Shown here: positions 1 to 32,000 of the stretch, in pieces | Layout of the letters: each line of letters opens with the position of its first letter | How positions within the stretch are numbered: the stretch's first letter is position 1 | DNA from: an uncultured Butyrivibrio sp. | GTDB lineage: Bacteria; Bacillota; Clostridia; Lachnospirales; Lachnospiraceae | Assembly: GCA_945928575.1 (NCBI GenBank) | Contig: CAMENP010000013.1 | Location: 45,610 to 77,609, forward strand | DNA length: 32,000 nucleotides | Direction of reading: 5' to 3' | Notes under the pieces: generated by a model | The model's input: the letters and a program-made list of their open reading frames with translations, nothing else | Told to the model about the DNA's origin: nothing | The model's database searches: none | Position numbers and translations under genes: made by a program

Positions 1-28
1 TTTACATAAATATGTTATATGATTTAGC

Positions 29-44
29 TACGAAAACGATTTAG
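29..44. promoter_or_regulatory. LacI-family operator candidate, copy 1 (TACGAAAACGATTTAG)
   Basis: The 16-mer is identical to 2001-2016. It is a cre-like pseudo-palindrome (CGAAAAC|GATTTAG) and lies 17 bp upstream of the YesL-like start codon. Confidence 0.5.
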
Positions 45-60
45 TAAATGGAGATACACT

Positions 61-690
61 ATGGCAAATACCTTTCATGCAGATAATCCGCTTAACAGAT
101 TTCTTTATAAATTCGGAACAATGATACTTATTAATATATATTTTCTGCTGTGCTGCCTGCCTGTAATTACGATAGGCGCATCATTTACGGCAGCAAATAC
201 TGTGTGCTATAAGATGCATGAAGAACCGGATGTCAAAGTTACATCAACTTTTTTCAAAACATTCGGCAGGAATTTCATCGATTCAACGCTCGTGTGGATA
301 ATACTCGCGGGAATAATGTCATTTGCGGTGTTTATATTTATTAAGAATGCGCAGACCGGCGGCACGGCGGCGGTAGTGATATGCGCCGTGTGCGTGATTG
401 TTGTTATAATTGCAATGTCGGGCGCAAGCTTTATTTTTATGATAATAGGAAGATATGATAATCCGATACAGACACAGATTGCAAACGCATATAAGATTGG
501 AATTTCACATCTTTCATGGTGCATAATAATATGGCTTATGTGGGGCGTGCCGATAGCTGTATTTGCTTCATTTCCGGTTCTTCTGCAATATCTGGGATGG
601 ATATGGCTGATTGTCGGAATGGCGCTTTTGATATATGCAACAACGGGAATATACCGGAAGATTTTCAGGAAGATAGAGACTAAGGAATGA
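61..690 (+). CDS. DUF624/YesL-like integral membrane protein (accessory protein of sugar ABC loci)
   Basis: 209-aa ORF with GGAGA 6 nt upstream of the ATG. It has several hydrophobic helices, an N-terminal 'NRFLYKFGTMILINIYFLLCCLPVITIGAS' typical of YesL-like proteins, and sits next to LacI and ABC genes. Confidence 0.7.
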   Translation: MANTFHADNPLNRFLYKFGTMILINIYFLLCCLPVITIGASFTAANTVCYKMHEEPDVKVTSTFFKTFGRNFIDSTLVWIILAGIMSFAVFIFIKNAQTGGTAAVVICAVCVIVVIIAMSGASFIFMIIGRYDNPIQTQIANAYKIGISHLSWCIIIWLMWGVPIAVFASFPVLLQYLGWIWLIVGMALLIYATTGIYRKIFRKIETKE

Positions 691-709
691 TTTAGGGAAT
701 GGAGAGCAT

Positions 710-1723
710 ATGATATCAATCAAAGACGTGGCAGCGGCATGCGGAGTGTCGATTTCCACGGTAAGTAAGGCGCTTAACGACCATAAGGATGTAAGCCAGA
801 GCAAAAAAGAATATATCAGACAGAAAGCGAAGGAGATGGGGTATTCTCCGAATTCGTCCGCGAGGGCACTTAAGACAAACAGAAGCCATAATATCGGCGT
901 ATTGTTTGTTGATGGTGCACAGAGCGGCCTTACGCACGACTATTTTGCGAGTGTGTTAGACAGTGTAAAGTCAACGGCAGAAAGCAGAGGGTATGATCTT
1001 ACATTCATCATTTCCGACAAGGGCGGGTCACGCAAGATGACATATCTTGAACACAGCAGATACCGTGGGGTTGACGGCGTCGTAATTGCGTGCGTTAATT
1101 TCGTGGAGCCTGAGGTTGTGGAACTTATGCAGAGCAGCATACCTACGGTCACGATAGATTATACTTTTAATAAGACCATTGCTGTGTTGTCCAACAATAT
1201 GGACGGAATGTCCGCGCTGACACAGTATGCGGTCGATATGGGACATCGCAGGATAGCGTACCTGTACGGAGAGGACTCGGTGGTTACATCGAACCGTATG
1301 TCGGGATTTTACATTACTATGGAGAAAAACGGAATCAAACCGCGTGATGAGTATATTATGGAGGTTAAGTACCGCAACATCGAAACGGCAGAGAAAGCGA
1401 CCAGAAAGCTCCTCAGCCTTAAAGAACCCCCGACATGCATATTCTATCCTGATGATTATGCGGCATTTGGCGGAATTAATGTTATCCGCGAAATGGGACT
1501 CAGAATACCGGAGGACATATCGATTGCCGGATATGACGGAATCCCTATATCGCGGATGATAGAACCGAGGCTGACTACCATTATACAGGATACCAAACAG
1601 ATCGGCAAAAGGGCGGCGGAGAAACTGATCAGCCTGATTGAGAAGCCGAGAACAACTATAATAGATCAGGTTGTTATAGATGCCACACTTTGTCCCGGAG
1701 AGACAATTAAGAAAATAAACTGA
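710..1723 (+). CDS. LacI family transcriptional regulator
   Basis: The N-terminal HTH 'ISIKDVAAACGVSISTVSKALN' is followed by a periplasmic-binding-protein-like sugar-sensing core of LacI-family length (337 aa). An SD (GGAGAG) lies upstream. Confidence 0.9.
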   Translation: MISIKDVAAACGVSISTVSKALNDHKDVSQSKKEYIRQKAKEMGYSPNSSARALKTNRSHNIGVLFVDGAQSGLTHDYFASVLDSVKSTAESRGYDLTFIISDKGGSRKMTYLEHSRYRGVDGVVIACVNFVEPEVVELMQSSIPTVTIDYTFNKTIAVLSNNMDGMSALTQYAVDMGHRRIAYLYGEDSVVTSNRMSGFYITMEKNGIKPRDEYIMEVKYRNIETAEKATRKLLSLKEPPTCIFYPDDYAAFGGINVIREMGLRIPEDISIAGYDGIPISRMIEPRLTTIIQDTKQIGKRAAEKLISLIEKPRTTIIDQVVIDATLCPGETIKKIN

Positions 1724-1725
1724 TA

Positions 1726-1765
1726 AAAATCACAAGGCTGACATAAAAGCCTTGTGATTTTTGCT
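1726..1765 (+). terminator. Rho-independent terminator after the LacI gene
   Basis: AAAATCACAAGGCT - 8 nt loop - AGCCTTGTGATTTT forms a perfect 14-bp stem that runs into a T tract. Confidence 0.75.
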
Positions 1766-1835
1766 TATAATGTGTATAAGAGAAAAAGTTTTCGTGAAAA
1801 ATGCGTGATATTCCGTATAAAAACTCTACGAAAAT

Positions 1836-1851
1836 TACGAAAACGATTTCG
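1836..1851. promoter_or_regulatory. LacI-family operator candidate, copy 2 (TACGAAAACGATTTCG, better palindrome)
   Basis: Matches the 16-mer at 29-44 and 2001-2016 at 15 of 16 positions. The half-sites CGAAAAC/CGAAATC agree at 6 of 7 positions. Extra ACGAAAA/TTTTCG half-sites flank it (1788-1794, 1828-1834, 1919-1927). Confidence 0.45.
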
Positions 1852-1966
1852 AAAACAAAAACGCGCAAAGCCTTATAAACAGGGCACTTTCGCGCTTCTC
1901 CGCGAATTATATATGCCTCGTTTTCGTAAATATTAGACATAATTTACAAAAAAATGAAAAAAATGG

Positions 1967-1995
1967 TTGCAATTATAGACAAAGTGGTGTATTAT
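1967..1995 (+). promoter_or_regulatory. Sigma-A-type promoter candidate for the SBP/permease operon
   Basis: TTGCAA (1967-1972), a 17-nt spacer, then TATTAT (1990-1995). Operator copy 3 starts 6 bp downstream of the -10. Confidence 0.5.
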
Positions 1996-2000
1996 CAAAA

Positions 2001-2016
2001 TACGAAAACGATTTAG
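2001..2016. promoter_or_regulatory. LacI-family operator candidate, copy 3 (TACGAAAACGATTTAG)
   Basis: Exact repeat of 29-44. It lies just downstream of the predicted -10, the classic position for repression. Confidence 0.55.
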
Positions 2017-2081
2017 TGGTTCTGAATCGTTCGAAGAAAAGAGCAAAGTTTGATGCCATAAGGCATCGGAATGGAGGAGCA

Positions 2082-3536
2082 ATGAGAAAATTTAAAAAAG
2101 CTATGGCTTTAACATTAGTAACAGCTATGGCAGCAGCATCATTCGTTGGATGTAGCAAGAGCTCAAGCTCAAGTTCAGCAGCAGCTAACAACAACACAAC
2201 GAAAGAAGCAGTAACAGACGCTGACGGCAAAGAAGTTTCCATGAGAGACCAGATCGCAGCAAAGAAGTATGACAATGAAGGAAAGGTACTTAACATCTAC
2301 GTATGGAATGATGAGTTCATCAGCCGTGTTGCAGATCACTTCCCGGGATATGAGAAGGTTGATGCAACAACAGGTAAGATTGGTGATGTAGAAGTTAAGT
2401 TCACAAAGGTTGATAACCAGGATAACAAATATCAGACCAACCTTGACCAGACTCTTCAGGACAACGGAAAGAATCAGGAGAACGCAGATGCTGATAAGAA
2501 GATCGATATCTTCCTTGTAGAAGCTGACTACGCACTCAAATATGTAAACAGCAGTTACACAATGAAACTTGCTGACCTCGGAATCACAGATGCAGATCTT
2601 CCTAACCAGTATCAGTATACTAAGGATGCTGTAACAGATTCAGAAGGAAACCTTAAAGGTATTTCATGGCAGGGCTGCCCAGGACTTCTTATCTACAGAA
2701 GAGACGTTGCTAAGGACGTTCTCGGAACAGATGATCCTACAGAAGTTCAGAAGTCAGTTGCAGACTGGGATACATTCGCAGAGACAGCTAAGAAGATGGC
2801 TGATAAGAACTACCTTATGACATCTTCAGTAAACGATACATACCGTGTATTCTCTAACAACGTATCATCTAAGTGGGTTGATGAGAACAACGTAATCAAC
2901 GTAGACGCTAACATCAAGAAATGGGTTGATGTTTCTAAGGCAATGGTAGACGCTAAGGAAACAGGTACATACGCACTTTGGTCAGATGACTGGGCTAAGG
3001 GATTCTACAAAGACGGTAACGTATTCTGCTACTTTGGACCGGCTTGGTTAATCGACTTCTCAATGCATTGCGATGAAGAAGGCAGTGTTGGTTATGACGG
3101 CGGATGGGCTGTTACAGAAGGACCACAGGGCTTCTTCTGGGGCGGTACATGGATCTGCGCAGCAGCAGGTACAGATAACCAGGAACTTGTTAAAGACCTT
3201 ATGCTTTGCCTCACAACAGATGAAGAGACAATGACTCAGATTGTTGAGAAGGATCATGATTTCGTTAACAACTCAAAGGTTATGGAAGCTAAGGCTACTG
3301 ACGATAAGTTCGGTGACAAGTATCTTTCAAACCAGAACCCGGTTGGACTTTTCTGCAACGGAATCAAGACTGTAAGCCTTGCTAACATCTCAGGTTACGA
3401 TCAGGGATGTAACGAAGAGTTCCAGAACGCTATGAAGGATTACTTCGATGGCAACTACAAGACATATGAAGAAGCACTCGATGCATTCTATGACAAAGTT
3501 ATTGTTAAGTATCCGGAACTTAAGAAACCAGAATAA
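2082..3536 (+). CDS. ABC transporter extracellular solute-binding lipoprotein (carbohydrate type)
   Basis: I chose the internal ATG at 2082 because GGAGGAG lies 3 nt upstream. 'MRKFKKAMALTLVTAMAAASFVGC' is a lipoprotein signal with a lipobox Cys, followed by a Ser/Ala/Asn linker. The gene is followed by two permease genes. Confidence 0.85.
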   Translation: MRKFKKAMALTLVTAMAAASFVGCSKSSSSSSAAANNNTTKEAVTDADGKEVSMRDQIAAKKYDNEGKVLNIYVWNDEFISRVADHFPGYEKVDATTGKIGDVEVKFTKVDNQDNKYQTNLDQTLQDNGKNQENADADKKIDIFLVEADYALKYVNSSYTMKLADLGITDADLPNQYQYTKDAVTDSEGNLKGISWQGCPGLLIYRRDVAKDVLGTDDPTEVQKSVADWDTFAETAKKMADKNYLMTSSVNDTYRVFSNNVSSKWVDENNVINVDANIKKWVDVSKAMVDAKETGTYALWSDDWAKGFYKDGNVFCYFGPAWLIDFSMHCDEEGSVGYDGGWAVTEGPQGFFWGGTWICAAAGTDNQELVKDLMLCLTTDEETMTQIVEKDHDFVNNSKVMEAKATDDKFGDKYLSNQNPVGLFCNGIKTVSLANISGYDQGCNEEFQNAMKDYFDGNYKTYEEALDAFYDKVIVKYPELKKPE

Positions 3537-3556
3537 ATAATAAGCTTGACTTTATG

Positions 3557-3589
3557 ACATGCCTGCTCTTATGGGCAGGCATGTTTTTT
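3557..3589 (+). terminator. Intra-operon hairpin / attenuating terminator between the SBP and permease genes
   Basis: ACATGCCTGC - 8 nt loop - GCAGGCATGT followed by TTTTT. SBP genes of ABC operons often carry such a hairpin. Confidence 0.6.
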
Positions 3590-3653
3590 ACAAAAATACC
3601 GTACACATTGATAGTAAATTTATAAAAAAAAATAAGAAATTAGGAGTGAGGAT

Positions 3654-4604
3654 ATGGCACAGAATCAAGCGAGTGTTGCTCCTATGGGAAAGGGCAAGAA
3701 AAGCAAGGTAGTCCGCTACAACAGATGGGGATACATATTTTTAATCCCGTTTATTGCAGTCTTTCTTGTGTTCAACCTGATTCCGTTGATAAGCACATTT
3801 TACAACAGTTTCTTTGAAAATTATATGGCCCAGCTTAATCACGTTGGCCCTAACTTTGTAGGTTTCCAGAACTACAAAACACTTTTTGCAGACGGTAAGA
3901 TCTGGCAGTATGCAGGAAATACCGCAATTATGTGGGTAATGGGATTTATTCCACAGATTATCGTATCACTTCTCCTTGCACAGTGGTTCTCGGACACGAG
4001 ACTTAAGCTTAAGGGAAGTACATTCTTCAAGACAGTAATTTATATGCCTAACCTGATAATGGCATCGGCATTTTCGTTATTGTTCTTCGCATTATTCTCA
4101 GACGGTGGTCCTATTAATGACCTTCTGATGAAGATGCACATATTAGATGAACCGTTCAAGTTCTTCTCCAGCAAATGGGCGACGAGAAGTCTTGTAGCAG
4201 CCATGAACTTCCTTATGTGGTTCGGTAACACAACGATTCTTCTTATGGCAGGTATCATGGGAATTGACGTATCGCTTTACGAAGCGGCTGAAGTTGACGG
4301 TGCTAATTCATGGCAGAGATTTACCAGAATTACACTCCCTCTTTTGAAACCAATTCTTATATATGTAATGATTACCTCATTGATCGGTGGTATCCAGATG
4401 TTCGATGTACCTCAGATTTTGACAAACGGAACCGGTAATCCGACCGACTCAACTATGACGTTGATTATGTATTTGAACAAACACTTGTACAGCAAGAACT
4501 ACGGTATGGGCGGTGCTATTTCGGTAGTACTCTTCTTACTGACAGGCGCATTAAGCCTTCTTGTTTACAATATCATGTATAGAAAGAAAGATAAGGAGGC
4601 ATAA
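3654..4604 (+). CDS. Carbohydrate ABC transporter permease (MalF-like)
   Basis: About six TM segments and the EAA loop 'LYEAAEVDGANSWQRFTRITLPLLKP'. An SD (AGGAGTGAGG) lies upstream. Confidence 0.9.
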   Translation: MAQNQASVAPMGKGKKSKVVRYNRWGYIFLIPFIAVFLVFNLIPLISTFYNSFFENYMAQLNHVGPNFVGFQNYKTLFADGKIWQYAGNTAIMWVMGFIPQIIVSLLLAQWFSDTRLKLKGSTFFKTVIYMPNLIMASAFSLLFFALFSDGGPINDLLMKMHILDEPFKFFSSKWATRSLVAAMNFLMWFGNTTILLMAGIMGIDVSLYEAAEVDGANSWQRFTRITLPLLKPILIYVMITSLIGGIQMFDVPQILTNGTGNPTDSTMTLIMYLNKHLYSKNYGMGGAISVVLFLLTGALSLLVYNIMYRKKDKEA

Positions 4605-4608
4605 GGAT

Positions 4609-5472
4609 ATGAGCGAACCGATTGGTGAAATTAAAAAAAGCACGTCAACACATGCAAGACGTGTAATAGCTTATATAGTATTGATAATTCTTTCGATTTT
4701 GTGCCTCTTTTGGTTCTATATACTTCTGATTTACTCAACCAGAAGCAACGGTGAGATACAGAAGGGAATAACATTTATTCCGAGTACGCATTTCGTAGAG
4801 AATTTTAAGAACCTTGTAAACAGCTCACAGCCTGTATTCCAGGGCTTGAGAAACAGTTTGATCATCGCATGTTCATCAGCATTGCTTTCAACATATTTTT
4901 CAACATTGACAGCATATGCAATCCATGTATACGATTTCAAACTTAAGAAATTCATCTTCACATTCATTCTTATGATAATGATGGTTCCTACACAGGTAAC
5001 CGTACTTGGATTCATACAGTTAATGACTAAGATGAATTTAATTAATAACTTTATACCGCTTATCGTACCTACGATAGCAGCGCCGGTAACCTTCTATTAC
5101 CTTAAACAGTACATGGAAAGTGCACTTCCGTTAGCCCTTATAGAGGCAGCGAGAATTGATGGCTCCGGTGAAATAAGAACATTTAACACGATAGCACTTC
5201 CGCTTATGAAACCGGCAATTGCGGTTCAGGCAATCTTTACTTTCGTAAGCAGCTGGAATAACTACTTTATCCCAACATTCATACTTAAGAAAGAGAAGAT
5301 GAAGACAATACCTATCATTATTGCACAGCTCCGTTCATCGGACTACCTGAAGTTTGATATGGGTCAGGTTTATATGATGATTACGCTTTCAATTTTCCCT
5401 GTAATTATCGTATATCTCATCCTTTCAAAGCATATCGTTTCAGGTATTGCAATGGGTTCGGTTAAAGGTTAA
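4609..5472 (+). CDS. Carbohydrate ABC transporter permease (MalG-like)
   Basis: I chose the ATG at 4609 (AAGGAGG at 4594-4600) over the TTG at 4561 used in the ORF track. The EAA loop is 'LIEAARIDGSGEIRTFNTIALPLMKP'. Confidence 0.9.
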   Translation: MSEPIGEIKKSTSTHARRVIAYIVLIILSILCLFWFYILLIYSTRSNGEIQKGITFIPSTHFVENFKNLVNSSQPVFQGLRNSLIIACSSALLSTYFSTLTAYAIHVYDFKLKKFIFTFILMIMMVPTQVTVLGFIQLMTKMNLINNFIPLIVPTIAAPVTFYYLKQYMESALPLALIEAARIDGSGEIRTFNTIALPLMKPAIAVQAIFTFVSSWNNYFIPTFILKKEKMKTIPIIIAQLRSSDYLKFDMGQVYMMITLSIFPVIIVYLILSKHIVSGIAMGSVKG

Positions 5473-5490
5473 TGATTTAACGGTGTACAT

Positions 5491-5530
5491 AAGCCGGTCG
5501 TCCCGTAAGGGACGGCCGGTTTCTTTTTTT
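5491..5530 (+). terminator. Rho-independent terminator of the ABC operon
   Basis: AAGCCGGTCGTCCC-GTAA-GGGACGGCCGGTTT followed by CTTTTTTT. Confidence 0.8.
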
Positions 5531-5598
5531 ATGCTGGTAAAAAAAGGCCGGATGTGTTACAATAAATTCAAATCGTTTTTTATGGACAGGAGCGAATC

Positions 5599-7644
5599 AT
5601 GAAAAGTATTTTTGGCAAAATCAAAGGACCGCTGAAGATATATCTGCGCTGGCCGGTGTATGGCGCAGTCTTTTTTGCTGTGGTTAACGCCATAATGTAT
5701 TTCATTGACCTGCGTGCGGCGGTTGTATTTTCGGTGGCATTATTTATATATCTGGTGTTTTTGGTTATATTTATGATAACGAAACACAATTTTTTTACCA
5801 AAAACATTATAGAATTTGCGTCCGGTTATGCACAGATGCAGAAGCGGATGATGGACGATCTGATGGTGCCTTACGGGCTGCTTGATGAGAGTGGACATAT
5901 TATATGGCTTAATAATGCTTTTACGGAGATTGTCAGCAAGGAAGATTATCATAAGAGTCTTGCAACGATTTTTCCGGAAGTGGGTGAACTTGATTTTGCG
6001 GCGGGCCTTGATAAGCTGAATGAAGTCAGCCTTAAGTTTGGAGACAGGGATTACAGACTCGTTATAGAGACCGTTGATATGAGCGGCATTGATATGGACG
6101 CCGGAATGGTGGATGCCGATGAGAATACCGGAATTTATGCGATGTATCTTTTCGATGAGACAGAGATCAATGAGTGCCGTAAGGAACTGCATGATGAGAG
6201 ATGCGTTGTAGGACTTATATATATCGATAATTATGACGAAGCCCTTGAGAGCATCGACGAGGTGCGCCGTTCACTGTTAATAGCGTTGGTTGACCGTAAG
6301 ATTAATAAATATGTCTCGGGCGGCAACGGAATTGTTAAGAAGCTTGAGAAGGACAAGTATCTGGTTGTATTCAGGTACAGATTCTTAGAGCAGTTGAGAG
6401 AAGACAGATTTTCCGTACTTGAGGAAGTTAAGTCTGTTAATATAGGTAATGAGATGTCAGTTACGCTCAGTATCGGTATCGGAGCCATGAACGGAACATA
6501 TCTTAAGAATTATGACATGGCAAGGGCTGCCATAGATCTTGCACTTGGACGAGGCGGCGACCAGGCGGTCGTACGTGAAGGCAATAAGGTAACTTATTAC
6601 GGCGGCAAGACTAATTCCGTTGAGAAGAATACGAGAGTTAAGGCCAGAGTCAAGGCGCATGCCCTCAGGGAACTCCTTGAAGGAACGGACAATGTGCTTA
6701 TCATGGGACATAAGATAAGCGACGTCGATGCGGTCGGCGGAGCAGTCGGTATATATGCTGCGGCGAGAGCTTTCGATAAGAAGGCCAATATTGTACTTAA
6801 TGAGATTACGACATCATTAAGACCGATAGTTGATCTGTATAAGAACAGCTCGGATTATGATAAGGATTTATTCGTTAACAGCGAGGAAGCACTTACCAAA
6901 GTTACGGCCAATACGCTGCTTGTGGTAGTGGATGTAAACAGAAAGAGTTATACGGAATGTCCTGAATTGATCGGAAAATGTAAGACGACTGTCGTACTTG
7001 ACCATCATCGTCAGGGCAGCGAGCCGATAGAGAACGCAACATTGTCATATATAGAACCGTATGCTTCATCCACCTGTGAGATGGTGGCGGAAATTCTTCA
7101 ATATATCTGCGACAATGTCAAGATAAAGCCGATAGAGGCAGACACAATATACGCAGGCATCGTAATAGATACCAACAGCTTCAGCAACAAAGCCGGAGCC
7201 AGAACCTTTGAAGCGGCAGCATTTATAAGGCGTAACGGAGCCGATATCATAAGAGTCCGTAAGCTCTTAAGAAGTGATATGACGGAATATAAGGCTAAGG
7301 CAGAGGCGGTAAGGCACGCCGAGGTATACCGGGACTGCTTTGCGATATCGATATGTCCGAGCGCCGGTTTGCAGAGTCCGACTATTGTCGGCGCGCAGGC
7401 AGCGAATGAACTTTTGAATATTTCGGGAATTAAGGCATCAATAGTATTTACACTTTATAACGATGAGATATACATCAGTGCAAGGTCAATTGACGAGGTT
7501 AATGTCCAGCTTATTATGGAACGCCTTGGAGGCGGAGGCCATATGACAATCGCCGGAGCACAGCTTAAAGGAATGGACCTTGATGAGGCGATAGACCTTG
7601 TTAAGAAGACACTTGATGAGATGATACAGGAGGGCGCAATCTAA
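5599..7644 (+). CDS. gdpP: GdpP-like DHH/DHHA1 phosphodiesterase (cyclic-di-AMP phosphodiesterase family)
   Basis: Two N-terminal TM helices, a central PAS/degenerate GGDEF-like region, the DHH motif 'VVLDHHRQG' and the DHHA1 motif 'GGGGH'. It sits directly upstream of rplI-dnaB, the conserved Firmicutes arrangement. Confidence 0.85.
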   Translation: MKSIFGKIKGPLKIYLRWPVYGAVFFAVVNAIMYFIDLRAAVVFSVALFIYLVFLVIFMITKHNFFTKNIIEFASGYAQMQKRMMDDLMVPYGLLDESGHIIWLNNAFTEIVSKEDYHKSLATIFPEVGELDFAAGLDKLNEVSLKFGDRDYRLVIETVDMSGIDMDAGMVDADENTGIYAMYLFDETEINECRKELHDERCVVGLIYIDNYDEALESIDEVRRSLLIALVDRKINKYVSGGNGIVKKLEKDKYLVVFRYRFLEQLREDRFSVLEEVKSVNIGNEMSVTLSIGIGAMNGTYLKNYDMARAAIDLALGRGGDQAVVREGNKVTYYGGKTNSVEKNTRVKARVKAHALRELLEGTDNVLIMGHKISDVDAVGGAVGIYAAARAFDKKANIVLNEITTSLRPIVDLYKNSSDYDKDLFVNSEEALTKVTANTLLVVVDVNRKSYTECPELIGKCKTTVVLDHHRQGSEPIENATLSYIEPYASSTCEMVAEILQYICDNVKIKPIEADTIYAGIVIDTNSFSNKAGARTFEAAAFIRRNGADIIRVRKLLRSDMTEYKAKAEAVRHAEVYRDCFAISICPSAGLQSPTIVGAQAANELLNISGIKASIVFTLYNDEIYISARSIDEVNVQLIMERLGGGGHMTIAGAQLKGMDLDEAIDLVKKTLDEMIQEGAI

Positions 7645-8090
7645 TGAAAGTTATTTTATTACAGGATGTAAAAGCACTTGGCAAGAAAGGACAGACCGTG
7701 GATGTCAGCGACGGATATGCACGTAATTTTATATTGCCAAAGAAACTCGGTGTTGAAGCCAATGCAGAGAATATGAACAATCTTAAGCTGCAGAAGGCAC
7801 ATGATGATAAAGTTGCCAAAGAACAGCTGGAAGCTGCTAAGGAACTCGCGGCTAAACTGGAGACGCTTAAAGTGGAAGTTTCTATTAAGTCCGGTAAAGA
7901 CGGAAGAACATTCGGTTCTATTTCGTCCAAGGAAATTGCTACAGAACTTAAGGCACAGCACGGTATTGAGATTGATAAGAAGAAAATCGTGCTCGATGAA
8001 CCTATAAGATGCGTGGGAACGTCAATCGTATCGGTAAGACTTCACCGCGATGTAACAGCGAAACTTAATGTACATGTCAGTGAGGCATAA
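7644..8090 (+). CDS. rplI: 50S ribosomal protein L9
   Basis: 'MKVILLQDVKALGKKGQTVDVSDGYARNFILPKKLG' is the canonical L9 N-terminus. The length is 148 aa and the start overlaps the gdpP stop (TAATG). Confidence 0.95.
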   Translation: MKVILLQDVKALGKKGQTVDVSDGYARNFILPKKLGVEANAENMNNLKLQKAHDDKVAKEQLEAAKELAAKLETLKVEVSIKSGKDGRTFGSISSKEIATELKAQHGIEIDKKKIVLDEPIRCVGTSIVSVRLHRDVTAKLNVHVSEA

Positions 8091-8095
8091 AGAAG

Positions 8096-9448
8096 ATGGA
8101 TGAAGTGCTCATTAAGCGCATTTTGCCACATAGTGATGAAGCTGAACAGGCGGTAATAGCATCCATGCTTATGGATAAAGATGCGGTGGTTACGGCAGTT
8201 GATATGCTTGAGAAGGATGATTTCTACTCGAGCAGATATGGAATACTCTTTGAAGCCATGGCACAATTGTCCAAGGAGGGTAAACCGGCAGATCTGGTAC
8301 AGGTTCAGGACAGAGTCCGCCAGAACGGGGCTCCGCCTGAAGTATCGGGAATGGAATTTTTAAGAGAGGTACTCTCGTCGGTGCCTACATCAGCGAACAT
8401 AAGGCATTATGCTGAGATTGTCAAAAACAAATCGATTCTGCGCAGACTTATCAAAACAGCGCAGACAATAGAAAATGAATGTTATGAGAGCAAAGATAAT
8501 ATAGAAAATATTCTTTACAATGCAGAGAAGAATATTACAGGTGTGACACAGAGCGGAAGCAGTGAAGAAATACAGCCGATAAGTGAAGTTGTAATTGAAG
8601 CACTTGACAGAATGCAGGCGGCGGCGAATGCGGGCGGTAAGATAACCGGTATAGCGACCGGATTTACAGATCTGGATTATAAGATGGCCGGCTTGCAGAA
8701 TTCTGACCTTGTTCTCGTTGCAGCCAGACCTTCTATGGGTAAGACCGCATTTGTACTCAATATTGCCCAATATGTATCGGTAAAGCATGATACAACAACT
8801 GCGATATTCAGTCTGGAAATGTCAAAGCTCCAGCTTGTTAACCGTATCATTTCGATGGAATCCAAAGTTGATTCCAAGAATATAAGAACCGGTAATCTTT
8901 CTCCGGCAGAATGGTCTAATATAGCAGAGGGAGCATCCAACGTCGGAATGTCTCATATTATAATAGAAGACACACCGGGCATTTCGGTTGCAGAACTCAG
9001 AAGCAAGTGCAGAAAGTTTAAGCGCGATAATAATCTCGGGCTTATAATCATCGACTATATACAGCTTATGTCCGGCGGCGGAAAGAGCGAATCGAGACAG
9101 CAGGAAGTATCCGAGATATCGAGAGCACTCAAAGGGGTTGCAAGAGAGCTGAACGTCCCGGTTATAGCGCTGTCACAGTTAAGCCGAAGCGTTGAAGCAA
9201 GACCGGATAAAAGGCCTATGCTTTCAGATCTGCGAGAATCCGGAGCTATAGAGCAGGATGCCGATGTTGTTATGTTCATATATAGGGAAGATTACTATAA
9301 GAAAGATACGGACAGGCCGGGCGTTGCCGAGATAATAATTGCCAAGCAGAGAAACGGCCCTACAGGAACCGTTGAACTGGGCTGGATTGCCGATCTTACC
9401 AAGTTCGTTAATCTTGAACAGAATAACAGGCGTAATGAAGACTTTTAA
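8096..9448 (+). CDS. dnaB: Replicative DNA helicase DnaB
   Basis: Walker A 'ARPSMGKTAF', 'IIIDYIQLM', 'SQLSRSVE' and 'IIAKQRNGPTG'. Length 450 aa, immediately downstream of rplI. Confidence 0.95.
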   Translation: MDEVLIKRILPHSDEAEQAVIASMLMDKDAVVTAVDMLEKDDFYSSRYGILFEAMAQLSKEGKPADLVQVQDRVRQNGAPPEVSGMEFLREVLSSVPTSANIRHYAEIVKNKSILRRLIKTAQTIENECYESKDNIENILYNAEKNITGVTQSGSSEEIQPISEVVIEALDRMQAAANAGGKITGIATGFTDLDYKMAGLQNSDLVLVAARPSMGKTAFVLNIAQYVSVKHDTTTAIFSLEMSKLQLVNRIISMESKVDSKNIRTGNLSPAEWSNIAEGASNVGMSHIIIEDTPGISVAELRSKCRKFKRDNNLGLIIIDYIQLMSGGGKSESRQQEVSEISRALKGVARELNVPVIALSQLSRSVEARPDKRPMLSDLRESGAIEQDADVVMFIYREDYYKKDTDRPGVAEIIIAKQRNGPTGTVELGWIADLTKFVNLEQNNRRNEDF

Positions 9449-9459
9449 TAAAAATAATT

Positions 9460-9499
9460 ATACCGTGGATGATGTTAATGTCGTCTGCGGTATTTTTTT
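9460..9499 (+). terminator. Rho-independent terminator after dnaB
   Basis: A 13-bp stem (three G-U pairs) with an 8-nt loop, followed by TTTTTTT. Confidence 0.6.
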
Positions 9500-9544
9500 G
9501 ACGGAATAAGTCATGCGATTTATATCAGCAGAGAGTTGGCACAA

Positions 9545-9553
9545 TGTTATAAT
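9545..9553 (+). promoter_or_regulatory. Extended -10 promoter candidate (TGtTATAAT) for the MerR-like gene
   Basis: TGTTATAAT lies 35 bp upstream of the ATG at 9588. There is no good -35. Confidence 0.3.
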
Positions 9554-9587
9554 TAGTGCGACCAAAGTGATAAAGGGGCGATAATTA

Positions 9588-10148
9588 ATGGAAGAAAAAA
9601 GATACATAATTTCCGAGACATCGGCAAAAACAGGACTTGAAGCGCATGTGCTTCGTTACTGGGAAGAAGAATTGGGATTGGTTATTCCGCGCAATGAGCT
9701 CGGACACCGGTATTATACGGACGAGCATATTGCTCTTTTCTGCAAAATAAAAGCCATGAAGGATAAGGGATACCAGCTTAAGGCGATTAAGGCTGAACTT
9801 GCGGGAGAAGGAATCTCGTGCGACAAAGCTGAGATCGGGGAAATAAAGCAGGCAGGGACACCAGCGGCGGTGGACAAAATGGAGCAGTTCAAGGCGATAA
9901 TAGGCAGTATTGTGACGGAATCGCTGCGCGAAAATAATGTAATACTGCAGGACGAACTGTCATATAAAGTCAGCGATAAAGTTATTAAGGAGATGGATTA
10001 TCTGCTCAGGATGAAAGAAGATGCGGAAGAGGAGCGTTATAAAAGGCTTGATGAGACAATAAGAAATTGTCAGAAAAGCAACAAGGAAGCTGCCGCGGGA
10101 AGCGAGGAAAGGGGGAGACGTAAGAAAAGAAAACATTTCGGCCTGTGA
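9588..10148 (+). CDS. MerR family transcriptional regulator with a long charged C-terminal region
   Basis: The N-terminal MerR HTH is 'YIISETSAKTGLEAHVLRYWEEELGL...RNELGHRYYTDEHI'. The C-terminal half is helical and charged and ends in 'RGRRKKRKHFGL'. Confidence 0.8.
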   Translation: MEEKRYIISETSAKTGLEAHVLRYWEEELGLVIPRNELGHRYYTDEHIALFCKIKAMKDKGYQLKAIKAELAGEGISCDKAEIGEIKQAGTPAAVDKMEQFKAIIGSIVTESLRENNVILQDELSYKVSDKVIKEMDYLLRMKEDAEEERYKRLDETIRNCQKSNKEAAAGSEERGRRKKRKHFGL

Positions 10149-10165
10149 GGGCTGTGTACATAGAA

Positions 10166-10198
10166 AAACCGCCGGCGTGCAATATGCGCCGGCGGTTT
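10166..10198. terminator. Bidirectional terminator between the MerR-like gene and the ferredoxin gene
   Basis: AAACCGCCGGCG - 9 nt loop - CGCCGGCGGTTT, a perfect 12-bp GC-rich stem with A/T tracts on both sides. Confidence 0.8.
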
Positions 10199-10212
10199 AG
10201 TGTTACTTTAAA

Positions 10213-10383
10213 TTATTCTGCTGAAATAGCGCCTACAGGACAAGCAGCTTCACATGCTCCGCATGAAAGGCAAGCGTCCTTGTCGATTTCATAATGTGCA
10301 TCGCCCTGAGAGATTGCTCCTGCAGGACATCCGCCTGCGCATGTACCACAGCTGATGCAGCTATCTGAAATAACATATGCCAT
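10213..10383 (-). CDS. 2x[4Fe-4S] clostridial-type ferredoxin (56 aa; absent from the supplied ORF track)
   Basis: My own translation of the minus strand gives MAYVISDSCISCGTCAGGCPAGAISQGDAHYEIDKDACLSCGACEAACPVGAISAE, with two CxxCxxCxxxCP motifs. TTAGGAGGT lies 8 nt upstream of the ATG. Confidence 0.9.
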   Translation of the reverse strand: MAYVISDSCISCGTCAGGCPAGAISQGDAHYEIDKDACLSCGACEAACPVGAISAE

Positions 10384-10423
10384 AATAAATTACCTCCTAA
10401 AGTATTAAGTATAGAATATCTTG

Positions 10424-10452
10424 ATTATATACCAGAATTGTCAATAAGACAA
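10424..10452 (-). promoter_or_regulatory. Promoter candidate for the ferredoxin gene
   Basis: On the minus strand: TTGTCT, a 17-nt spacer, then TATAAT. Confidence 0.4.
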
Positions 10453-10505
10453 GAGTTAAAACTTAGAAAAAAATTTTATTTTTCTCATTAAAGACGTGAA
10501 AGTGC

Positions 10506-10534
10506 TTGAATGTATTTTGGACATATTATATAAT
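10506..10534 (+). promoter_or_regulatory. Near-consensus sigma-A promoter for the DUF1858-like gene
   Basis: TTGAAT (10506-10511), a 17-nt spacer, then TATAAT (10529-10534). This explains why the 102-aa track ORF looks N-terminally extended. Confidence 0.55.
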
Positions 10535-10598
10535 CATAATGTCTTGTAAAAAGGGGAATACTTTCACAGGACATATTCATTACAGGAGGAAATTTAAC

Positions 10599-10814
10599 AT
10601 GGCAAAGATTTCAAAAGATATGATTATTCATGATATTCTTCAGGTAGACCCGAACCTTGCCGGAGTTCTTATGGCATCGGGAATGCATTGTATAGGATGC
10701 CCTGCTTCACAGGGAGAATCACTTGAGGAGGCAGCTATGGTCCACGGATTGAACCCGGACGAGCTTGAGGCTAACCTCAATGAATATCTTGCGACTAAAG
10801 AAGCAGCTAACTAG
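10599..10814 (+). CDS. DUF1858-like small redox-disulfide (CxxC) protein
   Basis: I chose the ATG at 10599 (AGGAGGA 8 nt upstream). 'MAKISKDMIIHDILQVDPNLAGVLMASGMHCIGCPASQGESLEEAAMVHGLNPDEL' matches what I recall of the hybrid-cluster-protein-associated redox disulfide family. Confidence 0.75.
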   Translation: MAKISKDMIIHDILQVDPNLAGVLMASGMHCIGCPASQGESLEEAAMVHGLNPDELEANLNEYLATKEAAN

Positions 10815-10823
10815 GATTTGGTA

Positions 10824-10865
10824 CTCTCCCGGGAACAGTTATGCAACCGGGAGAGTTATTATTTT
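10824..10865 (+). terminator. Rho-independent terminator after the DUF1858-like gene
   Basis: CTCTCCCGG - 14 nt loop - CCGGGAGAG followed by TTATTATTTT. Confidence 0.7.
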
Positions 10866-10870
10866 AAAAT

Positions 10871-12172
10871 ATGTATAAGAAATTTTTTATAGGAACACGC
10901 GAAGTCGGAGTCGAGGCGGACGGCCGCGGCGAACTGGGAACGTTTGCATGGACCGTGGCATCCGGAATAGTATATTCGCTGCAGTCCCTTCTGTTTCTGA
11001 TAGTTATCACACATATGCTTGATGATGAGGCAGCCGGAATATATAATGCCGGAATGGTCGTTGCGCAGATGATGCTTACGGTCGGTAAATATTCGGTCCG
11101 TAATTATCAGGTGTCGGATGTGCGAGAACAGTATTCTTTTGCCGATTATTTTACATTCAGGCTTATCACATGTATGGCAGCCATGATCGTTATGTTTATC
11201 TGGATTGCCATCAAGGGATACACAGGCGGAATAGCAATTGTTGCAGCCAGCCTTACGGTATATAAGATGGCGGAATGTCTGTCGGATGTATTTGAAGGAT
11301 TATATCAGCAGAAGTTCAGATTTGATGTCAGCGGCAAGAGCCAGTTTGTCAAAGATCTGACAATGATAATAGTATATATAGGAATGCTTGTGATTACCCG
11401 TGATGTTGTAATATCATCGGTTGTGCTTGCGGTTGTATCGATACTTCTTATTGTGGTAATTGATTTTCCGCTTACCAAGTATTTTGGCAAGCTGGGAGTC
11501 CACTTTAATATGAAGGCCATAAAGGGACTTACGATAGCATGTTTTGCACTTTTTGTCAGTTCATTTTTGTGTGCGTATATTCACAGCGCACCGAAGCTTG
11601 CTATAGAGCAGTATTTCGGCCGCGGAAGCAAATACGTTGATTTCAGTGCACTTTTTATGCCGACGTTTGTGGTCGACCTGCTTGCGGGATTTACCATGCG
11701 GATGTGGATCACGAAGATGGCTGTCTGCCATGACCAGGGTGATACGAAAACGCTCAATAAGCTCATAATAAAGCAGATGGGCGTGATTGCATTTATTACG
11801 GTTGTCAGTATGCTTGTGATGTATTTTGCGGGAGGCTGGGCATTATCTTTGCTGTATGGCAGGGATCTGTACGGCTATGAATGGAGCAATGCACTTCTGA
11901 TGCTTGCAGGCGGAATGGTTGCTGTATATACACTTTTTGAGAATGTAATCATCATATACAGACATCAGCATTTCAGCATTGTGATTAATATAGTGTCTGC
12001 TGTCTCAACGGTGATAATCATGCCACTGTTTACCAGACACGGAGGAGTGCTTGGTGCCACGTTGGCGTACCTTGCAGCCAATACGGTCCGTGCAATCGGA
12101 TATATTGTGTGTGCGTTATATTATATGAACAAAGACAAGAAAAATAATCAGAAAATCCCTGCCCGGAATTAA
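10871..12172 (+). CDS. MOP-superfamily polysaccharide/oligosaccharide flippase-like membrane protein (start uncertain)
   Basis: 433 aa with roughly 12-14 hydrophobic helices and the general look of Wzx/polysaccharide-biosynthesis proteins. There is no SD before the ATG at 10871, which lies 5 bp after a terminator T tract. Confidence 0.6.
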   Translation: MYKKFFIGTREVGVEADGRGELGTFAWTVASGIVYSLQSLLFLIVITHMLDDEAAGIYNAGMVVAQMMLTVGKYSVRNYQVSDVREQYSFADYFTFRLITCMAAMIVMFIWIAIKGYTGGIAIVAASLTVYKMAECLSDVFEGLYQQKFRFDVSGKSQFVKDLTMIIVYIGMLVITRDVVISSVVLAVVSILLIVVIDFPLTKYFGKLGVHFNMKAIKGLTIACFALFVSSFLCAYIHSAPKLAIEQYFGRGSKYVDFSALFMPTFVVDLLAGFTMRMWITKMAVCHDQGDTKTLNKLIIKQMGVIAFITVVSMLVMYFAGGWALSLLYGRDLYGYEWSNALLMLAGGMVAVYTLFENVIIIYRHQHFSIVINIVSAVSTVIIMPLFTRHGGVLGATLAYLAANTVRAIGYIVCALYYMNKDKKNNQKIPARN

Positions 12173-12199
12173 TACAGACAATTCCCGAGCAGGGATTTT
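12152..12199. terminator. Bidirectional terminator between convergent genes
   Basis: AAAATCCCTGCCCGGAATT ... AATTCCCGAGCAGGGATTTT, a long imperfect stem overlapping the last codons of the flippase gene. Confidence 0.6.
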
Positions 12200-12200
12200 A

Positions 12201-13139
12201 TTACATAACGATAAATACGACGAAGTATGCGGCATAGCACAAAAGCATTATTATGCCGCCGAGTCTGGTTAGCTTCCGGCGTTTGAAGACACATAAGAAG
12301 AGCAGAAGCATAACAAACATTGCCATGATGTTATCTACGATAAAATCGTTAACATATGCGATAGGCGTTATAACAGCCGTTATACCGAGTACGAATAATA
12401 TATTGAAGATATTGCTTCCGACAATATTGCCGATGGCGATATCTGCGTTATGCTTGTATGAAGCGACGACCGAGGTGACAAGCTCCGGAAGAGATGTTCC
12501 GAAAGCAACTATCGTAAGACCGATAAGTCTTTCGCTCATTCCGAAATATTTGGCAATGGAAGTGGCGGCGTTGACAGTAAGCTGGCTTCCTCCGACAATT
12601 CCGGCACCGCCAAGGATTATGAATAAGATCATTTTCCAGACGGGCATTTTCTTGATAACAGTCTCTTCAATGGCATCAGGCTGGCTCTTTGAAATTTTCA
12701 CCAGGTATACCATGAACACAGCCATAAAAAGAAGAAAAATTATTCCGTCAACGCGGTTAAGTTCGTTGCCCCAGAGGCCGAGGCCGAGCAAAAGTCCGGT
12801 GATAACAAAAACAAAAGGTATTTCATATTTCAATGTGTTTTTCTGAATCGAAAGCGGTGCAATAACGGATGCGATACCTAAGATAAGCAGCACATTCATT
12901 ATATTGCTTCCGAGGACATTGCTTATGGAGAGGTCGGGACTGCCCTTGATTCCGGCTGTTATGCTGACGGCAGCCTCCGGAGCACTGGTTCCGAAAGCAA
13001 CAATTGTGAGGCCGATTACAATCTGCGGAATACCTATTTTATCCGCGAGTGAGGACGAACCGTCCACGAAAATATCCGCTCCCTTCATAAGGAGCACAAA
13101 TCCTACGACAAGAAGCAGGAAACTGACCGGTAATGGCAT
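12201..13139 (-). CDS. CaCA-family cation/Ca2+ antiporter (YrbG-like Na+/Ca2+ exchanger)
   Basis: Two alpha-repeat signatures, 'GTSAPE' and 'GTSLPE', and about 10 TM helices. I prefer the second ATG (13139, 'MPLPVSF') because AAAGGA lies about 10 nt upstream. It starts 18 bp after the mntP stop. Confidence 0.85.
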   Translation of the reverse strand: MPLPVSFLLLVVGFVLLMKGADIFVDGSSSLADKIGIPQIVIGLTIVAFGTSAPEAAVSITAGIKGSPDLSISNVLGSNIMNVLLILGIASVIAPLSIQKNTLKYEIPFVFVITGLLLGLGLWGNELNRVDGIIFLLFMAVFMVYLVKISKSQPDAIEETVIKKMPVWKMILFIILGGAGIVGGSQLTVNAATSIAKYFGMSERLIGLTIVAFGTSLPELVTSVVASYKHNADIAIGNIVGSNIFNILFVLGITAVITPIAYVNDFIVDNIMAMFVMLLLFLCVFKRRKLTRLGGIIMLLCYAAYFVVFIVM

Positions 13140-13156
13140 AATTAACATATCCTTTC

Positions 13157-13753
13157 TTAAAAAAGTTTTATTCCGAAATGCTCAAGGAGAATCTTTATGC
13201 CGAGCAGAATAAGAATGACACCGCCGGCAAATTCAGCCTTGTTCTTATAGCGGGCACCGAAGACATTGCCGACTTTGACGCCGCATACTGATATTATAAA
13301 TGTGCACAGTCCGATAATCAATACTGCAATAATTGTATTAATCAGTTCGCCGGCATTTATTATAGTAACCGGGACGCAGGCAAACGTAATACCGACGGCA
13401 AGTGCGTCTATACTTGTAGCGACTGCCATCACAAACATAGTCTTAAAACCGAAAGTTGCGGTTGTCTCTTCTTTCTCCTCCTTGGAAAAAGCTTCACGAA
13501 TCATATTGACACCTATAAGGGTAAGAAGTGCAAATGCAATCCATGGTGTAATATTGGTAATAAGACCGACAAAACGTGAGCCGAGAAGATAACCGATCAT
13601 AGGCATAAGCGCCTGAAATCCGCCAAACCATGCGCCGACAATGAGCATATGGCTTGCTTTGAGCTGTTTTGTTGCGAGCCCCTTGCAGATGGATACGGCA
13701 AATGCATCCATGGACAAGCCGACAGCCAACAACAAAAGTGTTGCTAAATCCAT
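13157..13753 (-). CDS. mntP: Manganese efflux pump MntP
   Basis: Duplicated motifs 'SMDAFAVS' and 'SIDALAVG' with 6 TM helices. I chose the start at 'MDLATLLL' (13753) because the longer track ORF runs into the riboswitch terminator. Confidence 0.85.
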   Translation of the reverse strand: MDLATLLLLAVGLSMDAFAVSICKGLATKQLKASHMLIVGAWFGGFQALMPMIGYLLGSRFVGLITNITPWIAFALLTLIGVNMIREAFSKEEKEETTATFGFKTMFVMAVATSIDALAVGITFACVPVTIINAGELINTIIAVLIIGLCTFIISVCGVKVGNVFGARYKNKAEFAGGVILILLGIKILLEHFGIKLF

Positions 13754-13789
13754 AGTAAATTCCTTTCTCGTATAAGTAAATAAAGTAAT

Positions 13790-13944
13790 AAAAAAAGACG
13801 CACGCGCAACAAAAAAGCGCATGAGTCTCATCAATTAAGGCAAACCACGGGAAATCCCGAGAATGTTGACTTGCCGCGTGTGGTATATAAGATTCCGGGC
13901 ATAGAATCTTGTCACGCCGACTACTCCCTCACGGAGTTATTGAT
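13790..13944 (-). promoter_or_regulatory. yybP-ykoY (Mn2+) riboswitch with intrinsic-terminator expression platform
   Basis: The minus-strand RNA contains GAGGGAGUAG (13921-13928 is the GGGAGUAG core) and GGCAAGUC (13868-13875), the two conserved loops of the family. A closing helix AUCAAU/AUUGAU pairs 13939-13944 with 13830-13835, and there is an internal 7-bp hairpin AAGAUUC/GAAUCUU. A terminator hairpin (13797-13827) with a U7 tract (13790-13796) follows, directly upstream of mntP. Confidence 0.75.
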
Positions 13945-13973
13945 ATTTTATTTCATTACATCGGTTGTGTCAA
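13945..13973 (-). promoter_or_regulatory. Promoter candidate for the riboswitch-mntP transcript
   Basis: On the minus strand: TTGACA (13968-13973), a 17-nt spacer, then TAAAAT (13945-13950), immediately 5' of the aptamer. Confidence 0.5.
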
Positions 13974-13995
13974 GCATTATTTGGGGTAAAATATA

Positions 13996-14024
13996 AATGA
14001 GACAGCCGCGTACGCTGTCTCATT
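13996..14024 (-). terminator. Hairpin terminator, probably for the aroF transcript
   Basis: AATGAGACAGC - 7 nt loop - GCTGTCTCATT, a perfect 11-bp stem. The T-rich tail (TATATTTT) is on the minus strand only. Confidence 0.55.
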
Positions 14025-14208
14025 ATAATATAAAAATAAAAAAGAGGGGGAGATCAATGAAAAAGATTCTATGATAAAATCGGTCTGTGACCGAAAACCA
14101 TATAGCTCTTTAACAATTCATAGTATAGACACCCATTATGGATAAAAAATGGATAAATTATGAACAAATTGAAACAAGTTCATAAATTATGTGTTAATAA
14201 ACTCCCGT

Positions 14209-15240
14209 TTAGCACTCTTCAGCTATCTTATAAAGCAGTTTCTCTGTATCATCCCATCCAAGGCAAGGATCCGTGATGGATTTACCGTAAACCATATCAG
14301 AGCAGATCTTCTGATTGCCTTCTTCAAGGTAACTTTCGATCATTACACCTTTGACAAGTTTGTGGAAATCAGAATTATAACGGCGGCTGTGAAGAACCTC
14401 GCTTGTAATTCTTATCTGTTCCTTGAACTTCTTGTTGGAGTTAGAGTGGTTGGCATCGATGATCGCAGCCGGGTTCTTGAGATTCTTAGCCATATACTGT
14501 TCATAAAGTCTCTCAAGATCTTCATAATGGTAATTCGGAATACAGATTCCGTATTTGTTGACGCCGCCTCGTAAGATAACGTGTGCGAGGTCATTGCCCG
14601 TCGTGTTGACGCTGTAACCACGGTAGATGAACTCATGTGAGCTCTGTGCGGCAACTACGGAATTAAGCATTACACCAAAGTCACCGCTGGTAGGATTCTT
14701 CATTCCGATTGGAATGTCCATACCGCTGGCTGTGAGTCTGTGCTGCTGATCCTCAACGGAACGTGCACCGATCGCTTCATATGAGAGTACGTCGTCAAGG
14801 TAACTTCTGTTCTCCGGGTAAAGCATTTCATCGGCACATGTAAGACCGCTTACGTCAATAGCATCGATATGCATTTTCCTGATAGAAGCTATTCCTGCGT
14901 AAAGATCCGGATCTTTGTTAGGGTCAGGCTGATGCAGCATTCCCTTGTATCCTTCTCCGGTTGTACGAGGCTTGTTGGTGTAAATTCTTGGGATGATGAG
15001 AAGACGATCCTTAGTCTTTTCATTAACCTTTGCAAGTCTGCTTACATATTCGCAGACAGCATCTTCACGGTCTGCGGAACATGGTCCTATAATAACGATA
15101 AATTTATCAGATACACCCGTGAAAACATCGCGGATTTCCTTGTCACGTTCTTTTTTAAGTGCGCTCAAAGCGGCACTCATAGGTATTTCCTGTTTTAAAA
15201 CTTCCGGGTCCGGAAGTTTCTTAAAAAATTTCATTGCCAT
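14209..15240 (-). CDS. aroF: 3-deoxy-7-phosphoheptulonate (DAHP) synthase, class I
   Basis: 'IIGPCSADRED', 'KPRTTGEGYKGM' and 'IDANHSNS' are class I DAHP synthase signatures. Length 343 aa. An SD (GGAAGAGGAA) lies upstream. Confidence 0.9.
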   Translation of the reverse strand: MAMKFFKKLPDPEVLKQEIPMSAALSALKKERDKEIRDVFTGVSDKFIVIIGPCSADREDAVCEYVSRLAKVNEKTKDRLLIIPRIYTNKPRTTGEGYKGMLHQPDPNKDPDLYAGIASIRKMHIDAIDVSGLTCADEMLYPENRSYLDDVLSYEAIGARSVEDQQHRLTASGMDIPIGMKNPTSGDFGVMLNSVVAAQSSHEFIYRGYSVNTTGNDLAHVILRGGVNKYGICIPNYHYEDLERLYEQYMAKNLKNPAAIIDANHSNSNKKFKEQIRITSEVLHSRRYNSDFHKLVKGVMIESYLEEGNQKICSDMVYGKSITDPCLGWDDTEKLLYKIAEEC

Positions 15241-15356
15241 AATTATGTTCCTCTTCCTGATTCTGTATTTGACATTCGCTAGTGTAGCACTTTAAACCGC
15301 TAAAGTCAACTGTTTTTTCCTTTTTAATTAAGAAATTTTATAAAAAATAAAGAAAT

Positions 15357-15390
15357 TTGACATATATTATTCATACGGTAAAATTATAAT
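15357..15390 (+). promoter_or_regulatory. Promoter candidate for the Hsp70 paralog
   Basis: TTGACA (15357-15362) followed by TAAAAT after 16 nt (or TATAAT after 22 nt). No CIRCE element is present. Confidence 0.3.
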
Positions 15391-15427
15391 ACATATTAAT
15401 CATAAAATAAAGCAGGAGATGCATGAC

Positions 15428-17170
15428 ATGGGAAAGATAATCGGAATTGATCTCGGAACGACAAACAGCTGTGTTGCGGTAATAGAGGGCGGACAGCCGA
15501 CAGTTATAGTGAATTCGGAAGGAGCACGCACAACACCATCCGTAGTTGCTTTTTCAAAGAAGGGTGAGAGACTTGTGGGAGAGCCGGCTAAGCGGCAGGC
15601 CGTAACCAATGCGGACCGTACAATATCATCGATCAAGCGTCAGATGGGAACGGATTACAGGGTTTCAATAGACCGCAAGAAATATACACCGCAGGAGATA
15701 TCGGCTTTTATACTTATGAAGCTTAAGAAAGATGCGGAGAATTACCTTGGAGAGCGCGTGACGGAGGCGGTCATAACGGTACCGGCATATTTCAGCGATG
15801 CACAGCGTCAGGCTACCAAGGATGCCGGAAGGATTGCCGGACTTAAGGTTGAGCGTATCATTAATGAACCTACAGCCGCAGCGCTTGCGTATGGACTTGA
15901 TAACGGAGAACCTCAGAAAATCCTTGTATATGATCTTGGTGGAGGAACATTTGATGTTTCGGTCATAGAGATAGGGGACAAGGTTATCGAAGTTCTGGCT
16001 ACTTCCGGAGATAATCACCTTGGCGGAGATGATTTCGATGACAGACTTGTGTCATATCTTGTGAGTGAATTTAAGCGTACCGAGGGCGTGGACATAAGTA
16101 AGGATAAGATGGCAATGCAGAGAGTGAGGGAAGAAGCTGAGAAAGCCAAGAAAGAACTTTCATCTGCGGCAACGACCAATGTCAACCTTCCTTTCATTGT
16201 GACGACCAAATCCGGTGCAAAGCATATGGATATTACCGTCACAAGGGCTAAGTTTGAGGAATTGACAGCCGACCTTGTTGACCGCACAGCAGGTCCTGTT
16301 ATGACGGCTCTTTCAGATGCGGGAATCAATAAGAGTGAACTTAATAAAGTGCTTCTGGTCGGAGGATCCACGAGAATCCCGGCAGTTCAGGAGAAAGTGC
16401 GTATGCTGACGGGACTTGAACCGAGCAAAAATATGAACCCTGACGAATGCGTTGCGCTCGGCGCGTCAATACAGGGCGGTAAGCTTTCCGGCGATTCGGC
16501 AGCGGCATCGGAGCTTCTGCTTCTGGATGTAACACCGCTTACACTTTCGATAGAGACGGTCGGAGGTGTTGCGACCAGACTTATTGAACGCAATTCGACT
16601 ATTCCATGCCGCAAGAGCCAGGTATTCTCAACGGCCATGAATTTCCAGACATCGGTTGAGATTAAAGTCCTTCAGGGAGAGAGACAGTTTGCAAGGGACA
16701 ATAAACTTCTCGGAACTTTCAGACTTAACGGAATCAGACGTGCACCGGCCGGCGTGCCGCAGATAGAGGTAACTTTTGACATCGATGCAAACGGTATTGT
16801 TAATGTGTCGGCAAGGGATCTTGAGACAGGAAGAGAACAGGGAATTACAATTACCACAAGCTCCAATCTTTCGGAAGCGGAGATTGAGAGAGCGATGCGG
16901 GAAGCTGCGGAGTACGAGGAAAGCGACGGAACGAGAATGGAAGCTTTTGAGGCGATTAACGATGCCAGGGCGGCCATAGATGATGCGCAGATCAAGCTTA
17001 GGGAAAACCGCAAGACAATTGATAAAAATACCAAACAGCAGGTTAAGGCGGATGTGGATTATGTGTCCAGACTTATCAGAAAAGCCACACCGGAAAAGAT
17101 GTCTGAGGCAGATATATCTGAACTTAAGTCAGCAATTGACAGACTCAAAAATTCAATTTCGATGATTTAA
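15428..17170 (+). CDS. dnaK: DnaK/Hsp70-family chaperone (stand-alone paralog, shortened C-terminus)
   Basis: '[18 protein letters not shown]', '[20 protein letters not shown]', '[10 protein letters not shown]' and '[15 protein letters not shown]'. I chose the ATG at 15428 (AGGAG 9 nt upstream). The product is 580 aa, has no acidic C-terminal tail, and has no grpE, dnaJ or hrcA neighbours. Confidence 0.9.
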
Positions 17171-17178
17171 TATTGCCA

Positions 17179-17208
17179 TTGACGGAACATACCTGTTACG
17201 GTTATAAT
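17179..17208 (+). promoter_or_regulatory. Promoter candidate for deoC
   Basis: TTGACG (17179-17184), an 18-nt spacer, then TATAAT (17203-17208). Confidence 0.4.
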
Positions 17209-17279
17209 TATAGTATAATTAAGCGGAGGATGATAAATACAGCCCTTCGCTTATTATTTATTTCAGGAGGCCGACAGCT

Positions 17280-17957
17280 ATGGACATGAAAGAGATTCTG
17301 GCAAAATGTGACCACACACTTCTTAAACAGACAGCCAGATGGAGTGAGATTAAGAAATTATGTGATGAGGGTATAGATAACGGATGCGCGTCAGTGTGTA
17401 TCCCGCCGTCTTATGTAAGGGATGTGGCAGATTATATCAGGGATAAGGAGACCAAGCTTAAGATTTGTACCGTCATAGGTTTCCCGAACGGTTATAATAC
17501 TACGAAGATCAAGGTTATGGAGACCGAGGATGCCATCCTTAACGGAGCGGATGAGATAGATATGGTGATTAATCTCGGTTGGGTCAAAGACCGCAGATAC
17601 GATGATATAGTGGAGGAAATTAAGGCTGTCAAGGAAGCATGCCACGGAAGAATATTGAAGGTTATTGTTGAGACATGTCTCCTTTCACAGGAAGAGAAGA
17701 TTCAGATGTGCAAAGTCGTGACAAAGTCAGGCGCTGATTATATCAAGACATCAACGGGATTTTCCACAGAAGGTGCCACACCTCAGGATATAGCACTTTT
17801 TAAGGCTAATGTCGGCAAAGACGTAAAGATTAAAGCGGCAGGAGGAATTTCATCACTTGAGGATGCAGACCTTATGTTAAAGCTTGGTGCATCAAGGCTC
17901 GGAACCAGCCGTATAGTTGCACTGTTTAAGAAATTGAAATCGGAGAAGCCGGAATAG
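17280..17957 (+). CDS. deoC: Deoxyribose-phosphate aldolase
   Basis: 'CDHTLLK', 'DMVINLG' and '[11 protein letters not shown]' (Schiff-base lysine context). Length 225 aa, with AGGAGG upstream. Confidence 0.9.
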
Positions 17958-17995
17958 AAACATAATGCCCGCCTTATGGCGGGCATTATGTTTCT
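17956..17995. terminator. Bidirectional terminator (perfect 18-bp stem)
   Basis: AGAAACATAATGCCCGCC-TTAT-GGCGGGCATTATGTTTCT. It overlaps the stop codons of both convergent genes. Confidence 0.85.
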
Positions 17996-18698
17996 ACAAT
18001 TCTTTCAGAACTTCAGGGTCAAATCTGTATTTTCTGTAATTCTTACCCTTAATATATAACTTGAGTTTATTCTTATGGGCTGCCAGGTAAGCATTCGGAT
18101 TATCATATATATCGTTTAATACATAATCGTGTTTGCGCCTGCCGTGGAAATCCTCGTAGTGGCAATATAATACGAAAGGATGCCTGCCGTCCTCATCCGT
18201 GACGGATGTCTCGTAAACAACCCTGTCCACATCAACATAGATGTATTTGCCACCTTCCACAATCATATCCACATCGCCCATGACATTGTGACGTATGATC
18301 AATCCGGCAAGTCCCGCAAGGAAAAATACGGCACCGGATATCGTAAAAATAAGAGCAATCTGAGAGCTTATGGCATAATTGATCGGAGTTTCGTAATCTT
18401 CTTTATCGAGGTATACGGTTATGTGGTCTCCGACGGAAGGTGTGTTGAAAGCATAGAGCTCTTTATTTTTAAATTCAATTCCGTCATAAGTGTAATCCAC
18501 AAGCACTGAATCACCGACACTTGTAACCACGGCATCGGTTTTAAGATGCGTGCGTTTGCCGTTAGCAACCCCTATGTGACAGAAAGTGGCAATTCCGAGT
18601 CCGATAATTCCAACCATAAGGCAGAATATGAAAGAACCCTTGGGTATGATCCTTGCCTTCTCTTTCTGAATGTTATTGTCCCGGGTATTGGTATCCAT
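17994..18698 (-). CDS. Hypothetical membrane protein, DUF3592-like N-terminal module plus uncharacterised cytoplasmic C-terminal domain
   Basis: The layout is TM helix, about 85 aa of beta-rich segment, TM helix ('QIALIFTISGAVFFLAGLAGLII'), then about 100 aa of soluble tail. AGGAG lies 10 nt upstream of the ATG, inside the upstream gene. The overlap with that gene is 26 nt. Confidence 0.6.
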   Translation of the reverse strand: MDTNTRDNNIQKEKARIIPKGSFIFCLMVGIIGLGIATFCHIGVANGKRTHLKTDAVVTSVGDSVLVDYTYDGIEFKNKELYAFNTPSVGDHITVYLDKEDYETPINYAISSQIALIFTISGAVFFLAGLAGLIIRHNVMGDVDMIVEGGKYIYVDVDRVVYETSVTDEDGRHPFVLYCHYEDFHGRRKHDYVLNDIYDNPNAYLAAHKNKLKLYIKGKNYRKYRFDPEVLKEL

Positions 18699-20211
18699 AA
18701 TAATAAATCTCCTGTTCCGACAACCTCACGGAAGTCTTATTGTAATATAATGCAAGATGCGCGTTCTTCCAGTCGGCGGCATCCGTGGTGATATCTGTAT
18801 GATATATCGGCGACGGGTAATACAGAAGCTGCGGAAGTATCGCGTTCGGGTCATCCGAGGAAGCAAGATACCCGGCACGCGTCGTAAGTGCCGAATCGTA
18901 ATATTCGGCCTCGCCGTCTATAACGGAATAAACAGCATCCAGGCTCAGAGGAAGTCCGCTGAAATATGCCGAGCCGTCATCAGCCTCTTCAACACTTATA
19001 AGTCCGGCACATCCCGCGGTGAACATGATAACCGAAATGCCGAAAACGGCGGTAAATCTGCGCGGAATTTCACAGACAGAGGATAATCCCCTGACAAACG
19101 CAGTGTTCCCAAAACGTTCATGAACCCAGCCCATCAGATATATAAGTGATATTGTCATAAAACCGTAATAAGCAAAATAAATAATATTCATCATGCGATA
19201 TGGCATATGAATTCCCTGCGCATAGAAAACCGGTGTGCCCTGTGCGCAATATACACAATAGAAGAATATGATCGCAGCGGCCGGAAAGCGGAATTTAAGA
19301 CCGCTTGAAACGGCAATACGGTAAAAAACGGGAAGCAGTGCTATCCACATAACGGCAACAGGAAAAGTGGTTGAATCCGCGATATTATATGCTCCGTATG
19401 CAAAGGAGTAAATCAATGCTTTGAGAACGCCGGGACCGGCGCCGACTGAAGCCTGACGTATGGCGTTGCCCGGAGCCATAACGCTGATTCCCAATGCCGC
19501 AAGCGAAAAGGCGGTAATAACAGCAAGAACTATAAAAGACTTATCCTTGTGCTTTATCTGCCATGCCGTAAGCAGTACCAGGATTATCGAGGTAAAAAGC
19601 GCCGTCGCATAATTGCCGCCTCCGATTATGAAAGCCAGAGGAATCGATAATACGGAACAAATTATGCGGGCTGCGCGGTTCTCTGATTTGATAATGGTAA
19701 TCACCGATGTGAACAAAAATAGCATCAGTGAAAAGAAAAATGTATAATAAATAGCACCGTTATACCAGTAAAACGAATCAGACGGTTTGTAAGTAAACTG
19801 TAATGCGGCAAATGTTAACGTAGTGCCGACAGCAACTGAAGCTGTCCGTCCGGCTTTAAACCAGCGGCGCAGAAGTGTATATATAAATAAAAACATTGAT
19901 GCAACAAAAGCCGTGATGAGAATGACGGGTGCAATTACATAATATTGTTCCCCGAAAATCCCCGGCTGCAGGCGCATAAGAAATATGGCGGCAAAATTGC
20001 CCTGCCAGTCGTTATATGTATCTTTCATTAAATCATAAGACTGTGAAATTACCGCACCTGCCGAATGTGTATTCTGCCATACTGCCGATGTCTCGACGCC
20101 GTAATAATAGTCATCGACACTTGGGTGAGCGTACCGTCCGACATAGTAAACAGGAATCAGCGACAGAAGCAGAACTGCTGTTAAAATAATGTTAATCGTT
20201 TTTTTCTTCAT
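18673..20211 (-). CDS. Polytopic membrane protein, GT-C-fold glycosyltransferase-like (GtrC/YfhO-type role inferred)
   Basis: 512 aa with about 12-13 hydrophobic helices by eye. An acidic/aromatic loop 'HPSVDDYYY' follows TM1, and about 130 aa of C-terminal extracytoplasmic-looking tail follows the last TM. It is divergent from a GtrB-like GT2 gene. I could not confirm any family match. Confidence 0.55.
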   Translation of the reverse strand: MKKKTINIILTAVLLLSLIPVYYVGRYAHPSVDDYYYGVETSAVWQNTHSAGAVISQSYDLMKDTYNDWQGNFAAIFLMRLQPGIFGEQYYVIAPVILITAFVASMFLFIYTLLRRWFKAGRTASVAVGTTLTFAALQFTYKPSDSFYWYNGAIYYTFFFSLMLFLFTSVITIIKSENRAARIICSVLSIPLAFIIGGGNYATALFTSIILVLLTAWQIKHKDKSFIVLAVITAFSLAALGISVMAPGNAIRQASVGAGPGVLKALIYSFAYGAYNIADSTTFPVAVMWIALLPVFYRIAVSSGLKFRFPAAAIIFFYCVYCAQGTPVFYAQGIHMPYRMMNIIYFAYYGFMTISLIYLMGWVHERFGNTAFVRGLSSVCEIPRRFTAVFGISVIMFTAGCAGLISVEEADDGSAYFSGLPLSLDAVYSVIDGEAEYYDSALTTRAGYLASSDDPNAILPQLLYYPSPIYHTDITTDAADWKNAHLALYYNKTSVRLSEQEIYYYGYQYPGQ

Positions 20212-20306
20212 AATAAATTAATAATATCATTGAACAACTTGAATTGCAATTAAGAAAGTAATGTGATAATCTTAAATTATTATAAAGAATTCAGGCGGGG
20301 CGTTAC

Positions 20307-21296
20307 ATGAATAAAAAATTATATCTTGTTATACCATGTTACAACGAAGAAGAAGTTCTTCCGGACACGGCGGCCAAGTTAAAAAATAAAATGAACGACA
20401 TGATCGCAAGAGGCGTGATATCACCGGAGAGCAGGATCATAATGGTTAATGACGGCTCAATGGACCTTACATGGAGGATAATAGAGAAGCTTCATGAGGA
20501 GGACAGTCTTTTTGGCGGCATAAATCTTACACGCAACAGGGGACATCAGAATGCGTTGCTTGGCGGATTGATGACCGTTAAGGATGATGCGGATATGACG
20601 ATCAGTCTCGACGCGGATCTCCAGGATGATATAGAGGTCCTTGAGACGATGGTCATGAAATATTACGATGGATATGATGTTGTATATGGGGTCAGGAACG
20701 ACAGGAAGAAAGATTCTTTTTTCAAAAGATTTACCGCACAGACTTTTTACAAGATAACGAAAAATCTCGGCGGCGAACTGATATATAACCATGCGGATTT
20801 CAGGCTGATGAGCCGCAGGGCACTCGAGGGACTGGCACAGTTTAGGGAGGTTAATTTGTTCTTAAGGGGAATTGTTCCGTTGATCGGCTATCCGTCTGCA
20901 ATAGTTGAATATGAACGTAAGGAAAGACTTGCCGGTAAGAGCAAATATCCTTTGAGCAAGATGATGAGCCTTGCGATTGAAGGAATAACTTCACTGAGTG
21001 TGAAGCCGATAAGAATAGTGACTTTTCTCGGAATAGCTGTTTTCATAGGAAGCATAATCATGCTTATTTATGTACTGGTAAGTTATTTTAGCGGCCATGT
21101 GGTTGCCGGTTGGTCAAGCATTCTTGTTTCGGTATGGGTGCTTGGAGGAATCCTGCTTATCGCCATGGGCATAGTAGGCGAATATATAGGCAAAATATAT
21201 CTGGAGACCAAGAGCAGGCCGCGTTATATAATCGAGCAATATCTTAATGACACCGGCTTCAGAACTGAGCCTGGACAGGAGTCGTCGAAGCAGTAA
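20307..21296 (+). CDS. Family 2 glycosyltransferase, GtrB/CsbB-like polyprenyl-phosphate sugar synthase
   Basis: 'LYLVIPCYNEEEVL', the DxD motif 'SLDADLQDD' and two C-terminal TM helices followed by 'RPRYII' are typical of the bactoprenol glycosyltransferase subgroup. Confidence 0.85.
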   Translation: MNKKLYLVIPCYNEEEVLPDTAAKLKNKMNDMIARGVISPESRIIMVNDGSMDLTWRIIEKLHEEDSLFGGINLTRNRGHQNALLGGLMTVKDDADMTISLDADLQDDIEVLETMVMKYYDGYDVVYGVRNDRKKDSFFKRFTAQTFYKITKNLGGELIYNHADFRLMSRRALEGLAQFREVNLFLRGIVPLIGYPSAIVEYERKERLAGKSKYPLSKMMSLAIEGITSLSVKPIRIVTFLGIAVFIGSIIMLIYVLVSYFSGHVVAGWSSILVSVWVLGGILLIAMGIVGEYIGKIYLETKSRPRYIIEQYLNDTGFRTEPGQESSKQ

Positions 21297-22194
21297 TAGG
21301 AACAATAAGGCAGTTCATCTCATTGATAAGAGTATCCAATATTGAAGGCAGTGCGGCAACGGTTTCATCGTGGCCGCTTCCGTCATGCATAAGCACGACA
21401 CTGACGTCTTTGTTCGTGACACCGTTAATGACATTCTGATATACCTTATCGCGTGTGATATTGCCGCTTCCGTCGCCGGAGCTTACGTTCCAGTCATAGT
21501 AAGTCATGCCGAGTGATTCGATATAAGGAATGTAATCGCTTTTCATCCTTGAATCGGCAAAGCTTGTGGCGGATCCTCCCGGGAAACGCCAGAACTGCGG
21601 CGCACGTCCGGTAAGTTCGGTAACATAGTTGTACATATGGTCGGCATCGGCCTTGAATGCGTCAAATGATTCATAGATATTGGCGCGTGAGTGTGTAAAT
21701 GAATGTATTCCGAGTGTGTGCCCCCGCGATATGATATCATTATATTCTGTGCGGGCAAAGTCTTCCGACGGGGAATAACTGCCTACGACGAAGAAAGTAG
21801 CTTTAACGTTATACTTATCAAGCGTGTCAAGCACGGTCGGAGTAAGCGTTCCCGAACCGTCATCGAATGTAAGATACACTATCTTGCGCCCGGAGGCCTG
21901 AGCTTCGGTTACAAGAGCACTGTAATAAGCATCACGCTCAGCTTCACTGTCCGCAACAGTGGTCGGTTCCGGCTCTGCAGCGGTTGTTTCCGGTACATTG
22001 GCAGAGGATTCTGTTTCGGAAGCGGTGGAAACGGCTGTGCTCACGGTTTCTGCGGATGACTGCGTGGCAGCATCGGTTTTATTATATGTTCTGCTTTGGT
22101 TCAGCAGTACTGTCAATGTTGCGATAAGCAGTATGAGAACCACGGACAGAATTATTATGATTGAAATTTGTTTTTTATTATCTGTTCTGTTCAT
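21259..22194 (-). CDS. Membrane-anchored polysaccharide deacetylase (NodB homology domain)
   Basis: An N-terminal TM anchor 'ISIIIILSVVLILLIATLTVLL', a Ser/Thr/Ala/Glu-rich linker, then NodB motifs 'VYLTFDDGSG', 'HSFTH' and 'VVLMHD'. Confidence 0.85.
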   Translation of the reverse strand: MNRTDNKKQISIIIILSVVLILLIATLTVLLNQSRTYNKTDAATQSSAETVSTAVSTASETESSANVPETTAAEPEPTTVADSEAERDAYYSALVTEAQASGRKIVYLTFDDGSGTLTPTVLDTLDKYNVKATFFVVGSYSPSEDFARTEYNDIISRGHTLGIHSFTHSRANIYESFDAFKADADHMYNYVTELTGRAPQFWRFPGGSATSFADSRMKSDYIPYIESLGMTYYDWNVSSGDGSGNITRDKVYQNVINGVTNKDVSVVLMHDGSGHDETVAALPSILDTLINEMNCLIVPITASTTPVQAQF

Positions 22195-22262
22195 GGTTCA
22201 ATAATATAATTGAATCCGGGCAGTGTCAAATGAAAATATTTAAATAGCAAAGAGGTAAAATT

Positions 22263-22850
22263 ATGGACAAATCAAGAATGGACAAGCAGTATGATTTTTT
22301 GCGCGAAATAGATAAGGAAAAAAGTATTTTCCGCCAGACATATTTAGCTGACGGCAGCCGCAAGGAAAACGATGCGGAACATTCGTGGCATCTTGCGATG
22401 ATGGCGATGCTTATGAGTGAGTATGCTAACGAACCGGTTGACAGACTTCATGTAATGGAAATGGTGCTGATTCATGATCTTATTGAGATTGATGCCGGTG
22501 ATACATACGCATATGATACGGCCGGCAATAAGACCAAAAGGGAGCGTGAACTTAAAGCGGCTGACAGGCTTTTTAACATTCTGCCAAAGGATCAGGCTGA
22601 CAGATTGCGCGGACTGTGGGATGAATTTGAAGAAAATACAACACCCGAAGCAAGATTCGCCAACAGCCTTGACAAGATGCAGCCTTTAATGTTAAACGAT
22701 GCCTCGGGCGGTAAGAGCTGGACGGAACACGACGTGCATAACTCCCAGGTTTACAAACGCAATGAGCGGACGCACGAAGGTTCCGAAGCTATGTGGAAGT
22801 ATTCAGATGAGCATTTTATTAAGCCTAACATAGGCAAAAATCTCAAATAA
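22263..22850 (+). CDS. HD-domain phosphohydrolase (YfbR-like 5'-nucleotidase type)
   Basis: 'NDAEHSWHLAMMA' ... 'LIHDLIEIDAGD' ... 'ANSLDKMQP' gives the H..HD..D metal-ligand pattern. Length 195 aa. Confidence 0.8.
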   Translation: MDKSRMDKQYDFLREIDKEKSIFRQTYLADGSRKENDAEHSWHLAMMAMLMSEYANEPVDRLHVMEMVLIHDLIEIDAGDTYAYDTAGNKTKRERELKAADRLFNILPKDQADRLRGLWDEFEENTTPEARFANSLDKMQPLMLNDASGGKSWTEHDVHNSQVYKRNERTHEGSEAMWKYSDEHFIKPNIGKNLK

Positions 22851-22855
22851 TACAA

Positions 22856-23332
22856 TCAAGACTCGTTGACCATCTTGCCGGTTATGTGTTCCGGTGTAAG
22901 GCACAGACAGAGAACGGATGGAGCGGAATGTGTTAACTCGCGGTCAATGTATTCCTTGCTGTCGGTAAATTTGTGGCAGAGATTGGTACACGCGTTAATA
23001 GTAACGGCGTCATCTGTTACCGGCTTTATGCGGCCGAATACTATGACGCTTCTTATATTAAGCGCCCATTCGCCTTCATTGCGGTATCCTTCGTCATACA
23101 CGCAGAAAGAAACTTTGTCACAAGCCTTGATCGCATCTATTTTGTGGCCTTCTTTGGCGCCGTGGAAATAAATACAGCCGTTTGACTCATCATACCAGTA
23201 ATCGATCGGCACACCGTACGGATAACCGTCATCTCCGATTACGGAAAGAACGCCACGCACTTCTTTTTTCAGAATATCAATGCACTCCGGCAATTCAAGT
23301 TCCTGTTTGTATCTTCTCATTTTACGAAACAT
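22856..23332 (-). CDS. Pyridoxamine-5'-phosphate-oxidase-fold FMN-binding protein (Nim-like)
   Basis: I chose the start at 'MFRKMRRYKQELELPECIDILKKEVRGVLSV' (CAGGAGG upstream). It has the split-barrel flavoprotein look and is 158 aa. Confidence 0.7.
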   Translation of the reverse strand: MFRKMRRYKQELELPECIDILKKEVRGVLSVIGDDGYPYGVPIDYWYDESNGCIYFHGAKEGHKIDAIKACDKVSFCVYDEGYRNEGEWALNIRSVIVFGRIKPVTDDAVTINACTNLCHKFTDSKEYIDRELTHSAPSVLCLCLTPEHITGKMVNES

Positions 23333-23452
23333 ATTGGGACCTCCTGTTGTGTGATATGTTAATATTGTATTAAATTCTATCACAATATTATTAGATTTCA
23401 ACATAAAAAAATGTTAAAATCGCTTATATTTATTAAGATATGTGAGGAAATT

Positions 23453-24640
23453 ATGAAAGAAAATTATACAAAGACAATTTATGCGTGTTTTATAGGATAC
23501 ATCATTCAGGCGGTGGTAAACAGTTTCGTGCCGCTTCTGTTCGTGACCTTCCGGAAGACTTACGACATACCGTTATCACAAATTACACTTCTGATAACGG
23601 TTAATTTCGTTGTCCAGCTGTTAATCGACTTATTATCCGCCGGGTTTGTGGACAAAATAGGATACAGGGCGTCCATGATAATCGCTCATATTTTTGCGGC
23701 AGCAGGTCTTGGGATGTTGACATTCATGCCGGATATCTGTTCAAATTCGTTCGCCGGACTTCTGGCTTCGGTAATAGTGTATGCGGTAGGCGGCGGCCTT
23801 TTAGAGGTTCTGGTGAGCCCGGTTGTTGAGGCCTGTCCGACTGACAATAAAGAGAAAACAATGAGCCTTTTGCACTCGTTTTACTGCTGGGGCTGTACTG
23901 GCGTGGTTCTTTTGTCCACGGTGTTTTTTGCGATTTTCGGAATCCGTAACTGGAAAATAATGACACTCATCTGGATGCTGCTTCCGATAGCCAATATGAT
24001 ATTGTTTACGCGTGTTCCGATTTACAGTCTTCAGGAGGATGGCGTCAAGGGTATGTCGCTTGGCGAGCTTTTTAAGGAAAAAATCTTCTGGATGCTGATG
24101 ATAATGATGTTGTGTGCCGGCGCATCCGAGCAGGCGGTAAGCCAGTGGGCATCGACTTTTGCGGAGCAGGGACTTGGAATTACCAAGACGGTCGGTGACC
24201 TTGTCGGCCCAATGATGTTCTCAATCCTTATGGGTACTTCAAGACTTCTTTACGGAAAATTCGGTGACAGGATGAATCTTGACCGGTTTATGAAGTTAAG
24301 CTGTGCGTTGTGCGTGGCGGCTTATCTTTGCATATCGCTTGTGCCTAACCCGGTCGTGCAGCTGATCGGGTGCGGAATATGCGGTTTTTCGGTCGGAATC
24401 ATGTGGCCGGGAACTTTCAGCCGTGCTTCGGCATCGCTTAAACGCGGTGGCACAGCACTTTTTGCGATGTTGGCGCTTGCGGGCGACATGGGATGCTCCG
24501 GCGGCCCGACACTTGTGGGAATGATATCGAGCGCGGCAGGCGGTAATATGCAGACCGGTATCCTCGCCGGAGTGATATTCCCGGTGGTACTGCTCGCCGG
24601 ACTGGTATTCGGGGGAAAGAAGCGTATAAGAACGAAATAG
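23453..24640 (+). CDS. MFS transporter
   Basis: About 12 TM helices in a 6+6 arrangement with a central loop. I chose the ATG at 23453 (GAGGAAA upstream) over the track start at 23411. Confidence 0.8.
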   Translation: MKENYTKTIYACFIGYIIQAVVNSFVPLLFVTFRKTYDIPLSQITLLITVNFVVQLLIDLLSAGFVDKIGYRASMIIAHIFAAAGLGMLTFMPDICSNSFAGLLASVIVYAVGGGLLEVLVSPVVEACPTDNKEKTMSLLHSFYCWGCTGVVLLSTVFFAIFGIRNWKIMTLIWMLLPIANMILFTRVPIYSLQEDGVKGMSLGELFKEKIFWMLMIMMLCAGASEQAVSQWASTFAEQGLGITKTVGDLVGPMMFSILMGTSRLLYGKFGDRMNLDRFMKLSCALCVAAYLCISLVPNPVVQLIGCGICGFSVGIMWPGTFSRASASLKRGGTALFAMLALAGDMGCSGGPTLVGMISSAAGGNMQTGILAGVIFPVVLLAGLVFGGKKRIRTK

Positions 24641-24710
24641 TGAATGATTGATTGTACTGTAAGTGGTTGTGTGATATGATAAAAAGAGAATTGGTAAGGA
24701 GGGATGGAGA

Positions 24711-24950
24711 TTGAAGGCGGATGAAAAAATTAAAAATACCAATGAACTGGAGTTCGCTGTATTTTGTATTGAAAATGTAGCGGCAAAACTGGGTGTGGAT
24801 GCAGAACGTGTCTATCAGGCATTTACTGAACAAAGTGATATTTTGAACGGTTACATTGTACCGGAATATGAAGTGCTGCATACCCAGAGCCGGGAATATA
24901 TTGTTGATGACCTTCTTGATGTGATGGAAGAAAGGGGTGTGGAAGTATGA
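24711..24950 (+). CDS. DUF3791-like small protein (first of two)
   Basis: A TTG start lies 8 nt after AAGGAGGG. 'LEFAVFCIENVAAKLGVDAERVYQAFTEQSDILNGYIVPEYEVLHTQSREYIVDDL' matches my recollection of the DUF3791 pattern (...F.v.cIE.......g....v........l...i....e.lHt.....iv.di). Confidence 0.65.
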   Translation: MKADEKIKNTNELEFAVFCIENVAAKLGVDAERVYQAFTEQSDILNGYIVPEYEVLHTQSREYIVDDLLDVMEERGVEV

Positions 24951-25297
24951 TTCTTTATCATGGTTCTTTCTTAGAGATTGTAAAGCCGGATTTATTTCAT
25001 TCCCGCCCCAATGTAGATTTTGGGCGTGGCTTCTATGTCACGCCGCTGCATGAACAGGCGGCGAAGTGGTGCGGCAAGTTCAAACATCGTGGAAAAGACT
25101 CGACGGATTACGACCTTGTTATAGGCGGTGTTGCTAATGATAAGGTGTTCAATACTGTGGAGCTGTTCTTTGACGGACTGATTGATAAAACGGAAGCGCT
25201 CAACCGCCTGCGTTATGAAAAGCCGAACCTGCAGATATGTTTCCGTACAGAGAAAGCATTGTCTCTGTTGCATTTTGAAGGGAGTGAAACACTATGA
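24947..25297 (+). CDS. DUF3990-like protein (putative ART-fold), unusually short variant
   Basis: 'MILYHGSFLEIVKPDLFHSRPNVDFGRGFYVTPLHEQAAKW' and 'YDLVIGGVANDKVF...LQICFRTEKA' resemble DUF3990 N- and C-terminal blocks. ATGA overlaps join it to both neighbours, and AAAGGGG lies 9 nt upstream. Confidence 0.65.
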   Translation: MILYHGSFLEIVKPDLFHSRPNVDFGRGFYVTPLHEQAAKWCGKFKHRGKDSTDYDLVIGGVANDKVFNTVELFFDGLIDKTEALNRLRYEKPNLQICFRTEKALSLLHFEGSETL

Positions 25298-25515
25298 CAT
25301 CGAACCCGATTTTGCTTCAGAAAAAATATAGCCGTGTTATTGAGTACTTTGCCAAACAGCAGGGACTTTCATTGGATGCGGCATTGGATTTCTTTTATCA
25401 TTCCCAGGTTTATCAACTGATTCGTGACGGCGTTTCCGATATGCATTGCATGAGTGACTTGTATCTTGCGGAGGAATTAAGACAGGAGTATGCAGAGAAA
25501 ATGATGAAATTATAA
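25294..25515 (+). CDS. DUF3791-like small protein (second of two)
   Basis: 73 aa, 'YSRVIEYFAKQQGLSLDAALDFFYHSQVYQLIRDGVSDMHCMSDLYLAEEL'. GAAGGGAG lies 9 nt upstream, and its start overlaps the stop of the preceding gene (ATGA). Confidence 0.6.
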   Translation: MTSNPILLQKKYSRVIEYFAKQQGLSLDAALDFFYHSQVYQLIRDGVSDMHCMSDLYLAEELRQEYAEKMMKL

Positions 25516-25519
25516 AGGG

Positions 25520-25548
25520 TTGACTATGCCAGCCCATTGTGCTACCAT
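25520..25548 (+). promoter_or_regulatory. Promoter candidate for the T-box leader and metG
   Basis: TTGACT (25520-25525), a 17-nt spacer ending in TGc, then TACCAT (25543-25548). It starts 5 bp after the cassette stop codon. Confidence 0.4.
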
Positions 25549-25559
25549 TTTGTCATAAA

Positions 25560-25862
25560 TAAAAATACCGTCTTACGGAAACACTGTGAAGGAAAGAGTA
25601 GGTATGGAAGGACATCTACAGAGAACTGCCGGTTGCTGAGAGGCAGGGTGGAGGACATATCGAACATGGCTCCGGAGTGGCGCACCGAACAGCATGGCTG
25701 CAAGGCTGCGACAGGAACGCCTGTTATAGCGAAAATGTATCGGGAAATACACCTGTACATTGTGAGGTCCGTTCTGCGAGGAACGGATGAAGAGAAGTGG
25801 TACCACGGATTAAGATTATAACCCGTCTTCTGAAGATAATGATAGAAGACGGGATTTTTTTA
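25560..25862 (+). promoter_or_regulatory. T-box riboswitch leader, methionine (AUG) specifier, with terminator
   Basis: Stem I elements are AGAGUAGG and CAGAGAACUGCCGGUUGCUGAGAGGCAGGGUGGA. The candidate specifier AUG is at 25666-25668 within GAAC-AUG-G. The T-box sequence AGAAGUGGUACCACGG is at 25793-25808. The terminator is CCCGTCTTC - 13 nt loop - GAAGACGGG plus T8 (25823-25861). The leader is directly upstream of metG. Confidence 0.8.
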
Positions 25863-25880
25863 TCAGGAGGAATATTTAAG

Positions 25881-27830
25881 ATGAGCAAGAAACCGTATTA
25901 CATTACAACAGCGATTGCCTATACATCGGGCAAACCGCACATCGGAAACACATATGAAATCGTGCTTGCCGACAGTATTGCAAGGTACAAGAGACTGCAG
26001 GGATATGATGTAAGATTCCAGACAGGAACCGATGAACATGGACAGAAAATAGAACTCAAGGCAGCGGAAGCGGGAATCACACCGAAGGAATTCGTTGACA
26101 ATGTTGCCGGAGAAATTAAGAGAATATGGGATCTGATGAATACATCCTACGATAAATTCATCAGGACAACGGATGAGTACCATGAGAAACAGGTGCAGAA
26201 GATTTTTAAGAAACTTTACGACAAGGGCGATATTTACAAAGGACATTATGAAGGAATGTACTGTACGCCGTGCGAATCATTCTGGACGGAATCCCAGCTT
26301 GTGGACGGCAAATGTCCGGACTGCGGAAGAGAAGTCAAGCCGGCCAGAGAGGAAGCATATTTCTTCAGAATGAGCAAATATGCCGACAGACTTATCGATT
26401 ATATTAACGAGCACCCGGAATTTATACAGCCAGTATCGCGTAAGAACGAGATGATGAACAACTTCCTGCTTCCGGGACTTCAGGATCTTTGCGTATCAAG
26501 AACTTCATTCAAGTGGGGAATACCGGTGGATTTTGATGATAAGCATGTCGTATATGTATGGCTTGATGCGCTGACCAACTACATCACGGGTCTTGGCTAT
26601 GATGCGGACGGCAACAGTGATGAATTATATGCCAAATACTGGCCGGCAGACCTTCATCTTATCGGAAAAGATATCATTCGTTTCCATACGATTTACTGGC
26701 CGATTTTCCTTATGGCACTTGACCTTCCGCTTCCGAAACAGGTATTCGGACATCCGTGGCTTTTGCAGGGCGACGGCAAGATGAGCAAGTCCAAAGGAAA
26801 CGTTATATATGCTGATGACCTCGTTGATTTCTTCGGAGTTGATGCGGTAAGATTTTTCGTGCTTCATGAGATGCCGTTTGAGAATGACGGTGTAATTACC
26901 TGGGAGCTCATGGTTGAGAGACTCAATTCAGAACTTGCCAACACACTCGGTAACCTTGTAAACAGAACGATTTCGATGTCCAATAAATATTTTGGCGGAG
27001 TTGTTGAGAACAAGGGTGTGGCAGAAGCTGTTGATGACGACCTTAAAAATACAATTCTTGATGAAGTCAAAAAAGTTGATGCGAAGATGAATGACCTTCG
27101 TGTGGCTGACGCGATTACCGAGATTTTTAACATCTTTAAGAGATGCAATAAATATATCGACGAGACAATGCCGTGGGCGCTTGCCAAGGATGAGACCAAA
27201 AAGGACAGACTTGCGACCGTGCTTTACAATCTTGTTGAAGGAATTTCGATAGGAGCAGAGCTTCTTTTCCCATTTATGCCTGAGACATCACAGAAGATCA
27301 AGGCACAGCTTAATGCGCCGGACAGAGAATATGAGCAGCTCGGCGAATTCGGATTGTACCCGAACGGCGGCAAAGTGGTCGAGAAACCTGAAATTCTTTT
27401 TGCAAGACTTGACCTTAACGAGGTTATGGAAAAAGTTGAAGCAAAGAAATCGGCTGCCAAGGAAGAACCGGCCGGAGGACCGGGCGTTGACGTGGATAAA
27501 AAACCGGAAATTACGATTGATGATTTCGATAAGGTACAGCTTCGCGTCGGAGAAATCATCAAATGTGAGGCAGTTCCTAAGTCAAAGAAGCTTCTTTGCT
27601 CACAGGTTAAGATGGGCAGTGAGGTAAGACAGATCGTATCGGGAATCAGCCAGTATTATAAACCGGAAGAGATGGTAGGCAAGAAAGTTATCGTAGTTGC
27701 TAACCTTAAACCGGCTAAGCTTGCGGGAGTTCTTTCGGAGGGAATGCTTCTGTGCGCAGAGAATGAGAAGGGCGAATATGTTCTTCTTGCGCCGGAAAGT
27801 GATGTGCCGAACGGCGTAGAGGTCGGCTGA
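25881..27830 (+). CDS. metG: Methionine--tRNA ligase with C-terminal tRNA-binding domain
   Basis: I chose the ATG at 25881 (AGGAGG upstream). HIGH-type 'GKPHIGN', 'KMSKSKGN', the Zn knuckle 'CTPCES...CPDCG', and the C-terminal 'ITIDDFDKVQLRVGEI' EMAP/Trbp111-like domain. Confidence 0.95.
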   Translation: MSKKPYYITTAIAYTSGKPHIGNTYEIVLADSIARYKRLQGYDVRFQTGTDEHGQKIELKAAEAGITPKEFVDNVAGEIKRIWDLMNTSYDKFIRTTDEYHEKQVQKIFKKLYDKGDIYKGHYEGMYCTPCESFWTESQLVDGKCPDCGREVKPAREEAYFFRMSKYADRLIDYINEHPEFIQPVSRKNEMMNNFLLPGLQDLCVSRTSFKWGIPVDFDDKHVVYVWLDALTNYITGLGYDADGNSDELYAKYWPADLHLIGKDIIRFHTIYWPIFLMALDLPLPKQVFGHPWLLQGDGKMSKSKGNVIYADDLVDFFGVDAVRFFVLHEMPFENDGVITWELMVERLNSELANTLGNLVNRTISMSNKYFGGVVENKGVAEAVDDDLKNTILDEVKKVDAKMNDLRVADAITEIFNIFKRCNKYIDETMPWALAKDETKKDRLATVLYNLVEGISIGAELLFPFMPETSQKIKAQLNAPDREYEQLGEFGLYPNGGKVVEKPEILFARLDLNEVMEKVEAKKSAAKEEPAGGPGVDVDKKPEITIDDFDKVQLRVGEIIKCEAVPKSKKLLCSQVKMGSEVRQIVSGISQYYKPEEMVGKKVIVVANLKPAKLAGVLSEGMLLCAENEKGEYVLLAPESDVPNGVEVG

Positions 27831-28603
27831 TGAGTGTGATTTTTGAAACACACGCCCATTATGAAGATGAGGCGTTTGACGAGGACAGGGATGAGCTTAT
27901 CAAATCCCTGCCCGAAGCCGGAATAGGCTGTGTGGTAAATGTCGGTTCGAGCATCGCGACATGCCATAAGACGGTTGAGCTTATTAAGCATTATGATTAT
28001 ATGTACGGCGCGCTGGGAATCCATCCGAGTGAGATACACGAAGTTACCGATGATGACATGAAGTGGATCGAAACGGAGGCGAAGACGAATCCGAAGATTG
28101 TCTCGGTCGGAGAAATAGGGCTTGATTATCATTACGGCAAAGATGACAAAGAAATGCAGAAGGATTTTTTTGAAAAACAGCTTGATATGGCTGTCAGACT
28201 GGACAAACCGGTGATAATCCATTCAAGGGAAGCGGCGAAAGATACCTATGACATAATGCGTGAGCAAGATGCCGGAAAGGCCGGTGGCGTGGTTCATTGT
28301 TTTTCTTATCATAAGGAAGAAGCGGCGAAGTATCTGGATATGGGATTTTATATCGGGATAGGCGGCGCGGCTACTTTTAAAAATAATGAGAAAACGCGCG
28401 AAGTCATAGCATACACGCCGATTGACAGGATTCTTCTGGAGACGGACTGTCCTTATATGGCGCCGGTGCCTCACCGCGGAACCAGAAATTCATCGCTTAA
28501 TCTGCCGCTTGTGGCTGAATGCATTGCACAGGTTAAGGGAATAACATATGACACAGTAGTGGAAACAACCTATGAAAACGCAAGGAGAATGTACAGAATA
28601 TGA
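27830..28603 (+). CDS. tatD: TatD-family metal-dependent hydrolase (YabD-like)
   Basis: 'FETHAHY', 'GEIGLDYHY', 'IIHSREA', 'VVHCFS' and 'LLETDCPYM'. Its start overlaps the metG stop by one base (TGATG). Confidence 0.9.
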   Translation: MSVIFETHAHYEDEAFDEDRDELIKSLPEAGIGCVVNVGSSIATCHKTVELIKHYDYMYGALGIHPSEIHEVTDDDMKWIETEAKTNPKIVSVGEIGLDYHYGKDDKEMQKDFFEKQLDMAVRLDKPVIIHSREAAKDTYDIMREQDAGKAGGVVHCFSYHKEEAAKYLDMGFYIGIGGAATFKNNEKTREVIAYTPIDRILLETDCPYMAPVPHRGTRNSSLNLPLVAECIAQVKGITYDTVVETTYENARRMYRI

Positions 28604-29475
28604 GCAAATTTTATCTCGGAAACCCGACAAATACCCTTGCGGTAATTAACAGATACGAGTTCGCATTTCAGAAGAAATTCGGACAGAATTTTCTCATCGA
28701 CCAGGGTATTGTGGAAAAAATAGTTCGTGAAGCCGGAGTTACGAAGGATGATTTTGTGCTTGAAATCGGCCCCGGAATCGGAACAATGACGCAGATTCTC
28801 TGCGAGAATGCGAGAGAGGTGGCAGCGGTTGAAATAGACCGTAAGCTTATACCGATTCTTAACGACACGCTTTCGGAATACGACAATGTTACGATTATCA
28901 ATGATGATATCCTCAAAGTCGATATAAACAAACTTGCCGAAGAAAAAAACGGCGGCCGTCCGATTAAGGTCGTAGCTAACCTGCCATATTATATTACAAC
29001 TCCTATCATCATGGGACTTTTTGAAAGCCATGTGCCGCTTGATTCGATTACGATTATGGTGCAGAAGGAAGTGGCTGACCGCATGCAGACCGGGCCGGGA
29101 AGCAAGGACTACGGCGCGCTTTCACTGGCGGTACAGTTCTATGCAAAACCGGAAATAGTTGTAAATGTTCCGCCGGAATGTTTTATGCCGAGGCCGAATG
29201 TCGGTTCGGCGGTTATAAGGCTTAAGAGACATGAGACGAGACCGGTTGATGTTAAGGACGAGAAACTGATGTTTCGGATAATCAGGGCATCGTTTAACCA
29301 GAGACGCAAAACTCTCGCAAACGGGTTGAACAATTCGCCGGAAATCGGATACACGAAGGAACAGATCGCCACTGCGATCGAGGAGCTCGGACGCGGTGCA
29401 TCCATAAGAGGCGAAGCGCTTACGCTTGAGGAATTTGCAAGACTTTCCAATATTTTCAGCGCGATGTCAAAATAA
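28600..29475 (+). CDS. rsmA: 16S rRNA (adenine1518/1519-N6)-dimethyltransferase
   Basis: 'KKFGQNFLID', the SAM motif 'VLEIGPGIGTMT', 'VVANLPYYITTPI', and a C-terminal helical domain. ATGA overlap with tatD. Confidence 0.95.
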   Translation: MSKFYLGNPTNTLAVINRYEFAFQKKFGQNFLIDQGIVEKIVREAGVTKDDFVLEIGPGIGTMTQILCENAREVAAVEIDRKLIPILNDTLSEYDNVTIINDDILKVDINKLAEEKNGGRPIKVVANLPYYITTPIIMGLFESHVPLDSITIMVQKEVADRMQTGPGSKDYGALSLAVQFYAKPEIVVNVPPECFMPRPNVGSAVIRLKRHETRPVDVKDEKLMFRIIRASFNQRRKTLANGLNNSPEIGYTKEQIATAIEELGRGASIRGEALTLEEFARLSNIFSAMSK

Positions 29476-29495
29476 TTAAAAAACAAGAATATTTC

Positions 29496-29569
29496 AAACA
29501 CTCCCTCAATATATTTTACAGAATGGTGTGGCAAAGTCTGCGTCATGTAAGATAAGGAAGGGAGTGTTT
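29496..29569 (+). other. Long-range hairpin whose 3' arm covers the SD of the next gene
   Basis: AAACACTCCCT (29496-29506) pairs perfectly with AGGGAGTGTTT (29559-29569) across a 52-nt loop and is followed by TTTTG. The 3' arm contains the GGGAG ribosome-binding site of the ATG at 29575. Confidence 0.4.
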
Positions 29570-29574
29570 TTGTA

Positions 29575-30507
29575 ATGGAATACAACAGGATGGTGGCATA
29601 CATATATTCGTATAATGATGGACAGAAGTGTAAGAATACCGGCTTTGCCAAGATCGAGGTCAGACAGGACATACTTAAATTGCAGATAAATATGAAAGGC
29701 GCCTATTCTGATAATAATTGTGAGTGGAATGTCAATCTTTTTTACCGGAAAAACAGCTCAATAATCGGTGTCACATTGGGAAATATGGTAATCCGGAATG
29801 GTATCGGAGAATTCAGGTATGCCGGAAATGCATTAAATATAGAAAACAGCGGTATATCATTTGATAGTATAAAAGGCCTGTATATCGAAAAAAAATCAGA
29901 AGAAACCGACCGGCGGAAGATGTATGCCAGTGAGTGGGATGACCTTGGTTTTGATCCTGCGGGAATACTTGCGAAAGACTGGTCGAAAGCAGAAGGAGAA
30001 ATAATGATTGAATTTGCCGGAGAAGGACAGAGTGTGGCACCGGCAGAAGAGCCTGTTTTGCAGGCGGCGGAGGCAGAGAGCCGTCCGGTAACGGAAACAG
30101 TTCCCGGCACGGAATACAGTGATGAGGAAATACAGAAGGCGGTCTGCAGTGATGAGTGGTACGAGAAATTGGCCAAGGAGAAAACTCATGTTTTTCTTTT
30201 TGCGGACGATGAGCTGTATGACATAATAGAGATCACGCCGGATGACATAGAGCGCCTCCCGGATACCAACTGGGGGCTTAAAAACAACAGTTTCCTTAAT
30301 CACGGTTATTTTCAGTTCAGACATCTGATCCTGGGAAAAATTTACGGCGGGGAGCCGCAGAGATATTTTATCGGGGTTCCGGGTATTTTTGCCAGACGCG
30401 ACCGCAATACGGCAGCGATGTTCGGGTTCAATCATTTCAAATTCAGCATGAGAAGTGATGTGCAGTTAAGCCAGTTCGGTTACTGGTACAGACAATTGGA
30501 CTGTTAA
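29575..30507 (+). CDS. Conserved-looking hypothetical protein, two domains joined by an acidic Pro/Glu/Ala linker
   Basis: 310-aa ORF with protein-like composition, whereas the antisense ORFs are Arg/Cys/Phe-rich junk. The N-terminal 'YIYSYNDGQKCKNTGFAKIEVRQDILKLQINMKG' and C-terminal 'YFIGVPGIFARRDRNTAAMFGFNHF...FGYWY' resemble hypothetical proteins I recall from Lachnospiraceae. I can assign no function. Confidence 0.6.
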   Translation: MEYNRMVAYIYSYNDGQKCKNTGFAKIEVRQDILKLQINMKGAYSDNNCEWNVNLFYRKNSSIIGVTLGNMVIRNGIGEFRYAGNALNIENSGISFDSIKGLYIEKKSEETDRRKMYASEWDDLGFDPAGILAKDWSKAEGEIMIEFAGEGQSVAPAEEPVLQAAEAESRPVTETVPGTEYSDEEIQKAVCSDEWYEKLAKEKTHVFLFADDELYDIIEITPDDIERLPDTNWGLKNNSFLNHGYFQFRHLILGKIYGGEPQRYFIGVPGIFARRDRNTAAMFGFNHFKFSMRSDVQLSQFGYWYRQLDC

Positions 30508-30513
30508 GAAAAA

Positions 30514-30541
30514 GCGGAAGAAGCTTTAGTGTTTCTTCCGC
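30514..30541. terminator. Bidirectional terminator hairpin
   Basis: GCGGAAGAA - 10 nt loop - TTCTTCCGC with A/T-rich flanks. It overlaps the last codons of tadA. Confidence 0.6.
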
Positions 30542-30984
30542 ATTTCTTTGAAAAAATCCTGTAGCATGGTCCGACATTCATCCACAAGGATACCGGACGT
30601 AAGCTCTGCTTTGTGGTTAAACCCGTCCATCTGCAGGAGGTTGATAACTGAGCCGGCACATCCGGCTTTGGGATTCATTGCGCCGACCACAACCCGCGGA
30701 ATCCTCGCCTGAACAATCGCTCCGGCACACATCGGACAAGGCTCCAGTGTGATATACATGGTGCAGTCTTCCAGCCGCCAGTCACCGATTATTTTGGCGG
30801 CTTTGCGGATGGCGATTATTTCGGCATGAGCAAGCGTGCTTTTATCGGTATTGCGTCTGTTATAACCGCGTGCTATGATTTTGCTATCATATACGATAAC
30901 ACATCCTATCGGGACTTCATCTATTTTCGCGGCTTTGCGTGCCTGTTTAATCGCTTCGCGCATATATTTTTCATCAGTTGTCAT
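30526..30984 (-). CDS. tadA: tRNA-specific adenosine deaminase
   Basis: 'HAEIIAIRKA' and 'PCPMCAGA' are the CDA zinc motifs. Length 152 aa. Confidence 0.9.
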   Translation of the reverse strand: MTTDEKYMREAIKQARKAAKIDEVPIGCVIVYDSKIIARGYNRRNTDKSTLAHAEIIAIRKAAKIIGDWRLEDCTMYITLEPCPMCAGAIVQARIPRVVVGAMNPKAGCAGSVINLLQMDGFNHKAELTSGILVDECRTMLQDFFKEMRKKH

Positions 30985-30985
30985 A

Positions 30986-31540
30986 TCAAATACCTCGCAT
31001 GTCTATTAACGAATAATGCCTGTGGTCACGGTAACGACCGCGCATATAAATAAGCGACCGGGACAGGCCTTCGTACTCAAAACCAAGTCTGGTCAGCAGG
31101 CTCATTGAACGGAAATTGTCGGGCAGGGTGTAAGCGTCGATGCGGTGCAGATTTCCGTCGGTAAAAATAGCTTCAATAAGCCTTGAAATAGCTTCGATGG
31201 CATATCCGTTATGCCAGAACTGCGGCAGCAGCTTATATCCTATTGTGCAGGAGTTGTAGACCCCGCGCTGGATGTTGGAGAATGAAGCGGTTCCGATAAT
31301 GGTGTCAGGGGAACCCTTAAGTTTCCAGAAATAGCGCATATATGTGCCGTGCATGAAAGCGCTGTATTCGGCGTCAAGACATGCACTCTGGTAATCGAGA
31401 GTGTAAAAATTAGGATTTTTGTCTGCTTCGACAGCCTCAAAGGTCTGCCGTCCTTCCGAGTAAAAATTAAGAACCGGAACGGTGGCTGTGTTATCAAGAA
31501 CCTGTAAAATTAGCCGCTTTGTCTCATATATGGTACGCAT
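30986..31540 (-). CDS. GNAT family N-acetyltransferase (RimJ/RimL-like)
   Basis: 'TKRLILQVL' at the N-terminus and 'QFWHNGYAIEAISRLIEAIF...LHRIDAYTLPDNFRSMSLLTRLGFEYEG'. I chose the ATG at 31540 (GGAAGAGG upstream) over the TTG at 31558. Its stop lies 1 bp before the tadA start. Confidence 0.8.
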   Translation of the reverse strand: MRTIYETKRLILQVLDNTATVPVLNFYSEGRQTFEAVEADKNPNFYTLDYQSACLDAEYSAFMHGTYMRYFWKLKGSPDTIIGTASFSNIQRGVYNSCTIGYKLLPQFWHNGYAIEAISRLIEAIFTDGNLHRIDAYTLPDNFRSMSLLTRLGFEYEGLSRSLIYMRGRYRDHRHYSLIDMRGI

Positions 31541-31573
31541 TGCCGGCACCTCTTCCAATCAAAATATGTAAAT

Positions 31574-31602
31574 ATTTTACCATCAGAGCGGGAAAACTTC
31601 AA
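31574..31602 (-). promoter_or_regulatory. Promoter candidate for the GNAT-tadA operon
   Basis: On the minus strand: TTGAAG, a 17-nt spacer, then TAAAAT. Confidence 0.4.
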
Positions 31603-31625
31603 TTAAGAATATAAGATTGAAAAAC

Positions 31626-31682
31626 AGCTAAAATATTATCTATTTATGCTCAAAAACCTTGATTTTGGATAATATTTTAGCT
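31626..31682. repeat. Perfect 15-bp inverted repeat (AGCTAAAATATTATC - N27 - GATAATATTTTAGCT), probable operator
   Basis: I verified the arms base by base (31626-31640 and 31668-31682). The right arm fills the spacer of the XRE promoter and touches its -10. Confidence 0.7.
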
Positions 31683-31687
31683 ATAAT
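31659..31687 (+). promoter_or_regulatory. Near-consensus sigma-A promoter for the XRE gene
   Basis: TTGATT (31659-31664), a 17-nt spacer, then TATAAT (31682-31687). Confidence 0.55.
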
Positions 31688-31721
31688 TGATTATATCAAG
31701 AACAGGTGGGAATGATATCCG

Positions 31722-32000
31722 ATGAAAAAATATATCTGGGAAACTCCGGAAGAAATTAATCTTAATGTTGCGAAAAGAGTGCGGAATATAAGACGCAGGA
31801 AGCGCATTTCGCAGAAAGAACTCAGTGAGAGGTCGGGAGTAAGCTATGGTTCGATCAAACGTTTTGAAAGCACCGGCAATATAAGTTTTATATCGCTGAC
31901 CAGACTGGCGGTGGCACTTGACGCGGCGGACGATATAAGAAATATGTTTACCGATGTTCCGTATGCGTCGATAGAGGAGGTAATCAATGAGCGAGGATAA
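31722..32000 (+). CDS. XRE-family helix-turn-helix regulator (HipB/Y4mF-like antitoxin candidate)
   Basis: 'RVRNIRRRKRISQKELSERSGVSYGSIKRFESTGNISFISLTRLAVAL' is an XRE HTH. Length 92 aa, with GGTGGGA upstream. The stop codon is the last triplet of the window. Confidence 0.8.
   Translation: MKKYIWETPEEINLNVAKRVRNIRRRKRISQKELSERSGVSYGSIKRFESTGNISFISLTRLAVALDAADDIRNMFTDVPYASIEEVINERG

Follow-up and report, generated by a model that had tools for sequence, protein, structure and literature searches.

Three small genes, here called A, B and C, lie between an MFS gene and metG in the genome of an uncultured Butyrivibrio sp., and the question raised by this locus is whether they constitute a toxin- or defence-type module, as was proposed in the initial annotation, and whether the copy in this genome could still be active. 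We analysed the whole stretch of DNA that contains them, which has a length of 32,000 nucleotides (contig CAMENP010000013.1, positions 45,610 to 77,609) and is called the window hereafter, and compared it with related cassettes.

Organization of the cassette and its site upstream of metG

The features of the cassette are listed in Table 1. Its layout agrees with the first description, in that three ORFs of 79, 116 and 73 aa are linked by ATGA overlaps (24947–24950 and 25294–25297) and each is preceded by its own Shine-Dalgarno sequence, namely AAGGAGGG for A (24696–24703, 7–8 nt before the TTG start), GAAAGGGG for B and GAAGGGAG for C, the latter two with a 9-nt spacer. The start position of A is common to its relatives, where it is occupied by ATG (60), GTG (8) or TTG (5), and one strain variant (L008) is without the start codon of A owing to a change from TTG to TTT at 24713. 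Among the related cassettes recovered, the 4-nt overlap of A and B is found in 86 of 86 and the overlap of B and C in 98 of 99, so the coupling is not a product of chance. This arrangement of small, adjoining, coupled genes, of which plasmids and mobile elements also carry copies, corresponds to the generic layout of type II toxin-antitoxin systems. In the leader before A there is a weak promoter-like site, read by eye and below the threshold of the scanner (TTGTAC at 24652–24657, a 17-nt spacer and TG-n-TATGAT at 24672–24680), and a scan for terminator-like sites between the MFS gene and A found none.

Table 1. Features of the three-gene cassette and its downstream context in the window
Feature	Position	Strand	Description
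Upstream leader	24624–24710	+	accompanies the cassette within the species group; homology to L104 resumes at 24624
Gene A	24711–24950	+	TTG start, 79 aa; DUF3791 / PDC-M13A; putative partner or antitoxin of B
Gene B	24947–25297	+	ATG start, 116 aa; internally deleted DUF3990 / PDC-M13B, ART-fold toxin-like
Gene C	25294–25515	+	ATG start, 73 aa; PDC-M13C, divergent DUF3791-like helical protein, putative second partner
Deletion junction in B	25087–25099	+	one repeat copy left, TCGTGGAAAAGAC
metG promoter-like site and T-box leader	25520–25833	+	context, outside the cassette

The flanks are also as first described: the upstream gene is an MFS gene (PF07690), and a promoter-like site, TTGACT-17-TACCAT with an upstream TG, occupies 25520–25548, its first base being the fifth after the stop codon of C. 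It is followed by the Rfam T-box leader of metG (25577–25833, 93.9 bits). The proposal that the cassette is an accessory insert was examined by its presence or absence in related genomes and is supported: no triplet was found upstream of metG in four of them (L105, L106, L107 and L115). In L105, whose MetRS is 98% identical, PglZ and BrxL adjoin the metG promoter where the triplet would sit, while YfbR stands immediately before metG in the other three. The site upstream of metG is thus variable, with BREX genes in one sister-species strain and nothing in more distant relatives. Butyrivibrio sp. CAG:318 (L040) has the triplet with a full-length B at the same site, and the cassette is kept there in two species. 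The right-hand boundary of homology lies at ~25501–25508: homology to the cassette of L017 stops at 25501, and homology to the triplet-less strain L105 starts at the stop codon of C. On the left-hand side, the PNPOx and MFS genes (22870–24623) are deleted in L104, and only a remnant of the MFS gene is left in L018 and L040. Neither BREX remnants nor mobility genes were found in the window, where the neighbours are housekeeping genes, and there is no tRNA gene within the window as a possible integration site. Since the GC content of the cassette (0.39–0.46) shows no clear difference from that of the flanks, composition gives no evidence for a foreign origin.

Protein families, candidate system PDC-M13 and the fold of B

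The Pfam profiles identified A as DUF3791 (PF12668; E = 1e-21, 77.1 bits, cut-off 25) and B as DUF3990 (PF13151; E = 1.2e-35, 122.9 bits, cut-off 32.2, split into two stretches), in accordance with the families first proposed. In PADLOC, A matches PDLC04434 (PDC-M13A; E = 2.1e-39, profile positions 1–78 of 78), B matches PDLC04438 (PDC-M13B; E = 2.6e-49, again in two stretches) and C matches PDLC04442 (PDC-M13C; E = 9.9e-40, positions 1–70 of 75). Homologs of A with 85–96% identity occur in thousands of gut metagenome sequences. The outer two proteins had been taken to be of the same kind, which may hold at a distance: A is a DUF3791 protein, it also matches the PDC-M13C models (E = 6.6e-11), and hhalign aligns A and C co-linearly at E = 0.05, but C reaches DUF3791 with E = 4.8e-5 and 23.7 bits, under the Pfam cut-off of 25. 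BLASTP found no similarity between A and C, so that their connection consists of profile-level hints. No matches to A, B or C were obtained in NCBIfam, nor to A, B, C or the full-length B relative P0075 in PHROGs. Searches of PDB sequences gave nothing significant with A alone, with B alone or with a 57-sequence family profile of B, and our literature search found no papers on the function of DUF3990 or DUF3791.

The toxin- or defence-type reading gains from the match of the whole triplet to the PADLOC candidate PDC-M13 (E = 2e-39, 3e-49 and 1e-39 for A, B and C in round figures), and the three matches are contiguous, on the same strand and overlapping. Because all three proteins match the PDC-M13A/B/C models, this kind of module is already catalogued, and the term 'uncharacterised' used at first stands for its function, which is still candidate-only, but not for its existence in the catalogue. 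PDC-M13 is one of 145 'guilt-by-embedding' candidates in PADLOC-DB v2, a set derived from genes that lie within BREX, DISARM and type I RM systems (Payne et al., bioRxiv 10.1101/2024.01.29.577857); it is the label of a candidate, and the name says nothing yet on function. The triplet of the window resembles it in the order and strand of the HMM matches and in having BREX-embedded relatives, which is how the candidate was derived. It differs in that its B covers the model in two pieces, ~40 residues short, and in that the copy lies outside any defence system.

Among the related loci, the triplet is embedded in BREX in 12 of 86, for example between PglX and PglZ in L017, and 5 further loci have BREX gene fragments (PglX or PglZ) alongside. 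Other relatives adjoin ParB/TnpV, a serine recombinase, MobC, Pycsar or a DUF4011 helicase. The three-gene order is conserved beside rep on the Clostridium botulinum plasmid pCLI and on C. tetani plasmids, and 87 plasmid records contain a DUF3990 homolog. The distribution is patchy, with ~90% protein identity across genera, and the neighbours of the triplet vary in almost every genome; outside this species group, none of the other recovered triplet loci adjoins metG. A gene for an XRE-type HTH protein was considered as a fourth core component and rejected, as it lies upstream in L009–16, L021, L023 and L048 only and is absent in most contexts. In a rumen survey, 3,324 PDC-M13 matches were counted in 6,530 genomes (PMC13356809).

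The grouping of DUF3990 with the ADP-ribosyltransferase (ART) fold, suggested in the initial annotation, is found in Pfam, which lists the family in its ART clan (PMC7955679). A fold search was carried out with the AlphaFold2 model of P0075 (pLDDT 93.1, pTM 0.85), and this full-length relative was indeed modelled with the split beta-sheet of the ART fold: the best Foldseek match in the PDB is the RES toxin 9r35_A (E = 1.8e-4, probability 1.0, TM 0.50/0.53), followed by VPA0770 (8gug) and then by exotoxin A, PARP10/14/15, tankyrases, and pertussis and cholera toxins, while the viral matches are ART-PolyVal and PARP-like proteins. With a TM of ~0.5, the match of the full-length model to solved ARTs is moderate. 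The motifs kept in B of the window are Y4-H5-G6-S7, D24-F-G-x-G-F-Y30-x-T and N94-x-Q96. On our reading, the motifs 'YHGS' and 'FGxGFYxT' resemble 'HGS' and 'GxGxYF', the NAD+-site motifs of PARP. In ARTs the NAD+-site signature (H-Y-E or R-S-E) lies on strand 1, strand 2/3 and strand 5. In the full-length form Y4-H5, F29-Y30 and Q136 are family-conserved and are placed on strands 2–7, 29–32 and 134–139 of the model; H5, Y30 and Q136 are retained in the window as H5, Y30 and Q96, with Gln where Glu is expected. By analogy, these H-Y-Q residues may belong to the NAD+ pocket.

The solved structures closest to the full-length B model come from the Xre-RES, MbcTA and ParST systems, whose RES-domain toxins are NADases or mono-ADP-ribosyltransferases of the ART fold. 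B, too, would be a small stand-alone ART-fold protein beside small overlapping partner genes, on plasmids as well as chromosomes, and some relatives of the triplet have the above XRE-type HTH gene immediately upstream. However, no Pfam RES match to the triplet was found at E ≤ 1, the conserved residues of B are H-Y-Q (PARP-like) whereas those of RES toxins are R-E-S, and two flanking DUF3791-type partners stand here in place of one HTH-DUF2384 antitoxin. The likeness to PARP and diphtheria-toxin-type (H-Y-E) ARTs and to phage ART-PolyVal lies in the fold matches to exotoxin A, PARP10/14/15, tankyrases and ART-PolyVal, but the position of the expected catalytic Glu is taken by a conserved Gln, which is Q136 in full-length proteins and Q96 in the window, no significant sequence match to solved ARTs was found, and the TM values are ~0.4–0.5. 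DarTG, in which an ART-fold toxin that ADP-ribosylates DNA is paired with a neutralising partner, acts in antiphage defence. The triplet may share this concept of an ART-fold toxin with a neutralising partner, but it contains no macrodomain antitoxin, and the matches listed for its three proteins from Pfam and PADLOC do not include DarT. DUF3990 (PF13151) is also shared with the type VI secretion effector Rhs5 of Serratia marcescens, a polymorphic toxin of which it forms the C-terminal variable toxic tip, with the immunity gene downstream (PMC4524185). In contrast to Rhs5, the DUF3990 protein of the window is stand-alone and cytoplasmic, has two DUF3791-type partners and no delivery domain, and is internally deleted.

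It could be argued that the triplet has no part in toxicity or defence and encodes a small enzyme of housekeeping or regulation, such as an ADP-ribosyl-handling enzyme or a phosphotransferase acting on RNA or small molecules, together with two partners that resemble chaperones; its proximity to metG would then point to a role in translation or metabolism. The housekeeping context of the window is in line with this, as are the lack of toxicity reports in our literature search and the existence of non-toxic ART-fold enzymes such as Tpt1/KptA. We nevertheless consider it highly improbable in view of the changing neighbours and the restriction of the metG linkage to one species group, the relatives in BREX, on plasmids and on mobile elements, the use of DUF3990 as an Rhs toxin tip, the patchy distribution with high identity across genera, and the absence of the cassette from close relatives at this very site.

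A 120-bp deletion inside gene B

Gene B of the window is a deletion allele, which was overlooked in the first reading. Its product has 116 aa against a family norm of 156 aa, and residues 51–90 of that norm are absent from it in the alignments; in the comparison with PDLC04438, residues 51–115 align to positions 92–157 of 158, and positions ~46–90 are missing. The window copy therefore does not have the full-length B component of PDC-M13, a DUF3990 domain of ~156–158 aa. In blastn against the full-length gene of L009, the window sequence aligned in two pieces that overlap at 25089–25098 and lie 120 bp further apart in L009. The full-length genes contain direct repeats exactly 120 bp apart, which flank the lost segment; they are typically of 8–9 bp (GGAAAAGA(T)) and reach 13 bp (CCGTGGGAAAGAT) in L040, the closest full-length relative.

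The lost segment contains the invariant W79 and the near-invariant F72, L80 and R87, as judged from 57 diverse clusters, and corresponds to E53–59, H61–66, E69–71 and H77–87 of the P0075 model, that is, to strand 3, helix 2, strand 4 and helix 3, so that two of the seven strands are lost together with two helices. An AlphaFold2 model of the window B, made with essentially the same alignment as that of P0075, has a pLDDT of 50.5 and a pTM of 0.34 and contains no strands. A Foldseek search with it gave no ART-fold matches, which is uninformative because the model is of low confidence, and such a model of a deletion variant is not equivalent to a stability measurement. From this modelling the window B is probably unable to form the ART fold. 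As two strands, two helices and Trp79 are removed, B is most likely enzymatically dead; against this stand the retention of the motif residues H5, Y30 and Q96 and the intact ORF.

The loss of these 40 codons arose independently at least four or five times, in several gut bacteria. The cassette tree shows the short alleles to be polyphyletic, each with a full-length sister (L040, L027, L060 and L088), and the SNPs next to the junction agree in each case with the short allele's own full-length sister. A similar central loss is also found in the distant DUF3990 clusters P0163, P0171 and P0243. In the lineage of the window, the short form is the sole allele among the contigs examined, with an identical protein on 23 contigs from many samples, and elsewhere a BREX locus that appears complete contains a short form of 119 aa. 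Every short cassette examined has retained intact A and C genes. The ORFs are intact in all 80 loci from GTDB representative genomes as well, a count in which the retrieval favours intact matches.

Within the short-allele clades, B has 12 synonymous and 4 nonsynonymous changes (binomial p = 1e-5 against neutrality), and two species-level genomes, UMGS1370 and UMGS420, whose flanks are 88% identical in nucleotide sequence, have the short allele in common, with a dN/dS of 0.065 (L024 vs L025). This is not the pattern of a pure pseudogene, and these substitution counts suggest purifying selection on the short alleles. In the comparison of the window with the sister species, dN/dS is 0.18–0.25 for A, 0.12–0.14 for B and 0.04–0.05 for C, and on the window's own branch B has acquired 4 synonymous and 3 conservative nonsynonymous changes. 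Relaxed selection on B after the deletion was considered and rejected: its ratio exceeds the median of the full-length background (0.048), but there is no specific signal of relaxation, because the ratio of A is raised as well and the full-length pair L040 and L028 gives 0.15, and the counts within the short-allele clades indicate constraint instead. It should be added that the full-length L040 and the short-allele L018 differ by ~0.2% across the cassette and that the strains are 98–99.6% identical over 3–10 kb; the deletions may thus be recent and strain by strain, and much of the synonymous divergence could predate them.

Proposed explanation and its meaning for the family

Taking these data together, we assume, with somewhat better than even confidence, that the locus is an orphan PDC-M13 cassette whose ART-fold toxin-like B has been disarmed by a repeat-mediated deletion and which persists as a remnant. 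Intact B, modelled as a small ART-fold protein, has a PARP-like H-Y-Q signature (YHGS ... DFGxGFYxT ... NxQ) and would consume NAD+ as a toxin, either as an NADase, RES toxins being ART-fold NADases (PMC12204516), or as a mono-ADP-ribosyltransferase. A and C, presumably made in fixed proportion with B via the ATGA stop/start overlaps, would hold B in check and release it upon a trigger, for instance when a phage infects or the element is lost; the antitoxin roles of both are proposed by analogy, and the toxicity, NAD+ use and antiphage effect of the cassette are likewise suppositions. Slippage between the two short direct repeats would then have cut exactly 40 codons (120 bp) out of the central part of B; as the reading frame is kept, so is the ATGA coupling to C. 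With B disarmed and A, the B remnant and C intact under apparent purifying selection, the cassette would persist as a harmless remnant, and it may remain of some use, such as the neutralisation of intact copies that arrive from outside.

Three other views of the deletion have to be weighed against this one. The 116-aa B may be a functional natural variant that needs A and C in order to fold and still has a selectable effect, whether as a toxin of altered specificity or attenuated activity, as a non-catalytic scaffold or regulator, or as part of an 'anti-addiction' immunity cassette, in which last case the in-frame repeat deletion would be a one-way switch repeatedly picked by selection. The 12:4 ratio and the dN/dS of 0.065 argue for such a variant, as do the short allele being the sole form among the contigs examined of the window's lineage, the 119-aa form within BREX, the recurrence of the central loss in this clade and in distant clusters, the retention of all motif residues outside the deletion and the integrity of A and C in every short cassette. 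It appears unlikely all the same, in each of these forms, given that the invariant W79 and two of the seven strands are gone, that AlphaFold2 gives the short protein no fold, that the deletions may be recent, and that a direct-repeat hotspot can by itself account for the recurrence. A further proposal, which seems to us rather unlikely, regards the repeat-flanked central segment itself as a one-way 'disarm' switch operated by slippage at the two GKD-encoding repeats. Excision of the 40 codons would inactivate the ART enzyme but leave the reading frame and the coupling to C unaffected, and the resulting stable, selected A-B*-C cassette would shield the host from intact PDC-M13 elements (anti-addiction or immunity) or serve in regulation. 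Such a switch would explain the recurrent in-frame loss, the purifying selection on the short alleles and their fixation at core-genome positions.

According to the last view, which in our estimate is decidedly unlikely, the triplet is a pseudo-operon in decay, left behind neutrally after a BREX island or mobile element was lost, functionless at present and only waiting to be deleted. This view would fit the orphan state of the cassette in a window free of BREX and mobility genes, the missing start codon of A in L008, the deletion-prone flank (MFS remnants in L018 and L040, loss of PNPOx and MFS in L104) and the PglX or PglZ fragments beside other orphan triplets. Against it stand the intact state of all three ORFs, ATGA overlaps and Shine-Dalgarno sites, the dN/dS of A, B and C well below 1 relative to the sister species, the 4 synonymous and 3 conservative changes on the branch of the window, and the maintenance of the cassette at the site in two species.

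The locus of the window is a doubtful candidate for an active toxin and a poor choice for showing toxin activity, for which the full-length L040 (Butyrivibrio sp. CAG:318) or P0075 is better suited. PDC-M13 is among the commonest candidate-only defence systems of gut and rumen Firmicutes, and its counts in genome scans will take in disarmed alleles, which match all three HMMs. For the family, a testable mechanism is proposed, in which B would act as a PARP/RES-like NAD+-using toxin restrained by its two DUF3791 partners, to which it is coupled. That the toxin core has been lost in frame again and again through its repeats is an indirect genetic argument for a cost of the intact enzyme, and, if the short alleles are functional, they would be an example of the domestication of addictive or abortive modules.

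The A-B-C cassette and its families

The three small ORFs upstream of metG, here called A, B and C, had been described as translationally coupled, and the coordinates bear this out: A/B and B/C share 4-nt ATGA stop/start overlaps (24947-24950 and 25294-25297, respectively), and each ORF has its own purine-rich Shine-Dalgarno sequence 7-9 nt 5' of its start. Since the A/B overlap is kept in 86/86 and the B/C overlap in 98/99 of the related cassettes recovered, the coupling is no coincidence but a conserved feature of these cassettes. The surroundings are also as first described: an MFS transporter gene (23439-24535) lies upstream, a promoter-like site for metG begins right behind C, and the remaining genes of the window are housekeeping ones (LacI and an ABC transporter, GdpP, DnaB, DAHP synthase, Hsp70, DeoC, glycosyltransferases, tatD and rsmA). 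In some assemblies a 51-aa ORF is called at 25720-25875 inside the T-box leader of metG (6720-6875 in locus L001), which is almost certainly a spurious gene call. Moreover, a metagenome variant of the window lineage (L008) carries G>T at 24713, which turns the TTG start of A into TTT, so that the gene caller gives a 51-aa A; A may thereby be starting to decay in this strain.

Coordinates of the cassette features in the window and of related features at other loci
Feature	Location	Positions	Strand	Remarks
A	window	24711-24950	+	79 aa, TTG start
B	window	24947-25297	+	116 aa
C	window	25294-25515	+	73 aa
Promoter-like site	window	25520 onward	+	TTGACT-17-TACCAT with upstream TG; fifth base after C stop
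T-box leader ahead of metG	window	25577-25833	+	Rfam RF00230, 93.9 bits
Triplet	C. botulinum pCLI (L184, NC_009700.1)	2280-3215		beside rep, directly after replication gene
Triplet	C. tetani plasmid (L185)	2277-3218		same three-gene order, beside rep
XRE-family HTH gene	L009-L016	5476-5694		
XRE-family HTH gene	L021	4483-4698		
XRE-family HTH gene	L023	3129-3395		

In profile-HMM searches, A is assigned to DUF3791 (Pfam PF12668, E 1e-21) and B to DUF3990 (Pfam PF13151, E 1.2e-35), and the three proteins match the PADLOC models PDC-M13A (A, E 2e-39), PDC-M13B (B, E 3e-49) and PDC-M13C (C, E 1e-39). The proposal that A and C are the same kind of protein is plausible, though only tentatively so: C scores 23.7 bits against DUF3791, slightly below the Pfam cut-off of 25, and BLASTP of A against C found no similarity; when the profiles of the two families are compared, they align co-linearly at E 0.05, and A also matches the PDC-M13C models. 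The PDC systems are 145 candidates, so regarded by their own authors, which were found by 'guilt-by-embedding', that is, as genes nested within BREX, DISARM and type I RM systems (bioRxiv 10.1101/2024.01.29.577857). In addition, B is hit by PDC-M10A (E 3e-25) and A, weakly, by PDC-M10B (E 0.004), whose profile spans 156 positions. Perhaps PDC-M10 is a related two-gene system whose partner protein, roughly double A or C in size, could have come from fusion of two DUF3791-like units. The literature search turned up no publication on what DUF3990 or DUF3791 do, the sole relevant mention being a Serratia T6SS Rhs effector, in which DUF3990 is the C-terminal toxin domain.

Predicted fold of full-length B and the deletion in the window copy

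The initial suggestion that Pfam groups DUF3990 with ADP-ribosyltransferases (ART) was right, as the family is listed in the ART clan (PMC7955679). A full-length relative of B (P0075, 156 aa), modelled from 62 homologs at 62-90% identity (pLDDT 93.1, pTM 0.85), matched ART folds in Foldseek against PDB, with the RES toxin of the P. putida Xre-RES toxin-antitoxin complex at the top (9r35_A; E 1.8e-4, probability 1.0, TM 0.50/0.53), the RES-type toxin VPA0770 (8gug) second, and then, in order, the exotoxin A catalytic domain, PARP10/14/15, tankyrases, and the pertussis and cholera toxin A subunits. Among viral models it matched a phage DUF3990 homolog (TM 0.75), ART-PolyVal domains and PARP-like proteins. 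Toxins of the RES type have the ART fold and act as NADases, and the structurally similar ParT/PrsT is a mono-ART (PMC12204516). Full-length B itself is not a member of the RES family, since it has no RES match in Pfam. Across 57 diverse clusters (35-57% identity), D24, F29, Y30, W79, D96, G100, D105 and Q136 are invariant, and Y4, H5, F25, G26, G28, T32, Q37, A38, F72, L80, R87 and A103 nearly so. In the model, 'YHGS' lies on strand 1, 'DFGxGFYxT' at strand 2, and Q136 on the strand 134-139, where by analogy it appears to occupy the place in which the catalytic Glu is expected; the first two presumably resemble the NAD+-site motifs of PARPs, as compared with PARP1. Full-length B is thus predicted to be an ART-fold enzyme of the H-Y-Q type.

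That B in the window is a deletion allele was missed by the initial annotation. Its matches to Pfam and PADLOC each fall into two stretches and skip profile positions ~46-91, and against its closest relatives (~90% identical over shared positions) exactly 40 residues are missing ('DGIISRYEYDExRExELKxLKFDSYSEEWLDFILNCRSGK'). The lost segment contains the invariant W79 and the near-invariant F72, L80 and R87, and corresponds in the P0075 model to strand 53-59, helix 61-66, strand 69-71 and helix 77-87. From essentially the same alignment as for the full-length protein, the model of the window's own B has pLDDT 50.5, pTM 0.34 and no beta strands, and its fold search gave no ART fold matches. Against the full-length locus L009, the window DNA aligns in two pieces that share 10 bp (25089-25098) and are separated by an extra 120 bp in L009. 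Direct repeats flank the segment in full-length genes; they are usually GGAAAAGA(T) and, in the closest full-length relative (L040, Butyrivibrio sp. CAG:318), 13 bp long, CCGTGGGAAAGAT, and they encode a duplicated 'GKD' at both edges. Because these repeats bound the segment at exactly 120-bp spacing, the loss bears the signature of slipped-strand or microhomology deletion. An assembly artefact is ruled out, since the identical 116-aa protein occurs on 23 contigs from independent SPAdes, MEGAHIT and Logan assemblies.

Recurrence of the deletion and apparent constraint on short alleles

When 85 distinct A-B-C cassettes were placed in a neighbour-joining tree built without the deleted columns, the short alleles came out scattered, each beside a full-length sister, except L025/L042, which form their own deep branch. 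The window clade with L018/L019 pairs with L040 (156 aa), L021/L022 with L027, L023 with L088, and L017, which has a different deletion (37 codons), with L060. Since the SNPs adjacent to the junctions agree with each short allele's own sister, the sequences indicate at least four or five independent deletion events. Smaller in-frame deletions hit the same segment (proteins of 143 and 146 aa, and 150 aa in L092), and the central segment is also lost in distant DUF3990 clusters. P0163, P0171, P0243, P0203 and P0226 (45-62% identity to P0075) include 107-126-aa proteins that lack it and keep both termini. Within the sister species, both alleles occur among strains that share 98-99.6% identity over 3-10 kb (116 aa in L018, L019, L020 and L104; 156 aa in L040).

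It seems unlikely, judging from the models, that the short B is an active ART enzyme, and it could be taken for a plain pseudogene. The evolutionary signal argues against the latter. Comparison of the window with the sister species gives dN/dS values of 0.18-0.25 (A), 0.12-0.14 (B) and 0.04-0.05 (C); four synonymous and three conservative nonsynonymous changes in B fall on the branch of the window itself. Within the short-allele clades there are 12 synonymous and 4 nonsynonymous changes, against a neutral expectation of 78% nonsynonymous (binomial p = 1e-5). UMGS1370 and UMGS420 have the short allele in common, with syntenic flanks 88% identical and dN/dS of 0.065; their dS is lower in the cassette (0.11) than in a flanking gene (0.31). 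If the deletions are recent and arose separately in each strain, however, much of the divergence dates from when the gene was still full-length. B in the window is therefore graded as likely to be enzymatically disarmed, perhaps with a residual role. An in-frame deletion is the kind of B-inactivating mutation that preserves the ATGA coupling to C, which would matter if A and C were still useful.

A variable site and a mobile cassette

The window organism is close to Butyrivibrio sp. CAG:318 (MetRS 98.5% identical), which has the same YfbR-PNPOx-(MFS remnant)-A-B-C-metG order with full-length B. The stretch between YfbR and the triplet is deletion-prone: in the sister species, L018, L019 and L040 keep only 38 aa of the MFS gene, and both PNPOx and MFS are deleted in L104 (window 22870-24623). 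In L105, another strain of the sister species (metagenome contig ODHN01000794.1, 1-4620; MetRS 98% identical), the triplet is missing from the metG site, and PglZ and BrxL stand there instead, ending 30 bp before homology to the window resumes at the C stop codon. Its PglZ is apparently split by a frameshift at ~173-209, and its BREX genes share 85-93% DNA identity with the ones found beside triplets in Agathobacter, Clostridium fessum and other genera. Upstream of metG in more distant relatives (MetRS 81-86%), YfbR is the immediate neighbour, and PNPOx, MFS, the triplet and the T-box leader are all missing. The leader is lineage-specific, since the ~80-bp gap between YfbR and metG (L106, L107 and L115, around 4890-5000) leaves no room for it. 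With the triplet absent or replaced, or its neighbours deleted, among relatives, the cassette is an accessory unit, as proposed, and the site upstream of metG is a variable, defence-island-type spot. A fresh insertion is rejected, because the cassette is older than the split of the window and CAG:318 lineages.

A scan of GTDB representative genomes gave no fewer than 538 loci, the majority of them from Lachnospiraceae and other gut Clostridia. Protein identity of cassettes across genera is ~90%, neighbours differ nearly everywhere, and DNA homology between cassettes ends at the ORF ends (window 24712-25501). The P0075 cassettes adjoin ParB/TnpV/HTH genes, a giant DUF4011 helicase, a serine recombinase, MobC, a Pycsar system and a Schlafen-like ATPase. 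The L017 cassette is nested in a BREX system, with PglX on one side and PglZ-BrxL on the other; a PglX...PglZ arrangement surrounds the triplet in 12/86 loci, and another 5 have PglX or PglZ fragments beside it. Furthermore, DUF3990 homologs occur on 87 plasmid records, and on clostridial plasmids the order DUF3791, DUF3990, small hypothetical protein is kept at only ~40% identity, on pCLI right behind the replication gene, which suggests a plasmid-stabilising role. Such a distribution is typical of toxin-antitoxin or abortive-infection modules. Some loci carry, ~70 bp 5' of A, a small HTH gene of the XRE family (HTH_26 or HTH_3), which recalls Xre-RES systems; the window and most loci lack it.

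We infer that intact B would be a NAD+-consuming toxin neutralised by A and/or C, that the intact cassette would serve as an addiction and/or abortive-infection module, and that B of the window would be catalytically inactive. The original reading as a toxin or defence module stands in part: its family-level reasoning was good and the finding is real, but the kind is already catalogued as PADLOC candidate PDC-M13, and the window holds an orphan copy whose toxin gene has lost its core. What is new is that the toxin core is lost repeatedly, in frame and through repeats, and that the short alleles are apparently constrained. The locus is no novel system in itself; it is useful as a pointer to an abundant candidate system and to its full-length allele.
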